From assembly GCA_963785725.1 (NCBI GenBank), contig CAWAWS010000024.1, positions 6,937 to 70,936 of the forward strand: 64,000 nucleotides of DNA. Direction: 5' to 3'. Position numbers and translations under genes: made by a program. The notes below the pieces were generated by a model, which had not been told where the DNA came from, made no database searches, and saw only the letters and a list, made by a program, of their open reading frames with translations. Of this stretch, positions 1 through 64,000 are shown piece by piece. The number at the start of each line of letters is the position of its first letter. The first letter of the stretch is position 1. The stretch is from an uncultured delta proteobacterium (GTDB lineage Bacteria; Myxococcota_A; Polyangia; Palsa-1104).

Positions 1-561
1 TGCGCCAAAGGGCTCACGATCGTGCCCGACGTCGCGCTCGCCGACGCGCCGCCGCTCGACGTCGTCCTCGTGCCCGGCGGTCGCGGCACGCGCCGCGCCG
101 TGCACGACGCGCCGCTGATGGCGTGGCTGCGCGGCGCCGCGGCGACGGCCACGTGGGTCACGAGCGTCTGCACCGGCTCGTTGCTCTTGCACGAAGCCGG
201 ACCGGCGCGCGGCAAGCGCGTCACGACGCACTGGTCGTTCGTCGACGACTTGCGGAAGCGCGGCGACATCACCGTCGTCGACGACATGCGCTTCGTGCGC
301 GACGGCAACCTCGTGACGGCCGCCGGCGTCTCGGCCGGCATCGACATGGCGCTGTGGCTCGTCGGGCAGCGCGACGGCATCGAGCTCGCGCGCCGCGTGC
401 AGCGCGGCATTCAATACGAACCGGCACCGCCCTACACCGCCGAGATCTCGACTAAACGACCGCAAGCTGTCGCGAAATCGTCGCATCGTAAAGCTTCGGT
501 AAAGGGTTGGATGGACCGCAAACGAGCGCCGTCTCAGCAGGCAGGAGGACGGAAATGCTGA
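1..561 (+). CDS. DJ-1/PfpI family protein (5' end cut by window edge)
   Basis: Frame is open from nt 1 (track ORF 22-561 begins at an internal GTG). VVLVPGGRG, nucleophile-elbow SVCTGSLLL and AAGVSAGIDMALWLV are typical of the DJ-1/PfpI fold. Stop TGA 559-561. Confidence 0.8.
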   Translation, partial: CAKGLTIVPDVALADAPPLDVVLVPGGRGTRRAVHDAPLMAWLRGAAATATWVTSVCTGSLLLHEAGPARGKRVTTHWSFVDDLRKRGDITVVDDMRFVRDGNLVTAAGVSAGIDMALWLVGQRDGIELARRVQRGIQYEPAPPYTAEISTKRPQAVAKSSHRKASVKGWMDRKRAPSQQAGGRKC

Positions 562-797
562 CCAAGATGGCTCTGGCTGCTCTGGTGGCGACGGTGGGCG
601 TGGGCGCGATGGCGACTCCGGCTTCGGCGCAAGAGCGCGGCGGCTTCGGCGGCGAGCGCGGCGGGTTCAGCCGCGGTCACGAGCGCGGCGGCGAGTACGG
701 TCGGCGCGGCGGCGGCTTCGAACGCGGGCGCGGCGGCGAGCGCGGCTGGGGTCACGCCAGCTACGGCTACGCGCCGGGCCGCGGCTACTGCCGCTGA
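555..797 (+). CDS. small secreted Gly/Arg-rich repeat protein
   Basis: ATG 555 follows AGGAGGA (543-549). Signal peptide MLTKMALAALVATVGVGAMATPASA|QE. Mature part is ERGG(F)/GRGG repeats ending GRGYCR. Confidence 0.55.
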   Translation: MLTKMALAALVATVGVGAMATPASAQERGGFGGERGGFSRGHERGGEYGRRGGGFERGRGGERGWGHASYGYAPGRGYCR

Positions 798-848
798 GCA
801 CTCCGCCGCGACGTCGTCCTGACGTCGCGCCACGCAACCAACGTCAAA

Positions 849-1265
849 TCACGCGAAGTGTAGCGGCGCGAGCGCTGGGTCCGACGACCTGACGCTCGCG
901 TCGCGCATGGCGGCCGCGGCGTGCACGTAGTCGCGGATCATGCGCAGGTGCCGCGCGGCGGCCGCGACGAGGCGCACGCCGGTCGCGCGCACCGGCCGCG
1001 CCGGCTCGCCCGCGCGCAGCTGATCGAAGCAGACTTCGCCTTTGGCCCACACGATCTCATCGACCTCGGGGATCTCGAACTCGAGCTGCACGATGCGGCC
1101 TTCGCGGCGGCCACGCAGCGGTCGCTCGAGCCGCAGCCCGCGCTCGGACAGGTCGACGACGAGGGCGAATTGATCCTGCTCGCCGACGACGGCGTTGCAC
1201 AGCGAAGCCACCGGAACACGCGGAAACAGACGGGATCCAAACAGTTGTTCACGCATGTAGGACAT
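849..1265 (-). CDS. PilZ domain protein
   Basis: Internal ATG 1265 (MSYMREQLF...). Carries the RxxxR (RLFPR) and DxSxxG (DLSERG) c-di-GMP-binding motifs. The upstream part of track ORF 849-1493 is Arg-rich and was not called. Confidence 0.7.
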   Translation of the reverse strand: MSYMREQLFGSRLFPRVPVASLCNAVVGEQDQFALVVDLSERGLRLERPLRGRREGRIVQLEFEIPEVDEIVWAKGEVCFDQLRAGEPARPVRATGVRLVAAAARHLRMIRDYVHAAAAMRDASVRSSDPALAPLHFA

Positions 1266-1366
1266 TGTATTGAAATGTCGGCGAGACGCAAATTTCCGGT
1301 TCGCAGGTGGAGGGCGAAGGCAGGCTGTTCTCAATTGGCGACGGGAGCTGATTGAGAACAGCCCCT

Positions 1367-1960
1367 CTAGTTGGCCGGGCTGCCCGTCGTGTGCGCGACG
1401 AGCGCGGCGCGCACGCTCTCCTCGACGCCGAAGAGGTAGTTGGACGACGCGCGGCCGTGGTGGCAGGAGCTGCACTCGGCGAGCGGGCCCCACTGCGACA
1501 CGCCGTTGGCCTGGACGGGCTGGCCGTTGGTGTCGGTGACGGCGAACATGAAGTCACCCGCGGTCGGGTTGTAGCCGGACTTGCACTTCATGAGCGTCGT
1601 CAGCTGCGTGACGTCGCCGGCGGCATCGCTGACCTCGCGCACGACGACGCCGCCGACCGGGAAGCCGTCGCCGCCGGTCATGCTCTCGGGCGTGACGGTC
1701 GCGTAGGCCGCGGCGGCCGCGTTCGAGACGTACATCGTGATGAAGCTGCCGGGCGTGAGCGTGCTCTCGTACGGTTTGGGGTCCATCTGCACGAAGCCGC
1801 CGCCGCGATATTGAGCGGTCGCGAGCATCGAGCCCAAGGTCGTCAGGTCCGCGGTGCCATCGGCGGTCGCAGACGACGTCCACTGCGGAACGCAGCCCAC
1901 GCACGTCGTGAGGAGAAGAAGCACCAGGCTCACCTGCATCGCGGTCGCTCGAAAGGTCAT
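1367..1960 (-). CDS. cytochrome P460 / c'-beta family lipoprotein (candidate)
   Basis: C-terminal 197 aa of track ORF 1367-3553. Lipoprotein-like signal MTFRATAMQVSLVLLLLTTCVGC. Single haem-c motif CSSCH near the C-terminus (ECSSCHHG...NYLFG). Size matches about 190-aa P460 proteins. Confidence 0.6.
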   Translation of the reverse strand: MTFRATAMQVSLVLLLLTTCVGCVPQWTSSATADGTADLTTLGSMLATAQYRGGGFVQMDPKPYESTLTPGSFITMYVSNAAAAAYATVTPESMTGGDGFPVGGVVVREVSDAAGDVTQLTTLMKCKSGYNPTAGDFMFAVTDTNGQPVQANGVSQWGPLAECSSCHHGRASSNYLFGVEESVRAALVAHTTGSPAN

Positions 1961-2176
1961 CACGCCGCGGACTCTGTGCAACCGATGTTCCAGCCCGCGA
2001 AAGCGCTGCGGCAGGCCGATTTCTCGCGGTTTCAGAGGCTCATCGCCGGCGCTGACAAACTCCGTTGACTGGGCGCGTTGTAGTGCTCGGACCCCGATGT
2101 GGTGAGTGCCCCACTGAGCACGCGAATGAGCACACGGCAGACGCGGTGCATAAGCTTGAATCAGTGGGCAGTTTGC

Positions 2177-2191
2177 GCGAGTCTGGTGCCA
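2177..2191 (-). promoter_or_regulatory. sigma-54 promoter-like sequence pointing toward the P460-like gene
   Basis: Minus strand reads TGGCAC-cagac-TCGC (consensus TGGCAC-N5-TTGC). GG and GC are correctly spaced, with one mismatch in the -12 box. It lies about 215 nt upstream of the 1960 start. Confidence 0.3.
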
Positions 2192-2218
2192 CTTTCGGGG
2201 GGCACTTTTGGGAGGCGA

Positions 2219-3736
2219 ATGCCGAACCAGGCCGAGCTCACGACCAACATCTTGGTCGTCGACGATAACCCCGCCAATCTGACCGCGGTCGGCGCTGTTC
2301 TGGAGCCGCTCGGGCAACGCGTCGTGCTCGCCAAATCCGGCGAGGAGGCGCTGCAGCAGCTGCTCATGGGCGACTACTCCGTGGTGCTGTTGGACGTGAT
2401 GATGCCGGGCATGACCGGCTTCGACGTCGCGCGCATGATGCGTGCGCGCGAACGCACGAAAAATGTGCCGATTATCTTCTTCACGGCCAAGGAGCCCGAT
2501 CCGCGCGACGTCGTCCAAGGCTACTTGCACCGCGCGTCGGACTATTTGGTCAAGCCGTTCGATCCCGATGTCTTGCGCGCCAAAGTCTCGGTGTTCGTCG
2601 ACCTGTTTCGTGCGCGCGAGGCGGCGCAGCAGCTGGCGCGCGAGGAGGAGCGGCGGCGCCAGGCCGAGCACGAGCGGCGCCGGCTGTACACGCTGCTCAT
2701 GCGCGCGCCGGCAGCGGTCGCCGTCATCGCCGGGCGCGACCAGCTGTTCGAGCTCGCCAACGAGCGCTTCTGCAAGCTGTTCCGCCGCACGGATTTCGTG
2801 GGCAAGCGGCTCGTCGATCTCTTCCCGCAGCCGGAGGCGACGCCGCTGTTGCAGCTGCTCGCCGACGTCTACAAGCGCGGCGAGCCGTTCTCGGGCACGG
2901 AGCTCGAGCTGCAGCTGCGCCGCAACGGCGACGGCGCGCTCACCGCCGGCTACTTCGACTTCAGCATCGAGATCCTGCGCGACGACGACGGCCACGTGCG
3001 TGGCCTCATGGGCGCGGTGACGGACGTTACCGACTACGTCAACGCGCGCCGCATCCGCGACGACTTCTTGGGCATCGCCTCGCACGAGCTGAAGACGCCG
3101 TTGACGACGCTGCGGCTGACCGCCGACGGCATGGCCAACGCGCTCGCCAAAGGCAACGCCAGCCCCGAGCGCATGCAGTCGAAAGTGGCGGTCATTCGTA
3201 AACAGCTCGGTCGCTTGGAGCGGCTGATTCACGACCTGCTCGACGTGTCGCGCATCGCGGCGGGGCGCTTGCCGTTGATGCTCGAAGAGGTCGATTTGAG
3301 CGGGCTGGCGCAGGAGGTCGTCGAGCGGTTCGGCGAGGAGCTGGCGGCGGTCGGCTGCGTGACGACGGTGCACGCGAGCAAGCCGATGGTCGGCCATTGG
3401 GATCGCATGCGGCTCGATCAAGTCGTCACCAACCTCATGACGAACGCCATGAAGTACGGCAAGCGGCGGCCGATCGAAGTCATCGTCGACGGCGACGACG
3501 AGACGGCGCGGCTGACGGTGCGCGACCACGGCATCGGCATCGCGGCCGAGCATCAGGCGCGCATCTTCGAGCGCTTCGAGCGGGCGGTGTCGGCGCGCGA
3601 CTTCGGCGGGCTCGGGCTCGGCTTGTGGATCATCTCGCGCATCGTGCAGGAATTATCCGGACGCGTGCACGTCGAGAGCGAGCTCGAGCGCGGCGCGGCG
3701 TTCGTGGTCGAGCTGCCGCGCGGGCGCAAGAGCTAG
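2219..3736 (+). CDS. hybrid response regulator-PAS-histidine kinase
   Basis: ATG 2219 after GGAGG (2211-2215). REC (ILVVDDNP...VLLDVMMPGMTG...LVKPF), coiled linker, PAS-like region, HisKA H-box FLGIASHELKTPL, and HATPase N/G boxes (NLMTNAMKYG, DHGIGI, GGLGLGL). Confidence 0.9.
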   Translation: MPNQAELTTNILVVDDNPANLTAVGAVLEPLGQRVVLAKSGEEALQQLLMGDYSVVLLDVMMPGMTGFDVARMMRARERTKNVPIIFFTAKEPDPRDVVQGYLHRASDYLVKPFDPDVLRAKVSVFVDLFRAREAAQQLAREEERRRQAEHERRRLYTLLMRAPAAVAVIAGRDQLFELANERFCKLFRRTDFVGKRLVDLFPQPEATPLLQLLADVYKRGEPFSGTELELQLRRNGDGALTAGYFDFSIEILRDDDGHVRGLMGAVTDVTDYVNARRIRDDFLGIASHELKTPLTTLRLTADGMANALAKGNASPERMQSKVAVIRKQLGRLERLIHDLLDVSRIAAGRLPLMLEEVDLSGLAQEVVERFGEELAAVGCVTTVHASKPMVGHWDRMRLDQVVTNLMTNAMKYGKRRPIEVIVDGDDETARLTVRDHGIGIAAEHQARIFERFERAVSARDFGGLGLGLWIISRIVQELSGRVHVESELERGAAFVVELPRGRKS

Positions 3737-3817
3737 CCGCGGTAAGTTTTCCGACGCCCGCCACAAAACACGCGCGCGGGGCTTGAGACGAGCCCGCGCG
3801 CGCACATTTACTTCTCG

Positions 3818-4645
3818 ATGTCCGCCATCGAAGAGATCGCCCAAGGCCGCCGCTTCGACTTCGGGCGCAACTGGACCTCGTTCCTCGACACGCTCAACGA
3901 CGGCAAGGTCGCCGCCGCCGAAGACGCCTTGCGCGCCATGCTCGGCGTCGACGACTTGCGCGGCAAGCGCTTTCTCGACATCGGCTCGGGCAGCGGGCTC
4001 ATGTCGTTGGCCGCGCACCGGCTCGGCGCCAGCGTCCGCTCGTTCGACTACGACACGGGCTCGGTCGCCTGCACGCGCACCTTGCACGATCGCTACTGCG
4101 ACGACGAGGACGACTGGATCGTCGAGCAAGGCTCGATCCTCGACGCGGCGTTCGTGCGCGCGCTCGGGCAGTTCGACGTCGTCTATTCTTGGGGCGTCTT
4201 ACACCACACCGGCAACATGTGGGGCGCCATCGACAATGCCTGCGCGACCGTCGCTGCCAACGGCCAGCTGTTCATCGCCATCTACAACGATCAGGGGCGC
4301 AAATCGGCCGGGTGGAAACAGGTCAAGCGGGTTTACTGTTCGGGCACGACGGGCAAGCTGGCGATGTCGGCGCTGTTCATCCCCTACTTCGTGGCCGACG
4401 GGTTGAAGGAAGATCTGACGCATCTGCGTAATCCGCTGCAGCGCTATTCGCAGCGGGCGCGATCGACGCGCGGCATGTCGGCGGTGCACGATTGGTTCGA
4501 CTGGCTGGGCGGCTTCCCGTTCGAGGTCGCGCGGCCGGAGGCGCTGTTCGCGTTCGTCAAAGAGCGCGGCTTTACGCTCGAGCGCATGACGACGACGTCG
4601 TCGCTGGGGTGCAACGAGCTCGTCTTTCGGCGATCGGCGGGCTGA
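3818..4645 (+). CDS. class I SAM-dependent methyltransferase
   Basis: Motif I FLDIGSGSGLMSL followed by an acidic residue (RSFDYD) and VVYSWGVLHH. Whole track ORF used. Confidence 0.8.
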   Translation: MSAIEEIAQGRRFDFGRNWTSFLDTLNDGKVAAAEDALRAMLGVDDLRGKRFLDIGSGSGLMSLAAHRLGASVRSFDYDTGSVACTRTLHDRYCDDEDDWIVEQGSILDAAFVRALGQFDVVYSWGVLHHTGNMWGAIDNACATVAANGQLFIAIYNDQGRKSAGWKQVKRVYCSGTTGKLAMSALFIPYFVADGLKEDLTHLRNPLQRYSQRARSTRGMSAVHDWFDWLGGFPFEVARPEALFAFVKERGFTLERMTTTSSLGCNELVFRRSAG

Positions 4646-4931
4646 CGGCGAGCGCGCGGCCGCCGGTCGCGTCGGCGGGGATGTCGTGGCGCGGGAGCGC
4701 GCATGGGGCTGCGCGATTGGCGCAGCTCGCACGGGCGCCCGGTGGGCGCGTGCGAGCGGAGCTCCGTCGTGACGGACAGCGGTCGAGCGCGCAACGGCGT
4801 GGTTGGTTTATAGGGGGATCGGTCTCGGAGCGCCGACGTTCGCCTCCAAGATCAAGACGTGCAGAGCGTTCGCCGACCTCACGACGCGCCGCGCGTTCGG
4901 CTGACACGCGCGTGACCGCGAGCGGGCGCGA

Positions 4932-5099
4932 CTACGTGCCGTGATGATGGCAGCTCGGGTGGCCGCAGCCGCAGTCGTCCTTGAGCTTCGACTGCGAGGC
5001 GAGCCCCTTGGCGCAATAGTCGGAGCAGAACGCGTCGCCGCGGTTGGCCCGCTCGGTCGGAATGGGACAGTCGCAGCCTTTGTGTGCGCAGGTTTTCAT
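4932..5099 (-). CDS. bacterial metallothionein, SmtA/BmtA-like
   Basis: 55 aa: MKTCAHKGCDCPIPTERANRGDAFCSDYCAKGLASQSKLKDDCGCGHPSCHHHGT. It aligns by eye with Synechococcus SmtA (CACEPCLC...YYCSEACADGH...GCGHTGCNCHG). ATG at 5099. Confidence 0.7.
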   Translation of the reverse strand: MKTCAHKGCDCPIPTERANRGDAFCSDYCAKGLASQSKLKDDCGCGHPSCHHHGT

Positions 5100-5218
5100 A
5101 CGGAGAAAGATAGGTTGCGCGGGAATGCGGCAACCGCGAGCTCGGTTCGATTCCTGAAACCCGCAAGCGTCACTGGTCACTAACGGCGTATGATGCGCGG
5201 CGTTTACAGGAGGTCGGC

Positions 5219-7516
5219 ATGCGCTCAGTGTCCCGCACCAGGAAGTGGGCCGTGGCTTCGTCCGCGGCCGCAGTCGTATGCGGAGTATCGTGGATCGCCG
5301 TAGGACGCGGGCCGGCGCCGTCACCGTTGTCGTCGCCGGCGAGCAAGCTGGCGCCCGCTACCGATCAAAAGCGCGCCGTCGGTGGTGAATTGGCGCCCGT
5401 TCCCGGCGGCATGCCCGAGGCCGAAGGCGACATCCCGTTCGTCTCCGCGCGCGCCAACGCCGTCACGACGCCGAGCGCGCCCGACGCGTGGGGTGGTCCG
5501 CGCACCGGCCAAGAGGCGACGCTGTCCGATCGCGTCGTGAAGTACGAGATCGCGGCGACGCTCGATCCCAAAGCGCACACCGTCGAAGGCCAGGAGAAGA
5601 TGACCTGGCACAACCGCAGCAATCGCCCGGTCAAATCGATCTATCTGCACCTCTATCTCAACGCGTTCGAAGGGCCGGGCAGCACGTTCTTGACCGAGCA
5701 TCGCGAGAACGGCTTCGGCTTCCGCAGCGACGTCGGCGTCGAGAAGGGCGAATGGGGTCACATCGACCTGAAGAAGGTCGCGCAGAACGGCGCCGACGTG
5801 AAGTGGGCGTACGTGCATCCCGACGGCGGCCCCGAGACCGACCACACGGTCGTGCGCTTCGATCTGCCGGAAGCGGTGCCGGCCGGCGGCTCGACCAGCG
5901 TCGACATCGCCTTCCATGACCAGCTGCCGCGCGTCATCGCGCGCACCGGCTGGTGGGGCACGTTCCACATGATCGGCCAGTGGTTCCCCAAGATCGGCGT
6001 GCTCGAGCTGGCGGGCGAGCGTGGCGCGACGGCGCCGCGCTGGAACGTGCACGAGTTCCACCTGCACTCCGAGTTCTACGCCGACTGGGCCGAGTACGAC
6101 GTGAAGATGACGGTGCCGAAGGACTACCAAGTGGCGTCGGCGGGCGAAGAGCAAGGCGCGCCGGTCGAAGCGAACGGCATGACGACGCACCACTTCACGC
6201 AAGGCGACGTGCACGACTTCGCGTGGATGGCGGCCAACGACTTCGCGCCGCCGCTCGTCGGCGCCTACGACGGCCCGGGCAGCCCGCACGTGACGGTCAA
6301 GGTGTTCTATCCGAAGGAGATGGAGGCGTCGGCGGCGCCGTCGTTGAAGGCGACGATCGATTCGATCGGCTTCTTCTCGTCGACGCTCGGACCGTATCCG
6401 TACAAGACGTCGACCTGCATCGTGCCGCCGTTCAACGCCGGTGAAGCGGGCGGCATGGAGTATCAGACGATCTTCACGGGCGAGGGCTACTCGGTCGTCG
6501 AGCCCAACACGTTGCCGGCGGCGCTCGTCGACTTCGTGGTCATCCACGAGTTCGGTCACGGCTATTTCTACGGCCTCTTGGCCTCGAACGAGTTCGAAGA
6601 GCCGCTGCTCGACGAAGGGCTCAACGAATATTGGGACATGCGCATGATGCGCGCCCGCAACCAAGACATCCACGTCACGACGCCGTTCTTGAAGCTGCTC
6701 GGCATCGAGCCGCAGACGAGCGGCTTCGCGTACGAACGCGCGACCGGCGCGCTCGATCCGCATCCGGCCGATCCCATCGGCGCCAACGCCTGGGATCGCT
6801 TCTCCAGCAACAGCTACGGCACCGTCTATTCGCGCACGGCCACGGTGTTTCACGATCTCGAAGAGCGGCTCGGTCACGACACGATCGAAAAGGCGTTCAA
6901 GCTCTATTATCAGCGCTGGCATTTCCGTCATCCGTCGACCGCCGATCTGAAGCAGGCGATCATCGACGCCTCGGGCGACGCCGCCACCGTCGAGACCGCG
7001 TTCCGCCAGAACGTCTACGGCGCCGATCCCGTCGACGATCGCGTCACCAGCGTCACCAGCGACGAGATCAAACCCGAGCCGGGCACGCGCCTCGACAAGG
7101 GCGTGTGGGTCGAAGACACGGAAGAGTCGCTGGAAAAGGAGATCTCGGCCAAGCGCAAGGAGTGGGACAAAGCGCATCCCAACGCCAAGCACGGCGAAGG
7201 GCCTTATCCCTACCGCACGATCGTGACCGTCAAGCGCGATGGCGCGCCGACGCCGCAGACGCTGGAAGTGACCTTCGAAGACGACTCGGTCGAGCGCGTG
7301 CAATGGAACGACCAAGAGCGCTGGCGCCGCTTCGTGTTCGTCAAGCCGGTGAAGGCGAAGTCGGCGATGCTCGATCCGCAGCGGCAGCGCTTCCTCGATC
7401 TCGACAAGCTCAACGACGGCAAGCTGCGCGAGCCGAGCTCGGCGGCGTCGCGTCGCTGGGGTGGTGACGTGGCCGCGATTACCGAAGTCCTCTACTCACT
7501 CTTGGGTGCGCTATGA
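5219..7516 (+). CDS. M1-family zinc metallopeptidase (secreted or membrane-anchored)
   Basis: HEFGHGYF...x18...E (LDEGLNEYW) is the gluzincin HExxH+E signature. N-terminal hydrophobic segment WAVASSAAAVVCGVSWIAV. Confidence 0.85.
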   Translation: MRSVSRTRKWAVASSAAAVVCGVSWIAVGRGPAPSPLSSPASKLAPATDQKRAVGGELAPVPGGMPEAEGDIPFVSARANAVTTPSAPDAWGGPRTGQEATLSDRVVKYEIAATLDPKAHTVEGQEKMTWHNRSNRPVKSIYLHLYLNAFEGPGSTFLTEHRENGFGFRSDVGVEKGEWGHIDLKKVAQNGADVKWAYVHPDGGPETDHTVVRFDLPEAVPAGGSTSVDIAFHDQLPRVIARTGWWGTFHMIGQWFPKIGVLELAGERGATAPRWNVHEFHLHSEFYADWAEYDVKMTVPKDYQVASAGEEQGAPVEANGMTTHHFTQGDVHDFAWMAANDFAPPLVGAYDGPGSPHVTVKVFYPKEMEASAAPSLKATIDSIGFFSSTLGPYPYKTSTCIVPPFNAGEAGGMEYQTIFTGEGYSVVEPNTLPAALVDFVVIHEFGHGYFYGLLASNEFEEPLLDEGLNEYWDMRMMRARNQDIHVTTPFLKLLGIEPQTSGFAYERATGALDPHPADPIGANAWDRFSSNSYGTVYSRTATVFHDLEERLGHDTIEKAFKLYYQRWHFRHPSTADLKQAIIDASGDAATVETAFRQNVYGADPVDDRVTSVTSDEIKPEPGTRLDKGVWVEDTEESLEKEISAKRKEWDKAHPNAKHGEGPYPYRTIVTVKRDGAPTPQTLEVTFEDDSVERVQWNDQERWRRFVFVKPVKAKSAMLDPQRQRFLDLDKLNDGKLREPSSAASRRWGGDVAAITEVLYSLLGAL

Positions 7517-8430
7517 ACGGCGTCAACGATAAGCGTTCGCTCGGCGTCGGTCAGGCGTTGAGCGCGGCGGCGCAGTGGCGCCTGTTGCTGGTGTGGACGG
7601 TCGGCCTGCTCGTGCCGACGGCGGTCGCGGCCATTCCGATCTGGCGGCTGCTCACCGTGGCGTTCGATCGGTCGCCGCGCGCGGTCGAGATCGCGCGTCA
7701 CTTCGACATGCTCGCGTTCGAGGATGTCATCTCGGCGTTCGGTCGCTCGATGGCGCCGGTCGCGGGCGCGTTCTTGGCCGCGGGTCTGACGTTCGTGCTC
7801 GTGCAGCCGCTCTTGGCCGGCGTCACGGCGGCGGCGGCGCGGCAGCCGTTCGAGCCGATGCGCATGCGCACGCTGCTCGAGCGCGGCATGGCCTTCTACG
7901 GTCGCATGTTCCGCATGATGATCGTATCGCTCGTCGTCCTCGGCGTCGTCGTCGGCAGCATCAACGGCCTCGTCGGCATGATCGTCGGCAAGGTGACCAA
8001 GCACGCCGTCCTCGAGTCCACCGCCGATCGCGCCGGCCACGTGTCGACCGCCATCACGCTCATTCTGTTCATCCTCGTGCACGCCACGATCGAAGCCGGT
8101 CGCGCGCAGCTCGCGGCCGACGATGCGCGCCGCTCGGCTTGGGGCGCGTGGTGGGCGAGCGTCAAGCTGCTCGTGCGCCGTCCGCTGCCGGTGTTGGGGC
8201 TGTACCTCGCGCCGACGCTGGTGAGCCTGGCAGTCGCGTTCGTGTTCCTCGTCGTGCGCATCCGCTTGGACGGCGCGAACGCGTTGCTGTTCTGGCTCGC
8301 GTTCTTGGTCACGCAGCTGGCGGTGGCGACCATCGGCTGGGGTCGCGCGGCGCGGCTGTTCGCGCTGACGGACCTCGTGCGCGTGCCGCCGGTGGTCGCG
8401 CCCGCGGCCGCGACGATGTCCACGCCGTAA
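7513..8430 (+). CDS. polytopic membrane protein, unknown function
   Basis: ATGA overlap with the M1 peptidase stop (7513-7516). About 6 hydrophobic helices. No recognisable motif. Confidence 0.6.
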   Translation: MNGVNDKRSLGVGQALSAAAQWRLLLVWTVGLLVPTAVAAIPIWRLLTVAFDRSPRAVEIARHFDMLAFEDVISAFGRSMAPVAGAFLAAGLTFVLVQPLLAGVTAAAARQPFEPMRMRTLLERGMAFYGRMFRMMIVSLVVLGVVVGSINGLVGMIVGKVTKHAVLESTADRAGHVSTAITLILFILVHATIEAGRAQLAADDARRSAWGAWWASVKLLVRRPLPVLGLYLAPTLVSLAVAFVFLVVRIRLDGANALLFWLAFLVTQLAVATIGWGRAARLFALTDLVRVPPVVAPAAATMSTP

Positions 8431-8570
8431 CTGCAGCGCGCCCGCGCCGCTCACGCCTACTCCCGCCCGCACCCACGCAATCCTCCCGATTGCGCCGCAC
8501 GCCAATCACGTCACGAGAGCGCACCGACCGTCGAAGGAGCCCGACGTAGCGAGCGGCGGTCGGCCCGCGC

Positions 8571-8652
8571 GCGAACGCGTGGTCACATGCGAACGCGGGT
8601 CAGTCGTGGCAACGCGGTCGGCCGGGCGAACGCAGGTCAGCGGGCGAACGCG
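8571..8652. repeat. five degenerate tandem repeats GCGAACGCG(N)GGTCA, period 17-20 nt
   Basis: Units start at 8571, 8589, 8609, 8626 and 8644. The array sits in the convergent gap and runs over the stop codon (8637-8639) of the minus-strand gene. Confidence 0.7.
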
Positions 8653-9218
8653 CGCGCGCCTTCGGCCTCGCCGATGTCGCGGCTCAAAATCGCCGTGCGC
8701 AGCTCTGCCCACGCCGTGAACGTCTCCATGCCGTCGGCAGGCGCGGCCTTCGCCGGATTGCAGACGCCCGGCTTGGGCGCGGCCAAGAGCGGACAATAGT
8801 CGCGCTCACACGCTTGCAGCACCGTCGTCATGCGCGCCGCCGGCTCCGGCTTGTCGAAATCGAGCTGCGCTTGCCGGCAACCGGCCTCGCGAAAGAGCGG
8901 CGCGCAGGCACGGGAAACGACAGCGGCGTCGGTGGGCTCGCCCGGCGGCGTCGGCCCACCACGCGTCGCGCGGCGCTCGGCCACTTGGGCCTGCGCGGCG
9001 CGGCAAGCCTCGACCCGCGCGTGCACGTCGCCGGCGGGCGCCGGCGCCACCGCGGCAACGGCCGGCGGCGTCGCGACCGCGGGCGCCGGCGGCGGCGCGG
9101 GAATGACCGGCGCGACGCCGAGCCCCGCCGGCGGCGGGACTGCGCTCGGCAACGCCGCCCAAACCGCGAGCCCCATCAGCACGACGATACCGGCGATGAT
9201 TCCGATCCGAGGAGACAT
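8637..9218 (-). CDS. membrane-anchored protein with Pro/Ala-rich linker and Cys-containing C-domain
   Basis: ATG 9218. N-terminal TM IGIIAGIVVLMGLAVWAAL, then a PAPPPAP linker and a globular part with 6 Cys. Confidence 0.5.
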   Translation of the reverse strand: MSPRIGIIAGIVVLMGLAVWAALPSAVPPPAGLGVAPVIPAPPPAPAVATPPAVAAVAPAPAGDVHARVEACRAAQAQVAERRATRGGPTPPGEPTDAAVVSRACAPLFREAGCRQAQLDFDKPEPAARMTTVLQACERDYCPLLAAPKPGVCNPAKAAPADGMETFTAWAELRTAILSRDIGEAEGARAFAR

Positions 9219-9260
9219 GCGCGCACGCTACCACGCGGTCACGCGGCACAAGAACCGCGA

Positions 9261-9854
9261 TCAGCGCCCGTGTCGCAGCTGATCGAGCGTCTGCACCAGC
9301 TCCAGCGTGACCGTGCGCGGCTGATCGTCGTCGTTCCAACGCGCCGCGCGCCAATGCTGCTCGATGCAGTCGACGAGCGCCGGCGCCATGTCGCCATCGA
9401 CGCGCTGCAGGTTCGTGACGCGCCCATGATCGACGCGCACATGATGACGTATGTGCTGTGCTGGGTTGGCGTCGGCGGCCGCGTGCGCCGCGCAAGACCG
9501 CGCGGCGGCGGCGAGCGCGGCATAGGCGCGATCGAGCGTGCGTCCGAGCGGCGCCGAGGGTGGCGCAGGCGGCGCGCCCGACGGTGCGACCGCTCCGCCG
9601 TCATCTGCCGACGCGCTCGCGGTCGCGCCTGCCGGCGGCGTGGCGACGGCGCGCGCATGAGCGGGCGCCGGCGGCCGCAACCGCGGCGCGCCCGCCGGAA
9701 CATGACGCACCAACAGCCACCAGGCCAAGCTGCCCAGGGTCGTCAACAGCAGCGTCGCGATGAGGCCTCGATAGCGCGTCCGCCGACGATAGCGAATGCG
9801 CGACGCCACCACAACTTGGCCCTCTCGCCGCACCGGCCGCGCCGGCAAATGCAC
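9261..9854 (-). CDS. membrane-anchored hypothetical protein
   Basis: GTG 9854. Basic N-terminus, TM LIATLLLTTLGSLAWWLLV, Pro/Ala linker, C-domain. Same layout as the downstream gene. Confidence 0.45.
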   Translation of the reverse strand: MHLPARPVRREGQVVVASRIRYRRRTRYRGLIATLLLTTLGSLAWWLLVRHVPAGAPRLRPPAPAHARAVATPPAGATASASADDGGAVAPSGAPPAPPSAPLGRTLDRAYAALAAAARSCAAHAAADANPAQHIRHHVRVDHGRVTNLQRVDGDMAPALVDCIEQHWRAARWNDDDQPRTVTLELVQTLDQLRHGR

Positions 9855-9995
9855 CGTGGCGCGGCCATTTGCGCGTGCGCCGGCAGGGCGCGATCCGGCC
9901 GCCGACCGAGCCCGTCAGCGACGCGAGTCACCGGTTTGCGCCCGAAATGCACGGGACGGTCGCGCGAATGGGCTAGTCAGTGCTAACATGAGTGT

Positions 9996-10367
9996 GTGCG
10001 CGCCAAGGCCAAGGAGACCCTCTTTCGCGAGGTCATCGTCGAGCGTGTGCGCGGCGGACGCGGCACCAAACGCGTCCACGGCTGGCTGGTCGCGCCGGTA
10101 GCGGTCGGCGGCCATCTGGTCGTGCGCCAAGATGACGAGCGGCAGATGACGTCGACGCCGATTCGCCGGCTGCTCGTCGAGGATCAAGGCAGCCACGTCG
10201 TGTATGTCGAGACACAAAATAGCCGGTATCGCGTCACATTCGTCTCGTCGACCGACGAAGCCAACAAAGGCGCGCGGGTGTCGGCGACCGTGTCTCCGGC
10301 CGATCGCGAAGTCGAAGTGACGCTGGTCGAAGACGTGCTGTCGAAGGCTGGCAACAACGACCGCTGA
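9996..10367 (+). CDS. hypothetical protein
   Basis: GTG 9996. Non-shadow composition (VYVETQNSRYRVTFVSSTDEANK). Sits 23 nt upstream of the dual-REC gene. Confidence 0.45.
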   Translation: MRAKAKETLFREVIVERVRGGRGTKRVHGWLVAPVAVGGHLVVRQDDERQMTSTPIRRLLVEDQGSHVVYVETQNSRYRVTFVSSTDEANKGARVSATVSPADREVEVTLVEDVLSKAGNNDR

Positions 10368-10390
10368 AGCGTGATACGCTAGCGAAGCCC

Positions 10391-11152
10391 ATGACGACCG
10401 GCCCGCGAGAGCGCAAGCAGTGCCTGGTCCTGCTCGTGGAGGACAGCCATACGACGTACGAGCTGTACTCCGAAATCTTGGCCAGCGCCGGCTATGCCGT
10501 CGTCGGTGCCGACAGCGGTGACGACGCCTATGCCTCGGCGCGCCAGCACAAGCCGGACCTCATCGTCATGGACTACGAGCTCAAAGGCGCCGACGGCGTC
10601 GAGGCGACGCAGCGGATCAAGAGCGATCCCGAGACGCGGCACATTCCCATCGTCATGCTCACGGGACACGTCAGCGCGCAGCACCTGGAGCGCGCGCGCG
10701 GTGCCGGCTGCGACGCGTTCTTGCAGAAGCCCTGCCGCATCGACGAGCTGCTCGACGAGGTCAAGCGACGCGTGTTGCCGCGCGCGCAGGCCGGCGGCAC
10801 GATCCTCGTCATCGAGGACGACGACGACATTTGCGAAGCGCTGTCGCACATCTTGGAAGCGCACGGGCTGCAGGTCGTCATCACGCACGACGGTCGTCAA
10901 GGCATCGACTATCTGCACGGCGCCGACGAGCCGCCGCGCCTCATCTTGCTCGATCTCATGATGCCGGTGATGGACGGCTGGGCCTTCCGCGCGGCGCAGC
11001 TGGGCGATCCGAAGTTGGCGACGATTCCGGTCGTCGTGCTGTCGGCGTCGCCCGCGGGCACGCCGGCCTCGGAGCGGCTGCACGTCGACGAATTCCTCAA
11101 TAAGCCGGTCGACGTTCCGCGACTCTTGCACGCCATCGAGCGCCATCTCTGA
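10391..11152 (+). CDS. tandem-receiver (REC-REC) response regulator, no output domain
   Basis: Two complete receiver domains: LLVEDS...LIVMDYEL...VMLTGH...LQKP and ILVIEDDDD...LILLDLMMP...VVVLSAS...LNKP. Confidence 0.85.
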   Translation: MTTGPRERKQCLVLLVEDSHTTYELYSEILASAGYAVVGADSGDDAYASARQHKPDLIVMDYELKGADGVEATQRIKSDPETRHIPIVMLTGHVSAQHLERARGAGCDAFLQKPCRIDELLDEVKRRVLPRAQAGGTILVIEDDDDICEALSHILEAHGLQVVITHDGRQGIDYLHGADEPPRLILLDLMMPVMDGWAFRAAQLGDPKLATIPVVVLSASPAGTPASERLHVDEFLNKPVDVPRLLHAIERHL

Positions 11153-11225
11153 CGCACTCGCGGCTGCTGCTTCAGTCGCTCGCGCCCGATGTTTCACGCG
11201 GCCCGGTCTCGGGTAAGATCGAGCG

Positions 11226-11750
11226 ATGATCGACGACTTCGTCACGCGCGCCGCCGAGCGCCCGCAGGCGGAGTTCGTGAGCGCCTTTCCCTTCCCGTTT
11301 CTGCTCGGCGCCGCGCTCGACAAGCCGGTGACCGGACCGACGCAGACGCTGCGCGGCGACGCGGCGGCGACCTTGGCCGCGCTGCGCAAGCAGGCCGCGG
11401 TCGATCGCTTGACGGCGCCGAAGCCGCCCGAGTCGCGGCTCGTGCTGCCGGTGCGCAAGATCCAAGGCAGCTTCCCCAGCATGATCACGGTCGGCCGCAC
11501 CAAGAACAATGACGTCGTGCTCGCCGATCCGCTGGTGTCGAAGTTTCACGCCTATTTTCGACTGATCGACGGCGCCTGGCTGATCGCGGATGCCGGCTCG
11601 GTGAACGGCACGCGCATCGGCGACATCGAGCTGCCGAAGCGCGGTCAGCCGCAGCCGATCCACTGGGGCGAACGGATCGCGTTCGGCGACTGCGTGCTGA
11701 CGTTCCTCGATCCGGCCGGCGCGTGGACGGCGCTGCGCGCGCGCCGCTGA
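11226..11750 (+). CDS. FHA domain protein
   Basis: C-terminal FHA: ITVGRTKNNDVVLADPLVSKFHAYF...DAGSVNGTRI...ERIAFGD. Confidence 0.8.
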   Translation: MIDDFVTRAAERPQAEFVSAFPFPFLLGAALDKPVTGPTQTLRGDAAATLAALRKQAAVDRLTAPKPPESRLVLPVRKIQGSFPSMITVGRTKNNDVVLADPLVSKFHAYFRLIDGAWLIADAGSVNGTRIGDIELPKRGQPQPIHWGERIAFGDCVLTFLDPAGAWTALRARR

Positions 11751-11997
11751 CGCAGCCGGCGGCCTCGGGCAGCGAAGACGTCGCCGGATACTCAATGAAC
11801 GGTAGGAACGCCAACGCCAACGTCGGCGCGTAGTCCGCCCAGTCGTCGCGCGTGATGTGCTTGGCCGCGAGCACGCGCTTCCTCCGCAAGACGACATCGG
11901 CGCGAATCGTGGCCGCGTCGTGCAAGGCTTCGTCGAGCGGCGGCAACGTCGGCAGCGTCACGTCCTCGACGTCGAGCGGCTGGTCGACGGCGCCCAC
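11485..11997 (-). CDS. possible small protein trailing the Rsm22-like gene; 3' end uncertain
   Basis: GTG 11997, 27 nt after the upstream stop. The first ~85 codons look coding (DVEDVTLPTLPPLDEALHDAATIRADVVL...). There is no stop until 11485, deep inside the convergent FHA gene, so the tail is probably a shadow frame. Confidence 0.25.
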   Translation of the reverse strand: MGAVDQPLDVEDVTLPTLPPLDEALHDAATIRADVVLRRKRVLAAKHITRDDWADYAPTLALAFLPFIEYPATSSLPEAAGCVSGARAAPSTRRPDRGTSARSRRTRSVRPSGSAAADRASAARCRRCACRSPSRHPRSARRRRSVENRRETSTPADRRARRHCSWCGRP

Positions 11998-12024
11998 ACG
12001 CCGCCCAACGCAACCGTAACGGCT

Positions 12025-13116
12025 TCATCGTCGGTTGCGAGCGCCACCCGGCTGCACGACGTGGACGTCCGATTGATCATCCAATCGCAGGCCGTCGCCA
12101 CGTGTCGCCAGACGATCGATGCGCACCAGATCGCCGCGCTGCAGATCGAGGAAGCCGCGATTGTTGTCGCGCACGTGCTTGTCCGGTAACACGAGCGGAA
12201 AGCGCCCTTCGGGGCCACAGCCGACGAAGCGCTGCTTGCCCTTCTCCGGCAGCGGCTCGGACACGATGCGAAAGAGTCGCCCAGCCGGAAGCTCGGGCCA
12301 ACCTGCGCTCGGCGGCTGCAACACGAGATAGGTCATCTTGAGCGAGTCGCGATGCAGCTTGGCCGCCTGCGCCAGCTCTTCGACGAGCGGCGGCGCCGTC
12401 CACGGCTGCTCGGCGTGGCACCAATCGCCGGGCCGCACGAGCGCCGGACAGTCGCCGCGATAAAGGCAGGGCGCGCGCACGGACGCGCCCTCGTGCAGCA
12501 GTCGATCGCGCAGCTGCAAGAGCGCGCGCGACGTCTCGCGCAGCGCCGGCTCGATGATGACGAGCGCGCCCTGCGGCCGCAAGCGCGCCAGCAGCTGCAG
12601 GACGAGCGCTGCCCGTCGCTCCAAATCACCACCGTACAACTCGTTGATGACGTGGCCGGCCAGGATCGTATCGAACGGGCCACTCGGCAGCGGGCGCGAT
12701 GGATCCCACGCCTCGACCGTCAGCGCGCAACCGGCGTCCGCGGCCAACGACTTGGCGATCGCCAGCGCCGCCGGCACGCGGTCGATCGCCCGCGCCGCGG
12801 TGGCGCCGGCATCGAGCGCGGCCAGCGCCAGCGGACCGGGACCGCTGCCGAGATCGAGCACGTCGCCGAGCGGCGCCCGCAGCTCGGCGAGCACGGCGCG
12901 CGCCTGCGCGTACGAGACCGGCCAATACAGCAGTAGATAGGCGCCGAGGAGCTGCGTGTCGTCGAAGTAGCGAGCGCCGGCCAGCTCGCGGTCGCCGGTC
13001 AAGCCGCGGGTCAGTCGGGCGGCGCCGGCGACCACGTCGCGCCGCTCGTCCGCGGTCAGCGCGCCGGTCGCGGCCGAGCCGCGCAAGCGGCGCCAGGCGG
13101 CGACGAGATGCGGCAA
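12025..13116 (-). CDS. Rsm22-like SAM-dependent methyltransferase
   Basis: Motif I VLDLGSGPGPLALA, ILAGHVINEL, and a C-terminal Cys cluster (CLYRGDCPALVRPGDWCH) as in the small-subunit Rsm22 family. Confidence 0.7.
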   Translation of the reverse strand: MPHLVAAWRRLRGSAATGALTADERRDVVAGAARLTRGLTGDRELAGARYFDDTQLLGAYLLLYWPVSYAQARAVLAELRAPLGDVLDLGSGPGPLALAALDAGATAARAIDRVPAALAIAKSLAADAGCALTVEAWDPSRPLPSGPFDTILAGHVINELYGGDLERRAALVLQLLARLRPQGALVIIEPALRETSRALLQLRDRLLHEGASVRAPCLYRGDCPALVRPGDWCHAEQPWTAPPLVEELAQAAKLHRDSLKMTYLVLQPPSAGWPELPAGRLFRIVSEPLPEKGKQRFVGCGPEGRFPLVLPDKHVRDNNRGFLDLQRGDLVRIDRLATRGDGLRLDDQSDVHVVQPGGARNRR

Positions 13117-13142
13117 CCAAGCGTCCAGCGAGGCCGCGTCGT

Positions 13143-13406
13143 TCAGAGCCCCGGCTCCTCCGCGTCGTGCGCGTGGCGCAGCGCCGCTTTGACGTCTTTC
13201 GGCAGCTTCGATCCGTCGAGGATCACCTTCTGCGAATGCACCGCCCGCACCGCGGTCCCGTGGATGACGAAGTCGCCTGCATTCTCGATGTTGACGACGA
13301 TCTCGTGCGTCTTGAAGCGCACGTCCCGGACGGCGCCGACCTCGTCGCCGCCATCTTTGAGGAACACTTGATACCCGACCTCGATGCCCTTGAACGCGTC
13401 ATCCAT
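13143..13406 (-). CDS. small hypothetical protein (87 aa)
   Basis: Internal ATG 13406 preceded by GGAGGA. MDDAFKGIEVGYQVFLKDGGDEVGAVRDV... The upstream part of track ORF 13143-13940 is antisense to the Fur gene. Confidence 0.55.
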   Translation of the reverse strand: MDDAFKGIEVGYQVFLKDGGDEVGAVRDVRFKTHEIVVNIENAGDFVIHGTAVRAVHSQKVILDGSKLPKDVKAALRHAHDAEEPGL

Positions 13407-13458
13407 GACTGTTCCTCCGCGGCCAGCCTGACGCGTGCGCGCGACTTCGTCCAGTCCC

Positions 13459-13487
13459 TTGACAAGGTACAAGTTTAGACACATTCT
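13459..13487 (+). promoter_or_regulatory. sigma-70-like promoter giving a leaderless Fur-family mRNA (candidate)
   Basis: TTGACA (13459-13464), 17 nt, CATTCT (13482-13487), then ATG 13494 six nt later with no SD. Confidence 0.35.
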
Positions 13488-13490
13488 AAA
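13474..13490. promoter_or_regulatory. perfect inverted repeat TTTAGA-cacat-TCTAAA (candidate Fur-family operator)
   Basis: Overlaps the putative -10 and TSS of the regulator gene. Shares the core TAGACAC..TCTAA with the site upstream of ahpC. Confidence 0.5.
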
Positions 13491-13493
13491 TCG

Positions 13494-13910
13494 ATGTTGG
13501 TACGCGACATCGGGGCTCTGTTGCGCGAGCGAGGCATCCCGCCGACCGCTCAGCGCCTGGCCGTGGCCGAGTACGTGCTGGCGACCGAGGAGCACCCGTC
13601 CGCCGACGAAGTGCTGGCTCGTGTGCGCGCGCGGCTGCCGGTCTTGTCGCGCGCGACGGTCTACAACACGCTGCATCTGCTGGTCGACAAAGGCCTCCTC
13701 CAGGAGCTGACCTTGGCCCCCGGCCGCAGCGTCTACGACTGCAACATCGATCCGCATCATCACTTCATCGATGATCAGACCGGTCTCGTGCATGACGTTC
13801 CGTGGGACGCGCTGCGCGTCTCCAAGCTCGATTCGCTCACGGGCTACGACGTCCGCGAATACACGGTCGTCATGCGCGGCACCAAACGGCGTAATCGCGC
13901 GCGCCACTGA
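13494..13910 (+). CDS. Fur-family transcriptional regulator (PerR/Irr-like, lacks CxxC zinc site)
   Basis: Winged-helix TAQRLAVAEYVL...HPSADEVL...LSRATVYNTLHLLVDKGLL. HHH motif (DPHHHFID). Only one Cys. Sits next to ahpCD. Confidence 0.8.
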   Translation: MLVRDIGALLRERGIPPTAQRLAVAEYVLATEEHPSADEVLARVRARLPVLSRATVYNTLHLLVDKGLLQELTLAPGRSVYDCNIDPHHHFIDDQTGLVHDVPWDALRVSKLDSLTGYDVREYTVVMRGTKRRNRARH

Positions 13911-13933
13911 AACGAATTTTTTTGCCCGGCATC

Positions 13934-13946
13934 TAGACACTGTCTA
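13934..13946. promoter_or_regulatory. perfect inverted repeat TAGACA-c-TGTCTA upstream of ahpC (candidate operator)
   Basis: 38 nt upstream of ahpC ATG 13984. Related to the 13474-13490 site. Confidence 0.5.
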
Positions 13947-13983
13947 ATTCGAGACCGATTCTAACAATGAGGAGATCTGAATC

Positions 13984-14520
13984 ATGCTGACCGTTGGAGA
14001 CAAGCTTCCTGCATTCGACCTCGAGAGCGTGGTGGCCATCGAGCAGGGCAAAGAGTTCAAGCGCCTGAACCAGGGCTCGTTCCCGAACAAGTGGCTCGTC
14101 CTCTTTGCCTGGCCGATGGACTTTACGTTCGTATGCCCGACCGAGATCGCCGAGTTCGGCCGCCGCAACGGCGACTTCGCCGACCGCGACGCGCAAGTGC
14201 TGGGCATGTCGACCGACTCGCACTTCGTCCACTTGGCCTGGCGCCGCGATCACGCCGACCTCAAGTCGCTGCCGTTCCCGATGCTCGCCGACATCAAGCG
14301 CGAGCTGTCGCAGACGCTCGGCATCCTGCACAAGGACGGCGTCTGCTTGCGCGCGACGTTCATCGTCGATCCCGAGGGCGTCATCCGCTTCGCCAGCGTC
14401 CACGATCTGTCGGTCGGCCGTAACGTCGACGAGGTCCTGCGCACGCTCGACGCCTTGCAGACCGACGAGCTCTGCCCGTGCAACTGGAAGAAGGGCGACA
14501 AGACGCTGGAGGCGGCGTAG
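13984..14520 (+). CDS. ahpC: peroxiredoxin AhpC (AhpD-coupled type)
   Basis: GGAG at 13971, ATG 13984. Peroxidatic Cys motif DFTFVCPTEI and resolving-Cys region ELCPCNW. Confidence 0.9.
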   Translation: MLTVGDKLPAFDLESVVAIEQGKEFKRLNQGSFPNKWLVLFAWPMDFTFVCPTEIAEFGRRNGDFADRDAQVLGMSTDSHFVHLAWRRDHADLKSLPFPMLADIKRELSQTLGILHKDGVCLRATFIVDPEGVIRFASVHDLSVGRNVDEVLRTLDALQTDELCPCNWKKGDKTLEAA

Positions 14521-15062
14521 TGGAGACGACCGGCGCAGCGTCCTCGATCGAGGCGCTGCGCGCGCTCATCCCCGATGCGGCGCGTGACATCAAGCTCAAC
14601 CTGCAGTCGGTGATGCAGACGAGCGTCCTGTCGCCGGCGCAGCGCTGGGGTGTGGCGTTGGCTTCGGCGATCGCGGCGCGCAATCCGCGACTGTTGGAAG
14701 CGGTGTTGGCCGAGGCGCGGACGCAAGTGGATGCGACCGTCATCGAGGACTCGAAAGCAGCCGCGGCGTTGATGGCGATGAACAACGTCTATTACCGGTT
14801 CCGCCACGTCATCGGCAAGGAGTCGTACGGGCAAAAGCCGGCGCGGCTGCGGATGAATCGGCTCGGCCAGCCGGCGTCGAACAAGGTCGACTTCGAGCTG
14901 TTCGCGCTGGCGGTGAGCGCCATCAACGGCTGCGAAATGTGCGTGCGAGCGCATGAGAAGGTCGTGACCGAGGGCGGGCTGACCGAAGATCACGTGCACG
15001 ACGCCGTCCGCATCGCGGCCACGATTCAGGCGACGGCCGTCGCGCTCGAAATCCCGGCGTAG
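14520..15062 (+). CDS. ahpD: alkyl hydroperoxide reductase AhpD
   Basis: GTG 14520 overlaps the ahpC TAG, with GGAGG at 14508-14512. Carboxymuconolactone-decarboxylase-type CxxC (INGCEMCV). Confidence 0.85.
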   Translation: METTGAASSIEALRALIPDAARDIKLNLQSVMQTSVLSPAQRWGVALASAIAARNPRLLEAVLAEARTQVDATVIEDSKAAAALMAMNNVYYRFRHVIGKESYGQKPARLRMNRLGQPASNKVDFELFALAVSAINGCEMCVRAHEKVVTEGGLTEDHVHDAVRIAATIQATAVALEIPA

Positions 15063-15107
15063 CCGCGCCGCCGGTTGCAGCCTCGGCCCAAAACCGCGAA
15101 GGTTGTT

Positions 15108-15464
15108 CTAAAGCCCGTCTCGATCCCGCGGCGCCGAGCGTTTCCAGCGATACTTCTGCAAGTCGACGAGTCCATCCGGGGAAAACGTCACGCCCTCGGC
15201 TTCGAGCAGCGCGCGCTGGCGACCGGGGACGTCGCCATCGGTGCTCACGCCGCCCTTCGAGTTGACGACGCGATGCCAAGGCAAGGAGCCGTCACTCGCA
15301 CGCAGCGCCCAGCCCACGCCGGCCGGTGACAAGCGACCGTCGATCAGCTCCGAGAGCTGCCCGTAGGTCGCCACGCGTCCATAAGGAATCTTTGCGACGA
15401 GCGCCTGCACGCGAGCGAAGACGGCGCCGCCGCCCGGCGCTTTGCGTCCACCGCGAGCCGCCAT
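15108..15464 (-). CDS. alkyltransferase-like (ATL) protein, MGMT DNA-binding domain without the acceptor Cys
   Basis: IPYGRVATYGQL...LPWHRVVNSKG. The PCHR active-site Cys is replaced by Trp, as in Atl1/YbaZ. Confidence 0.8.
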   Translation of the reverse strand: MAARGGRKAPGGGAVFARVQALVAKIPYGRVATYGQLSELIDGRLSPAGVGWALRASDGSLPWHRVVNSKGGVSTDGDVPGRQRALLEAEGVTFSPDGLVDLQKYRWKRSAPRDRDGL

Positions 15465-16777
15465 CAGCGCAGCGAGTCGAGCTTCCGCTGCAGCTGCGCC
15501 ACCAGCTGCGGCCGGCGCTGCTCGACCGGCAGCGCCGCGGCCGCCGCCAGCGCTTGCGCGAGCGTCTTCTTCGCGCCGCCGAGATCCCCCTTGTCGCGCT
15601 GCAGGTCCGCCTTCAGATCGAACAGCCGCAACGCCCGCGGGCCGTACACCTTCGACAACGCGCGATCGATCGCGGCCAGACCATCGTCGTAGCGCTTGGC
15701 CGCGCGGTAGATCAGCGCCAACCGCGCCGGCGCGTTGTAGTCGCCCGGGAGATCGCGCTCGCTCATCTTGAGCGCCGCTTCGACGCGCATCGGCTCATCC
15801 ATCGCCAACGCCGCATTGACGCGATGGGGATCGAACACCGCCCGCTGCTCGGCTCCGGGAGCGCGCGCCGCCTCGCCTTCGAGAAAGATGAGCCATCGCT
15901 GCGCCATCGCGCGCTTGCCGCCGGCATCATCCGCGTCCGTGCGCGCTTGCACGAGCTCCTCGTACAACCCCGAGCGATCGTCGGCGAGCAGCCCGGGAAG
16001 CGCGACCGCCTCTTCGGCCAGTGGCGTCAACGCCGCGCGCGCCGCGGCGCCCTCCTCGCCTTTGACGTCGAGCGCGCAGCCGAGGCCGCTCATGACCGCG
16101 TTCGCGAACGACGGGCCACGCGCCATCGTCGGCAGCAGCTCCTGCGCCGCCCGGCCGCACCCCGCTTCATCGTGTGCGAAGGACAGCGCGCCAATGAGGG
16201 CTTCGATCACGTGCGGCTTCTCGCTCGCCGGCAGCAAAGGCAGTGCCGATCGGTACGCGACCGCGGCGTCAGCCCACTTTCGCTCGCCCGCCAAACGATC
16301 GGCGCGGGCGCGCTCGCGGGCGCCGCCATCGCCGCCGCCGCGCGCCGCGCGCTCGCTATCATCGAGCAGCTTGACCAGCTGAGCGGCGTTGGCGCTCGAA
16401 GGCCAACGCAAGACCGCCGCCTCGCGCTTCGGATCGATCACGAGCAACGTCGGATAGACATCGATCGGATACTTGCCCAAGAAGGCGGCGTTCTGTTCCT
16501 TCTCGGTGTCGATGCTCAACCAGACGAAGCGATTGGCCTCTTTGGACAATATCGGATCGCTGAAGACGTAAGCGCGCATGAAGCGGCAGGTGTGGCACCA
16601 AGTGGCCCAGCTATCGACGAAGAGCGGAACCTTGCGCTCGCGTGCCTCGGCCAGCGCGCGCGGATAGTCGTCTTCGATGAAGGGCAGCGCTTCGTGCGCA
16701 GGAGTCGTCGGCGCGCGATCCGCGGCCGCGACGATTCGCGGCAAACCGAGCAGCAACAGCGCCAGGGCGATACGCAT
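15464..16777 (-). CDS. secreted thioredoxin-fold protein with TPR-like C-terminal domain
   Basis: Signal MRIALALLLLGLPRIVAAA. Thioredoxin motif WATWCHTC. Long helical repeat region. 1-nt stop/start overlap with the ATL gene. Confidence 0.8.
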   Translation of the reverse strand: MRIALALLLLGLPRIVAAADRAPTTPAHEALPFIEDDYPRALAEARERKVPLFVDSWATWCHTCRFMRAYVFSDPILSKEANRFVWLSIDTEKEQNAAFLGKYPIDVYPTLLVIDPKREAAVLRWPSSANAAQLVKLLDDSERAARGGGDGGARERARADRLAGERKWADAAVAYRSALPLLPASEKPHVIEALIGALSFAHDEAGCGRAAQELLPTMARGPSFANAVMSGLGCALDVKGEEGAAARAALTPLAEEAVALPGLLADDRSGLYEELVQARTDADDAGGKRAMAQRWLIFLEGEAARAPGAEQRAVFDPHRVNAALAMDEPMRVEAALKMSERDLPGDYNAPARLALIYRAAKRYDDGLAAIDRALSKVYGPRALRLFDLKADLQRDKGDLGGAKKTLAQALAAAAALPVEQRRPQLVAQLQRKLDSLR

Positions 16778-16812
16778 GCGCCGAGCATAACTCGTGACAC
16801 AATGCTGTCGAG

Positions 16813-17898
16813 ATGAATCGCAAACGACTACGCGACCGATTCCGCGTCATTGCCGTCGCCATGGTCACGGTGATGCAGCTGCCGGCGGTCGCTTGGCTGT
16901 GCGTCCAGGCGGGCTCGCTGTGGCCGATCGCGCTCGCCGTCGCGCTGTCCTATCCTTATTTGCGGCGCTTGCGGACGCCTTGGAACACCGAAGATCGATC
17001 GTTGTCGATGTTCGTCGCGCTCGGCTGGTGGTCGGCGTGCTTCGTCTTCGCGCTGCTGCTGCCGCTGGCGTGGCTGGCGACGAAGGTCGGCGCCCCGGCC
17101 GGCGTCACGTACGGCGGCGCGGGAATCGTCGCGCTGTGGGGCGGAATCGACGCCGTGCAGCGCCGTCCGCGACTACGCCGTCGTGACATCCGAATCGACG
17201 GCTTGCCCGCCGCCCTCGACGGCTACCGCATCGGTCAGCTGTCCGACGTCCACTGCGGACCGCACACGCCCGAGGCGCGCGTCGCGGAATGGGTCGCGCG
17301 GTTGAACGCCCTCGATCTCGACCTGATGACGGTCACCGGCGACCTCATCACCCACGGCGATAGTCACGTCGCCGCCGTCGCGCGGGCGCTCGGCGGACTG
17401 CGTGCGCGCGATGGCGTCTTCGCCTGCATGGGCAATCACGACTATTTCACCGACGGCGAGAGCTTCGTGTCCGAGCTGTCGCGCGTCGGGCTCGTCGTGC
17501 TGCGCAATCGCGGCGTCGTCATCGAACGCGGCACGGCGCAGCTGTACGTGGCGGGCGTCGACGACACGTGGACCGAACGTCACGACGTCGTCCAGGCGCT
17601 GGCGGCGCGACCCGATGGAATGCCGACGTTGCTGCTCGCGCACGATCCCAACCTGTTCGCGCAAGCGAGCGAACATGCGGTCGATCTCATGCTGTCGGGC
17701 CACACCCACGGCGGTCAGCTCGCCATTCCCGGCGTCCGGCGACTCTCGCTCGCGCGCCTCATCACCCAGTTCACGGCCGGCATTTACCGCCGCGGACGCT
17801 CTTGGCTTTACGTCAATCGGGGAGCCGGCACGACGGGCCCGCCCGTGCGACTCGGCGCGCCTGCCGAGCTCGCCGTTCTCACACTTCGCAGCGCCTGA
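16813..17898 (+). CDS. membrane-anchored metallophosphoesterase
   Basis: N-terminal TM helices, then calcineurin-like motifs LSDVHCG, VTGDLITHG, GNHDYF, LAHDP and SGHTHGGQ. Confidence 0.85.
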   Translation: MNRKRLRDRFRVIAVAMVTVMQLPAVAWLCVQAGSLWPIALAVALSYPYLRRLRTPWNTEDRSLSMFVALGWWSACFVFALLLPLAWLATKVGAPAGVTYGGAGIVALWGGIDAVQRRPRLRRRDIRIDGLPAALDGYRIGQLSDVHCGPHTPEARVAEWVARLNALDLDLMTVTGDLITHGDSHVAAVARALGGLRARDGVFACMGNHDYFTDGESFVSELSRVGLVVLRNRGVVIERGTAQLYVAGVDDTWTERHDVVQALAARPDGMPTLLLAHDPNLFAQASEHAVDLMLSGHTHGGQLAIPGVRRLSLARLITQFTAGIYRRGRSWLYVNRGAGTTGPPVRLGAPAELAVLTLRSA

Positions 17899-18024
17899 TC
17901 TCGGATCCCTCCGCCGCTCCTGTCATTTAGCAGTGCAGCGCGCCCCGACCGCTCAGGTCCACGACTGCGCTTGCTTGTTCATCGACGAGCCGCATCATCC
18001 TCCCAATCGACCAGGAGATGACGA

Positions 18025-18513
18025 ATGCGCCGATTCTTTGCCGTCGTCGGGGCCGGGCTCGCCGGTGCGGCGTCGCTCTCGATCCTCAATGAAATCAGCC
18101 GCCGCCTCGATCCGAGGGCACCTCGGCTCGAGCTCATCGGCGAACGCGCGCTCGCCGCCGGGCTACGCCGCGCGGGTGCTCGCCGTCCACGACCGACGAA
18201 GCTGCGGCGGCTCGGCATCTTGAGCGATCTCGTCGCCAACTCGATCGTTTATGGCGCGCTCTTCGCCGGTCGACCGCGCCCGTGGCGACGCGGCACGCTC
18301 GGCGGCCTCGTCGCCGGCATCGCGGCGCTCGCGACCGCTCCTGCGCTCGGCATCGACCGTCGACTGCGCGCAGCGCCCGCCGCGACGCAGCTCGCGCTCG
18401 CACGCTACCTCGGCGCCGGCCTGGCGGCGTCCGCGCTGTATGCCGGGCTCATGGCGGAGCGACGACCGATGCATACGCAGTCGCTGCCGATCTCGCGCGC
18501 CGCGCTGCAATGA
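18025..18513 (+). CDS. hypothetical membrane protein
   Basis: AGGAG (18013-18017) then ATG 18025. 3-4 Gly/Ala-rich hydrophobic segments. Confidence 0.45.
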   Translation: MRRFFAVVGAGLAGAASLSILNEISRRLDPRAPRLELIGERALAAGLRRAGARRPRPTKLRRLGILSDLVANSIVYGALFAGRPRPWRRGTLGGLVAGIAALATAPALGIDRRLRAAPAATQLALARYLGAGLAASALYAGLMAERRPMHTQSLPISRAALQ

Positions 18514-18636
18514 GCGCGATTCGCGACCGGACGTGACGGCTGCAAGTGACAGATGCCGGCTGGAACGGCGACTGCAAAGATCAACCGCGAAGCGAAGCAG
18601 GCAAAGACCACTCGGCAAACAAAGGAGGAGAATCCA

Positions 18637-19035
18637 ATGAACCGCAGGCTCGGAAATTTCGTTAGGGCGTCGTTATTCGCACTTCCGTTTGCGCTGCCCG
18701 CCGTGGCATCCGCGCAGTCGGCCGGCGGTAGCAGCTCGGGGACGATCGGAGCGACGGATAACACATCGGCTCGGCAGAGCGCCACGACCACGACGACGAC
18801 GCAGACTGACACCTTCGATGACGGCAAGCCCACGGGCAGCGACGCGCGTACCGGCAATCTGGGAATCGATCGCGAAGGCAACAGCACCCGTGACAGCGAT
18901 CCCGTTCGGAGCAGCGATACGACCGGCGACGTCGACCAGCACATGACGAAACAAAAGGCGACGCAAGACACGACGACGACGCATGACAGCACGTCGAGCA
19001 CGACCACTCCCGACAAAGACCACGACGCACCCTGA
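18637..19035 (+). CDS. secreted low-complexity Thr/Ser/Asp-rich protein
   Basis: AGGAGGAG (18623-18630) then ATG 18637. Signal ...ALPFALPAVASA|QS. Remainder is disordered (TTTTTTQTDTFDDG...TTTHDSTSSTTTPDKDHD). Confidence 0.55.
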   Translation: MNRRLGNFVRASLFALPFALPAVASAQSAGGSSSGTIGATDNTSARQSATTTTTTQTDTFDDGKPTGSDARTGNLGIDREGNSTRDSDPVRSSDTTGDVDQHMTKQKATQDTTTTHDSTSSTTTPDKDHDAP

Positions 19036-19058
19036 TCTCGACAGCCTACGCGGGTAGG

Positions 19059-19526
19059 CTAAGTCGCGATCGCGCCGACGATCGCGGTCGTCGCACGAAG
19101 ATAGTCCGTCGGGGCGATCATAATCTGCGTGCCGCGAACACCGGCCGAAATCGACACGACATCGAAGAGCTCGACGGTCTCGTCGACGTAGACGGGATAG
19201 TCCTTCTTGCACGCGAGCGCCGTCACGCCGCCGCGAACATAGCCCGTCAGCGGCTGCACCTCTTTGAGCGCGACGGTGTCGACCTTGCGATCGCCCGTCA
19301 GACGCGCCAACGCCTTCAGGTCGAGCTGCGTGTCTCCCGGAACGACCGCCAGGCAAACACCCTTGCGATCTCCGCGCGCGACCAATGTCTTGAACACCTG
19401 AGCGGAAGGCAGGCCAATCTTTTCGGCCACGCGTTCAGCCGTCAGATCATTCGGGTCTACTTCGTAGGTCCGGAGCTCGTAAGCGATGCCGAGCGAATCC
19501 AAGATGCGTGCTGCGTTCGTCTTCAT
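19059..19526 (-). CDS. ybaK: Cys-tRNA(Pro)/Cys-tRNA(Cys) deacylase YbaK
   Basis: Full-length match to the YbaK/EbsC pattern: MKTNAARILD...YELRTYEVD...VFKTLV...GYVRGGVT...ISAG. Confidence 0.85.
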   Translation of the reverse strand: MKTNAARILDSLGIAYELRTYEVDPNDLTAERVAEKIGLPSAQVFKTLVARGDRKGVCLAVVPGDTQLDLKALARLTGDRKVDTVALKEVQPLTGYVRGGVTALACKKDYPVYVDETVELFDVVSISAGVRGTQIMIAPTDYLRATTAIVGAIAT

Positions 19527-19765
19527 GAGCCTCGAGCCTCATCGCGTTTCAGAAATCCTTGGAGCCCGAATGTCGCCGCCACGTCACGTCTGCCGTCACA
19601 CGATTTCGCGAGCGCATACGGATAGATCCTCGAAACCGTAGCGTAGCGCTCGTGCGCGCACAATCCTTGTGCTGACAACGGATCCAGCGTCAGCTGAAAT
19701 GCCGCGTCGAGCGCGCCGAGAGCGGCGGCGTAGGTTTCCTGCAATCGAGGAATTGAGCGATCCAT
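19523..19765 (-). CDS. small hypothetical protein upstream of ybaK
   Basis: Internal ATG 19765. ATGA overlap with the ybaK start (19523-19526). Its start codon overlaps the divergent patatin ATG (19764) by 2 nt. Confidence 0.35.
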   Translation of the reverse strand: MDRSIPRLQETYAAALGALDAAFQLTLDPLSAQGLCAHERYATVSRIYPYALAKSCDGRRDVAATFGLQGFLKRDEARGS

Positions 19766-20768
19766 GACCACGACTTCGAACGGAACGACGGCTATCGTGC
19801 TCGCCGGCGGCGTCGCCAAAGGGGCCTTCGAAGCGGGCGCCATTCAGGTGCTGGTCGAGCACGGCGTCAAGCTGGCACAGGTCGTCGGCACGAGCTCGGG
19901 CGCGCTCAATGCGATCCTGCTTGCCGCCGCCATTCGCGCCAACCGCGAACGCGAGGCCATGCCGGATCTGCTCAACTTGTGGCGTGACGAGGCGAGCTGG
20001 ATGCACGTCTTTCACTTCACGGTTCGCGACGCGCTGCGCCGGCGGGCGCTCTCCGACTCGACGAAGCTGCTGCACTTGATGCGGACCGAAATCCCCAAAG
20101 TCGCCACGGCAGCCGTGAATCCGGTGCGTTTGCACCTCGTCGTCTCCGCCATTGACGGCGTCGTCGGCCAACTGGGCTCGGAGCGCGCCACCACCTTCGA
20201 GGGCGTGTGCTCGTTCGAAGGCGAGGACTTCGATGACGACGCCGGACGCGAGCGCGTCTACGCCGCAGCCGCTGCGTCGGCGGCCTTTCCGGTCGTCTTT
20301 CGGCCGGTGCAAGTCGCGGGCATCGGGCCCTGCTACGACGGCGCGATCGTCAACGACACGCCGTTGAAGCTGGCGATCGACGGCGGCGCCGATCGCGTCA
20401 TCGTCATCGCGCCCTATCCCGCGGAGTTCAAGCCGCGGCCGACGGCGGGTGGCATCGAGATGCTCACCCACCTCGTCGACATGTTGACGCACGAACGACT
20501 GTTTCGCGATCTGCTGCAAGCGCAGAAGACGAATGACTCGATCGAGCGGTTGCGCGCGCTCGTGCTTCGCGGCGAGCTGACGGGACAGCAGCTCGACGTG
20601 ATCTTGCGTCAGCTGGACATTAGACCGATCGAGGTCATCACGATCCGGCCGCCGGGCGAGCTGGAGGGAAACGCGTTCGCCGGTTTCGCCGAGCGGCGGC
20701 TTCGCGAAGCTTACCTCGTTGCCGGGCAGACGGCGGCGCGCCTGGCGCTTCCTTCGCTGCGGCGCTGA
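19764..20768 (+). CDS. patatin-like phospholipase
   Basis: Oxyanion loop LAGGVAKGAF, nucleophile GTSSG and catalytic Asp DGAIVND. Confidence 0.85.
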   Translation: MTTTSNGTTAIVLAGGVAKGAFEAGAIQVLVEHGVKLAQVVGTSSGALNAILLAAAIRANREREAMPDLLNLWRDEASWMHVFHFTVRDALRRRALSDSTKLLHLMRTEIPKVATAAVNPVRLHLVVSAIDGVVGQLGSERATTFEGVCSFEGEDFDDDAGRERVYAAAAASAAFPVVFRPVQVAGIGPCYDGAIVNDTPLKLAIDGGADRVIVIAPYPAEFKPRPTAGGIEMLTHLVDMLTHERLFRDLLQAQKTNDSIERLRALVLRGELTGQQLDVILRQLDIRPIEVITIRPPGELEGNAFAGFAERRLREAYLVAGQTAARLALPSLRR

Positions 20769-20923
20769 TTCGTTCACGCGCAGTCTTCCGCGCACTGCGC
20801 TTCGTCATCCGTCGCCGTTGCGATCGCCGATTGCGCGCTCTTCCGCATCGTTCTGCCGCCCTCGTTGCGATCTACTGTGATCGGCCTAAGATCAAAAAGT
20901 AACGGCAAGAGATGGAGGCGAAG

Positions 20924-21238
20924 ATGAGCGAACGAAACAAGATCGTGCGCCAGCGCAGTCGCCGTCCGGACGACGCCGACGCCTTCCTGCCGGACCCAGA
21001 CGGTGGCCCGGCGCGTATCAAAGACGATCTCGCGCAAGAGCTCGCCGAGGAATTCTTGATGGCGGCGACCTCCGGCGAGTACGTCAGCGAAGACGAAATG
21101 GACCAAGAAGTGCCTGAAGAGAGCGGCGGACCGTTTGTCATCAGCTCGAGCCGCGCCGAGTTCGCCAGCGGCACCGACGACTCCAACCCCGTCGACGCGA
21201 AGCGCGAGGCCGTGCCCTCGCCGATGCGCGGACGCTGA
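20924..21238 (+). CDS. acidic hypothetical protein
   Basis: GGAGG (20914-20918) favours ATG 20924 over ATG 20912. Sequence is Asp/Glu-rich (LAEEFLMAATSGEYVSEDEMDQEVPEES). Confidence 0.5.
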   Translation: MSERNKIVRQRSRRPDDADAFLPDPDGGPARIKDDLAQELAEEFLMAATSGEYVSEDEMDQEVPEESGGPFVISSSRAEFASGTDDSNPVDAKREAVPSPMRGR

Positions 21239-21294
21239 CGACACATCGAACGCGACATCGAGGCTGCAAAGCGAGCGTTACGGAATGTGCGGAA

Positions 21295-22569
21295 TTACGG
21301 GCAATACGTGAGGCAGGCGCTGCTCGTCGAATCGCACTGACCGGATAAGCACTGGTCGACGGCCGAATCGCTCGTATTGCAGGCGTTGCCATAAGGGACT
21401 TCGGCGGCGCACACGCTGCTGGCGTTGCAGTACAGGCCGACGTGGCAGTCGTTCGACGTCTGGCACGAATAGCCGGCGGTGCCGATGGCCGTGCACTTCT
21501 TGCTGCCGGCGTCGCACGTGGCGTCGAAGGTGCAGCCGGTCTCGGTCGCCGTCGGATCGCACGTCTTGGTGATGTCGAGCCAGCTGGCGCAGGTGCCCGA
21601 CTTGCCGACGGTCGTGCCGTCCGAGACGGTCAGGCCGATGCAGTCGAGCGACGGCCCGCACGCGTCGGAGTCGGTGCAGCTCGCGCCCGACTGCAACAGC
21701 GCCGTGCACTTGGCCGTGCCCGTGCTGACGCTGCAGTAGAGCCCGACGTCGCAGTCGGTGCTGGCGGCGCAGCTGCCGCCGCTCTTGACGACCGCGCCGC
21801 AGGTGCCGCCGGTGCCGTCGTCCGCTTCGCCTTTGCACACGAGACCGGGCTGGCACGGCTGCGCCGCGCCGCAGGGCAAGCCGCTCGTGCCTTTGGCGAC
21901 GCACACGGCGGTGTCGGAAGCGCAGTAGCTGTTGTTGTCGCAGACGGCGCTGGCGCAGGAGAAGCCGGCGGTCGCAAACGCCTTGCACGTGCCGGCGCAG
22001 CCGTCGCCCGGCACCAAGCAGAAGCCGTTGGTGCACTCGAAGCTGCCGCGGCAGCCGACGCCGTTGGCGACCGTGCCTTTGATTACGCCGCTGCACGCGT
22101 TCTGGATGGCGTTGCCGTCGGCGAGCCCGCAGCCGCCGGCGGCGATGGCGGCCAAGCAGGCCTGGGTCACGGTCGTGTCGAGCGTGGCGCGATTGGCGGC
22201 GATGCCGTCGTCGGGCGTATACGGCGGCGGCGACGTGATCGACAGCGTCTGCTCGGCCTGGCAGCTGGCGTCCTCCGACGTCGCCACGAAGCCGCAGCGC
22301 TCGAAGTGTTTGCACAGCGCGGTCGCGTACTGCGCCGTGAACGTCGCGAAGGGCCCGGTCTCGGGAGCGCCTGACGGCGGCAACGGTCCGCCGGTGCCGT
22401 TGCTGAACAGATCGGCGCCGGCCAAGTCGGTGCTGAGGCCGACGTGCGTGCCCATGTCGTCGGCGCCGATGATGCCGGAGTCGACGTTGCTGATCTTGAC
22501 GTTGTTGCTGCAGCCGCTCCAGCTGGCCAAGGCGAATAGGACTAAGCAGTGACACCAAGCTCGGCTCAT
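21295..22569 (-). CDS. Cys-rich repeat lipoprotein
   Basis: Internal ATG 22569. Lipobox LASWSG|C. C-terminal half has about 8 repeats of G.SC....DC..GL.C......C (myxobacterial Cys-rich repeat type). Confidence 0.75.
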   Translation of the reverse strand: MSRAWCHCLVLFALASWSGCSNNVKISNVDSGIIGADDMGTHVGLSTDLAGADLFSNGTGGPLPPSGAPETGPFATFTAQYATALCKHFERCGFVATSEDASCQAEQTLSITSPPPYTPDDGIAANRATLDTTVTQACLAAIAAGGCGLADGNAIQNACSGVIKGTVANGVGCRGSFECTNGFCLVPGDGCAGTCKAFATAGFSCASAVCDNNSYCASDTAVCVAKGTSGLPCGAAQPCQPGLVCKGEADDGTGGTCGAVVKSGGSCAASTDCDVGLYCSVSTGTAKCTALLQSGASCTDSDACGPSLDCIGLTVSDGTTVGKSGTCASWLDITKTCDPTATETGCTFDATCDAGSKKCTAIGTAGYSCQTSNDCHVGLYCNASSVCAAEVPYGNACNTSDSAVDQCLSGQCDSTSSACLTYCP

Positions 22570-23214
22570 CGATCGGTTCCCCTTTTTGGGCCCCGCTATC
22601 GCAACGGCCATGCCAGCGTCGGCCGACGGCCAGGACGCGGCCGCGGCGCGCCGAGCCACCGCGCCGATCGCCAAGCGCGACGCTCGTTTACGCCGGCCGG
22701 CCGGCGTCGCCGGCGACGCAGCCGCGACCGCCTTATCCGACACGAACGCGCCCTGAACCCGACGCCGATGCTGCGTTTCGAGTGGGGCCCCAACTCCCGC
22801 GCCTGTGGCTGCCAGACTCACGCCGCGTAACATCTAAGCCGACGTACTCAGCCACGTTTTACATCCCGATGGTTGCTTTACCGAGACGTCTCATTCGGTG
22901 CAGCTCCTGCAAAGAAACAGCGCGCCGCCCGAGCTGGCGCGGCGCGCCCGGTGGTCAGGCTCGTTCGGTCGACTCGATCAACTCAACCGAGAACCTGCAA
23001 CTGCTCGCGCACGCCAGCTGCGTCTTGCGCTGCTCCCGCAAGAGCTCAGCAACTCGCCCGGCCCGTCCGATCTGACAGAGGCAACTCCAATGCGGCGAAG
23101 GAGCATCGCGAGCCGAGCGCGAGCTGGCGTGGCCGCTGTCGGTCGCGCCAAACGACATCAGACGCTGAGCAGAACGCTGTGTTGTTTGATATCAACATTG
23201 CCTTGGAAGCACAC

Positions 23215-23652
23215 ATGCGCAGCATCGTTGTGATCAGCTTGGCTCTTGCCGGATGCGGCTCGGACACGACTGTCGCAGACCGATCGGATCTTGCTCAATC
23301 GGACCTCGCTGGGTGCCTCGGCGGTGTTACAGCGCCAACCACGTCCACGTCATGCGGTTCAATGACGTGCGCACCGGGCTCGATCTGCGTGGCGCATCAG
23401 CCGGGTGTGCCGCCGGCCCGCGACCTGTCGTTTCCCCTCGATGGCGGGCGCGCCGTGGATGGCGGCTTGCCCGTCTCCGACCCCTACAACCACTCGTGCC
23501 TCGCGCTGCCGGCAGCATGCCAAAGCTGTGGCGGATGCGACGCACCGCCGGGCTCGGGTGGCCGGTACTTCGGCTGCTTCTCGTCGATCTGCGACTCCTA
23601 CGAGACGGGCTGCAGCTTCGATGGCGCGACGCTCACCTGTATAGGCGTCTGA
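23215..23652 (+). CDS. small Cys-rich lipoprotein
   Basis: Internal ATG 23215. Lipobox LALAG|C. 12 Cys in 145 aa. Confidence 0.6.
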   Translation: MRSIVVISLALAGCGSDTTVADRSDLAQSDLAGCLGGVTAPTTSTSCGSMTCAPGSICVAHQPGVPPARDLSFPLDGGRAVDGGLPVSDPYNHSCLALPAACQSCGGCDAPPGSGGRYFGCFSSICDSYETGCSFDGATLTCIGV

Positions 23653-23764
23653 GGCAGCCGCACGTCCGTCCCGACGCTGCGCGGACGCTGGCTGCCGTTG
23701 CCGTCGGGCCCAACGTGCCCAGGTCACAGCCGCGACGACCGCGAAGCGGTATCTTCGGCTGACC

Positions 23765-24175
23765 ATGCGCCTCCAGCTCGCTCTCGTGGCCGCTCTGGTG
23801 CTGTCCCTCGGGTCCGGCTGCGCGCACCTCTCGATGACCTCCGAGCCGACGATGGTCGAGGTGAATGGACCGCCGCCGACTCCTCCGACACTCCCGCCCG
23901 CGCCCGAGCGTTGGACCCGGCGCAAGGCGCTGTTGGCAACCGGCATCGCCATCGGCGGGGTCGGCACGGTGCTGCTGGTCGGAGGCGGAGCCGGTTACGG
24001 CGTCGCCGTGCGCGACCGCGAAGAGACCCTCAAGTCCAGTTGTAACCATCCCTCCGTCGACTGCGGTCAGTTTCCGCTCGACGCCGGCGCCGACATCGAC
24101 ACGATGATCGTCGGCGGCGTTCACGTGGTCGTCGGGCTGGTGCTCACGCTCGTCGGGCTCAGCCGGCACGACTGA
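23765..24175 (+). CDS. lipoprotein with two predicted TM segments
   Basis: Lipobox LSLGSG|C, Pro-rich stretch, then helices LLATGIAIGGVGTVLLVGG and IVGGVHVVVGLVLTLVGL. Confidence 0.6.
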   Translation: MRLQLALVAALVLSLGSGCAHLSMTSEPTMVEVNGPPPTPPTLPPAPERWTRRKALLATGIAIGGVGTVLLVGGGAGYGVAVRDREETLKSSCNHPSVDCGQFPLDAGADIDTMIVGGVHVVVGLVLTLVGLSRHD

Positions 24176-24235
24176 AGGCACCGCCGAAGATCGCGCCAGG
24201 GCGGACTGGCAGACTCACGCCAGCGACGGCAACCG

Positions 24236-24478
24236 TCAGTCGCCGGGCGTGGCATCGCTGGCGTCGACCAGCTCGAAGAACGCGTCGATCGACTGCAGCA
24301 ACTGCGCGCGGATCTCGTCGCGCGTGCCCGACATCGTGTGCAGCGCCAGATCTTCGTCGGCGCCGTCGAAGCCGCGAAACGTCGCGTGCATGTGCGGACC
24401 GCCGGCCGCGGCCCGACCGTTGAAAAGGCGCAATCCATAGACGAGCGTCAGCTGCTCCCGAACGATCTTCAACGCCAT
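24236..24478 (-). CDS. small hypothetical protein (80 aa)
   Basis: ATG 24478 preceded by GGGAGG. Non-shadow composition. Confidence 0.5.
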   Translation of the reverse strand: MALKIVREQLTLVYGLRLFNGRAAAGGPHMHATFRGFDGADEDLALHTMSGTRDEIRAQLLQSIDAFFELVDASDATPGD

Positions 24479-24546
24479 GACGAGGCCTCCCGGGCGCGAA
24501 CATACGCGAACCTACGCCCGATTTCTCTCGTGTAGGATGCCGCGCG

Positions 24547-25038
24547 ATGGTCGATGAGAGTGAGGCGCCGCCGATTCGTCCGGTCAGGCGCGAAGATCTG
24601 CCGCAAATTCTCGCGCTGCAGAAGCTGGCCTTCGCGTCGGAAGCGGCGCGCTACGACGATCCGCTGCTGCCGCCATTGACGCAGACGCTGCCCGAGCTGG
24701 AGGCGGAATTCGCGCGCAGCCGCTTCCTGCAGATCGTCGCCGGCGACGCCGTCATCGGCTCGGTGCGCGGTCGCGTCGACGAGGCCGGCACCGGCCACAT
24801 CGGCCGCCTCATCGTCGCGCCCGACGAGCAAGGCCGCGGCCTCGGCGGCCGCCTCGTGCGCGCCATCGAGGCCGAGCTGGCCGAAGCCGTGCGCTTCGAG
24901 CTGTTCACCGGCGACCGCAGCCTCGGCCCCATCAAGCTCTACGAGCGCCTCGGCTATCGTCGCTACAAGACCATCCCCAACGGCAGCCACGCGCTCGTCT
25001 ACATGGAAAAGCGCCCATGGCCGCCGCGCGACAAATGA
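24547..25038 (+). CDS. GNAT family N-acetyltransferase
   Basis: Acetyl-CoA motif A: RLIVAPDEQGRGLGGRLV...LYERLGY. Confidence 0.85.
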   Translation: MVDESEAPPIRPVRREDLPQILALQKLAFASEAARYDDPLLPPLTQTLPELEAEFARSRFLQIVAGDAVIGSVRGRVDEAGTGHIGRLIVAPDEQGRGLGGRLVRAIEAELAEAVRFELFTGDRSLGPIKLYERLGYRRYKTIPNGSHALVYMEKRPWPPRDK

Positions 25039-25055
25039 GCTAAGTTCGCATCGCG

Positions 25056-26153
<1,098 letters not shown>

Positions 26154-26728
26154 TTCCGGCCGCCGCGGTCGCGGCTTCGGCTCAGCCGCCCGGCCGCGGT
26201 CGTAGCGGAGCCGGCCGCACCACACAGCGGGCAGCTCTTCGTCAGCTCGGTGACCGTTCCGCAGTCGCGACAATCGGCTCTGTAGCCGTGAAATCCCGGC
26301 TCGTGCAGCTCGGTCGAGGTCCGCGCCTTCTCGGCGCGCTTGCCCTCGTGCAGCACCCGCGCCGGCACCAGCGCCGTATAACGCACCTCCTCGCCGTCGC
26401 AGCGCGCGCACGTCGCCGGCACCGGCCAGCGATTCTCGGTCGCCAAGATCGTCGCCAGCTGGTCGGGCGCGTTGCAGCGCGGGCAGACGTCGGCGTGCCA
26501 CAGCGCGGCTTTGCAGTCGGCGCAGGCGATGTCGAACACGCCGTCGACGAAGCGCTCGCCGTCGTACATCCAGGTCAGCGCGCCCACCGGCTCGCCGCCG
26601 AGCAGCGGCAAGCGCCCATCGACGTAGGTGCGAAACAGCAGCCGATGCGAGCCACACGCCGTGCAGCCGCGATCGACCGCCGCGTCCAGCCCCGGCTCAT
26701 CCAACATGCCCATGCGCGAGAGCCTACG

Positions 26729-27313
26729 TCATTCTTGGGCGGAGGTAATGCGCGCTTCGATGCGCCGGTCGGGCACGAGCCACATCAGCGCCACGCCCAC
26801 GTAGATCGCCGCCGCGATCCACGGACGCACGAACGCCAGCGGAATCGCCGCCAGGTACGCAACCGCCGAGGCGCGCCCTTTGAAGTCGTTGCCAATCGCC
26901 GCCGCCAGCGGCGAATCCGGCCCTTGATGGGCGACGATGAGGTTCTGCAGGATCACGTAGGCGACGCCCGCGAACAGCAGCACCATGCCGTAAAACGCCG
27001 TCGGCAACGACGCCAAATGCGTCTCGCCGATCCAGCCGGTCGCGAACGGCACCAGCGACAGCCAAAAGAGCAGATGCAGATTGGCCCACAAGATCTTGCC
27101 GTTGATCTGCCTGGTCATATGCAGCATGTGATGATGGTTGTTCCAGTAAATCCCCACGAACACGAACGACAACACGTAGGCGCAGAACGTCGGCGCCAGC
27201 GCGCGCAGCGACGGCAAGTCCTCGCCGTGCGGCAGCTTCAGCTCGAGCACGAGGATGGTGATGAGGATCGCCAGCACGCCGTCGCTGAACGCCTCGAGCC
27301 GCCCCTTGCTCAT
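26729..27313 (-). CDS. TMEM175-family (DUF1211) potassium channel
   Basis: Internal ATG 27313. TM1 signature RLEAFSDGVLAILITILVLEL (RxxxFSD). Six hydrophobic helices. ATGA overlap with the upstream gene. Confidence 0.85.
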   Translation of the reverse strand: MSKGRLEAFSDGVLAILITILVLELKLPHGEDLPSLRALAPTFCAYVLSFVFVGIYWNNHHHMLHMTRQINGKILWANLHLLFWLSLVPFATGWIGETHLASLPTAFYGMVLLFAGVAYVILQNLIVAHQGPDSPLAAAIGNDFKGRASAVAYLAAIPLAFVRPWIAAAIYVGVALMWLVPDRRIEARITSAQE

Positions 27314-28062
27314 GACGGTCGGCGGCGACGCGCGAACAGGAGCAGGAGCGCGCCGGAGAACAGCGCCGCGCCCGCCGACGAAGCCGCGCCCGCGACGACG
27401 CTGCAGCCGCTCGCATGCTTGGCCGGCGTCGCCGTCGTGCCGCCGCCGCCGGCGCCACCGCCGCCGTCGACGGTCACGGCCGTCGACTGAATCGAGATGT
27501 CGGCGCAGTGGTGATAGTAGCAGCCGCCCGGATTGTTCAGCGGATGCTGCCCCATGAACTCGAGCACCTGCAGCGTGCACTTGTCGCAGGTGACGTTGTC
27601 CGGCAGCTTCAGCTGAATCGTCTGCGGCTCGGTGAACGGCTGATCGTGCTCGAAGATGCCGTCGGCGAGCACGGGAAACACCGCCGGGGACTGGATCGGC
27701 ACGCTGCCGCAGGGCGACATGTCGTCCGGCGTCACCGTCGGCTCGGGCGGCAGGTCACTGCGATTCGTCGCCAGCGCGATCCGATAGTGCCCGGGGTGAA
27801 AGATGATCTCGTTGATCGTGATCGTGATCGTCTGTCCCGTTTGAAACGCCGTCACCGTTCCCGTCGGTGTGCCCGGCGTCTCGTCGCCGCAAGGGCCGAG
27901 CTTCTCCGGCAGCCCGAGCGAATCCTGCGACATCCAACAGGCCGGCTCCTGCAGGTTGAAGTGCGCGTCGGCGTCGCCGGCGAACAGCCCGACCGCGACG
28001 AAGACGGCCGCGCCGGCGCCGAACCGATGACGCGGCAGATGACCCGAGCGAGCGACAGCCAT
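27310..28062 (-). CDS. secreted protein with mature N-terminal His (LPMO/His-brace-like) and MYXO-CTERM anchor
   Basis: GGAGG then ATG 28062. Signal ...VAVGLFAGDADA|HFNLQEP. Also FHPGHY and YYHHC. Gly-rich linker. C-terminal GC-hydrophobic-RRRR tail (GCSVVAGAASSAGAALFSGALLLLFARRRR). Confidence 0.7.
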   Translation of the reverse strand: MAVARSGHLPRHRFGAGAAVFVAVGLFAGDADAHFNLQEPACWMSQDSLGLPEKLGPCGDETPGTPTGTVTAFQTGQTITITINEIIFHPGHYRIALATNRSDLPPEPTVTPDDMSPCGSVPIQSPAVFPVLADGIFEHDQPFTEPQTIQLKLPDNVTCDKCTLQVLEFMGQHPLNNPGGCYYHHCADISIQSTAVTVDGGGGAGGGGTTATPAKHASGCSVVAGAASSAGAALFSGALLLLFARRRRPS

Positions 28063-28190
28063 GATGAACCTCCGTCGCCAGCTTACACCGCCGGGGCCGC
28101 GTCGTTCGCGCGGAAGTCGCCGCGCACATCGCCACGAAAGCTGTAACGAAATGCCGGCGCCCACATCCAAGCCGGCCGGCGACGACGCCG

Positions 28191-29687
28191 CTACGGCTTG
28201 GGGACGCGAATGGCGCGCTTGCGGATCGTCTTGTGCCGGTGCCGCGCGTGCAGGTCGATCTCCAGGCTCGCGTCCTCGTCCGGCTGCAGCACGAACTGCT
28301 CGGTCACGCCGCGCGCGCCCAGCTCGACCGCCAGCACGTGCACGGCGCCGGCGTCGATGCCGACGAGGCGCGTCGGGCTGCGCTCGGGAAGCTCGTGTCC
28401 GTCGAGCCGCAGCGTCGCGCCGCCGGGCACGCTGACGACCTCGAGCGTGCCCTTCGGCCGCGGCGCCGGCGCCGGCGGCACCGGCGCGACCGTCGCCGCG
28501 CGCGTGGCCGGCTCGGGCGTGACGTGCGCCGGCTCGGTCGGCCGCGTCGTGACCGTCGCCGTCGTCGCCGTCGCCGCATGGCGCAGATGCCGCAACACGC
28601 CCGCCGTCGCGCCCGCCGTGATGGCGACGAGCGCCAGCGCCGCCGCCGTGCGCCACGTCAGGGTCGTGCGCGCCGCCAGCGGCGGCTGCGGCAGCCACGC
28701 CGGCAAGCGCGTGTCGAGCGGGCCGCTGTTGTGACCGACGGCGACCGGCGACGTCAGCGGTCGCGCCACGGCCAACGCCGTGCGGCCGCGCTCGATGCGC
28801 GTGACCTCGACGCCGTCCCAGCCGCTCGAGCCGACGAGCGCGCGCACCCACGCCGCCAACGCCATCGCCGACGACGACGCCAGCCCTTCGTGCGCCAGCG
28901 CCTCCAGCGCCGATTGCAGCGCCCGCGCCGTCGGAAAACGTCGCCCCGACTCGCGATCGAGCGCGCGCAACACGATCGCCTCCAGCCGCGTGTCGAAGCC
29001 GCCGGCCAGCGTCGACGGCGGCGCCGGCGCGGCCTCCGAATGCAGTCGCCGTCCGACGGTCAGCTCGTAGACGAGCGCGCCCAACGCGAACACGTCGCTG
29101 CGCCGATCGAACGTCTCGCCCCGCCGCTGCTCGGGGCTGAAGTAGACGAGCCGCTCCACCGACGTCGCCGCCGGCCCGAGCTGCAGCATGATGTTTCCGT
29201 CGTGACCGATGCGCACGCGCGACGGCGCGACATGGCCGTGCACGAGCGTCCGACCGCTGCCGGCGCGACTCTCGTGAATATGGTGCAGCGCCGCCGCCAG
29301 CGCGATCGCCAGCTGCAGCGCGTGCGCCACCGGCATCCGCTGCCCGCGCTCGACGAGCTTGGCCAACACCGCGCTCAGCTCCTCGCCCGGCCGCTGCGCG
29401 ACGGCGATCCACGCCGGCTCGCTTGTCGGCGAGACCGCGACGATCGGCGTCAGATGCGCGTGTCTGAGCGGCGCCAACGTGCGCGCGTCCTCGAGCAGCC
29501 GTCCCAGCGCCGCGCGATCGGGCGTCGGCGCCAGCCGCTCGACGAGCGCGAGCTCGCCCGGCGCCGCCCGGCCGAGCCAGCGTTCGGCCACGTCGCCGAC
29601 CTCGAGCCGCTCGATGAGCTCGTAACGTCCCAGGCGCTGCCCCAGGACGAACGGCGCGCGATGTCGTCCCCCCTCGATGGAACGCAC
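28191..29687 (-). CDS. pseudokinase-TM-PEGA protein
   Basis: GTG 29687 proposed (the track ATG 29909 would add a Cys/Arg-rich leader over the divergent promoter). Kinase fold is recognisable, but VAIK Lys, HRD (HGHVAPSR) and DFG (LQLG) are all lost. TM AAALALVAITAGATAGVL. C-terminal PEGA-like VVSVPGGATLRLDG. Confidence 0.75.
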   Translation of the reverse strand: MRSIEGGRHRAPFVLGQRLGRYELIERLEVGDVAERWLGRAAPGELALVERLAPTPDRAALGRLLEDARTLAPLRHAHLTPIVAVSPTSEPAWIAVAQRPGEELSAVLAKLVERGQRMPVAHALQLAIALAAALHHIHESRAGSGRTLVHGHVAPSRVRIGHDGNIMLQLGPAATSVERLVYFSPEQRRGETFDRRSDVFALGALVYELTVGRRLHSEAAPAPPSTLAGGFDTRLEAIVLRALDRESGRRFPTARALQSALEALAHEGLASSSAMALAAWVRALVGSSGWDGVEVTRIERGRTALAVARPLTSPVAVGHNSGPLDTRLPAWLPQPPLAARTTLTWRTAAALALVAITAGATAGVLRHLRHAATATTATVTTRPTEPAHVTPEPATRAATVAPVPPAPAPRPKGTLEVVSVPGGATLRLDGHELPERSPTRLVGIDAGAVHVLAVELGARGVTEQFVLQPDEDASLEIDLHARHRHKTIRKRAIRVPKP

Positions 29688-29898
29688 GATAGCGACGGCG
29701 CCGCCCGCGCGGCACCAAACTAGTTGGAGAGCGCGGCAAGGAAGTTTGCGCCCTGTATTTTCGCAGGCCACATGGGAGCGCCACGCGCAATCGCGGTCGC
29801 CACCTCGCGAAGCCACAAGGACGCGCGAAACCCGTGCGGCACAACGAGCAACGAGCGGCACGACGAGTGCACAAAGCAGCTCACACAGGGAGGCAACG

Positions 29899-30663
29899 AT
29901 GCAGGACAACGGCGGCGTGCAGAAGGTTCAGCTCAAACTGGGTGAGATCGTCTCCTCTGCATCACAAACGTTCTCGGAAAACTGGAAGCCGCTCGTCCTC
30001 TCACAGCTCGTGCTGATGGGCTGCATCTTCATCCCCATTCTCGTCTGCGGCATCCTCGTCGGCGGCACGGCGCTGCTCACGCACGGCGCGCACAACAACT
30101 TGCTCGCCGGTGTCGGCATAACGGCCGGTGTCGGCACGGCGGCCGGCGTCGTCGTTTTGTTGACGATGATCGGCCCAGCCAGCTTCCGCATGGTCGTGGC
30201 CGCTGCCCGCGGCGGAAAGCCGCAGATGTCCGACCTCTTCAGCCGACCGTTCCAGCGCGCCGGCACCCTCGTCGCGTCGAGTCTGCTCGTGGGCATCGCG
30301 ATCTGCTGCGGCAGCATCCTGTTCTTGATTCCCGGCCTCATGGCGGCGACGGGCTTTTCGATGGCGCACTACTTCATCATCGAGGACGACGAGATCGGTG
30401 TCGTGGATTCGATGAAGGCGAGCTGGACCTTGATGTACGGCTACAAGCGCAGGTACTTCAACGTCATGGCGCTGTTCGGGCTGTCGAGCATGTTCATCAA
30501 CCTGATCCTGCAGTCGATTCCGTTCCTCTTCCCGGTGGCGCTGTCGTTCCAGCTCTTGTCGACGCTGTTCGGCTGGCTGATGGTCGCGACCATCTACGCG
30601 CGGCTGCGCCCGATGCCGGCGCCGTTGTCGCAGCAGCAGCCCGTCTTGAGCGCGTCCGCGTAA
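29899..30663 (+). CDS. polytopic membrane protein, unknown function
   Basis: GGAGG then ATG 29899. 5-6 TM helices. The upstream part of track ORF 29677-30663 was not called. Confidence 0.65.
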   Translation: MQDNGGVQKVQLKLGEIVSSASQTFSENWKPLVLSQLVLMGCIFIPILVCGILVGGTALLTHGAHNNLLAGVGITAGVGTAAGVVVLLTMIGPASFRMVVAAARGGKPQMSDLFSRPFQRAGTLVASSLLVGIAICCGSILFLIPGLMAATGFSMAHYFIIEDDEIGVVDSMKASWTLMYGYKRRYFNVMALFGLSSMFINLILQSIPFLFPVALSFQLLSTLFGWLMVATIYARLRPMPAPLSQQQPVLSASA

Positions 30664-30669
30664 TCCTCG

Positions 30670-31911
30670 CTATTCGTAGCGCAGCGCCTCGACCGGATCG
30701 AGCCGCGCCGCCCGCCAGGCCGGAAACAGGCCGAACACGATCCCCGTCGTAATCGACAGCGCCAGGCCGAGCCCGATCGACCACCACTCGACGTGCATCG
30801 TCCAGCTGCCCAGCATCTTCGTCAGCACGAACGCGATCAGCGACGCCATCGCCACGCCGCCGAGCACGCCGATGATGCCACCCGTCAACGCGATCAGCGC
30901 CGACTCCAGCAGAAACTGCACGAGGATCGACGTCGGATTGGCGCCGATCGCGCGGCGCACGCCTATCTCGCGCGTCCGCTCGGTCACCGTCACCAGCATG
31001 ATGTTCATGATGTTGATGCCGCCGACGAAGAGCGACAACAAGCCGGTCCCGAGCAGCAGCACCTTGATGACGCTGACGATGACCTCGAACTGCTGCGCGT
31101 CCTGGCTCGAGCGATCGATCTTGAAGTTCTCGACGCCGTAATGGCGCCGCGACACGGTGGCCTCGATGGCTTTGCGCGCGATGTCCAGGCGCGCCGGCAG
31201 CGGCATCTCGCTATCGCCGATGCGCACGAAGATCGAATCGACGCTGTGCGCGCTGTCGAACACGGCGTCGAACGTCGAGCGCGGCACGAGCACCTTCGAG
31301 TTCCACATCCACGGCCCGTCGCCGCCGCCGAGGCCCGGCTTGGGCACGAGCACGCCGACGACGGTCCACTGCGACTTATCGGCGGTCAACGCCTTGCCCA
31401 GCGCGTCGCCGTCGGGGAACAGCTCGCGCGCGACGTTGGCGCCGATGACGCAGACGCGATCGCCGCGGGTCACGTCGTCAGCGCTGATGAAGCGGCCCTT
31501 GTCGATGCCGAGCCGATGCAGCGACATGGCGACGGGCTCGACGCCGGTCAACGCGATGCGCTTCTTCTCCTTGCCGTAATAAACGCGCGTCCAGCGGTCC
31601 TTCTCGCTCGTGACGTGTGCGCCCGGCAAGACCGGCGAGCCGTCGAGCACCTGGCTGTCGGCGCGCCCCAGCTCGCGCCGCGTCTTTTGCGCCTGCTTGA
31701 CCGGCGCCTCGTCGGCATCGACCTGCACGACGTCGTTGCCGGTCGCGTCTTGATCGCTGTTCAAGAGCGCCTCTTCGCCGCCCGTCAACAGCGACGCCAA
31801 GAGCACGATCGAGCCGGTGCCGATCATGATGCCGAGCAGCGTCAAGAGCGTGCGCCCGACGTTCGACGTCAGCGTGTGGCGCACCGAGCGCACTTGGTCG
31901 ACGAGCCGCAT
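30670..31911 (-). CDS. ABC transporter permease, MacB/FtsX type
   Basis: Internal ATG 31911. N-terminal TM (LLTLLGIMIGTGSIV), large periplasmic domain, and C-terminal FtsX helices (ERTREIGVRRAIGA...). Confidence 0.85.
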   Translation of the reverse strand: MRLVDQVRSVRHTLTSNVGRTLLTLLGIMIGTGSIVLLASLLTGGEEALLNSDQDATGNDVVQVDADEAPVKQAQKTRRELGRADSQVLDGSPVLPGAHVTSEKDRWTRVYYGKEKKRIALTGVEPVAMSLHRLGIDKGRFISADDVTRGDRVCVIGANVARELFPDGDALGKALTADKSQWTVVGVLVPKPGLGGGDGPWMWNSKVLVPRSTFDAVFDSAHSVDSIFVRIGDSEMPLPARLDIARKAIEATVSRRHYGVENFKIDRSSQDAQQFEVIVSVIKVLLLGTGLLSLFVGGINIMNIMLVTVTERTREIGVRRAIGANPTSILVQFLLESALIALTGGIIGVLGGVAMASLIAFVLTKMLGSWTMHVEWWSIGLGLALSITTGIVFGLFPAWRAARLDPVEALRYE

Positions 31912-33143
31912 CAGTTCCCTCGTATCGCGGTGATGGCGTCGAGCTTGGACGCACGCCGCGCCGGAAAGTAGCCGAACAAGAGACCGATGCCGACCGACAC
32001 CGCGAGCGCGATGATGACGCTCTCGTCGGCGACCACGGTGACCCAGCGCGGCTTGAAGTGGCGAATGAGCGTCGACGCGGCGATGGCGGCCGCGACGCCG
32101 CTGCCGGCGCCGATGAGCCCGCCCGTGCCCGATAAGACCATCGCTTCGAGCAGGAACTGGCGGCCGATGTCGCTCGGATTGGCGCCGATGGCCTTGCGGA
32201 TGCCGATCTCGCGCACGCGCTCCGAGACGCTGACGAGCATCATGTTCATGACGCCGACGCCACCGACGAGCAGCGCGATGCCGGCGATGAAGCCGACGAT
32301 GATCGACATGATGCGGAAAAAGCCGGTGAACTGATTCATGATCCCGGAGAAGTCGAAGATCTGGAAGTCGTCGACGCCGTGATGGCGCTCCGTCAGGATG
32401 ACGTTGGCGACGCGCTTGACGATCTCGTTCGACTGCTGCACATCGCTCTTGAGCTGCAGATGCGCCGACGGCCTCACTTTGGGATCGACGTCGGCCATCG
32501 TCTCGAACGGCGCCACCAAATAGTCGAGGCGATCGAGGCCGAAGAAGTTGCCGAGGAACTCGCGGCTGTTCGACTGTCCGACGACGCGGCAGCGCAAGCC
32601 GCCCACTTGCAGCGTGTGACCGACCGCGTCGCCGTCCCACAAACGCAGCGCCGTCTTGTGGCCGATGACGCACACTTTTTGATGGCGCATGTTCTCTTCG
32701 TCGCTGAAGAAGCGCCCTTTGCCGACGGCGAGCCCCATGTTGTCGAACCAGTCGCCGTCGCCGGCGAAGACGTCGATGCGGCCGAGCTGCCCGTTGTCGG
32801 CGATGACGTCCTTGCGCCCGAGCCGCGAGTACATCGTGTGGCCTTCGAGATGCGGCACCGTCTCGAACAGCGCGTCGCGATCTTGGCGCGTCAGACCGCG
32901 CGTGTAGCTCGACGCCTTGCCCTCTTCGCGCTCGGCCTCTTTGGGAAAGACCGCCAACAGCCGCGCGCCGCCGAGCTCCTCGAGGTCGCGCAAGAGCGTC
33001 GTCGAGCCCGACTGCGCCAGCGACGACATGAGCACGATCGAGAACGCGCCCACGGTGATGCTGAGCACCGTCAACAGCGAGCGAAACTTGTGCGCGACGA
33101 GGACTTTGCGCGCGATGTTGACGTACTCGAGCCACATGGCCAT
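31911..33143 (-). CDS. ABC transporter permease, MacB/FtsX type (paralogue)
   Basis: Same architecture (ERVREIGIRKAIGA). Stop overlaps the downstream start by 1 nt. Start could be 33137, 33143 or 33149. Confidence 0.85.
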   Translation of the reverse strand: MAMWLEYVNIARKVLVAHKFRSLLTVLSITVGAFSIVLMSSLAQSGSTTLLRDLEELGGARLLAVFPKEAEREEGKASSYTRGLTRQDRDALFETVPHLEGHTMYSRLGRKDVIADNGQLGRIDVFAGDGDWFDNMGLAVGKGRFFSDEENMRHQKVCVIGHKTALRLWDGDAVGHTLQVGGLRCRVVGQSNSREFLGNFFGLDRLDYLVAPFETMADVDPKVRPSAHLQLKSDVQQSNEIVKRVANVILTERHHGVDDFQIFDFSGIMNQFTGFFRIMSIIVGFIAGIALLVGGVGVMNMMLVSVSERVREIGIRKAIGANPSDIGRQFLLEAMVLSGTGGLIGAGSGVAAAIAASTLIRHFKPRWVTVVADESVIIALAVSVGIGLLFGYFPARRASKLDAITAIRGN

Positions 33144-33302
33144 TACCACGCGCGCACGGGTTCCTCGAAGCTGCAGTCGCTTGCAACGGGCGAGATCGGC
33201 GATCGGGGCGAGACGGGCAGGAAGATCATGGCGCCTCTGTATAATGTCCGCTGCGAAGGGAAAGTTTCCCCTGCCGCAACGGAAAGCGCCATCGAGGTAT
33301 TC

Positions 33303-33335
33303 CCGCGGCCGCCCGATCGTGTCGAGCGGCCGCGG
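33303..33335 (-). terminator. GC-rich hairpin downstream of the lipoprotein gene (candidate terminator)
   Basis: 10-bp perfect stem CCGCGGCCGC / GCGGCCGCGG with a 13-nt loop, 55 nt after the 33390 stop. No clear U-tract. Confidence 0.3.
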
Positions 33336-33389
33336 AATTTATCGCGTCAAGACTGCGTGCGCAGGCTGGCGAGCCGCGGAATCAGTCGC

Positions 33390-34193
33390 TTATTGGCCGG
33401 CGCAGTAGCCGGCGCCGTTCGCCTGGTTGGCGAAGGCGTTGCACGCCAACGTCACAGCGCCCATGTCGGTGCCGGGCGCCGTCGGGCAGGCCGTGGCCGT
33501 GCTGCAGTTCGGCAAGCACCAGTAAATGCCCTGCTGGCCCGTGCTGTCGCACTCGAGGCCGGTGGCGCAGTCGCTGTCCTGCTGGCAGGCGGTGAACTCG
33601 GCGCCGGTACCGGTCAGCTTGCACACGAAGAAGCCGTTCTCGGTCGCCTGCGTGGTGCTGATGTCGTCGACGGCGGTGCTGCAGTCGGTGCCCGTCGCGC
33701 AGTCGGTGCCGCCGGGCGTGCAGGTCGGCAAGCAGACGCCGTACTTCGACGTGAAGCCGGCGCAGGACTGGCCGCTCGTCGTGCAGGTCGAATCGGCCGT
33801 GCAGACCTTGCGGCACAAAGGCATGCCACCGACGGTGTCGTCGCAAATGAAGCCGGCGAGGCAGTTGTCCTGATTCGTCGTCATGTCGACGGTGCAGGCT
33901 TGGCCTTCGGCGACCGTGCCGTTGGCGACGCAGGTGCCGCCGCCTTTGCCGGGCACGCACTTGTCGCCCGTCGGGCAGCCTGTCTGGTTGGGCACGCTAC
34001 AAGCCGGCATCTTCATGTCGGCGCCGGCGCCGCCGTCGCTGCTGCCGCTGCCGCCGCCGGCGCCGCCGACGCTCATGTCGGCGCCGCTCGACGAGCCGCC
34101 GCCGCCGCCCGAGCCGTTACCGCCGGTGCCACCCTTGTTCGAACCGCCGCAGCCAACGCTCAGAACGAGTAGAAAGGAAAGTGTGAATCGCAT
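33390..34193 (-). CDS. Cys-rich repeat lipoprotein with Gly/Ser linker
   Basis: Lipobox LVLSVG|C, GGSGGGGG linker, then repeated C...C..G..C modules (CPTGDKCVPGKGGGTCV, DSDCATGLECD...). Confidence 0.7.
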   Translation of the reverse strand: MRFTLSFLLVLSVGCGGSNKGGTGGNGSGGGGGSSSGADMSVGGAGGGSGSSDGGAGADMKMPACSVPNQTGCPTGDKCVPGKGGGTCVANGTVAEGQACTVDMTTNQDNCLAGFICDDTVGGMPLCRKVCTADSTCTTSGQSCAGFTSKYGVCLPTCTPGGTDCATGTDCSTAVDDISTTQATENGFFVCKLTGTGAEFTACQQDSDCATGLECDSTGQQGIYWCLPNCSTATACPTAPGTDMGAVTLACNAFANQANGAGYCAGQ

Positions 34194-34402
34194 GTGCGCC
34201 TCCGTTGAGAAAGCGCATCTGTAAGCCCGTCGGAAACGCTAGCGCAACGAGACAATGCTTTGCACACGAGCGGAAGCAACGGATATTTAAGGTTAATCGC
34301 GGGCGGTATGGGTGGCGCCGGGACATCTTCGGCGCGACTGGGCAGGGTTACTTCCGGACTGTTCGTTTCGGCGACAGCGCTGCCGGTGAATCGGACAGTG
34401 CT

Positions 34403-34657
34403 TCAGCGGACCAACGGCTCCGGCAGCATCTCGTAGAGCGCGCCGTTGAGCCGGTGGAAGTAGTCCGACAGCCGCTGCAGGACGTCGCGGTCGACCGCGT
34501 CGCGCGCCTCCGCTTCGGCGCCGCGCAGCTCGGCACCGACGGACTGGACGGCGTCGAGCGCGCTGGCGATGACGAGCGGGCTGCGATCCTCGACCACCAG
34601 GCCGAGCAGCGCTTTGACGTGACGAATGCCGGCTTCGAGAGTCTCCAAGTCACTCAT
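34403..34657 (-). CDS. small hypothetical protein downstream of the NtrC-like gene
   Basis: Internal ATG 34657 (MSDLETLEAGIRHVKALLGLVV...). Helical, non-shadow composition. Confidence 0.4.
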   Translation of the reverse strand: MSDLETLEAGIRHVKALLGLVVEDRSPLVIASALDAVQSVGAELRGAEAEARDAVDRDVLQRLSDYFHRLNGALYEMLPEPLVR

Positions 34658-34876
34658 GCCTCGAACAATGAGCAAGCGTCGGGCCACTTGCATCGACGCG
34701 CCAAAGCCCTAGTCGCGCGCAAAAACGGGGCGGCGCGCGCGCCGGCAGCGACGCGAAATCGACCACACGACAGCGTGCGCTGCGAACGCCAGAATTTCGA
34801 CGAGCGCCAACGCGATGTGGGCGAGCGGACGATGACCGCGGGTGAGGACGAAACGAAATGACGCGCGCGCGAGCGG

Positions 34877-36307
34877 CTACTCTTCGATATCGGTGTCGCT
34901 GTCGGACAAGCCGTACTTGCGCAGCTTGCCGTGCAACGTCGCGCGGTTGATGCCGAGCTGACGCGCGGCGTGGCTGCGATTGCCGCGACTGGCCTCGAGC
35001 GCCGAGACGATGAGCCCGCGCTCGTAAGCGTCGATGCGATCTTTGAGCTCGAGCTGGCCGGCGCCTTCTTTGGCCGCGGCCGTCGCCGCGACGGGCGCGG
35101 TCGGCAGCGGGCCGGCTTGGCTGCCCGTCGTCTGCACGGTCGCCGCGTGCGCGTGCGGATTCGCCGACGGCAAGAGCGACAGGTCGAGCTCGCCTTGCGA
35201 CAGCGCGACGACGCTCTCGATCGCGTTCTCCAGCTCGCGAACATTGCCCGGCCACGAATATTGCGTCAGCCGCTCGAGCAAGGGCGGCGTCAGCTTGAAC
35301 GGCCCGACACCGAAGCGGCGCGAAAACTCGCTCAAGAAGTGCTTGGCCAGCACCGGAATGTCCTCGAGTCGTTCGCGCAGCGGGGCGATCTGCAGATGCA
35401 CGACTTTGAGGCGGTAATACAGATCCTCGCGGAACTTGCCTTCGTTCGCGAGCTGCAGGAGATCGCGATGCGTCGCGGCGATGATGCGCACGTCGACCTT
35501 GAAGACGCGATCCTCGCCGACGGGCCGCACTTCGCCCTCTTGCAGCACGCGCAAGAGCTTGGCTTGCGCGGCCGGCGCCAGCTCGCCGATCTCGTCGAGC
35601 AAGATCGTGCCGCCGTCGGCTTCGCGGAACAGGCCCGAGCGCGTCTTGACCGCGCCCGTGAACGCGCCTTTGGCGTGGCCGAACAGCTCCGCTTCGGCGA
35701 GCTCCGCGGTCAGCGCCGCGCAGTTGAAGCGCACGAACGGCTTCTCCGCGCGATGCGACGCCGACACCAGCGCCTCGGCCACGCGCTCTTTGCCGGTGCC
35801 GCTCTCGCCCGTCAACAGGACGGTCACGTCGCGCGGCGCGATGCGCTGCACCAGCACCGCCAGCTTGCTCATCGCCGGCGACTGGAAGATCAGCGAGCGC
35901 GACAGATGCAGCTCGCCCGACAGGCGCTCGACCTCGGCGCCCAAGCGCACCGCTTCCGTCGCGCGCCCGACGACCGCCATCAGCTCGGTCACCTCGAACG
36001 GCTTCTTGAAGTAGTCGAACGCGCCCGCCTTGATGGCGTCGACGGCGTGGCGCTCCGAGCCGTGCGCCGTGATCATGATCGTCTTCGGCTTCTTGCCCGG
36101 TCGATCGCGAATCGCCGCCAACAGCTCGAGGCCGTTCATGCGCGGCATCTGCAGATCGGTGATCACGATGTCGTATTCGCCCGCGTCCAGCTTCTCGAGC
36201 CCATCGACGCCATCGACCGCTTCGTCGACCGTCAGCTTGGCGTGCTCGAGGATTCCGCGGAGGGTGTAACGAACGGCCGAATCATCGTCGACGACGAGTG
36301 CGCGCAT
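34877..36307 (-). CDS. sigma-54-dependent response regulator (NtrC family)
   Basis: REC (ALVVDDD...IVITDLQMP), AAA+ with Walker A GESGTGKE and the GAFTGA loop, and a C-terminal Fis-type HTH (NRSHAARQLGINRATL). Confidence 0.92.
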   Translation of the reverse strand: MRALVVDDDSAVRYTLRGILEHAKLTVDEAVDGVDGLEKLDAGEYDIVITDLQMPRMNGLELLAAIRDRPGKKPKTIMITAHGSERHAVDAIKAGAFDYFKKPFEVTELMAVVGRATEAVRLGAEVERLSGELHLSRSLIFQSPAMSKLAVLVQRIAPRDVTVLLTGESGTGKERVAEALVSASHRAEKPFVRFNCAALTAELAEAELFGHAKGAFTGAVKTRSGLFREADGGTILLDEIGELAPAAQAKLLRVLQEGEVRPVGEDRVFKVDVRIIAATHRDLLQLANEGKFREDLYYRLKVVHLQIAPLRERLEDIPVLAKHFLSEFSRRFGVGPFKLTPPLLERLTQYSWPGNVRELENAIESVVALSQGELDLSLLPSANPHAHAATVQTTGSQAGPLPTAPVAATAAAKEGAGQLELKDRIDAYERGLIVSALEASRGNRSHAARQLGINRATLHGKLRKYGLSDSDTDIEE

Positions 36308-36331
36308 TAGGGATTCATCCGGAGACGCATC

Positions 36332-37615
36332 CTAGCAGAGCTCGCGGCCCGACTGATGCGGACACTGCACGAGCAGATCGACGTTCGCCGCCAAGCCGCC
36401 GCCTTTGCGATTCTCGAGCGAAATCGTGCCTTGCTGCTGGTCGACGAGCGCGCGGACGATGGTCAAGCCGAGCCCGCAGCCTTTGTCCTTCGTCGTGACG
36501 CCGGGCTGAAACAGCCGCTCGATCGCCTCCGGCGCCACGCCCGGACCGCGGTCGAGCACGCCGAGCCGCACGCGATCGGAGCTGCGCGACAAGGTCAGCT
36601 CGACCGTCCCACCGGCGGGGCTGGCGTCGATCGCGTTCTGCACGAGATTGACGACCACTTGCTTCAGCTTGCGCGGATCGCAGCGCGCTTCCACCGAGTC
36701 GACGGCGCTGGTGTCGAAGCCGATCTGCTTGTCGTTGGCGACGCCTTCGTGCAGGTCGACGACGTCGAGGATGAGGTGACGCAGATCGACCGTCTCCAAG
36801 GCCAGCCGCGACATCGGCCGCGAGAAATTGAGGAAGTGATCGAGCGCGCCATGCAGCCGCTCGACCTCTTTTTTCAGCACGGCCAGCCGCTCGGGCACGC
36901 GCTCGGGCTCGAGCTCCATCAGCGCCGCCAAGCCCTTGATGCTCGCCAGCGGGTTCTTGAGCTCGTGCGCCATCTCGGCGGAATACGTCGTCATTTCACG
37001 CATGCGCTCGACGTGCGTGTGCAAGAGCTCGTCGCGCGCTTCGTACGAGCGGCGGAAGATGGCGTCGGTGACGCTGCGAATGCGATGGCCGAGACCGTAG
37101 CCGGCGACGATGAGCGTCGACGAGCAGGACGCGAACAACAGCGTGTAGCTGCTGCTGCCGCCGGCGTTGAAGGCGCGCGGCATGATCCAGCCGCAATGCG
37201 CCAGCTGCAGCGCCGCCAACGTCCAGACGAACAGGACGCTCATGATCGTCGAGCCGAGCGCGAAGCGGCTCTCGAAGTAGACCGGCATGAAGACGGCGAC
37301 CATCAACATGCCGGGCGCGATCGGGCTGGCGAGACCGCCGCTGATCGTGACCAGCATGATCGCCGCCACCGAACGCAGCACGACGCGCTTGATGGCCGGC
37401 AACCGACCGGCGAGCCAGCTCACCATGATGAAGACGAGGCAGTGCGACAGCGCGGCGATGCGACGCCACGGCTCGATCTCGGGACCGAGCATCAGGTACA
37501 GCATCAAGACGCCCATCGCGGGCGCGGTCACCGCGGCGTGGGTCCAACGCGGCAGGCGAAAGATTTCGCGCATGGCCCCGTCGCGCAGCTCTTGAAGCTC
37601 GGTAGAAGCAGCCAT
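36332..37615 (-). CDS. membrane sensor histidine kinase (partner of the NtrC-like regulator)
   Basis: ATG 37615 (the track GTG 37663 is also possible). About 6 TM helices. H-box EMAHELKNPLASI. N/G boxes NLVQNAIDAS, DRGPGV and GCGLGL. Confidence 0.85.
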   Translation of the reverse strand: MAASTELQELRDGAMREIFRLPRWTHAAVTAPAMGVLMLYLMLGPEIEPWRRIAALSHCLVFIMVSWLAGRLPAIKRVVLRSVAAIMLVTISGGLASPIAPGMLMVAVFMPVYFESRFALGSTIMSVLFVWTLAALQLAHCGWIMPRAFNAGGSSSYTLLFASCSSTLIVAGYGLGHRIRSVTDAIFRRSYEARDELLHTHVERMREMTTYSAEMAHELKNPLASIKGLAALMELEPERVPERLAVLKKEVERLHGALDHFLNFSRPMSRLALETVDLRHLILDVVDLHEGVANDKQIGFDTSAVDSVEARCDPRKLKQVVVNLVQNAIDASPAGGTVELTLSRSSDRVRLGVLDRGPGVAPEAIERLFQPGVTTKDKGCGLGLTIVRALVDQQQGTISLENRKGGGLAANVDLLVQCPHQSGRELC

Positions 37616-37676
37616 CGTCGGCGCTCCCAGTGTACCCAAACCGTGCTGTGCTTGTCGAACCACGGCCGCTGCTACA

Positions 37677-37691
37677 GCAAGGGCGATACCA
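37677..37691 (-). promoter_or_regulatory. sigma-54 promoter-like sequence upstream of the kinase/NtrC operon
   Basis: Minus strand reads TGGTAT-cgccc-TTGC. GG and GC are at canonical spacing. It would place the TSS about 50 nt before ATG 37615. Confidence 0.35.
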
Positions 37692-37783
37692 GCTGCAAGT
37701 GTCGATTAAGATTACGAAACAAAAGTCAGTGTTGGGTTTCGAACAGCGGAAAAGAGCGCGCAGTGCTCAAAAGCGCGACACTA

Positions 37784-37960
37784 TTATGTGGGTGGCGCTA
37801 GGCGCGGCGCCGGCCGTCGCCGTTTGCCGGCGAGGCTGAAGACGAGCGCCAAAGCACCGGGCGTGACGTAGACGCTGCGCGCCCAGGCGTAGATGCCGAG
37901 GTCGCCCGCGGCGGCGCCGATGCGAAAAAGCTCGCTATAGAACTGGCTCACGAAGTCCAT
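37784..37960 (-). CDS. possible 58-aa small membrane protein
   Basis: ATG 37960. High third-position GC. MDFVSQFYSELFRIGAAAGDLGIYAWARSVYVTPGALALVFSLAGKRRR. Confidence 0.3.
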   Translation of the reverse strand: MDFVSQFYSELFRIGAAAGDLGIYAWARSVYVTPGALALVFSLAGKRRRPAPRLAPPT

Positions 37961-38058
37961 CCGTTTTCCGTTCGCGCGCAAAGCAACGCGCGTGCCGGAC
38001 GCGCGCGGTGCCGCTGGGCGGACACGCGCACGCCCGCGCACCGGCAGAGCCCAGCGAC

Positions 38059-38072
38059 GGCACGCGCGTGCC
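38059..38072. promoter_or_regulatory. 14-bp perfect palindrome GGCACGCGCGTGCC (candidate enhancer-binding-protein site)
   Basis: About 165 nt upstream of the sigma-54 promoter match. Related GCGCG(G)TGCC copies at 37988-37996 and 38003-38012. Confidence 0.35.
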
Positions 38073-38223
38073 CTAACTCGGTGCACGACCAGGCGTTGCG
38101 GCGACGTGACCGAAGTTGCCCACCGTCGCGGTTTTGACCGTTGCGTCGGGTTTTTCACCAGCATTCGACAACGGCCGTCACCGCGAGCGAACCCGTTTTC
38201 CGCGGCCGCAGACGCTTTTGCGC

Positions 38224-38239
38224 TGGGCACGCGGCTTGC
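38224..38239 (+). promoter_or_regulatory. sigma-54 (RpoN) promoter candidate
   Basis: tgGGCACG-cggc-TTGCg against consensus TGGCACG-N4-TTGCW. GG at 38226-38227 and GC at 38238-38239 with exact spacing. It predicts a TSS near 38250, which favours ATG 38280 (GAGGAG 38268-38273). Confidence 0.6.
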
Positions 38240-38279
38240 GATGACAGTCGGTGAACCCGCGAAACTCGAGGAGCTGTTG

Positions 38280-39644
38280 ATGCGCCTTTTGTCTGGAGTG
38301 ATCTTGACCCTGTCGGCGATTGCCTTCGCTTACGCGGTCGATCCGTCCTTGTTCGCGCAGCTGCCCGTGCCGACGGCGGGTGGCTGGCTGCTGGGCGCGG
38401 GCGTCGTGCTGTTGGGGCTCGTGTGGCGCTGGCACAGCATGATGTTGCGCGCCGTCGCGCCGTACACCGGCGAGGCCGCGCATGCGTCGCGCTATCCGTC
38501 GGTCACGGTCATCCGCCCGGTGCGCGGCAAGGACGTGGGCGCGGAGGACAACTTCCGCGCCGCGCTCGACACCGGCTATCCGGGCGAGGTCGAGACGCTG
38601 TTCGTGTTCGACGACGAGAACGACCCCGGCCTGCCGCTCGCGCGGGAAGTGGTGGCCGCGCACATGGCCTCGGGCCGCGCCGGCACGGCCGGCGTCATCG
38701 TCGCCGGCGCACCGCCGGCCGGCTTCACCGGCAAGCTCAACGCGATGATCGCCGGCGAGCGCCGCGCCAAGAACGAGCTGATCGCGTTCGGCGACTCCGA
38801 CACGCGCCCGGACAAGAAGGTGCTGCGCGGCGTCGTCGATGCGCTGTTGTCGCGGCCGCGCGCCGGCTCGGCGTTCGCGCCCGTCCTCGTCTACCAGCCG
38901 GCGCAGTTCGCCGGCGACGCGCTCTACGCCTTCATGCAGAACTCGATGTACTCGCCGTTGGCCGCGCATGCGTCGGGCCCGTCGCGCACGCTGCCGTTCA
39001 TCATGGGTCAGCTGATGGTCTTCCGTCGCCAGGCGCTGGCTTCGATCGGCGGCGTGAGCGCGGCCAAGGGTCAGCTCGTCGACGACATGGCCATCGGTCG
39101 CGCGCTGCACGAAGCCGGCTGGGAGAACGTCATGAGCCGCAACCCGCTGCACATCGCCACCGGCGGCATGACCTTGCGCGAGTTCATCCCCATTTACCGT
39201 CGCTGGATGAGCTTCTCGAAGAATGGCCTGCCGCTGTCGTTCACGTGGCGTCAGTGGCTCGTCGGCGCGTCGTTCTTCGTCGCGCTGTTCCTGTCGCTGG
39301 GCGCGCTGGCGGTGGGCGGGGTGCGGGCGGCCGTGCCGTCGCTGGCGGCGCTGTTCCTCGTCGGCGACTCGCTCTTGCTCTTGCACAAGCGCTATGGCGG
39401 CTCGCCGATTCCGCTGCGTTTGGCGTGGGCGGCGTGGGGCGTCTTCCTCATCTCTCCCTATGTGCTGGCGACCAACCTCCTCAAGCGGAAGGTCGAATGG
39501 CGCGGGCGCAGCTACGAGCTGGCGCAGGGTGACGCGCTGGCGGCGATTCCGGCGCCGATGCACGCCGAGCCCGACCTTCTCGACCACGACGCCGACGAGC
39601 ATTGGCCCGCCGAGCGCCCCGCTCCGCAGCACTTGATCGCCTAA
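38280..39644 (+). CDS. GT2/GT21-type lipid glycosyltransferase (ceramide glucosyltransferase / HpnI-like)
   Basis: TM helices flank a cytoplasmic GT-A domain: VIRPVRGKD, DxD FGDSD, DDMAIG and the RRW motif (IYRRWMSF). An alternative ATG at 38241 would lie inside the promoter match. Confidence 0.8.
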   Translation: MRLLSGVILTLSAIAFAYAVDPSLFAQLPVPTAGGWLLGAGVVLLGLVWRWHSMMLRAVAPYTGEAAHASRYPSVTVIRPVRGKDVGAEDNFRAALDTGYPGEVETLFVFDDENDPGLPLAREVVAAHMASGRAGTAGVIVAGAPPAGFTGKLNAMIAGERRAKNELIAFGDSDTRPDKKVLRGVVDALLSRPRAGSAFAPVLVYQPAQFAGDALYAFMQNSMYSPLAAHASGPSRTLPFIMGQLMVFRRQALASIGGVSAAKGQLVDDMAIGRALHEAGWENVMSRNPLHIATGGMTLREFIPIYRRWMSFSKNGLPLSFTWRQWLVGASFFVALFLSLGALAVGGVRAAVPSLAALFLVGDSLLLLHKRYGGSPIPLRLAWAAWGVFLISPYVLATNLLKRKVEWRGRSYELAQGDALAAIPAPMHAEPDLLDHDADEHWPAERPAPQHLIA

Positions 39645-39671
39645 CCGCCACGTCGCTCTCGAGGTATCCCC

Positions 39672-40271
39672 ATGCGTCCTCTCATGCTCATCGTCTCGAT
39701 GCTCGTGTCACAGGCCGGCCCGCGCTATCAGCACGTCGGCGGCAACCATGCGGTCGAAGTCTTTCGGCAGATGGAGTCGCCGACGATCGACCTCGTGGCC
39801 GAAGGTGACATCGACGCGCCGCCGGCGCTGATTCGCAGCATTTTGCTCGACTATCCGAACGCGCACGCGCTCAGCGATCACGTGACCGAGAGCCGCGTCC
39901 TGACGACGGGCGCGCACGAGATCATGGTCTATCAGCGGCTGAAGCTGCCGGTGGTGAGCGACCGCGACTTCACGCTGCGCGCCTTGTGGGGCGCGCGCGG
40001 CGCCAACCTGTGGACGCGCTTCACCATCGACAACAGCCACGGTCCGGCGGCGCGCGACGGCATCGTCCGCTTGACCAACATGACCGGCGGCTGGGACTTG
40101 CAGCCGATTCGCGGCGGCGCGGCCACCCACGCCGTCTACCGCGTGCAGATGGACATGGCCGGCTCGATCCCGAAGTGGATGGTCTCGGGCGGCGCCGCCA
40201 AGGATCTGCCCAAGCTGTTCGACGGCATCCGCCGCGAGGTCGTCCGCCGCTCCGTCACCGCCAGCAATTGA
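39672..40271 (+). CDS. secreted START/SRPBCC lipid-binding domain protein
   Basis: GAGG then ATG 39672. Short signal MRPLMLIVSMLVSQA. START-like blocks LKLPVVSDRDFTLR, GIVRLTNMTGGWDLQP and MAGSIPKWMVSGGA. Confidence 0.72.
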   Translation: MRPLMLIVSMLVSQAGPRYQHVGGNHAVEVFRQMESPTIDLVAEGDIDAPPALIRSILLDYPNAHALSDHVTESRVLTTGAHEIMVYQRLKLPVVSDRDFTLRALWGARGANLWTRFTIDNSHGPAARDGIVRLTNMTGGWDLQPIRGGAATHAVYRVQMDMAGSIPKWMVSGGAAKDLPKLFDGIRREVVRRSVTASN

Positions 40272-40307
40272 CGCCCACGCGCCGCTCCATTTCGCGTCTT
40301 CCCAAGC

Positions 40308-40324
40308 TGTCAGCTCTGTGTCAG
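40308..40324. promoter_or_regulatory. direct TGTCAG-N5-TGTCAG repeat just upstream of the WYL regulator gene
   Basis: TGTCAG at 40308-40313 and 40319-40324. ATG at 40335. Confidence 0.4.
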
Positions 40325-40334
40325 CAATGAGCAT

Positions 40335-40964
40335 ATGCGCCGCCGCGAGCGACTGTTCGCCATCACCGAGCACTTGCGCGGCCGCCGCAGCGGCGTGACG
40401 GCCGAGACGCTGGCGGCGCGCTTCAACGTCACCGTGCGCACGATCTATCGCGACCTCGACAGCTTGCGCGACGCGGAGCTGCCGGTGAAGGCCGAGCGCG
40501 GCGCCGGCGGCGGTTACGCGCTCGATCGCGCCTACACGCTGCCGCCGGTGAACTTCACGCCGCGCGAGGCGGCGCTGCTGGTCGCGCTCGGTCGTTGGGC
40601 GGCGGAGCTGCGCATCCTGCCGTTCGTCGAGACGCTGGCCGGCGCGCTCGACAAAGTGCGCGGCGCGCTGGGCGCATCGGCGCAGCGCGAGCTCGTCGAG
40701 CACATCGACTCCATTCAGTTCGTCGGCGTGCCGGCGCTGGGCGCGTCGCCGGCGATTCGCGCGGCCATCGAGTCGGCGTGGTTCGAGCGGCAGCCGATCC
40801 GCATTCGTTATCGCGGCGCCGACGACATCGTGTCGACACGCGTCGTACGGCTGGTGACGGTGGTGATGGAGCGCAGCCTCACCCTCCTCAACTGCGACGA
40901 TCTCGACAAGGGTGAGCGACGGCAGTTTCGGCTCGATCGCATCCTGGACGCCCAGCTCGTCTGA
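40335..40964 (+). CDS. YafY-family transcriptional regulator (HTH + WYL domain)
   Basis: HTH LAARFNVTVRTIYRDLDSL. WYL-like C-terminal region (IRIRYRGADDIVSTRVV...RQFRLDRI). Confidence 0.8.
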   Translation: MRRRERLFAITEHLRGRRSGVTAETLAARFNVTVRTIYRDLDSLRDAELPVKAERGAGGGYALDRAYTLPPVNFTPREAALLVALGRWAAELRILPFVETLAGALDKVRGALGASAQRELVEHIDSIQFVGVPALGASPAIRAAIESAWFERQPIRIRYRGADDIVSTRVVRLVTVVMERSLTLLNCDDLDKGERRQFRLDRILDAQLV

Positions 40965-40970
40965 TCTTTA

Positions 40971-40988
40971 CTGACACAAGGCTGTCAG
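40971..40988. promoter_or_regulatory. inverted repeat CTGACA-N6-TGTCAG upstream of the EVE gene
   Basis: Same hexamer as the sites upstream of the WYL regulator gene. Lies 25 nt before ATG 41013. Confidence 0.4.
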
Positions 40989-41012
40989 GAGCGCGCGCGT
41001 ACGCTGTTCGAC

Positions 41013-41465
41013 ATGGAGAACCATTGGCTCGGGGTGGTGTCGCGGGCGCACGTGGAGCGCGGCGTGGCGGGCGGATTCGCGCAGCTGTGTCATGGCCGCG
41101 CGGCGCCGCTCGAGCGGATGCGGGCGGGCGATTGGCTCGTCTACTATTCGGCGACGGCGGAGATGGGCGGCGGCGAGCGAGTGCAGGCGTTCACGGCGCT
41201 CGGCCAGCTCGTCGACGATCGCATCTACGAGGTCGACTTGGGCGATTGGCGCGCCCATCGTCGCGACGTGCGCTACGAGCCGGTCGGGCAGGTGGCGCTG
41301 GCGGAGCTGGCGCCGCAACTCCATCTGACGGCGCGGCCGCACTGGGGTTTCGCGCTGCGTCGTGGCCATCTGCCGCTCGACGCGCACGATTTCGCGATCG
41401 TCGCGCAGGCGCTGCGGCAAGCCCCGCGCCGCCGTGATACGCTCGCCGCCGCCGTCGTCCGCTGA
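41013..41465 (+). CDS. stand-alone EVE (PUA-like) domain protein
   Basis: HWLGVVSRAHVERGVAGGFAQLCHGRAAPLERMRAGDWLVYYS... fits the pattern of ~150-aa EVE-domain proteins. Confidence 0.65.
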   Translation: MENHWLGVVSRAHVERGVAGGFAQLCHGRAAPLERMRAGDWLVYYSATAEMGGGERVQAFTALGQLVDDRIYEVDLGDWRAHRRDVRYEPVGQVALAELAPQLHLTARPHWGFALRRGHLPLDAHDFAIVAQALRQAPRRRDTLAAAVVR

Positions 41466-41508
41466 CCCCAATGATAGGCGTTGCGGCACGTATGGCGCGG
41501 AGGTCCCG

Positions 41509-42450
41509 ATGATGCGCGCTTCTTCGGTAGCGACGATTTTGGGTGCGGTGGGCTTGATTGCGACGGGCTGTAGCGGGCACTCCGGGCTGTCGGGCACGGG
41601 CGACGGCGGCAGCGGCGGCGGCGGCGGGACGACCACCGACAGCGCGACGTTCACGATGACGCCGTTCTCGGTCGCGGCCGGCCAAGAGCTGTACTACTGT
41701 CAGACGTTCGCCAATCCCTTCGGCGCCGACGTCGAGATTTCGAGCTTCGAGTCGCACATGACGACGGGCTCGCATCATATGTTGCTGCTGTTTCAGGACG
41801 GCGCGACGGACGGGACGCTCACGCCGTGCAGCGGGTTGACGTTCGGGCCCATGCCGTACGGGACGCAGCAGCCGGATGGCGAGATTACCTATCCGTCGGG
41901 GATCGCGGCGCTGGTGAAGTCGACGCAAGGCTTCAACTTGGTCGTGCACTACTTGAACGCGACGATGGCCGACATCCCGTCGACCACGGTCACGGTGACG
42001 CTGCACAAGGCGACGCCGGGAACGGTGCAGCAGCACGCGGGCGTGTTCTTCTTCGACAACATCAGCGCGCTCACGCCGTCGCTCGGCGGCGGCATCCCGC
42101 CGAACACGACGAAGACGATCACCGCCAGCTACACGACGACGCAGGACATGAATGTCATTTACGCGGTGTCGCACATGCATCAGAAGTCGCTCAATCTGAC
42201 GGCGACCTACGGGACGGCGGCGACGATGCTGTACACGACCGATTCGTGGGACTCGCCGCCGTTGCAAGCCTATACGCCGCCGGTGACGCTGCCGTCGGGG
42301 ACGACGATCAACTGGGCGTGCACGATCGACAACGATTCGTCGACGGAGCTGACGTTCGGCGAGTCGGCGCTGACGAACGAGATGTGCATCTTCAACGGGC
42401 AATATTGGCCCGCGCCCGACGACAGCCCGACGATCAACATCATGCGCTGA
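41509..42450 (+). CDS. lipoprotein with PHM/DBH-type copper monooxygenase ligand pattern
   Basis: GGAGG then ATG 41509. Lipobox LIATG|C and a Gly linker. HH (res 89-90), H147, HMH (222-224) and M292. Confidence 0.65.
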   Translation: MMRASSVATILGAVGLIATGCSGHSGLSGTGDGGSGGGGGTTTDSATFTMTPFSVAAGQELYYCQTFANPFGADVEISSFESHMTTGSHHMLLLFQDGATDGTLTPCSGLTFGPMPYGTQQPDGEITYPSGIAALVKSTQGFNLVVHYLNATMADIPSTTVTVTLHKATPGTVQQHAGVFFFDNISALTPSLGGGIPPNTTKTITASYTTTQDMNVIYAVSHMHQKSLNLTATYGTAATMLYTTDSWDSPPLQAYTPPVTLPSGTTINWACTIDNDSSTELTFGESALTNEMCIFNGQYWPAPDDSPTINIMR

Positions 42451-42474
42451 CGGCGTTCGCGCGCGCGCTCGTGT

Positions 42475-44109
42475 ATGCTCGGGCGAATGCGCGCGCGCGG
42501 CTTGGTCGTCGTCGCCGGGGTCCTCGTCACCGGCTGCAGCCGCTCGCCGACGTTCACGCACGACATCGCGCCCATCCTGCACAGCCGCTGCGCGCCCTGC
42601 CATCACACGGGCGGCGCCGGGCCATTCCCGCTCGTCACCTACGCCGACGCCAAGCCGCGCGCGCGGCAGATCGAGCGCGTGACGGCGCGCGGCTACATGC
42701 CGCCGTGGAAAGCGGCGCCGACGGTGCATTACGCGAACGAGCGCATCCTCGACGCCGGTGAGCGCGCGCTCCTGCAGCGCTGGGCGACGGCGGGCGCGCC
42801 GCGCGGCGACGGGCCCGAGCCGACCGCGCCCGATTTCCGCGACGGCTGGCAGCTGGGCACGCCGGACGCCGTCGTCAAGCTGCCGCCGTACACGCTCGCC
42901 GCCGACGGGCCCGACGTCTATCGCAACTTCGTGCTGCCGTCGCCGCTGCCGGGCACGCGCTACATCGCCGCCTGGGAATTTCGCCCCGACACGCGCGCCA
43001 TCCATCACGCGATCTTGAACCTCGACGCGACCGGCTGGGCGCGCAAACGCGACGCGCTCGACGCCGCGCCCGGCTTCGACGGCATGGACCCCGGCGACAT
43101 CCAAGCGCCCGACGGCTTCTACCTCGTGTGGACGCCGGGCCAAGCGCCGACGCCGCCCGATCCGCACGCGGCCTGGCCGCTCGACGCGCGCACCGACCTC
43201 GTGCTGCAGCTGCACCTGCGACCGACGGGAAAGCCGGAGGTCATCGCGCCGACGATCGCGCTCTATCTCGCGCCCACGCCGCCGACGCAGGCGCGCGTCA
43301 CCTTGCGCATCGGCGACGTGCCCATCGATCTGGCGCCGGGCGTGCGCGACTACAAGATCCACGATCAGTGGACGCTGCCGGTCGCCGTCGAGCTGGTGTC
43401 GCTGTTCCCGCACGCGCATTACCTGGCGCAGCACATGCGCGTCTGGGCGCGATTTCCCGACGGACACGAGCAGCCGCTGCTGACGATCGACGACTGGGAT
43501 CCGGCGTGGCAAGACGAATACGTGTTGGCCGAGCCGCTGGCGTTGCCGCGCGGCAGCACGGTGGCGATGGAGTTCACGTACGACAACTCGGCCGCCAATC
43601 CGCGCAATCCCAATCGGCCGCCGGCGCGCGTCGTCACCGGCGAGCGCACGATCGACGAGATGGGCAACGTGACGCTGGTGGCGCGCGTGGCGTCGACGGC
43701 GGACAAGCTGCAGCTGCGCGAGGCCAAGTTTCGCCGGCAGCTGGCGGCGGGCGCCGGCGCGAAGGCGCGCTACAACCTCGGCAACACGCTCATGGCCGAG
43801 GGGCGCGCCAAAGAGGCGATCGAGGAGTTTCGGCGCGCGCTCACGCTCGATGGCGACTTGATGGCCGCGCAGGTCAACTTGGGCGCGGCGCTGCTCACGG
43901 TCGGCGACGTCGAGGGTGCGCGCGCGCAGCTCGACGCGGCGGCGCGGCGCTGGCCGGAGTCGGCGACGGCGCACGCCAACTTGGGCCGGGCGCTCGTCGC
44001 CGCCGGGCAGCGCGACGCAGCCGTGGCCGAGCTGCAGCGCGCGCTGGCGCTCGATCCCAATTTCGCGCCCGCCCGCGCCACGCTCGAAGCCCTACTCCGC
44101 CAGCGGTAA
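42475..44109 (+). CDS. lipoprotein: CxxCH haem motif + PHM/DBH-type domain + TPR repeats
   Basis: Lipobox VLVTG|C. CAPCHH (res 39-44). HH (177-178), H247, HAH (313-315) and M396. C-terminal TPR-like repeats (YNLGNTLMAEGRAKEAIEEFRRAL...). Confidence 0.7.
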   Translation: MLGRMRARGLVVVAGVLVTGCSRSPTFTHDIAPILHSRCAPCHHTGGAGPFPLVTYADAKPRARQIERVTARGYMPPWKAAPTVHYANERILDAGERALLQRWATAGAPRGDGPEPTAPDFRDGWQLGTPDAVVKLPPYTLAADGPDVYRNFVLPSPLPGTRYIAAWEFRPDTRAIHHAILNLDATGWARKRDALDAAPGFDGMDPGDIQAPDGFYLVWTPGQAPTPPDPHAAWPLDARTDLVLQLHLRPTGKPEVIAPTIALYLAPTPPTQARVTLRIGDVPIDLAPGVRDYKIHDQWTLPVAVELVSLFPHAHYLAQHMRVWARFPDGHEQPLLTIDDWDPAWQDEYVLAEPLALPRGSTVAMEFTYDNSAANPRNPNRPPARVVTGERTIDEMGNVTLVARVASTADKLQLREAKFRRQLAAGAGAKARYNLGNTLMAEGRAKEAIEEFRRALTLDGDLMAAQVNLGAALLTVGDVEGARAQLDAAARRWPESATAHANLGRALVAAGQRDAAVAELQRALALDPNFAPARATLEALLRQR

Positions 44110-44170
44110 ACGCGGCCCGCGTCGCGCTCGAGAATTTGCCCGCCAATTGCGCGTCTACAAACGCGGCCGT

Positions 44171-44704
44171 TCACAGCGGGTCGCCGAGGGCGCAGCCGAA
44201 CGCGGGCGCCTCGGCAGTCGGCGGCGCGCGGCCGGCCAGCGCGGCAGCGATCGCGTCGTCGAGCTCGTGCGTCGTCGGCGCCGGCCGCTCGCGCGCGAAA
44301 TCGATCTGCCGGTCGTCGATACGGCCGCGATACACGCGCTCCCTTCCGCGGTAGACGATCGCCTCCGGCGTCACGGTCGCGCCCATCGCCCGCGCCAGCC
44401 GATGCCGCGGATCGCGCAACGCCGGCAATGCCAAGCCGTACGCCGCCTGATGCGCGCGCACCGCCGTCACGTCGTCGTCGGGATAGACGAGATAGAAGGC
44501 CACGCCGCGCGCGCGCCATTTATCGTATTGCCGGCGCAGCTCGGGCGCCGAGCGGTTCGACAGCGGACAGCCCGTCGCCACGAACACGAGCGCCGTAACC
44601 CCGCCGCCGGCCAATGGATCGACCGAGGTGCCCGCGAGATCTACGCCGCGCGCGCATCCGCTAACGACAAGCAGCGAGCAAACGACCCAGCGGCGCGCGC
44701 CCAT
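44171..44704 (-). CDS. redoxin/thioredoxin-fold lipoprotein with CxxS motif
   Basis: Lipobox LLVVSG|C. ALVFVATGCPLSNR...GVAFYLVYPDD...TPEAIVY. Confidence 0.7.
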   Translation of the reverse strand: MGARRWVVCSLLVVSGCARGVDLAGTSVDPLAGGGVTALVFVATGCPLSNRSAPELRRQYDKWRARGVAFYLVYPDDDVTAVRAHQAAYGLALPALRDPRHRLARAMGATVTPEAIVYRGRERVYRGRIDDRQIDFARERPAPTTHELDDAIAAALAGRAPPTAEAPAFGCALGDPL

Positions 44705-44787
44705 CCTTACAATGTAGGCGTTTCGAGTTACAAAGCGTCTTGCAATCGCATGCTTGACTATTAAACCAGCGTGCTATGCTGCGCGCC

Positions 44788-46296
44788 ATGTCAAGTCGGA
44801 TTCGTGTCGTCCTCGCTTCCCTCTTCACCGTCGGTGTAGCCACGGCGTGCCTCAACCCGCCCGTGGAATCACCGACCACCGTCGTCGTTCAGGACACGCC
44901 AGTGCGCGTGCCGCAGAACGAGCAAAACCAGATCGACGTCCTCTTCATGATCGACAATTCACCGTCGATGGACGCGATGCAGACCGAGCTGAAGGCGCGC
45001 TTCGCCGACTTCTTCCAGGTCTTCCAAGATCTGGCGACGAACGGCACCTACGCCGACTTGCACATCGGCGTCGTGACGTCCGACTACGGCGCCGGCGACA
45101 CGGCCGGCGGCGGCTGCCAGGCTTCGCCGGGCGGTCAGAACGGCCTCTTGCAGGCCAAGGGCGCCGCCGCCGACGCGAGCTGCGTGGCGCCGACGAACGC
45201 GCCCTACATTCAGTACGCGTTCCAGAAGAACGGCACGCCCATCAGCAACTTGCCGGCCGGGCAGGACCTCGTGCCGACGTTCACCTGCATGGCGTCGGTC
45301 GGCGCCGGCGGCTGCGGCTTCGAGCACCAGCTCGAGTCGGTGCTGCAGGCGCTCAAGAACACGAAAGAGAACAACGGCTTCTTGCGCACCGACGCGCTCC
45401 TCGCCGTCGTCTTCGTGACCAACGAGGATGACGGCTCGGCGCCGCCGACCGCCAAGTTCTACGAGTCGGCCGCCGACCCCAGCATGTACGGCGCGTACGA
45501 CACGTATCGCCAGACCGAGTTCGCCGTTTACTGCGGCGGCGTCAAGATCCCGTACGGCATGCCGATGTCGCTCACCGGCTGCGCCGCGGCGCCGAACCTC
45601 TCGCCGACGCCCGATCCGAACTTGGCGTTCGACATCTCGCGCTACACCAACGCGTTCACGCAGCCGATCAGCCGCGGCGGCATCAAGGCCAGCGCCGACG
45701 ACGTCCTGCTCTTCGCCATCGACGGCCCGGAGACGCCGGTCTCGACGGCGCTCGTGACCAGCGGCACCGGCCTCGGCGTCGCGCCCAACCCGTCGTACGT
45801 GCCTTGCGGCGCGCTCGGCACCAACTGCGTGCAGCGCCTCAACCACGTCTGCCAGAACAACGTGTCGCCGCCGTTCTTCGCCGACCCGTCGGTGCGCATC
45901 AACGCCGTCGTCAACAGCGCCAAGTTCAAGCAGACGAGCAGCATCTGCGGCGACGACTTGAACATGGCGCCCGACTTCACCTCGGCGCTGCAGGCGCTCG
46001 GCAAGCTCATCTCGTCGCAGATCAGCCCCGGCTGCATCCCGGCCAAGCTCGCCGACCTCAACAACCCGGAGTGCATCGTCGAAGACGTGACCGATACGGC
46101 GATGGGCCAGACGATCACGTCGATTCCGGCGTGCGCGACGGCGGGCGCGAACGTGTTCCCGTGCTGGACGATCGCCCCCAACGCGCTCTGCAACGGCATC
46201 TCGCCGCAGGGCGTCGGTATGACGGTCGAGCGCAACGGCATGGCGGCGCCGCCCAACACGAACGCCTCGGTCGAGTGCAGCACCATCGCCCAGTAA
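44788..46296 (+). CDS. lipoprotein with VWA-like MIDAS motif
   Basis: ATG 44788 (or 44776). Signal ...FTVGVATA|C. DVLFMIDNSPSM (DxSxS), later LAVVFVTNEDD. Many paired Cys. Confidence 0.65.
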   Translation: MSSRIRVVLASLFTVGVATACLNPPVESPTTVVVQDTPVRVPQNEQNQIDVLFMIDNSPSMDAMQTELKARFADFFQVFQDLATNGTYADLHIGVVTSDYGAGDTAGGGCQASPGGQNGLLQAKGAAADASCVAPTNAPYIQYAFQKNGTPISNLPAGQDLVPTFTCMASVGAGGCGFEHQLESVLQALKNTKENNGFLRTDALLAVVFVTNEDDGSAPPTAKFYESAADPSMYGAYDTYRQTEFAVYCGGVKIPYGMPMSLTGCAAAPNLSPTPDPNLAFDISRYTNAFTQPISRGGIKASADDVLLFAIDGPETPVSTALVTSGTGLGVAPNPSYVPCGALGTNCVQRLNHVCQNNVSPPFFADPSVRINAVVNSAKFKQTSSICGDDLNMAPDFTSALQALGKLISSQISPGCIPAKLADLNNPECIVEDVTDTAMGQTITSIPACATAGANVFPCWTIAPNALCNGISPQGVGMTVERNGMAAPPNTNASVECSTIAQ

Positions 46297-46518
46297 GCGT
46301 TCCGCAGTCGCTTCGCCTCTCTTCGTAACGCCTTCACCTTCGCCACTTTCGTCATCCCCGCCGTCGCAGCCGCGACCGCTCAGCCACGTTCGCGAGCCGT
46401 GGACGGGGCGGCAATTCCACGACGCGTAGGCGGCGTCGGCGTGGAGCCGCGCCGCGATCACGGCCGGACGAGAGGTTGCGTTCGATTGATTGGCGATGGT
46501 TGGTGAGCTGGCTTCGCT

Positions 46519-47979
46519 TTACTTGACCGTCGCGAGCATGGCGGCGGCGATGGCAGCGGCGCCCCACAACGCGGAGACGACGGCGACGGCGCGCGCGCGC
46601 GGACGATGCGCCGGCATCGTCGCCAGCGTCCACACCGTGCCGGCGACGGCGAGGCCGGCGCCAGACGTCACGAGCGCGGCCGACTGCGCGTTCGAGCCGT
46701 GGTGCCACAACGCCGCGCCCGTGACCGCGAGCGGCAGGCCGACGGCGATCGCGCTCCAGCCGGCGATCGTCAGCGCGTGCGCCGCGCCCTCGTCGGCATC
46801 AGCAGCTGCGGGCGCGGCGAGCAGCAGCGGCGCGGCGACTTTTCGCGCCGACATGACGGTGACGCCGGGCGCGGGCGGCCCGCCGTCGAGCGCGGCGGCG
46901 ACGCGCGCGGCGGCCCGCGCAACCTCCGACGCCGCCGCGCTGCCGGCGGCGCCGCGCGCGCTCGACGACGCCACCAGCCGCGCGCCGCGACCGTCGACGA
47001 CATAGCCCCAAACGGCGACACCGGGACGACCATCGGCGGCGTCGGCGGCCAACACGTAGACCCGACCGGCCGCGAGCGCGACCGCTAGCTGCCCGACCCA
47101 ATGGGCCTCTTCGCTGGCGCGCGAAGCATGCGTGGCATAAGCGAGCCCGACGAAGCGATCGCTGCGCAGCGCGGCCTCGAAGTCGACGTCGATCGCCACC
47201 GGCACGTCGCCACGCGCGAGCGTCACGCGATGCAGCCGCCCGTCGCCGTGCTCACCGGCCGCGAACAGCCGATAGTCGCCCGGGCGCATCGGCAGCGGAC
47301 GCGCGCCATCGACGGCCTGGCCCTCGACGAACGCGTGCGCGCCCGGCGCCGGCGGCAGCGTCACGACGAGCCGCGCCGTCGTCGCTTGCGCCGCGCCCAA
47401 GCGGTCGTGCAGCTGCACCAGCTCGCGCTCGTTGCGACCGGGATCGACCGGCAAATCGGGCACGTTGCGCAAGAGCTCCAGCATGCGCGCCTCGGCCAGC
47501 TGCGCCGCTTCCGGGCCGTGCGTCACTTGATAGGCGCGACTCAGCTTCAGCAGGATGTGCTGATAGAGAGCGCGGGCGTCGCGATCGTGCGCCAAGGTCG
47601 CTTGCGCGTCGCCGAGGCGGGCACGCGCCGCTTCCAGCTCGTCGATGGACTCGCGCACGCGCGTGCCGCTGAAAAACAGGTTGCGCTCGGCTTGCCGCGC
47701 GCGCGCCGCGATCTCGGCCAGCGCGCTCGCCGACAGCTGCGCCGGCGCCGGGCCGAAGCGGGCGTCGATGGCGTCGGCGAGCGCGCGATCGGCGAGCGGC
47801 TGCCCGAGCGCGGCGACGACGTCGGGCAGATAGACGTGCACGTCCGACGTCTGCCCATCGGCGTCGGCGCCGGAATCGGGCTTGGCGACGACCGCTTCGA
47901 TGACGATCGCGCGCGGCGCCGCCGCGGCCGAATGCGCCGCGCCGGTCACGACTGCGCACCAGACGGCGACGCGCTTCAC
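46519..47979 (-). CDS. secreted/membrane hypothetical protein (4th gene of kinase operon)
   Basis: GTG 47979 overlaps the upstream TGA (GTGA). Signal VKRVAVWCAVVTGAAHSAAAA. 3-4 C-terminal TM helices. Confidence 0.55.
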   Translation of the reverse strand: MKRVAVWCAVVTGAAHSAAAAPRAIVIEAVVAKPDSGADADGQTSDVHVYLPDVVAALGQPLADRALADAIDARFGPAPAQLSASALAEIAARARQAERNLFFSGTRVRESIDELEAARARLGDAQATLAHDRDARALYQHILLKLSRAYQVTHGPEAAQLAEARMLELLRNVPDLPVDPGRNERELVQLHDRLGAAQATTARLVVTLPPAPGAHAFVEGQAVDGARPLPMRPGDYRLFAAGEHGDGRLHRVTLARGDVPVAIDVDFEAALRSDRFVGLAYATHASRASEEAHWVGQLAVALAAGRVYVLAADAADGRPGVAVWGYVVDGRGARLVASSSARGAAGSAAASEVARAAARVAAALDGGPPAPGVTVMSARKVAAPLLLAAPAAADADEGAAHALTIAGWSAIAVGLPLAVTGAALWHHGSNAQSAALVTSGAGLAVAGTVWTLATMPAHRPRARAVAVVSALWGAAAIAAAMLATVK

Positions 47980-49358
47980 GGCACCTCGTGCGCGCCGACG
48001 TCCCACTTGCCGTTCGTCGGCTGCGGTCGCGCGCGCCCGTCGTAGTCGTGATCGACCGGCGACGTCGTCAGCTGATCGATGCAGCAGGCCAGATTCGCCG
48101 TCGTGCGGCCGTTCAGGTGATAGTCGGTCGCGCTCACGAAGTCGGGGACGAGCGACGTCGAGCCCAATAGCGTGCAGGCGCCGCTGGTGTCGCTGATGGC
48201 GTTGCCTTCGACGATGGAGTTGGCGATGGTCGTCGCGCCCGAGCACAAGATGCCGCCGGCGGCGTTGCTGACGACGGTGTCGTGCATGAAGCCGGGCGCC
48301 GCGGCGGTCGCGCCCGAGCCGATGAGCACGCCCGCGCCACCGCTGCCATTGCCGACGATGAAGCAGTTGGTGATCGTGTAGGGCGCGCCGCTGATGGAGA
48401 TGCCGCCGCCGGCGTTGCCGGGGCCGATCTGGTCGCGATCGAGCGTGACCGCGCAGGCGTTGGCGTTGAGGGCGACGCCGTTGATGCCGTGCAGCGCGCT
48501 GCGGCGGAGGGTGAGCGTGGGCCCGAGCGCGCCGTTGACGCAGGCGATGCCCGGCTGATTGACGCCGCTGCCGATGATCTGGAGCTCGTCGAGCAGCACC
48601 GTCGTCGTGGCGCCGCTGATGCCGACGGCGGGGTCGGTGGCGTCACCGCTGAGCGTGGCGGCGGGCTGGGTGTCGGCGCCGACGATGCGGATGTTGCCGC
48701 TGGTGATGGCGACGTGCGGATAGGCTGTCGACGAGCCGATGACGCGCACGAGCGGCTGCACGGCGAGCGCGGCCGTGACGTCGCAGGCGGGGTCGGCGAG
48801 CGTCGCGGCGTGGCTGCCGATGCAGGTGCCGTTGGCGTTGTCGGCGTAGGCGACGGTGGCGGCGGCGGCGCAGGTGCCGTCGGGGTTGCAGAGCGCGGCG
48901 GTGCATTCGGCGTGCGCGTCGCAGGTGCGGCAGACGCCGCTCGCGCCGCAGATGGGCGTGGCCGCGGCGCAGTCGCTGCTTTCGACGCCGGCGGTGGCGC
49001 ATGCGGCGCACGTGCCGGTGGCGGCGAAGCAGCGCGGCGTCGCCGACGAGCGGCCGAGGCAGGCGCCGTCGTCGCCGCTGCCGGTGCAGGCGCGGCAGAC
49101 GCGGTCGGCGCAGATGGGGTGGTCGTCGGGGCAGTCGCTGTTGGCGCTGCAGCCGGCGAGATCGGCCACGCCGAGGTCGGGGCTGCCGCCGTCGGCGAGC
49201 GCGGGCTGGCAGAGCTTGGCTTGCACGTCGCAGCGCGGATAGGCGGGATCGGCGCAGGGCCAGCGGGACGTGCCGTCGCAGTAGACGTTGCGCACGGGGA
49301 CTTTGCGGCAGCCGACGAGCAGCGTGGCGACGGCGAGGACGAGGGCGCAGGCGCGCAT
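47976..49358 (-). CDS. lipoprotein: Cys-rich N-terminal modules + right-handed parallel beta-helix
   Basis: Internal ATG 49358. Lipobox TLLVG|C. Repeated C..C...C modules. Gly/Asn-rich beta-helix turns. C-terminal DYHL...DYDGRARP...DVGAHE motif typical of beta-helix proteins. Confidence 0.7.
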   Translation of the reverse strand: MRACALVLAVATLLVGCRKVPVRNVYCDGTSRWPCADPAYPRCDVQAKLCQPALADGGSPDLGVADLAGCSANSDCPDDHPICADRVCRACTGSGDDGACLGRSSATPRCFAATGTCAACATAGVESSDCAAATPICGASGVCRTCDAHAECTAALCNPDGTCAAAATVAYADNANGTCIGSHAATLADPACDVTAALAVQPLVRVIGSSTAYPHVAITSGNIRIVGADTQPAATLSGDATDPAVGISGATTTVLLDELQIIGSGVNQPGIACVNGALGPTLTLRRSALHGINGVALNANACAVTLDRDQIGPGNAGGGISISGAPYTITNCFIVGNGSGGAGVLIGSGATAAAPGFMHDTVVSNAAGGILCSGATTIANSIVEGNAISDTSGACTLLGSTSLVPDFVSATDYHLNGRTTANLACCIDQLTTSPVDHDYDGRARPQPTNGKWDVGAHEVP

Positions 49359-50505
49359 CAGAAGCTCCCTACGAGCGCAATGGCGGTGGCCGCTGGGGCG
49401 ACGGCCGCGATGGGTGGCGGCGGCGTGAAGTCGCGCGCGCCGAGCGGCGGTCGAGCGTCGGTGGACGGGCGCGTCGGCGGCCACGGCGCGGTGACGGCCG
49501 CGCGCGACCACGGCGCGGCGACGGCGGCGCGCGACCACGGCGCGAACGCGGCGTCAGCCCGAGCGCGATCGGTCGGCGTGAACGCGAGGGCGCGCGGCGC
49601 CGGTTTGCGCGCGGTGACGAGCAGCGCGGCGGCGGCGGCCATGAAGGCCGCGACACCGACGGCGCCGAGCGCGATGCCGATCGTCGTGTCGTAGCGATAG
49701 CCGCAGCGGCCGGAGCACGCGGCGCGGTCGTCGTAGGCGCCGGCGGTGACGAGGCCGGCCAAGCTGCCGGCCGCGAGCCCGGCGGCGGTCGCGCCCAGCC
49801 CGAGCGCGAGCGTACGCCGCGACGTCGCGCCGGCGGCCGCGGCACCGAGCGTGACGGTGCGCGCGGCACCGGCGGCGCAGTCGATCTCCGCTCGCGCGCC
49901 CGCGGCCGCGACGGTATGTCGGCCGGCGGCGACGGAATGCGCGAACGGCGCCGCCCCGAGCGCGACCGTATCGACGCTGACGGCCGCACCGGTCGGCGCC
50001 GCGACCGTCAGCGTGCACAGCGGCCGATTGCGCTCGTCGCGCAGGAGCGGCGCGGCGGCGCGGGCGAAGCTGTCCATCAACGCGTCGGCGCTGCAGCCCG
50101 GACAGGGCAGCTCGAGCGTGCCCGCGACTTGCGCCGCGTCGACGGCGAACGAGAGCAGGTGCGCCGTCCAGCCGTCATGGCGCCGCTCGATGCGCACCGT
50201 GATCAGCCGCTCGACCGACAGCCGATCGCCGAGCGTCAAGCTGCAGCGATCCTCGGCACAGCCGCGCAGCGCCGGCGTGGCGGCGAGCGCCGCGGCGACG
50301 GCGTCGTGCGGCGCCAACAGTGCATCGGTCGGCAGCGCCAGCGACAAGGCCCGCCAAGCGCGCTCTTCGACGGCCGCGCGCGCGGCTTCGTCGACGTCGC
50401 CTTCGACACGGATTTCGCCGATCGCCCAACGCCGCGGCGCTGCCAACGCCGTCGCCGACACGCCCAGCGCCAACGCCAGCGCCGCCATAACCGCCGACGC
50501 CCGCA

Positions 50506-50506
<1 letters not shown>
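49358..50506 (-). CDS. secreted protein with PEGA-like module, two TM helices and a repeat-bearing tail
   Basis: ATG 50506 overlaps the kinase stop by 1 nt. Signal MRASAVMAALALALGVSATALA|A. LTVAAPTGAAVSVD. TM pair. PWSRAAV(A/T)A repeats. Confidence 0.55.
49481..49545. repeat. 27-bp in-frame tandem repeat, 2.4 copies
   Basis: CCACGGCGCGG(T/C)GACGGC(C/G)GCGCGCGA at 49481, 49508 and 49535. Encodes APWSRAAVA/APWSRAAVT on the minus strand. Confidence 0.8.
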
Positions 50507-52311
<1,805 letters not shown>

Positions 52312-52329
52312 GGCGGCCCCGATCTTGTA

Positions 52330-52344
52330 GTGGTTTTAAATCAC
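52330..52344. promoter_or_regulatory. AT-rich palindrome GTGGTTT-T-AAATCAC
   Basis: 7-1-7 inverted repeat with one mismatch, 18 nt upstream of the kinase GTG. Shares the core GTTTTAAA with 53491-53505. Confidence 0.4.
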
Positions 52345-52638
52345 ACTTTTATGCTGTGTCGTGGGCCGATGTCAATGACGCGTCGACGCAGCTGCGATCT
52401 CTACTGCCAACTCCTGACACTGTGCCAGTAACTCAATCCAGGCCAATCGCGTCATTGCTTGTGGCGAATTGACGCAGGCGAGATCTCGACAGGGATCAGG
52501 CCTCAGTCGCCTCGCCATGGTCGCTAATCCCACAAGATGCCGAGCTCGGGGCTGTTTACGACGGACGATGCCTCGTCATGCAGTTGGTGTACCAATCCAG
52601 CGTAGATCGACGTGACCATGCTAGCGTCGCACGCGCGC

Positions 52639-53493
52639 ATGCATTCGATTCACAAGTTGTTCGGCCATCGCGTCCGCCAGCTGCGCGAGGAGCAGCAGCT
52701 GGGCGCAGCCGACGTGGCCGCGCTCATCGGCTGCGATGTCTCGCACTACTACTCGATCGAGCGCGGCGCGCATCCGCCAAGCTTTGCGTTGCTCCTGGCG
52801 ATCGCCAAGACGTTCAAGGTCGACGAAGCCGATCTGTTCACGTGGCCGGGCAGCGGCTTGCGTCACGATGTGCGCGAGCAGGTGCGATTGGCGACGCCGC
52901 CGGCGTTGGCGGCGCTCAAAGCCGCCCTCGCCAACGTCGGCGCAGGCATCGCTGGTGTCGCTGTCGGCGCAGGCGTTGTCATCGGCGCGGGCGCGGCGAC
53001 CGGCACGAGCGTGAGCAGCGGCCGGGCGAACGCGGCGACCGGCACGAGCGTGAGCAGCGGCCGAGGAGCGCGGCGAGCCGGCGCGCGGCAGCGGGCGCGT
53101 CAACCTCGTCGTCGACGGCGGCGCGGCGAACGCCGGCCGAGCCGGCCGACGCCAACGGCCGCGACGAGCCGCCGCCACGCGAGCCGCGCCGCCGCCCGAG
53201 ACGCTAGCCGCGCGTGCGGCGTGCGGCGTGCGGCGTGCGGCGTGCGGCCGGCGGCGTGCGGCGTGCGGCGTGCGGCGTGCGGCCGGCGGCGTGCGGCCGG
53301 CGAGCAACCCACCACCCGAGCCGCTGAACGCTCGCGGCAAGCCGGCGGCGGCGAGCGCGAGCGCGCGGTCCCACCGCAGCGCCACGGCGCGCCGCGCCTG
53401 CGCCAGGCTGCAACAGCCCGCCACCGGCGAACAGATCTCGACGTCGACCCGGCGTTCGCTGCCTGGGCCCTCGCCTCACCTATCATCGACTGA
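52639..53493 (+). CDS. XRE-family HTH regulator with long low-complexity/repeat tail
   Basis: ATG 52639 chosen by alignment with the paralogue (52612 and 52618 also possible). HTH LGAADVAALIGCDVSHYYSIERGAHPPS and FKVDEADLF. After about res 95 the ORF continues through repeats to 53493. Confidence 0.6.
   Translation: MHSIHKLFGHRVRQLREEQQLGAADVAALIGCDVSHYYSIERGAHPPSFALLLAIAKTFKVDEADLFTWPGSGLRHDVREQVRLATPPALAALKAALANVGAGIAGVAVGAGVVIGAGAATGTSVSSGRANAATGTSVSSGRGARRAGARQRARQPRRRRRRGERRPSRPTPTAATSRRHASRAAARDASRACGVRRAACGVRPAACGVRRAACGRRRAAGEQPTTRAAERSRQAGGGERERAVPPQRHGAPRLRQAATARHRRTDLDVDPAFAAWALASPIID
52993..53063. repeat. perfect 32-nt direct repeat, 39-nt period
   Basis: GCGGCGACCGGCACGAGCGTGAGCAGCGGCCG at 52993-53024 and 53032-53063. 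Confidence 0.85.
53213..53303. repeat. heptanucleotide array: (CGTGCGG)5 CCGGCGG (CGTGCGG)4 CCGGCGG CGTGCGG CCGGCGA
   Basis: 13 contiguous 7-nt units read directly from the sequence. They lie inside the XRE ORF tail. Confidence 0.9.
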
Positions 53494-53505
53494 GTTTTAA
53501 ACTCA
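53491..53505. promoter_or_regulatory. perfect AT-rich palindrome TGAGTTT-T-AAACTCA
   Basis: 7-1-7 inverted repeat overlapping the stop of XRE-1, about 110 nt upstream of XRE-2. Confidence 0.45.
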
Positions 53506-53613
53506 CTAATTCATCATCATCTCCAACATGCTCGACTGATGTAACTGCCGAACACACTAAGGGATACAGCCCCGGACGCGGCCCGAGGTCGCTTGTTAGC
53601 GTCGGGATCGTCG

Positions 53614-53958
53614 ATGCGACCCGTGCCCAAGCTCCTCGGAGCGCGCATCAAAGAGCTGCGCGAAGAGCGCAGCGAGCGCGCTGTCGACATCGCCGTCATG
53701 GTCGGCGTCGATCCGTCGCACTATTATGCGATCGAGCGCGGCACGGCCCGACCCAGCCTCGACGTCGTCATCGCGCTGGCGCACGCCTTCAAGGTCGACG
53801 AAGCCGACCTCTTCATTTGGCCGGGCACCGGCGCGCGCGCCGACCTGCACGAGATCGTGCGCCGCGTCCCCAACGCTAGCCTGGCGGAGCTGAAGCTGCA
53901 GCTGGAGCAGCACGTGCCCGCCAAAGCGCCCGCCAAGACCAAGCCGCCCCGTCGCTGA
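53614..53958 (+). CDS. XRE-family HTH regulator (paralogue)
   Basis: ATG 53614. ~50% identical by eye to the first ~95 residues of XRE-1 (LGARIKELREE...DPSHYYAIERG...FKVDEADLFIWPG). Confidence 0.7.
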   Translation: MRPVPKLLGARIKELREERSERAVDIAVMVGVDPSHYYAIERGTARPSLDVVIALAHAFKVDEADLFIWPGTGARADLHEIVRRVPNASLAELKLQLEQHVPAKAPAKTKPPRR

Positions 53959-54616
53959 GCAGGCGCAAGTCGGGCCCGCGCTCGCGGCGCTGTCGCTCCG
54001 CCTCCGCCGCCTCCGCCCGTTCGCGCTCACGCTGCCACTCGAGCAACGAGCGCTCGGCACGCACGCGCGCGATCGTCTCCGGCGCCGCCAACGCCGCCAG
54101 CCAGTCCTCCATGCGCCGTCGCCCACGCCGCGCCTCGCGCGCTTCGTGCAGCGCCTCGGTCGGCGATTCGCCGGCCTCGACGAACCAGCCCTGCCCAATG
54201 CGCAACAGCCGCGCCGCGCCGCGCGCTCGCCGCGCGAAATAGCGCGCCTGCTGGTCGTAGCCGCAGGCGACGAGCACCGCCACCAACGGCGCCGGCAAGA
54301 TCACGCTCTCCAGGCCGCGCCGCCGTCGCCCGCGCGGAAACGGCAACACCCGCGGCGGCGCCCGCACCGCGTCCTTGCGCCGCCCGCTGACGATGCCGTC
54401 GCGTCGGCGTACGAATAGCCGCGGCCACGTATAACGCCGTCGCGTGCGCGCGTCGGCGTCGTCCTCGTGGCGCACCCGCTCGACGACGTAGATGTGCCCA
54501 TCGAGCACGATCTCTTCGCCCACCGCCGGATGCCCCATCGCCGCCGTTCGCTCGACCTCCGCCAGCAGCTCGCCCTGCATGTTCTGGATGACGACGCGAT
54601 ATTCACCGATTCGCAT
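53876..54616 (-). CDS. hypothetical protein (small N-terminal beta-rich domain, basic linker, one TM, helical C-terminus)
   Basis: GAGGTGGAG then ATG 54616. The last ~27 codons overlap the convergent XRE-2 gene. Confidence 0.5.
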   Translation of the reverse strand: MRIGEYRVVIQNMQGELLAEVERTAAMGHPAVGEEIVLDGHIYVVERVRHEDDADARTRRRYTWPRLFVRRRDGIVSGRRKDAVRAPPRVLPFPRGRRRRGLESVILPAPLVAVLVACGYDQQARYFARRARGAARLLRIGQGWFVEAGESPTEALHEAREARRGRRRMEDWLAALAAPETIARVRAERSLLEWQRERERAEAAEAERQRRERGPDLRLLSDGAAWSWRALWRARAAPAAASAPPG

Positions 54617-54715
54617 GCTCCACCTCGATCGCTCTTTTCCTTATCGGCGAGGCGTTCCAGAAGTTGCGTATGAAGCTGCGTATTTTGCCGGCGCCACGGC
54701 CGAGCTCACTCCGAA

Positions 54716-54744
54716 TCGACGATTGCGCAGCTTTCTGTTATAGT
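54716..54744 (+). promoter_or_regulatory. sigma-70-like promoter giving a leaderless transcript (candidate)
   Basis: TCGACG-17 nt-TATAGT, then 8 nt to ATG 54753. No SD. Confidence 0.35.
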
Positions 54745-54752
54745 TAGCCACC

Positions 54753-55763
54753 ATGTCTCCGCAAGGCGCAGCGCGCCTCGGCGCCAGCGCCGGTTCTATT
54801 GCCCTATCGATCGCCAAGAAGGTCGGCCCATACCTCATCGCCGCGATCGCTCTTTATTGGGTCTACAAGCGCACCGATCCGACGAAGCTCGCCAAGGCGA
54901 TCGAAGCGGCGCCGTTGGTCTCGTTCGTCGCGGTGTCGGCGCTGATGCTCGTCGTCAACTGCGCGGCCGACACCTTCGCGATGTCGGCGGTGTTCGCGCG
55001 CTTCGGCTGTCACGTTCGGTACAAAGATCTGTACCTCGTGCGCGCGTCGACGTACCTGCTCGCCATCGTCAATTATCACGTCGGGCAAGCGGCGATCGTC
55101 GGTTACCTCTATCGCGTCAAGCGCGTGCCGCTGCTGCGAGCCAGCGGCTGGATCCTCTTCATCATCGGCATCAACGTCGGCACGCTGCTCCTCCTGGCGT
55201 CGGCGGGCGCGACCCGCGAGACGGGACAAGAGAACCTACGCATCCTGCGCCTCGTTCCGCTCGCCACCGGCATCGGCGTCGTCTTCTACGCGGGGCTGTT
55301 GACGTTGAAGCCGCGCGTCTTGGCCGATCGCGCGCTCTTGAAGCCGCTGTTCGACATGGGAATTCCCGGCCACGTCATGGGCGTGCTCGTGCGTCTGCCG
55401 CATATCGGCGTGCTCCTCTTGTGGCACTTCATCTCGCTGCGCATGTTCGACGTGCATGTTCCGGTGGGCGCGGCGCTGCTCTACTTGCCCGTCTACTTCG
55501 CCGCGCAGTCGCTGCCGTTCAACGTCAACGGCATCGGCATCGCGCAGCCGGTGGCGCTGGCGTTCTTCACGCCGTTTACGGGGACGCCGGGCCATCCCAA
55601 CCCGGAAGCGGTCATCGCCTATAGCCTCGGCACGTCGCTGATCTCGCTCATGTTGCAGATCCTGTTGGGCACGATCTGTCTGCGCTGGGCGACGGCGATC
55701 GGCATCAAGCCGCAGCCGATCGAGCCGGTCATGGACGTCGAGCAGACGGCGGAAGCCAGCTGA
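54753..55763 (+). CDS. flippase-like / lysyl-PG-synthase TM-region family membrane protein
   Basis: 8 TM helices with the pattern of the UPF0104/LPG_synthase_TM family (LVRASTYLLAIVNYHVGQAAIVGYL). Confidence 0.65.
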   Translation: MSPQGAARLGASAGSIALSIAKKVGPYLIAAIALYWVYKRTDPTKLAKAIEAAPLVSFVAVSALMLVVNCAADTFAMSAVFARFGCHVRYKDLYLVRASTYLLAIVNYHVGQAAIVGYLYRVKRVPLLRASGWILFIIGINVGTLLLLASAGATRETGQENLRILRLVPLATGIGVVFYAGLLTLKPRVLADRALLKPLFDMGIPGHVMGVLVRLPHIGVLLLWHFISLRMFDVHVPVGAALLYLPVYFAAQSLPFNVNGIGIAQPVALAFFTPFTGTPGHPNPEAVIAYSLGTSLISLMLQILLGTICLRWATAIGIKPQPIEPVMDVEQTAEAS

Positions 55764-56176
55764 TGGCAGTCGCCTACGGCCCGCGCCGCTTCAACGCGCT
55801 CACCGCGTTCATGCTCTTGTGCGCTCTGGCCGCGGCCTATTGGGTTTGGCGCTTTTTCCCCGCCTATTTCGATGCCTGGACGGTCGATCACGCGCTGCAC
55901 GAGGCGGCCTCGACGAGCTACAAAGTGGCGCGCTTGCCGGAGCCGACGCGGTCGCAGCAGCTCAAGCTCATCGTCGAGCTGGCGCGCGAGAACATCGTCA
56001 AGAAGGCCAACGTCACCGATCCCGATTTGTACGTGGGCATGAACCTCGACGGCGATATCGTGACGGTGAGCGCGGAGTACAGCGTCGTCGTCGAGCATCC
56101 GTACATCAATAAGCGGACGACGCTGCATTTTCATCGCGCCGAGTCGACGAACATAAAACGCGTGGACTGGGAATGA
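55763..56176 (+). CDS. membrane-anchored hypothetical protein
   Basis: TGATG-type overlap with the upstream stop. TM LTAFMLLCALAAAYWVW. Confidence 0.5.
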   Translation: MAVAYGPRRFNALTAFMLLCALAAAYWVWRFFPAYFDAWTVDHALHEAASTSYKVARLPEPTRSQQLKLIVELARENIVKKANVTDPDLYVGMNLDGDIVTVSAEYSVVVEHPYINKRTTLHFHRAESTNIKRVDWE

Positions 56177-57087
56177 GCCCCGACGACGCGACCCACAGCG
56201 GCAAGCCGAGGTCGCGTCCGGGCAGCTCGTCGTGGCGCGCCTGCGCCTTCGTGTGCGGCTTGACCGTCGCCAACACGGCCGGCGCGGCGCCGCTGCAGGT
56301 CGTCGTCGTCAAGCGCGCCGGCGTCATGGCCTACGAAGAGGTCGCCGAGGAGTTCGGCGATCGTTGCCGCGTCCACGTGCGGGTGGTCAGCTTCGGCGAC
56401 GAAGGGCTGCACGGCGCGCGCTTCGGCGCCGACGAGCTCGTCGTCACCGTCGGGCAAGAGGCGCTCGACGCCGTGCGCGGCCAAAGAGCGCGCATCATTC
56501 CCACGTTGGCGTTCAATGCGTCGCCCGATCTCGTGGGACCGCCGGCGTCGCCGCATCCCGAATTGACCTTGAAGCTGCTGGCGCTGGCCAAGCCGGGTCG
56601 CATCCACGTCATCGGCGTCGTGTTCGGCAATCGCTCGGCGGCGCTGATCGCGACGGCGGAGCACGCGGCCGCTCGGCTCGGTCTTCAGCTCATCGCCAAG
56701 CGCGTCGCCGACGGGCCGGAGGCCGTGCGCGCGCTGCACGAGCTGTCGGCGCGCGTCGACGCCCTGTGGCTGCCCGGCGACTCCGATGTCGTGACGCCGC
56801 AGGTGTTCCAGTACGCGCTCAAGCTGCAGCTCGAACGCGGCCTGCCGCTCATCGCGGCCACGCGCCAGCAGGTGCACTCGGGCGCGCTCATGGCCGCCGA
56901 CTTCAGCGCGCGCGCGTCCGGCCGCATCGCCGCCGACCTGGCCAATCGCTACTTGGACGGCCTGTCGGTCGATCCGGCGCAGCTCGACCTGTATTCGGGC
57001 GCGCGGCTGACCGTCAACGCCACCGTCGCGCAGCGGCTCGGCGCCGACCTGCCGGCGCTGTCACGCATGGGCGCGCGGCTCGAATGA
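56173..57087 (+). CDS. periplasmic ABC-type substrate-binding-fold protein (ABC_sub_bind-like)
   Basis: ATGA overlap with the upstream gene. Signal-like CAFVCGLTVANTAGA. Two-lobe pattern (IIPTLAFNAS...IHVIGVVFGN...VDALWLPGDS...PLIAA). Confidence 0.6.
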   Translation: MSPDDATHSGKPRSRPGSSSWRACAFVCGLTVANTAGAAPLQVVVVKRAGVMAYEEVAEEFGDRCRVHVRVVSFGDEGLHGARFGADELVVTVGQEALDAVRGQRARIIPTLAFNASPDLVGPPASPHPELTLKLLALAKPGRIHVIGVVFGNRSAALIATAEHAAARLGLQLIAKRVADGPEAVRALHELSARVDALWLPGDSDVVTPQVFQYALKLQLERGLPLIAATRQQVHSGALMAADFSARASGRIAADLANRYLDGLSVDPAQLDLYSGARLTVNATVAQRLGADLPALSRMGARLE

Positions 57088-57088
57088 G

Positions 57089-57206
57089 CGAGCGGCAGCG
57101 AGCGACTGTGAGCGTCCGGCCCGTCGGGCCAGCGGGTCGACCGACCCGTCACGGCGTAGCCGTGACCGAGCGGCAGCGAGCGACCGTCAGCGTCCGGCCC
57201 GTTGGG
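57089..57206. repeat. two 40-nt direct repeats (37/40 identical) bracketing two perfect hairpins
   Basis: CGAGCGGCAGCGAGCGAC(T/C)GT(G/C)AGCGTCCGGCCCGT(C/T)GGG at 57089-57128 and 57167-57206. Hairpins GGGTCG-ac-CGACCC (57134-57147) and TCACGGC-gta-GCCGTGA (57149-57165). Confidence 0.85.
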
Positions 57207-57235
57207 TCTCGTCGTCGAGCTCCGAAGGAGTCTCG

Positions 57236-59341
57236 ATGACGCTCGAAGCCAAGCCGAAGCCGCGCCGCCGCTTTCGTACCCGCGTCTTCTTGTCGCTGCT
57301 CGGCCTGTCGCTGGTGACGTCGGTCGTCTCCGGCTGGGTCTTCTACAGCTTGCAGCTCAAGTTCATCGAGCAGGATCGCGCCCGCCGCGCCAACACGCTC
57401 CTGACGAGCCTGGCGACGCAAGCGGAGCTCGGCGCCTACGCGCGCGACGCCAGCCTGTGCGATCTGCCGGCGCGGCGTACGTTTCGCGAGGACGACGTCG
57501 TCTTGGCCGGCGTCTACGATCCGGGCGGGCGCGAAATCTTGCGGCTCTCGGCGCCGGCGCTGGGCACGCCGCCGCCGCCGCCGCTGGCGATGCTGCAGCA
57601 GCTCTTGCGCGATCCCGATTCGCCGCCGCTGCGCATCGCCGCCGAAGGCTGGGACGACATGTGGACGCCCATCGTCACGACCGCGCGACCGGCGGCGGCG
57701 GCGCTGTCGTCCGAGCCGGGCGGCCTGGCCACGGCGCGCGAAGTCGTCGGCTTGGCGCGCGTCGGCCTGTCGCTGACTCCGGCGCGCGAGCAGCTGCAAG
57801 AGGTCTTGCGCACCGGCGAATATCTGGCGGCGGCGCTGGCCTGCTTGGGCGCGCTGGCGGCGCTCTTCATCGCGCGGCGCATCTCGGGCCCGATTCTGGC
57901 GCTCGCCGCCGGCGCCGACGCCATCCGCGCCGGCAACTTGGACGTGCGCATCCACGCCGGCACCGACGACGAGATCGGCCTTTTGGCGACGTCGTTCAAC
58001 GCCATGGCCGCCGAATTACGCGAGACCTTGACGAAGCTCGAGTCGCTCAATCGCAACTTGGAAGGCGAAGTGTCGCGGCGCACCGACGAGATTCGCCGCT
58101 CGGCCGAGTTCACCGCCGTCTTGAACGCCGCGCACGAAGGCGAAGAGCTGAAGAAGCTGCTCGATCACGCCTTGGTGACGCTCGTGGCCGCGACCGAAGT
58201 GCGCGCGGCGGCGATCCTCCTGACCAACGAAGAGGCGCTCGAGTTCGAGCTGCAGGTGGCGGCGGCGCGCGGCGACAGCCCGCCGGCGTTCGGCACCGTG
58301 CCGACGCAAGCGGCGCTGACGACCGGCGCGTCGCTCGTCGAGGACAACCGCGCCATCATCCCCATCGTCTTTCGCGGCCAGCCCGAAGGCGCCATCGCTC
58401 TCCTCGATCCGACGCCGCACGCCATCGGCTTCTCCGAGCGCGCCGCCGGTCAATTGGCGATCGCGATCTCGAACGCGCGCGCCTACGCGGCGCTGCAGCA
58501 TCTGGCGCGCGAGCTCACCGAGCGCAACTCGGCGCTGGTCGCGCAACGAGACCAGCTGCAGCAGATGAACCGGCTGAAGTCGGAGTTCTTGGCCAACGTC
58601 TCGCACGAGCTGCGCACGCCGCTGAACGCCATCTTGGGCTACACCGAGCTCATCGCCGAGGGCATTTACGGGCCGACGACGGGCGAACAGGTCGAAGCGC
58701 TCGGCGGCGTCGAAGAATCGTCGCGCAACTTGCTGACGCTCATCAATCAGATCCTCGATCTGTCGAAGGTCGAGTCGGGCAAGATCGAGATCTACGTGAC
58801 CGAAGTGGTCATGCACGACATCGCGCAGCACGTCGCGGCCGAGGCGCAGGTGCTGTTGCGCGACAAGCCGGGGCTGAAGCTGTCGGTCGTGGCGCGCAGC
58901 CGCATCGTCGTCAAGACCGACGCCGCCAAGGTGCAGCAGATCGTCACCAACCTCGTGTCCAACGCCATCAAGTTCACCGACCGCGGCTCGGTCACCATCG
59001 AGATTACGCCGACCAAAGACGGCGGCTGCAACTTGGCGGTGCGCGACACCGGCATCGGCATTCGCAAAGAAGATCAACAGCTCATCTTCGAAGAGTTCCG
59101 CCAGGTCGACGGCTCTTCGACGCGCCGCTACGCCGGCACCGGGCTCGGCTTGGCCATCGCGCGCCGCTTCGCCCTCTTGCTCGGCGGCGCGCTCGTCGTC
59201 GAGAGCTCGGCCGGCTCGGGCTCGACGTTCACCTTGACCTTGCCGCCCGAGCCGCGCGGCCGTCCGCCGGCGCCACCGTCGACGCGCCCATCTGGTACCT
59301 TACGCGCGGTGCCGCCACCGCCGATTGCGAGGACGAAATGA
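57236..59341 (+). CDS. sensor histidine kinase (TM-periplasmic-TM-HAMP-GAF-HisKA-HATPase)
   Basis: GAAGGAG then ATG 57236. HAMP (GPILALAAGADAIRAGNLDVRI...DEIGLLATSFNAMAAEL). H-box FLANVSHELRTPLNAI. NLVSNAIKFT, DTGIGI, GTGLGLAI. Confidence 0.9.
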   Translation: MTLEAKPKPRRRFRTRVFLSLLGLSLVTSVVSGWVFYSLQLKFIEQDRARRANTLLTSLATQAELGAYARDASLCDLPARRTFREDDVVLAGVYDPGGREILRLSAPALGTPPPPPLAMLQQLLRDPDSPPLRIAAEGWDDMWTPIVTTARPAAAALSSEPGGLATAREVVGLARVGLSLTPAREQLQEVLRTGEYLAAALACLGALAALFIARRISGPILALAAGADAIRAGNLDVRIHAGTDDEIGLLATSFNAMAAELRETLTKLESLNRNLEGEVSRRTDEIRRSAEFTAVLNAAHEGEELKKLLDHALVTLVAATEVRAAAILLTNEEALEFELQVAAARGDSPPAFGTVPTQAALTTGASLVEDNRAIIPIVFRGQPEGAIALLDPTPHAIGFSERAAGQLAIAISNARAYAALQHLARELTERNSALVAQRDQLQQMNRLKSEFLANVSHELRTPLNAILGYTELIAEGIYGPTTGEQVEALGGVEESSRNLLTLINQILDLSKVESGKIEIYVTEVVMHDIAQHVAAEAQVLLRDKPGLKLSVVARSRIVVKTDAAKVQQIVTNLVSNAIKFTDRGSVTIEITPTKDGGCNLAVRDTGIGIRKEDQQLIFEEFRQVDGSSTRRYAGTGLGLAIARRFALLLGGALVVESSAGSGSTFTLTLPPEPRGRPPAPPSTRPSGTLRAVPPPPIARTK

Positions 59342-59706
59342 CGAAGCGGGTGCTGTTGGTCGAAGACAATCCGCACAACCGCAAGATCTTCTCCGGCATG
59401 TTGACGCACTCGGGGTTCGAGGTGGTCGAGGCCGAGGATGGTCATCAGGCGATCGCCGAGATGGCCAGACAGCTGCCCGACATCGTGCTCATGGATCTGT
59501 CGATTCCCGGCATCGACGGCTGGGAGGTGACCCGCCGCTTCAAGGCCGACGCGCGCACCAAGGCCGTGCCGATCATCGCGCTGACCGCCCACGCCATGCG
59601 CGGCGACGAGGAGCGCGCGCGGGCCGCCGGCTGTGACCATTACCTGGCCAAGCCGGTGTCGCCCAAGAAAGTCGTGGAAGAGGTGCGCAAGCTCCTACCC
59701 AAATGA
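59338..59706 (+). CDS. single-domain response regulator
   Basis: ATGA overlap with the kinase stop. VLLVEDNP...IVLMDLSIPGIDG...IIALTAHA...YLAKP. Confidence 0.9.
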   Translation: MTKRVLLVEDNPHNRKIFSGMLTHSGFEVVEAEDGHQAIAEMARQLPDIVLMDLSIPGIDGWEVTRRFKADARTKAVPIIALTAHAMRGDEERARAAGCDHYLAKPVSPKKVVEEVRKLLPK

Positions 59707-59763
59707 TGGCCAACTAGCGACAAGTCGTAACGGATCCCGTTATCCACGTTTTCGTGATGGCGC

Positions 59764-59792
59764 TTTACCCCACACATCGGTTTGAGTAAAAT
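59764..59792 (+). promoter_or_regulatory. sigma-70-like promoter giving a leaderless transcript (candidate)
   Basis: TTTACC-17 nt-TAAAAT, then 9 nt to ATG 59802. No SD. Confidence 0.4.
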
Positions 59793-59801
59793 CACACGAG
59801 C

Positions 59802-61418
59802 ATGGCGAAGCTGATCCTCACGTCGGGAGAGCAGCGTCAAGAGTTCGAGCTCGCTGCGCTCAACACCATCGGCCGCCATCCGGACAATTCGATCCAGATC
59901 CTCGACCGCATCATCTCCAAAGAGCACGCGCAGATCCTGAAGAGCGGCGATGGTCGCTTCCTCTTGCGCGATTTGGGGTCGCTCAACGGCACGTACGTGG
60001 CCGGCGCGCGCGTGTCCGAGGTGCTGCTCAAGCACGGCGACGAGCTGGTGCTCGGCTCGACGCACCTCATGTACGTCGAGCAGACCGAGACCGAAGAGTC
60101 GCTCAACCGCGTGACCATCGCGCCCTCGTCGCTGGAATCGATCGTGCGCCACAAAGTGGACGCGACCTCGGCCAACCGCGACTTCTTGCCCGAGAAGCAG
60201 ATCGGCGACATCGAGCAGGTGCGGCGCGATTACGAGAAGCTGCGCATCGCCCACGAGCTCGGTCGCGCCATCGTCGGCGTGCTCGACTTCGAGCAGCTGC
60301 TGCCGCAGCATTCTCGACAAGGCGTTCGACCTCTTGGCGGCCGACCGCGGCGTCATTCTGCTCTACGATCGACGACAGCAAGCTGACGCCGCGTTACGTC
60401 AAGCATCGCACCGGCCGCGACGACGATCAGATCGTCCTCTCGAAGTCGATCATCGCCGAGGTCGAGACGCAGAAGAAGGCCGTGCTCTCGTCGGACGCGA
60501 CGATGGATTCGCGCTTTTCGGGCGCGCACTCGATCATCATGCAGGGCATTCGCTCGACGATGTGCGTGCCGCTCATCCACGGCGACGAGCTGCTCGGCAT
60601 CATGCACATGGACTCGCAGATCGCGACCAACGCCTTCACCGAGAAGGATCTGCAGATCTTCACCGGCATCGCGGCGCAGGCGGCGGTCGCGATTCAGAAC
60701 GCGCGGCTGGCGAAGAAGATCGAGGAAGAGACGAAGACGCGCGCGCAGTTCCAGCGCCTGCTTGTCGCCCAACCTCGTCGAGCAGCTGGTCGAGGGCAAG
60801 CTGCACCTCGAGAAGGGCGGCGAGCTGCGCGAGGTGACGATCCTCATCTCCGACATTCGCGGCTTCACGGCCATGTCGGAGAAGAAGGAGCCGGCCGAGA
60901 TCGTTCAGATGCTGAACGAATACTTCGAGGTGATGGTCGACATCCTGTTCCGCGCGCAAGGCACGCTCGACAAGTACGTCGGCGACGAGATCATGGCGCT
61001 GTTCGGCGCGCCCGTCGACATGCCGGACGCGCCGATTCACGCGGTGCACTGCGCGGTCGACATGCAGAAGGCGCTGCGCGAGTTCAACCGCACGCGCGTC
61101 GCCGAGGGGCTCGAGCCGATCAAGATCGGCATCGGCATCAACACCGGACGCGTCATCACCGGCGCCATCGGCTCGTCGCGCACGCTGCAGTACACGGCCA
61201 TCGGCGACGCGGTCAACACCGCCTCGCGCTTGTGCTCCGTCGCCAAGCCGGGCGAGATCATCCTGTCGGAGGCGACGATGCGGCGCGTGGCCGGCCACGT
61301 CGACCTCGTGACCTTGCCGCCCGTGCGCCTCAAGGGCAAAGAGATGGAGCAGCAGATCTACAACGTCATCGGCATGAAGGGTGACGAATGGCGGGCGGAA
61401 CGCACGCGCCCGATGTAG
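59802..61418 (+). pseudogene. FHA-GAF-class III adenylate/guanylate cyclase gene interrupted by three +1 frame changes
   Basis: The sensible reading runs frame 0 (59802-60308: FHA, ...LDFEQLLPQ), frame 1 (60310-60369: ILDKAFDLLAADRGVILLYD), frame 2 (60371-~60760: DDSKLTPRYVKH...GAF...AQFQRLL), then frame 0 again (60765-61418: SPNLVEQLVEGK...ILISDIRGFT...YVGDEIMALFGAP). There is one extra nt near 60309, 60370 and 60761-60764. Confidence 0.75.
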
Positions 61419-61431
61419 TAGACTGCCGTCC

Positions 61432-62100
61432 GTGTTTGGGCGGCGGCAAACCTTACTCGTTCTAACGATTGCGCTTTTGTCGGCGCCGGCGCGTGCGCAG
61501 CCGGGGCCGGTGCAGCAGTCGGCGCCGCTCGACAACGAGCCGGGCATCGTCGAGGCGCGCTCGGTGACGTGGCCGCTGACGGTCGACATGCACGCGCTCA
61601 TCGGCTTCGAGCCGCACGATCGCGGCACGCCGGTGGCGTTCGGCGCCGGCCTCGAGCTCTTGCATCGCGCGCGCATCGGCGGCTTCATCTCGCTGTTGGC
61701 GTCGGAGGGCGCGCCGATCATCACGCCGACGGTCAATGGCGTGCAGCAGCCGTCGTTCGCCGATCGCATCTCGATCCCCTTCGGCTTCGCGGCGCGTCCG
61801 CTGATGCTGCTCGGCGTCGATCGCGATTCGTGGACGGGTCGACTGTTGTCGGGCATCGACCTGCAGCTCGGCATCACCATCGAGCACCTACGCACGAGCG
61901 ACGACAGCGTGACGACGGCCGGCTTGCACGCCGCCGTCGCCGTCGAGGTGCCGATTTGGGGCGGGCCGAAGCAAGGCGGCGTGGCGCTGCGCCTGGCGGC
62001 GCGCTTCATCGTCACGCCGTCGGCGACGCTGGACGCGGGCACCGTGTTCGAGCCCATCGGCTCGACGCAGCTGTTCGCCGGGCTGAGCTATTTTCCATGA
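61432..62100 (+). CDS. secreted hypothetical protein (possibly beta-rich, outer-membrane-like)
   Basis: GTG 61432. Signal LLVLTIALLSAPARA|QP. Alternating-pattern strands. Ends [13 protein letters not shown] overlap with the next gene. Confidence 0.5.
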   Translation: MFGRRQTLLVLTIALLSAPARAQPGPVQQSAPLDNEPGIVEARSVTWPLTVDMHALIGFEPHDRGTPVAFGAGLELLHRARIGGFISLLASEGAPIITPTVNGVQQPSFADRISIPFGFAARPLMLLGVDRDSWTGRLLSGIDLQLGITIEHLRTSDDSVTTAGLHAAVAVEVPIWGGPKQGGVALRLAARFIVTPSATLDAGTVFEPIGSTQLFAGLSYFP

Positions 62101-63794
62101 CACCTTCTCATTCTTCGGCTTCATCGCCGGCACAGCTGGAAATTTGGAACCATCGCTTGGCGCAGGTGGCCGAGGAGATGGGCGTCGCGCTCGGCCGCGC
62201 GGCGTTTTCGCCCAACATCAAAGAGCGGCGCGATTATTCGTGCGCGGTCTTCGACGCCTTCGGCCGGCTGGTGGCGCAGGCGGCGCATATTCCGGTGCAC
62301 TTGGGCGCCACGGCGCTGTCGCTCGGCGCCGTGCTGCAGACGATGACGCTGGCCGACGGTGACGTCGCCATCGTCAACGATCCGTACGCGGGCGGCACGC
62401 ACCTGCCCGACATCACGCTCGTGCGCGCGGTGTTCGCGGGCGGCGAGCGCATCGGCTACGTCGCCAATCGCGCCCATCACGCCGACGTCGGCGGCGGCGC
62501 GCCCGGGTCGATGCCGATGGGCGTGCGCGCCGTCGGTGACGCGCTGCCGGAAGCGGAAGAGACGCCGGTGGCGATGGGGCCGCAATATGCGCAGGCGCCG
62601 AGCGCGACGTTGCGGACGCGCGCGGTCACGATCGACGAGGAAGGCGTGCGCATCGCGCCGTCGCTGCTCGATGACGCGATCGTGGCGCGGCTGTGCGCGG
62701 CCGCGCGCGCGCCGGATGACCGGCGCGGCGATCTGGCGGCGCAGCAGGCGGCGCTCGAGGTCGGCTGCCGGCGGCTGCAAGCGCTGGCCGCGACCTACGG
62801 CGCCGACACCTTGCGCGCCCGCGGCGACGAGCTCATCGCTTACGGCGAAGCGCTGTTACGGGCCGCCATCAGCGCCATCCCCGACGGCGTCTACGCCTTC
62901 GCCGACTCGCTCGACGACGACGGCGCCGGCACGCACGACGTCGGCGTCCGCGTGCTCATCCACATCCAAGGCGACCGCGCCGTCGTCGACTTCTCGGACT
63001 CCGACGGCGAAGTGCAGGGCCCGCTCAACGCCGTGTATGCCGTCACGTTATCGGCGGTGGTCTACGCGTTTCGCCTGCTCATGCCCCATGACGCGCCCAC
63101 GAATCATGGGCTGTACGCGCCGCTCGACGTCATCGCGCCCGAAGGCTCGATCGTCAACGCCAACCCGCCGCGCGCCGTCGCCGCCGGCAACGTCGAGACG
63201 TCGCAGCGCATCGTCGACGTCGTCTTGGGCGCGTTGGCGCAGGCGCTGCCCGGTCGTCTACCGGCAGCGAGCGCGGGCACGATGAGCAACCTCTTGCTCG
63301 GCGACGACGAGCGCGCCTATTACGAGACCATCGGCGGCGGCGCCGGCGCCAGCGCCAACGGACCCGGCGCCAGCTGCGTGCACACGCACATGACCAACAC
63401 GCGCAACACGCCCGTCGAAGCGCTGGAGCAGGCGCTGCCGGTGCGCGTCGTGCGCTACGAGCGGCGGCGGCATTCCGGCGGCGGCGGGCAGTTCGCCGGC
63501 GGCGACGGCGTCGTGCGCGAGCTCGAGCTGCTCGCCGACATGACGGTCACCCTCGTCGGCGAGCGCCGGCGACGACCGCCGTACGGCCTCATGGGCGGCG
63601 GTCCGGGCGTTCCCGGCGAAGACTGGATCGAGCGCGGTGACGAACGCCGCCGCCTGCCGCCCAAGGTGACGTTCGCGGCGCGTGCCGGCGATCGCTTGAC
63701 CATCGCCACGCCCGGTGGCGGCGGTTACGGCGACACGATGCGCGCGAAGTTTTGGGCGAGCATTCTGTCGGGCGAGGCTTTGAAGCTCGACTAG
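62097..63794 (+). CDS. hydantoinase B / oxoprolinase family protein
   Basis: Internal ATG 62097 of track ORF 61569-63794. [43 protein letters not shown] and GGGGYGD are characteristic HyuB blocks. Confidence 0.85.
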
Positions 63795-63813
63795 CCGACC
63801 TATCTCCGGCTGC

Positions 63814-64000
63814 ATGCGCAACTTCGTACGAGTCACCGCGTTCGCCGTCTTGTTCGCGCCCGCCCTCGGATTCGCCGACGACAAGGTCAAAGACACCGCC
63901 GGCAACGCGGCACACACCGGCATCGACGCCGTCGTCGACAGCGGGCGCACCGTCGGTCGCACGACGAAGGCCGCGGTCAAAGGCGGAACGCCGGCCGCGA
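63814..64000 (+). CDS. secreted hypothetical protein, 3' end beyond window
   Basis: ATG 63814. Signal MRNFVRVTAFAVLFAPALGFA|DD. Frame is open to the window edge. Confidence 0.4.
   Translation, partial: MRNFVRVTAFAVLFAPALGFADDKVKDTAGNAAHTGIDAVVDSGRTVGRTTKAAVKGGTPAA

Follow-up and report, generated by a model that had tools for sequence, protein, structure and literature searches.

Several described systems resemble parts of the locus analyzed here. UGCG (GT21; PDB 26qf) is the human ceramide glucosyltransferase, and HpnI, the bacteriohopanetetrol N-acetylglucosaminyltransferase, is a GT21-like enzyme with a cyclic triterpenoid acceptor that is often encoded beside the RND exporter HpnN. The most comparable processive bacterial lipid glycosyltransferase is Pgt, which we take to be assigned to CAZy GT21. 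In Agrobacterium tumefaciens and Mesorhizobium loti, Pgt makes stress-induced membrane glycolipids; phosphate limitation induces the enzyme, which uses diacylglycerol (and ceramide) as acceptor (PMC3972451).

The START proteins 3QSZ (Xanthomonas), StAR/STARD1, STARD4, PCTP, STARD10, and CERT have the same fold as the START protein described below; to our knowledge, almost no functions have been assigned to those of bacteria. BstB and BstC are proposed periplasmic sterol shuttles in Methylococcus (PMC10942540), and HpnM and HpnT are proposed periplasmic hopanoid shuttles (PMC12324291). Their proposed job is the one considered here—i.e. that of a soluble carrier which moves a rigid lipid between the two membranes of the cell envelope—and their genes lie near their own pathway or transporter genes. 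However, their folds (substrate-binding-protein-like, MlaC-like, and lipocalin-like) are unrelated to START, and none of them is a START protein or is paired with a glycosyltransferase.

Here, we analyzed a stretch of 64,000 nucleotides (hereafter the window) from an uncultured soil myxobacterium with a sterol-making gene set, in which the gene of a GT21-family glycosyltransferase (P0002; hereafter GT) is followed by that of a START-domain protein (P0001). UGCG and P0002 belong to the same Pfam family, have conserved DSD (DxD-type), VDD, and RRW motifs, and are both membrane-embedded, with a lipid glycosyltransferase role predicted for P0002. By contrast with UGCG, P0002 has two N-terminal transmembrane (TM) segments, predicted sigma-54 control, and a START partner, and its host genome has no recognizable ceramide pathway. 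HpnI (TIGR03472) is the best NCBIfam match to P0002, with an end-to-end alignment, and one member of the P0002 family (at locus L113) adjoins an HpnN-like gene; yet the score is 104.2 bits against an equivalog cut-off of 310, the genome lacks an SHC-type cyclase, and the partner is START rather than HpnN. Pgt is likened to P0002 by description, and it is PhoB-regulated and without a START or GH38 partner, in contrast to the module here with its sigma-54 elements. P0001 differs from known START proteins as a bacterial protein of one domain that probably carries an export signal and whose gene is linked to that of a glycosyltransferase, and its identity to them is only 14–20%.

Regulatory counterparts are found among NtrB/NtrC-type systems such as ZraSR and AtoSC. 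Specifically, the activator encoded in the window matches the NtrC, AtoC, and ZraR models over its full length, ZraS and AtoS are the best models for the adjacent kinase, and the divergent promoter layout is alike. However, all scores here are below the equivalog cut-offs, the multi-TM sensor region has no Pfam match, and two extra orphan kinase paralogues stand at other GT loci.

The glycosyltransferase and START genes

The GT gene starts at the ATG at 38280 (not 38281), downstream of a GAGGAG Shine-Dalgarno sequence, and its stop codon occupies 39642–44 (Table 1). The reading frame contains the motifs RPVRGKD, FGDSDTRPD, LVDDMAIG, and YRRWM, which we take to correspond to the D1/D2/D3/RxxRW motifs of the GCS literature. 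Among 20 homologues, residues R79–G83, D85, D172–D178, D268–M270, and W309 show no variation and R307 and R308 almost none, with K84, A271, and I272 being variable. Pfam PF13506 (Glyco_transf_21) matches at 86.8 bits (cut-off 21.7; E = 1.6e-24), with weaker matches to Glyco_trans_2_3 and Glyco_tranf_2_3 (45 bits) and a distant match to PgaC. Positions 17–392 of the 20-homologue profile align to residues 14–383 of the human ceramide glucosyltransferase (E = 1.3e-17), and hydropathy indicates 2 N-terminal and ~3 C-terminal TM segments. These comparisons strongly support P0002 as an integral membrane glycosyltransferase of the GT21 family, homologous to UGCG along its whole length, for which a lipid-glycosylating role is predicted. 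The label "ceramide glucosyltransferase" attached automatically by JGI to GT homologues is a family label only.

The START family profile finds, among PDB entries, 3QSZ (E = 5e-15), PCTP (5e-7), STARD13 (2e-6), STARD10 (9e-6), and also STARD4; the single START sequence gives only sub-threshold Polyketide_cyc matches in Pfam. PF01852 is precomputed on several homologues, one of which is named "START domain-containing protein" by NCBI. The AlphaFold2 model (pLDDT 90.9) has a beta-sheet and a C-terminal helix at residues 168–198, and the best 36 Foldseek matches to this model are all START proteins, ahead of other SRPBCC folds; the leading ones are 3QSZ, STARD10, StAR, PCTP, STARD4, and CERT (TM-score 0.71–0.78). 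As such, the START identity and helix-grip fold of the modeled P0001 are solid, and lipid binding is predicted from the fold. Polar residues D60, R89, R98, D99, R133, and Y156 are invariant. The N-terminus of P0001 is hydrophobic over 10–13 residues. In 41 of 43 homologues, there is such a stretch (9–13 residues), often followed by small residues; it has no Cys and few positive charges, and the n-region is often uncharged. This N-terminus resembles a Sec signal, making export a plausible prediction, and the protein would then be periplasmic.

The preliminary description of this DNA had reported a GT21-like enzyme with VRGKD, DSD, DDMAIG, and RRW motifs, followed 27 nt after its stop by a START/SRPBCC protein functionally linked to it. 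The motifs, both family assignments, and the gap all hold, the START ATG being at 39672 with no terminator-like site found between the two genes, and the linkage is borne out by the paralogues and relatives described below. That description did not include sterol as a possible acceptor, the association with GH38, the small ORF and its divergent sigma-54 promoter, or the fourfold paralogy.

Table 1. Features of the GT–START locus and its divergent regulatory side (positions in the window).
Feature	Position	Strand	Basis or remark
Proposed transcription unit: sigma-54 promoter, GT21 gene, START gene	38225..40271	+	27-nt gap; adjacency in orthologous locus
Predicted -24/-12 sigma-54 promoter element GGGCACGCGGCTTGCG	38225..38240	+	40 nt 5' of GT ATG; predicted TSS ~38250
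GT21-family membrane glycosyltransferase P0002, 454 aa	38280..39644	+	PF13506, UGCG profile alignment, motifs, TM segments
START-domain protein P0001, 199 aa, short hydrophobic N-terminus	39672..40271	+	Profile, AlphaFold2, Foldseek
Upstream block GTCGCGGTTTTGACCG...GTTTTTCACCAGC, candidate activator or IHF site	38125..38162	+	Common to C29 paralogue promoter, at equal distance
Perfect 14-bp palindrome GGCACGCGCGTGCC, candidate activator binding site	38060..38073	.	Between divergent promoters
Second, divergent -24/-12 element CGGCACGCGCGTTGCT	37982..37997	-	1 mismatch to consensus
Small membrane-protein ORF, 58 aa	37784..37960	-	22 nt past divergent promoter; one TM segment
Weaker sigma-54-like element TGGTATCGCCCTTGC	37677..37691	-	Immediately 5' of kinase gene
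Sensor histidine kinase, ~5–6 TM segments, without large periplasmic loop	36332..37663	-	HisKA and HATPase_c
NtrC-type response regulator/sigma-54 activator	34877..36307	-	Receiver, AAA+ with GAFTGA, HTH_8

The genome that contains the window (an 88% complete MAG) harbors four GT+START pairs: the pair in the window, on contig C24, and paralogous pairs at C29, C39, and C3 (C denotes contigs of this genome, L and G denote loci and genomes of relatives). The GT and START paralogues are related in a congruent way, with (C24, C29) and (C3, C39) grouping in both families, and the two genes are also adjacent in the orthologous locus (L020/L024). Across 41 related genomes, a START gene lies ≤4 kb from ~17 of the 21 strong GT matches, in three gene orders. 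In a distant Myxococcota genome (L114), START and GT form an operon, and a sigma-54 activator gene is divergent from it; L094 has START-GH38 and START-GT-activator units, each with its own -24/-12 element. It is thus strongly supported, from this congruence and synteny, that the GT and START genes are evolutionary partners duplicated as units. The pairing itself appears real in these comparisons and previously undescribed, our literature search having returned no paper on a bacterial START-GT pair, nor on GT21 in myxobacterial sterol clusters.

A frequent third partner of GT+START is a GH38 glycosidase. The one in this genome, which has no signal peptide, is encoded with a fifth START gene (C24:216309-219846), the two genes being 1 nt apart and translationally coupled. 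A fifth GT paralogue is located on C5, where the surrounding genes gave nothing informative, and a 462-aa neighbor at the C3 and L027 loci, suspected to be PMI-like, has no match in Pfam, NCBIfam, or PDB. Mannose-nucleotide genes are found near the GT in some loci, and in other clades MMPL or HpnN-like lipid exporters replace START as the GT partner. The WYL regulator gene at 40335–40964, downstream of the pair, was considered as a member of the module and excluded because it is absent from the orthologous locus.

Predicted sigma-54 promoters and regulatory genes

A near-consensus GGCACG-N4-TTGC element had been noted upstream of the GT gene, together with enhancer-dependent control through the neighboring activator, and both proposals are strengthened by the comparisons below. 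The element occupies 38226–38239 (38224–38239 reads TGGGCACGCGGCTTGC), with GG (38226–27) and GC (38238–39) 10 nt apart, i.e. at the canonical spacing, and with 2 mismatches to TGGCACG-N4-TTGCW. Exact GGCAC-N5-TTGC sites occur 3 times within the window (0.95 expected), and since 7 of 100 shuffles also give 3, the match within the window alone is not beyond chance. Genome-wide, there are 63 exact sites in the 8.9 Mb scanned, and 4 of these fall within the 350 nt that precede one of the 8 GT/START paralogue genes (Poisson P ~4e-10); the remaining two transcription units of these paralogues are preceded by one-mismatch versions. Specifically, equivalent elements are present at the C29, C39 (two), and C3 (two, with 1 mismatch each) promoters, and upstream in L024, L025, L027, L030, and L094. 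In the latter, the START gene and the GT have CGGCACG-N4-TTGCT, and the GH38-START unit has the one-mismatch version CGGCGCG-N4-TTGCT. The genome also encodes rpoN (364 bits; cut-off 277), and the region 5' of the GT gene showed no sigma-70-like site. The predicted sigma-54 (enhancer-dependent) control of the GT-START unit is supported by this comparison of paralogues and orthologues, beyond a single motif. The sequencing runs that contain the window sequence are soil DNA metagenomes only, with no RNA run found.

The intergenic region holds further candidate regulatory sites (Table 1). Each half of the upstream block contains a 9-mer that is rare in the genome: CGGTTTTGA is present at both the C24 and C29 promoters (33 genome copies), and GTTTTCACC is exact at C29 with one extra T in the 38125–38162 block (21 genome copies). 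Among 11 promoters, a clear upstream block is common to these two only, and k-mer counting over all 11 for a common activator site returned only GC-rich words.

On the divergent side, the small ORF has no Pfam match, and its loose homologues occur at the orthologous locus (41 aa aligned with 39% identity) and beside the C39 START gene. The two best paralogues of the kinase in the genome (47 and 40% identity) are divergent from GT paralogues, at C29 and C39. Orthologues of the activator with 75–76% identity adjoin GT paralogues in L019/L027, L021/L030, and L026, and other sigma-54 activators adjoin the GT in L094, L114, L043, and L064. Two of the three paralogous pairs in the genome itself have a kinase, and none has its own activator. 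From this synteny, it is likely that the activator encoded in the window regulates the GT-START unit.

Acceptor lipid, rival explanations, and significance

The preliminary description had named a hopanoid, a sphingolipid, and an ether lipid as possible acceptors, and the first two suggestions do not fare well. The genome has a single cyclase, located inside a full sterol cluster with SdmA, a 3beta-HSD-like gene, Sterol_MT_C, and ERG4/ERG24; its motif, VSDCTAE, is one that we take to be of the oxidosqualene cyclase (OSC) type. Given that this is the only cyclase and that P0002 scores below the HpnI cut-off, a hopanoid acceptor is unlikely. Only two alpha-oxoamine synthases were found in the genome, whose best models are Kbl (433/460) and BioF (403/426), and the models for serine palmitoyltransferase (Spt) reach 258–290 against cut-offs of 500–640. 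With no Spt-like gene recognizable, a sphingolipid acceptor is likewise unlikely, although at 88% genome completeness this absence is short of proof.

The case for a sterol draws on this cluster and on relatives. At 14 Myxococcaceae loci, those of Corallococcus coralloides and Myxococcus eversor among them, the sterol gene cluster contains a GT of a sister clade, placed between the gene for an MMPL transporter and those for squalene epoxidase, squalene synthase, and cyclase; the members of this clade have only 45–49% identity to P0002, and their partner is MMPL, not START. In G002, a genome of the same genus, a kinase-GT-GH38-START arrangement is separated by 3.7 kb from GGR-like and SdmB-like sterol-cluster genes. 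Joining contigs C9 (sterol cluster end) and C24 (GH38-START end) through synteny with G002 was unsupported. No lipid-biosynthesis genes are next to the four GT+START pairs of the genome itself, and of 20 genomes that carry a GT-family member, 12 lack any squalene or oxidosqualene cyclase at E ≤ 1e-20. Several of the 12 are near-complete, and G070, where START, GT, and activator are arranged together, is another; this argues against an obligate sterol link. Co-occurrence of GT and cyclase is uninformative because cyclases are so common in the order (35 of 41 relatives). The organism's own sterol is our single best guess for the acceptor, a tentative one to which we would give clearly less than even odds, and diacylglycerol is about as likely. 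The broader proposal, that the GT family comprises bacterial sterol glycosyltransferases with START partners as periplasmic carriers of sterol or steryl glycoside, is distinctly doubtful. For bacterial sterols, the proteins of regulation, transport, and modification have been described as largely unknown (PMC12004948).

Taken as a whole, we consider it on balance probable that the locus encodes a sigma-54-dependent membrane-glycolipid module. The multi-TM domain of the kinase would sense some membrane state, and the kinase would phosphorylate the activator, which would open RpoN-holoenzyme complexes at the divergent promoters in 37982–38240; the same activator probably also serves the three paralogous pairs through their promoters. 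On the cytoplasmic side of the inner membrane, the GT would then take a hexose from a nucleotide sugar and attach it to the hydroxyl of a membrane lipid. The START protein, which its short N-terminal signal probably directs to export, may pick up the lipid or lipid glycoside and ferry it through the periplasm, toward the outer membrane or away from it, while the cytoplasmic GH38 glycosidase would strip the sugar off again.

Other readings assign these parts differently. P0002 could be a Pgt-like synthase that places one or more hexoses on diacylglycerol, giving phosphorus-free stress glycolipids moved by START with no sterol involved. Diacylglycerol is universal, which would explain why genomes without a cyclase also have family members and START-GT-activator loci, and the glycerolipid binders PCTP and STARD10 are among the closest folds to P0001. 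However, this leaves the sister clade embedded in the sterol cluster unexplained and no Pho-type regulation is seen, and we find it possible but somewhat unlikely. The START protein might instead remain at the cytoplasmic face, held by its N-terminus, and act as a substrate-presenting "activator" that lifts lipid or glycolipid from the inner leaflet and offers it to the GT and to the soluble GH38, much as activator proteins of the saposin type do for lysosomal glycosidases; it would then not be a periplasmic shuttle. The translational coupling of START to a GH38 without signal peptide is consistent with such a role, as are the many START N-termini that lack a positive n-region and, by analogy with UGCG, the expected cytoplasmic location of the GT21 catalytic domain. 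Against this, the hydrophobic stretch has the length typical of cleavable signals, too little to serve as a TM anchor, and 3QSZ, the closest solved bacterial START, was crystallized as fragment 25–204, consistent with a removed leader; we regard the cytoplasmic role as rather unlikely.

It is very improbable that P0002 resembles NodC or PgaC in synthesizing an oligo- or polysaccharide processively, with a START-like partner that is not lipid-related. The weaker Pfam matches, the distant PgaC match, the C-terminal TM bundle, the GH38 partner, and the nearby mannose-nucleotide genes at some loci could be read this way, but the GT21 model gives roughly double their bit score, the UGCG alignment spans the full length, the partner has a true START lipid-binding fold, and the alternative partners in other clades are lipid exporters. 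Least credible of all, with only a very slim chance, is a fortuitous -24/-12 match in an operon driven by a sigma-70-type promoter. The three exact sites within the window would allow it, yet the element is kept at paralogues and orthologues far beyond chance, activators are syntenic with the GT, and the upstream region offers no sigma-70-like alternative.

What emerges alongside the favored glycolipid module is a recurrent, co-duplicating set of GT21 and START genes, often with GH38, and a dedicated sigma-54 two-component system. Through this gene set, START in diderm bacteria acquires a concrete setting of lipid handling. If the acceptor is diacylglycerol, the module would still represent a new kind of stress-regulated envelope-lipid remodeling, with its fourfold expansion still to be explained. 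The sister GT in the sterol cluster of C. coralloides and M. eversor, which are cultured and tractable relatives, bears on bacterial sterol glycosylation. If the sterol reading is true, this would be the first START-based sterol trafficking in bacteria, with its own membrane-sensing sigma-54 circuit. The phylum of the host has been proposed as a source of eukaryotic sterol synthesis and, in that case, StAR-type sterol handling might also have a myxobacterial relative.

A GT21 glycosyltransferase paired with a START protein

Judged by its sequence, the 454-aa glycosyltransferase (GT) is a GT21-family enzyme. It scores 86.8 bits against PF13506 (cut-off 21.7), and a profile of its family can be aligned over nearly the whole length to structures of human ceramide glucosyltransferase (E 1.3e-17). 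The VRGKD, DSD, DDMAIG and RRW motifs attributed to it in the preliminary description are all located in the ORF (as RPVRGKD, FGDSDTRPD, LVDDMAIG and YRRWM). An alignment of 20 homologues shows the key motif residues to be invariant or near-invariant, with K84, A271 and I272 varying. Hydropathy indicates membrane segments at both ends, two N-terminal and about three C-terminal. Identification as HpnI was rejected (TIGR03472, 104 bits vs. a cut-off of 310).

The 199-aa protein encoded downstream, at the spacing originally claimed, yields only sub-threshold Polyketide_cyc matches as a single sequence. A profile of 43 homologues best matches the Xanthomonas START structure 3QSZ (E 5e-15), followed by PCTP, STARD13, STARD10 and STARD4. 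The best Foldseek matches of its AlphaFold2 model (mean pLDDT 90.9) are all START proteins—i.e. 3QSZ, STARD10, StAR, PCTP, STARD4, STARD3 and CERT—and these outrank other SRPBCC folds. Profile and model thus clearly identify a predicted START protein, as first proposed. Its N-terminus looks like a short Sec signal, with a Cys-free hydrophobic stretch of 9–13 residues followed by small residues in 41 of 43 homologues, and an n-region that is often uncharged. No terminator-like site was found between the two genes.

Features of the GT–START region and of the sterol cluster in the same genome
Feature	Coordinates	Strand	Remarks
NtrC-type activator	34877–36307		Receiver, AAA+ with GAFTGA, HTH_8
Sensor kinase	36332–37663		About 5–6 membrane segments; no large periplasmic domain
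58-aa one-TM protein ORF	37784–37960	minus	MDFVSQFYSELFRIGAAAGDLGIYAW...; behind divergent element
Divergent sigma-54 element	37982–37997	minus	CGGCACGCGCGTTGCT; near-perfect; 58-aa ORF begins 22 nt on
Perfect 14-bp palindrome	38060–38073
GT -24/-12 element	38224–38239	plus	TGGGCACGCGGCTTGC; GG 38226–27, GC 38238–39
GT ORF	38280–39644	plus	ATG start, preceded by GAGGAG ribosome-binding site
START ORF	39672–40271	plus	27 nt after GT stop
Sterol cluster, complete-looking	C9:1245–16400		Outside window; OSC with VSDCTAE, SdmA-like Rieske oxygenase, two 3beta-HSD-like genes, sterol C-24 methyltransferase (Sterol_MT_C), ERG4/ERG24 reductase, geranylgeranyl-reductase-family gene

The genome carries four paralogous GT and START pairs, on contigs C24 (which holds the window), C29, C3 and C39. 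GT identity is 68% for C24–C29, 77% for C3–C39 and 61–67% across the two groups; the corresponding START values are 64%, 55% and 45–52%. The paralogues group in the same way in both families, so the pairs were duplicated as units. Co-occurrence also extends to relatives: in 41 related genomes, a START gene lies no more than 4 kb from about 17 of the 21 strong GT matches, in three orders (GT–START, START–GT, and GT divergent from GH38–START, GH38 being a glycosidase gene). The GT tree splits into a START-adjacent clade, a GH38 and START clade, and a Myxococcaceae clade.

At C24:216309–219846, GH38 and a fifth START gene are translationally coupled. Relatives carry a divergent GT there that this genome lacks, apparently through loss. 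At C24:216309–220582 the GH38–START gap is 1 nt, and in relatives G004, G003, G010 and G017 the GT lies between GH38 and an RpiA-like gene. A sixth GT21 copy (C5:54064–55129), split over three frames, is likely a pseudogene; the intact fifth paralogue (C5:35973–37103) is 17 kb away and a further NtrC-type activator 5 kb away. In another MAG (L094:13748–14980), a patatin-like phospholipase gene, with a possible tie to lipid remodelling, lies a few kb from a START-GH38/START-GT-activator locus.

Sigma-54 elements and adjoining regulators

The near-consensus -24/-12 element claimed before the GT is present, with 2 mismatches to TGGCACG-N4-TTGCW. Judged within the window alone, the match is not beyond chance: three exact GGCAC-N5-TTGC sites are observed vs. 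0.95 expected, a number reached in 7 of 100 shuffles. Two of the three share one 616-bp intergenic region, oriented outwards. Whole-genome counts settle the question in favor of more than chance. The 8.9-Mb MAG (class Polyangia, 88% complete) has only 63 exact sites, and four of them fall in the eight 350-nt regions upstream of GT/START paralogues (Poisson P about 4e-10): three directly precede a GT (C24, C29 and C39) and one the C39 START gene. The C3 pair has one-mismatch elements, GGCCCG-N4-TTGC before START and GGCACG-N4-ATGC before the GT; about eight tandem ~25-nt units (CCGGAATCGATCGTCTGCGGACCTG-like) fill the START–GT intergenic region (C3:107900–108400) upstream of the latter. In other genomes, GGCAC or GGTAC-N5-TTGC precedes the GT at L024, L025, L027 and L030, and at L094 each unit has its own element: START and the GT each follow CGGCACG-N4-TTGCT, and GH38–START follows CGGCGCG-N4-TTGCT, which has one mismatch.

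Sigma-54 activators also adjoin the GT in other genomes. Orthologues of the window's activator (75–76% identity) lie beside GT paralogues at three other MAG loci, and other sigma-54 activators do so at L094, at L114 (a distant Myxococcota family), and at L043 and L064 (an Acidobacteriota and a Planctomycetota MAG, respectively). With promoter elements kept at paralogues and orthologues and sigma-54 activators adjoining the GT, the enhancer-dependent control proposed earlier appears sound. C29 and C39 each have a kinase gene divergent from the GT, and these two are the nearest paralogues of the window's kinase in the genome (47 and 40% identity); no close activator paralogue lies beside either locus. 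A single activator, fed by several kinases, would then drive all four pairs. K-mer counting over 11 promoters revealed no activator site common to all; one clear upstream block (38125–38162) is common to the C24 and C29 promoters only.

The genome encodes rpoN (C20:359483–360935). Its match to the model is divided between two adjacent frames (positions 1–391 and 390–434), and the split suggests a frameshift or assembly error near the 3' end. The 58-aa protein may serve as a small membrane protein that modulates the kinase; loose homologues occur at the orthologous locus in a MAG of the same genus and adjoining the C39 START gene.

Candidate acceptor lipids and sugar

The observation in the preliminary description is confirmed, and its interpretation is borne out in part, for the module and its control; two of its suggested acceptors fare poorly. 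A hopanoid is unlikely because the only cyclase of the genome carries VSDCTAE, an oxidosqualene-cyclase motif, amid sterol genes (SdmA-like Rieske oxygenase, NF052579, 406 bits; 3beta-HSD-like gene; Sterol_MT_C methyltransferase; ERG4/ERG24 reductase); the sub-cut-off TIGR03472 score also counts against it. A sphingolipid is unsupported, since both alpha-oxoamine synthases in this 88%-complete MAG resemble Kbl and BioF.

A sterol is a new candidate. A sister GT clade (45–49% identity) occupies 14 Myxococcaceae loci, among them those of Corallococcus coralloides and Myxococcus eversor, where it lies between an MMPL transporter, with HMG-CoA reductase upstream, and squalene epoxidase, squalene synthase and cyclase. 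In G002, a genome of the same genus, the distance between sterol-cluster genes and kinase–GT–GH38–START is 3.7 kb. However, the GT family is sparse in the phylum (11 of 301 genomes), and 12 of 20 genomes with a family member have no cyclase. For example, cyclase-free G070 has a START–GT operon with a divergent sigma-54 activator, and in cyclase-free G266 the GT adjoins an HpnN-like exporter. Co-occurrence within the order is uninformative, as cyclases are near-universal there (35 of 41 genomes). Pgt, a comparable bacterial enzyme, has diacylglycerol as its acceptor (PMC3972451). We weigh a sterol, diacylglycerol and something else about equally, at roughly a third each.

Mannose-nucleotide genes occur at some loci (ManC at L053, PMM at C3), so the sugar may be mannose. 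Pfam, NCBIfam and PDB gave no match for a conserved 462–482-aa protein (C3:112169–113569, L019:4691–6139; 59% identity between genomes) that adjoins START/GT and a PGM/PMM gene. By eye, a short part of it is similar to LPxLxKxL, a motif of phosphomannose isomerase.

Novelty and significance

Neither the GT21 family nor the START fold nor NtrC-type control is new in itself. What appears new is the conserved GT21–START pairing, its frequent GH38 partner, the dedicated sigma-54 circuit and the expansion to four pairs within a single genome; we found none of these in the searched literature. The proposed periplasmic triterpenoid carriers BstB/C and HpnM/T differ in having folds other than START. 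In cultured Myxococcus and Corallococcus the cluster runs HMG-CoA reductase–MMPL (MmpL3-like)–GT21–squalene epoxidase–squalene synthase–cyclase (L070, L083 and a further 12 Myxococcaceae loci; the GT spans 7001–8020 in L070 and L083), and we found no description of GT21 and MMPL inside a myxobacterial sterol cluster in the searched literature. The sterol question can be put to a direct test in these cultured relatives. Given its own cluster, this uncultured Polyangia bacterium probably makes side-chain-methylated sterols, which is relevant to sterol biomarker work.

Follow-up and report, generated by a model that had tools for sequence, protein, structure and literature searches.

Two lipid-anchored PHM/DBH-type copper proteins and a thioredoxin-fold partner suggest a haem-fed, vitamin-C-independent chemistry in the bacterial envelope

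Peptidylglycine alpha-hydroxylating monooxygenase (PHM), dopamine beta-monooxygenase (DBH) and tyramine beta-monooxygenase (TBM) are textbook animal enzymes, of which PHM and DBH make amidated peptide hormones and noradrenaline, and the way in which electrons cross the solvent gap of ~11 Å between their two copper sites is debated. To our knowledge, PHM, DBH and TBM have no studied prokaryotic counterpart, and no characterised bacterial PHM/DBH-like enzyme was found in a literature search that covered few subscription journals, which is absence of evidence only. The locus described here lies in a window of 64,000 nucleotides (the whole stretch of DNA that was analysed), and raises the question of whether two adjacent bacterial lipoproteins with the copper-ligand pattern of these enzymes are related to them, and, if so, what feeds them with electrons. 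The first of the two is encoded by gene A:

41509..42450, forward strand: gene A, a 313-aa lipoprotein, stand-alone and like a PHM/DBH-fold two-copper monooxygenase (Pfam, AF2, Foldseek, family profile)
41509..41571, forward strand: signal peptide and lipobox IATG-C21 of A (sequence; C21 invariant in 32 homologues)
41773..41778, forward strand: H89-H90 of A, equivalent to the PHM CuH ligands H107/H108 (invariant; aligned to PHM 'VHHMLLF')
41947..41949, forward strand: H147 of A, equivalent to the PHM CuH ligand H172 (invariant; aligned to PHM 'LQVHY')
42172..42180, forward strand: H222-M-H224 of A, equivalent to the PHM CuM ligands H242/H244 (invariant; aligned to PHM 'RVHTHHLG')
42382..42384, forward strand: M292 of A, equivalent to the PHM CuM ligand M314 (invariant; aligned to PHM 'DEMC')

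The longest mechanical reading frame of A opens at GTG 41362, but the ATG at 41509 is preferred on the basis of the ribosome-binding site (a GGAGG Shine-Dalgarno sequence 7 nt 5' of this codon), the signal peptide and the start of the homologues. The profile of the A family matches rat PHM with an E value of 3.3e-7 and spans PHM residues 74-334, that is, both domains, with the six ligands and the two PHM disulfides (C81-C126 and C293-C315) matched; C293 of A, beside M292, is the equivalent of PHM C315. The AF2 model of A (pLDDT 89.1) leads to the same fold, given that the top 31 Foldseek matches in the PDB are all PHM or DBH (E 8.6e-14 to 1e-10, TM 0.58-0.67), the best of them with E ~1e-13 and TM 0.64-0.67 over ~295 columns. 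None of the six ligand positions varies in the alignment of 32 A homologues, and the equivalent of H147 is kept in 120 of 121 representatives of the broader A-type family, the long members of which yielded no informative additional domains in a Pfam scan.

The second lipoprotein, encoded by gene B, is longer, and its copper core is flanked by further domains on both sides:

42475..44109, forward strand: gene B, a 544-aa lipoprotein with a monohaem cytochrome c domain, a divergent PHM/DBH-type core and TPRs (AF2, Foldseek, hhalign)
42544..42804, forward strand: cytochrome c domain of B, residues 24-110 (Pfam, profile, invariant residues, helix layout)
42589-42603, forward strand: predicted haem-binding motif C39-A-P-C42-H43 of B (invariant in 91/91)
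42697-42699, forward strand: M75 of B, putative distal ligand within an invariant MPPW (invariant in 91/91)
42847..43689, forward strand: catalytic core of B, residues ~125-405 (six ligands invariant; co-aligned with family A)
43003-43008, forward strand: H177/H178 of B, CuH-type (invariant)
43213-43215, forward strand: H247 of B, CuH-type (invariant)
43411-43419, forward strand: H313-A-H315 of B, CuM-type (invariant)
43660-43662, forward strand: M396 of B, CuM-type (invariant)
43696..44103, forward strand: C-terminal TPR domain of B, with eight helices in ~3.5 repeats (3-4) (Pfam, PDB matches, AF2)

The ATG of B is the first in-frame start past the stop codon of A, which leaves a gap of 24 nt between the genes, and its Sec-type lipoprotein signal has the lipobox LVTGC21. 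In the case of B, the AF2 model (pLDDT 91.1, pTM 0.83) also recovers PHM and DBH as its top 31 Foldseek matches in the PDB, with E 6e-12 and a target-normalised TM of 0.64. The PHM/DBH fold that the initial annotation had read from the ligand motifs is thus significant for A by profile and for both proteins by structure comparison, and the motifs of A, B and the neighbouring redoxin were each found, residue for residue, where they had been placed. The two Pfam models by which this kinship was to be recognised gave a mixed result, as Cu2_monoox_C (PF03712) passes its curated cut-off of 23 bits with A (24.7) and not with B (13), while the N-terminal model, Cu2_monooxygen (PF01082), has no reported match to either protein. 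Single-sequence phmmer searches of the PDB returned no match for A and TPR proteins only for B; the kinship with PHM is detectable only with profiles and structure prediction, a single-sequence search being insufficient.

The six copper ligands of B, the CxxCH motif and the distal Met are invariant in all 91 of the B homologues aligned, and the ligands do not vary in a further alignment either. The 91 homologues cover at least seven phyla at 37-58 % identity and in which the mean column is far less conserved than the ligands. These homologues come from the Myxococcota, Acidobacteriota, Gemmatimonadota, Planctomycetota, Latescibacterota, Sumerlaeota and one gammaproteobacterium. The B family as a whole includes more than 2681 homologues and, when clustered at 90 % identity, numbers over 2600 clusters. 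Species-representative genomes of at least seven phyla contain at least 534 matches, of which almost all come from uncultured organisms. Many genomes hold two to three diverged paralogues of B, which suggests different substrates.

The alignment of the two family profiles by hhalign (probability 96.6 %, E 5e-10) places the copper ligands of A and B in the same columns and, to judge from their sequences, A and B are distant paralogues, as had been proposed. The motif pattern in the two proteins is far beyond chance. These comparisons show that A and B share the two-domain PHM fold, in which the CuH set (HH and H) and the CuM set (HxH and M) are both invariant.

The N-terminal part of B appears to provide a haem. 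The CxxCH of B, which is the sole example within a likely gene of the whole window, had been taken for a haem motif, and it lies in a genuine cytochrome c domain, as the Pfam model Cytochrome_CBB3 is matched by 22 of 22 tested B members (best E 5.5e-7), the PccH model by 17 of the same 22, and Cytochrom_C by 14. The profile of this domain also matches the PccH structure 4rlr (E 0.0048), and the helices of the AF2 model (27-38, 56-70 and 94-105) have a layout typical of class I cytochrome c. Judged by sequence and model, the N-terminal domain of B belongs to the class I cytochromes c of the monohaem type. At the opposite end of the protein, the Pfam TPR models cover residues 429-540 (TPR_11 E 1.3e-14), the TPR helices of the AF2 model span 408-543, and the PDB search also returns TPR proteins. 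This domain is present in every B homologue examined, although the number of repeats varies, and it may serve in the assembly of a complex instead of the capture of a substrate.

The third gene of the locus faces B from the opposite strand:

44171..44704, reverse strand: gene C, a 177-aa lipoprotein with a PRX_like1-type thioredoxin fold (Pfam, profile, invariant residues, adjacency to B)
44558-44569, reverse strand: C46-P-L-S49 of C (sequence; C46 invariant)
44450-44452, reverse strand: H85 of C (invariant)
44192-44194, reverse strand: C171 of C, in the C-terminal G170-C171 (invariant G-C)

Protein C has the lipobox VVSGC17, and its gene is convergent to B, with 61 nt between the stop codons. 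Pfam assigns it to AhpC-TSA (E 1e-10) and Redoxin (E 1.5e-8), and its profile matches the PDB entries 2ywi (E 1.8e-21), 2cvb and 3u5r (range to 5.7e-18). The marks of a thioredoxin fold are all present, with Cys46 in the position of the first cysteine of the thioredoxin CxxC, a cis-Pro loop at T112-P113, and the invariant G170-C171. The motif F-x-x-T-x-C-P-x-S resembles that of TlpA/ResA, whereas the strict AhpC/TSA motif consists of PxxxT/SxxC and a catalytic Arg.

Protein C is a conserved genomic partner of B. It adjoins B in 30 of 79 B loci, across phyla, often as a C-to-B operon in which the stop and start codons overlap or nearly do so, and in one locus as a single continuous reading frame with B (L057). 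Seen from the other side, both of the two C homologues examined adjoin B. Given that the remaining 49 of the 79 loci have no adjacent C, the protein is not obligatory in cis. The initial annotation had offered the pair and the redoxin as a possible conserved neighbourhood, of which the link between B and C stands, but that between A and B does not, as synteny of the A-B tandem is limited to a relative whose A protein is 82 % identical. An A-like sequence, and a weak one, occurs in only three of the 79 B loci, and the A-B-C trio was rejected as a conserved unit, with the A homologues at six other loci standing alone.

The clustering of the flanking reading frames at the 79 loci recovered no universally conserved third gene beside B, and none of the conserved neighbours points to a substrate. 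One apparent cluster was rejected as a high-GC artefact formed by antisense reading frames inside B. Some neighbours of B are recurrent in the Acidobacteriota (a TonB-dependent-like barrel, FG-GAP/ASPIC, a sulfatase and a small cytochrome c), but these genomes are related, so they were not counted as evidence. The gene for a 506-aa lipoprotein that is divergent from C does not adjoin C at other loci, the promoter and terminator scan gave no useful result, and an exact-sequence cluster look-up returned no names.

The reading preferred here, to which a probability of about 0.55 is given, is that the locus encodes two lipid-anchored, extracytoplasmic, non-coupled two-copper monooxygenases of the PHM/DBH type and a thioredoxin-fold partner, with a haem-fed mechanism for B. 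The locus suggests an uncharacterised, vitamin-C-independent form of PHM/DBH chemistry in the bacterial envelope. The B apoprotein would be exported by the Sec system and lipidated, with haem ligation and copper loading in the periplasm. Its haem c would take single electrons from periplasmic respiratory carriers and hand them one by one to CuH, in the role that ascorbate plays in animals, and CuH would relay them to CuM. Once reduced, CuM would bind O2, abstract a hydrogen atom and hydroxylate a C-H bond of the substrate, as in PHM and DBH. The TPR domain would probably recruit this substrate, most likely an envelope peptide, protein or lipoprotein; a peptide with a C-terminal glycine is not expected, as the carboxylate clamp of PHM is missing. 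The same copper chemistry is proposed for A, which has no built-in donor and would therefore have to be reduced in trans. Protein C may act on B at the thiol level, through its Cys-Pro-x-Ser motif and invariant C-terminal Cys, either by supplying or maintaining reducing equivalents or by servicing the copper sites; electron donation is only one of several possible roles. A broader proposal, in which B and its homologues make up an ascorbate-independent class of the PHM/DBH type, widespread and so far unrecognised, wired to the respiratory chain by its cytochrome c, hydroxylating envelope proteins, peptides or lipoproteins selected by the TPRs, with a dedicated monothiol partner and with A reduced in trans, is considerably more tentative.

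The role of C is the point on which the strongest alternative turns. Here, with the chemistry of A and B unchanged, C would be a maturation or maintenance factor of the copper sites of B rather than a donor, and the haem domain would be the sole entry of electrons; C may be a Sco- or TlpA-like protein that binds or delivers Cu(I), or one by which ligands and chaperones are kept reduced. TlpA reduces ScoI and CoxB for the assembly of CuA, and the Sco proteins have a thioredoxin fold, which favours such a role. It is also favoured by the invariant haem domain, through which B already owns a one-electron entry, by the lack of a CcdA/DsbD-type reductant gene nearby, and by the invariant Cys46, His85 and Cys171, which, with no second CxxC cysteine, are closer to a metal site of the Cys/Cys/His kind than to a classical dithiol reductant. 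However, the nearest solved relatives (2ywi, 2cvb and 3u5r) are uncharacterised and not known as copper binders, and His85 is specific to the C subfamily, so that this role is possible but somewhat doubtful.

The matches of C to the AhpC/TSA and Redoxin models allow for a different reading, in which B and C form a periplasmic defence module, made up of haem c, copper and a peroxiredoxin-like protein, for the reduction of oxygen or peroxide, with no organic substrate, the core of B acting as an oxidase and C removing the H2O2. Uncoupled PHM leaks H2O2, and no substrate-related gene is conserved beside B, which fits this proposal. It is nonetheless improbable, as the conserved cysteine of C aligns with the first CxxC position of the thioredoxins (as in TlpA/ResA) rather than with a peroxidatic motif, the strict His2Met CuM site and the TPR domain of every homologue examined are hard to square with a simple oxidase, and the diverged paralogues of B speak for different substrates.

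A function of A, B or both as true PHM-type amidating enzymes, acting on glycine-extended secreted peptides, is very unlikely, despite the match to the fold and all the copper ligands of PHM, and the two PHM disulfides kept in A. The peptidyl-glycine clamp of PHM, which holds the carboxylate and the backbone, is not conserved: R240 is replaced by a variable V/T/S/A in A (V220 in the window) and by Y/F in B (F311), N316 by I/V in A (I294) and D/E/N in B (N398, in the window's copy), and Y318 by variable residues in A (N296) and W/T in B (T400). There is also no PAL lyase in A, B or the neighbouring genes, and no precursor-peptide gene nearby. Least probable of all is a non-catalytic role of the PHM-like domains, as pseudo-enzymes or as modules for binding, of which PNGase F and a branch of the A-type family would be examples. 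In this branch, ~13 of the 121 A-type representatives (~11 %), five of the six ligands are gone and the disulfide cysteines are kept. It indicates that the fold is usable without copper, but the A and B of the window retain all six ligands, which are invariant over the 91 homologues of B.

If the haem-fed reading is true, the tethered donor would provide a self-contained, spectroscopically addressable system, in which haem oxidation, followed by optical means, would report the electron transfer from CuH to CuM, and would reveal how PHM/DBH chemistry runs without ascorbate. It would also point to an oxidative modification of the envelope in the Myxococcota, Acidobacteriota, Gemmatimonadota, Planctomycetota and others, turn thousands of proteins labelled merely 'tetratricopeptide repeat protein' into probable copper enzymes, and give the uncharacterised PRX_like1 thioredoxin-fold family its first functional context. 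Protein C shares its fold, a single conserved Cys in the first CxxC position and the C-terminal Gly-Cys with the PRX_like1 proteins (2YWI, 2CVB/TTHA0593 and 3U5R) and with TlpA/ResA; neither a function nor a partner is assigned to the PRX_like1 proteins, whereas the subfamily of C is linked specifically to B and has the additional invariant His85.

Among the known systems, the closest is PHM, the catalytic core of PAM (1PHM, 1OPM and 1SDW), with which A and B share the two-domain beta-sandwich (TM ~0.65), the order and spacing of the ligands (HH, H, HxH, M) and the extracytoplasmic location, with the equivalents of both disulfides in A. The identity to PHM is only 13-17 %, however, and A and B are both lipoproteins without a PAL partner; PHM uses ascorbate, which is not expected in the bacterial periplasm, and lacks the cytochrome c domain and the TPRs that B adds. 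From their sequences, A and B are PHM-like enzymes, and not PHM orthologues. The catalytic core and its ligands are also common to DBH, tyramine beta-monooxygenase and MOXD1 (4ZEL). In DBH, as in B, an accessory domain precedes the core, but that of DBH is a DOMON domain, which is not known to carry electrons, whereas that of B is a c-type cytochrome in which the CxxCH and a Met are invariant; DBH further differs from B by its dimerisation domain and its lack of TPRs. Cytochrome domains are known to feed copper enzymes in the haem-c-fused NirK (of Ralstonia pickettii, for example) and in the pair formed by cellobiose dehydrogenase and LPMO. In these systems, as proposed for B, a tethered or partner cytochrome supplies the mononuclear copper site of a periplasmic or secreted enzyme with electrons one at a time, although their copper folds (cupredoxin and LPMO) are unrelated to that of B and catalyse other reactions.

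The neighboring genes A, B, and C of the window encode three lipoproteins, which are found in the sequence just as the initial annotation described them, in their coordinates and motifs alike.

The three lipoprotein genes (window positions and strand)
41509-42450, plus strand: A, 313 aa; ATG start with GGAGG upstream; lipoprotein signal IATG-C21; motifs HH89-90, H147, HMH222-224, and M292
42475-44109, plus strand: B, 544 aa; lipobox LVTG-C21; motifs CAPCH39-43, HH177-178, H247, HAH313-315, and M396; TPRs at residues 429-540 (significant in Pfam)
44171-44704, minus strand: C, 177 aa; lipobox VVSG-C17; CPLS46-49; matches to the AhpC-TSA and Redoxin models

The start of B is the first possible in-frame start, 24 nt past the stop of A, and C is convergent with B. 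The long antisense ORFs, such as 41191-43974 on the minus strand, were rejected as artefacts because of the G+C content of the window (~68-70%).

Both A and B are confidently predicted to resemble peptidylglycine alpha-hydroxylating monooxygenase (PHM) and dopamine beta-hydroxylase (DBH), based on three independent lines, that is, profiles, structural models, and constraint. The Pfam model Cu2_monoox_C is matched by A with 24.7 bits, against a curated threshold of 23, and weakly by B, with 13 bits. When the PDB is searched with a profile of 32 A homologues, rat PHM is matched across both domains (E 3.3e-7), with the SHH of A falling on VH107H108 of PHM, H147 on H172, H222xH224 on H242xH244, and M292-C293 on M314-C315, and with C64/C107 and C271/C293 aligned to the PHM disulfides C81-C126 and C293-C315. 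The AlphaFold2 models are confident (pLDDT 89.1 for A and 91.1 for B), and PHM and human DBH fill all of the top 31 places in Foldseek searches of the PDB with either model (A: E ~1e-13, TM 0.64-0.67; B: E 6e-12, target-normalised TM 0.64), followed by matches that are unrelated or limited to the TPR domain. The two-copper monooxygenase reading of the initial annotation is thus supported by Pfam for A, by the A profile against PHM, and by Foldseek for both proteins. The proposed paralogy of A and B is borne out by the alignment of the two families (hhalign probability 96.6%, E 5e-10, 239 columns), which shows them to be homologous, with the ligands co-aligned.

The ligand invariance on which this reading hinged holds at all six positions, in 32 homologues of A, down to 42% identity, and in 91 homologues of B, drawn from species-representative genomes of the Myxococcota, Acidobacteriota, Gemmatimonadota, Planctomycetota, Latescibacterota, and Sumerlaeota, and one gammaproteobacterium. 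The wider A-type family comprises 4046 clusters of 50% identity at E <= 1e-3, and the complete HH-H-HxH-M set is present in 99 of its 121 full-length representatives.

In approximately 13 of these 121, five ligands out of six have been lost and the disulfide cysteines kept. In this branch (representatives P0422, P0423, P0425, P0437, P0448, P0451, P0456, P0458, P0472, P0485, P0499, P0501, and P0506), the H147 equivalent is the sole ligand that remains, together with the four cysteines, and many members are extended at the N-terminus by 100-400 residues, in some cases including Cys-rich segments that resemble Dickkopf or Dumpy. The branch may consist of pseudo-enzymes or of binding proteins.

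In the AlphaFold2 model, a three-helix domain spans residues 24-110 of B, and is predicted to be a class I c-type cytochrome domain. C39, C42, and H43, together with M75 of an MPPW motif, are unvarying in 91/91 homologues, and Met75 is the likely distal haem ligand. Pfam Cytochrome_CBB3 is matched by all 22 of the B members tested (best E 5.5e-7), PccH by 17, and Cytochrom_C by 14, and the profile of the domain matches the monohaem cytochrome PccH (4rlr, E 0.0048), as well as the haem domain of hydrazine synthase alpha. The likely genes of the window contain no CxxCH besides that of B.

The initial annotation regarded the A-B pair plus the redoxin as a possible conserved neighborhood, of which the B-C part stands and the A-B part does not: the conserved unit is B and C, and the A-B tandem is lineage-specific. 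In 30 of the 79 B-centered genome loci, B is directly adjoined by a C-family gene, with 36-52% identity to C. The two genes are convergent in the Polyangia, including the window; in most other loci, the C-family gene directly precedes B on the same strand, and the two overlap or almost touch. Searches from the C side recovered two further C homologues beside B homologues (Candidatus Acidoferrum and another MAG), and the same adjacency is found in loci L004 and L006. A C-B operon is also present in "Acidobacteria bacterium Mor1" (CP011806), and an A-type gene in Minicystis rosea. The tandem recurs in a relative whose A is 82% identical, and which is syntenic over the whole 34.8-44.7 kb stretch of the window; six A homologues that are more distant are found by themselves, in unrelated surroundings.

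In one Acidobacteriota MAG (L057:9964-12396), the redoxin and a B-type gene form one continuous reading frame of 811 codons, in which the redoxin part leaves no room for a signal peptide. As an internal hydrophobic segment separates the two, this is possibly a genuine fusion of unusual topology, or a read-through with an internal start.

Acidobacteriota genomes carry diverged B-type paralogues, two or three within ~6 kb (loci L016, L017, L023, L027, L028, L045, L047, L051, and L057, at about 2000-3200 and 8001-9200), with three copies in L057. Their recurrent neighbors, for which the counts are not independent because the genomes are related, include CarboxypepD_reg/OMP_b-brl_4 TonB-dependent-like barrels, FG-GAP/ASPIC-UnbV proteins, sulfatases, and a small cytochrome c, and these may be substrate-uptake loci. 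An A-type homologue (51% identity; L088:1586-4935) is divergent beside two genes of the FGE-sulfatase family, which includes copper-dependent formylglycine-generating enzymes. In two Polyangia genomes (L001:5154-5969 and L003:5157-5969), a conserved gene of ~270 aa, absent from the window, lies 31 nt upstream of the A-type gene; its signal peptide and aromatic C-terminus (…YVY) suggest that the product may be an outer-membrane beta-barrel.

The other genes near the trio encode an NtrC-type regulator, a histidine kinase, a GT21 glycosyltransferase, an SRPBCC protein, WYL and EVE proteins, and unannotated lipoproteins; no functional link was found for them, and they are not kept beside B in other loci. 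The WYL-domain HTH regulator (40335-40964) directly precedes the EVE-domain protein (41013-41465; NCBIfam PRK02268, E 1.6e-44), immediately upstream of A, and this pair is syntenic in the 82% relative (L090). EVE domains are readers of modified nucleic acid. The stretch downstream, 44776-50518, in which the G+C rises to 0.73-0.75, is occupied by consecutive genes for secreted proteins or lipoproteins that have no family assignment; the true starts of its three minus-strand genes are uncertain because their mechanical ORFs overlap.

Genes of the run downstream of the trio
44776-46296: 506-aa lipoprotein, weak MIDAS-adhesin-like N-terminus
46519-48246, minus strand: 575-aa protein
47976-49538, minus strand: Cys-rich protein, weak beta-helix match
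49358-50518, minus strand: protein with a weak PEGA match

The C family is large (2170 matches), and its closest solved relatives, 2ywi (E 1.8e-21), 2cvb, and 3u5r, are uncharacterised structural-genomics proteins. C46, H85, D98, T112-P113-E114, G127-R128-x-D130-D131, R140, and the C-terminal G170-C171 are invariant, and the second CxxC position is Ser, Ala, Gly, or Cys, with Cys in just 1/28 sequences. We infer that C works on B at the thiol level. The redoxin had been put forward as a candidate electron donor, and reductant is one of three candidate roles for C. The main rival is that C would be a copper-site maturation factor for B, as its Cys/His/Cys triad and the analogy with TlpA and Sco would suggest; C may also be a peroxide scavenger.

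A and B are predicted to be neither PHM orthologues nor amidating enzymes, and their substrate is probably something other than peptidyl-glycine, because the residues that clamp it in PHM (R240, N316, and Y318) have variable or different counterparts in both families, and there is no PAL lyase near A and B. With the fold, ligand sets, haem domain, export signals, and B-C linkage shown, the remaining mechanism may be envisaged as follows. B would be exported unfolded through Sec and lipidated, with the Ccm system supplying its haem, and would take up two Cu. Its cytochrome domain, in place of ascorbate, would accept single electrons from periplasmic carriers and reduce the first copper site, CuH, from which they would pass to the second, CuM, where CuM(I) and O2 would hydroxylate a C-H bond, as in PHM and DBH. 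The TPR domain, which differs in length among the B homologues, might recruit a partner, or a substrate that is a protein or peptide. The chemistry of A would be the same, its donor acting in trans, and it is speculation that this donor is the haem domain of B.

In the searchable literature, the incomplete coverage of which makes this no proof of absence, no description was found of a bacterial PHM/DBH-like enzyme, a cytochrome-c-fused form, or a redoxin partner. B-type proteins have TPR as their sole domain annotation, under the names "tetratricopeptide repeat protein" and "cytochrome c family protein". The B family is broad and unstudied, with a solid, testable monooxygenase prediction. The catalytic core of A and B is of an already known kind, and part of the A family is already tagged automatically as Cu2_monoox_C by Pfam. 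What is new, as classified here, with function and substrate at the level of prediction, is a putatively ascorbate-independent, haem-c-fused, and TPR-bearing monooxygenase of the PHM/DBH type, with a dedicated thioredoxin-fold partner.
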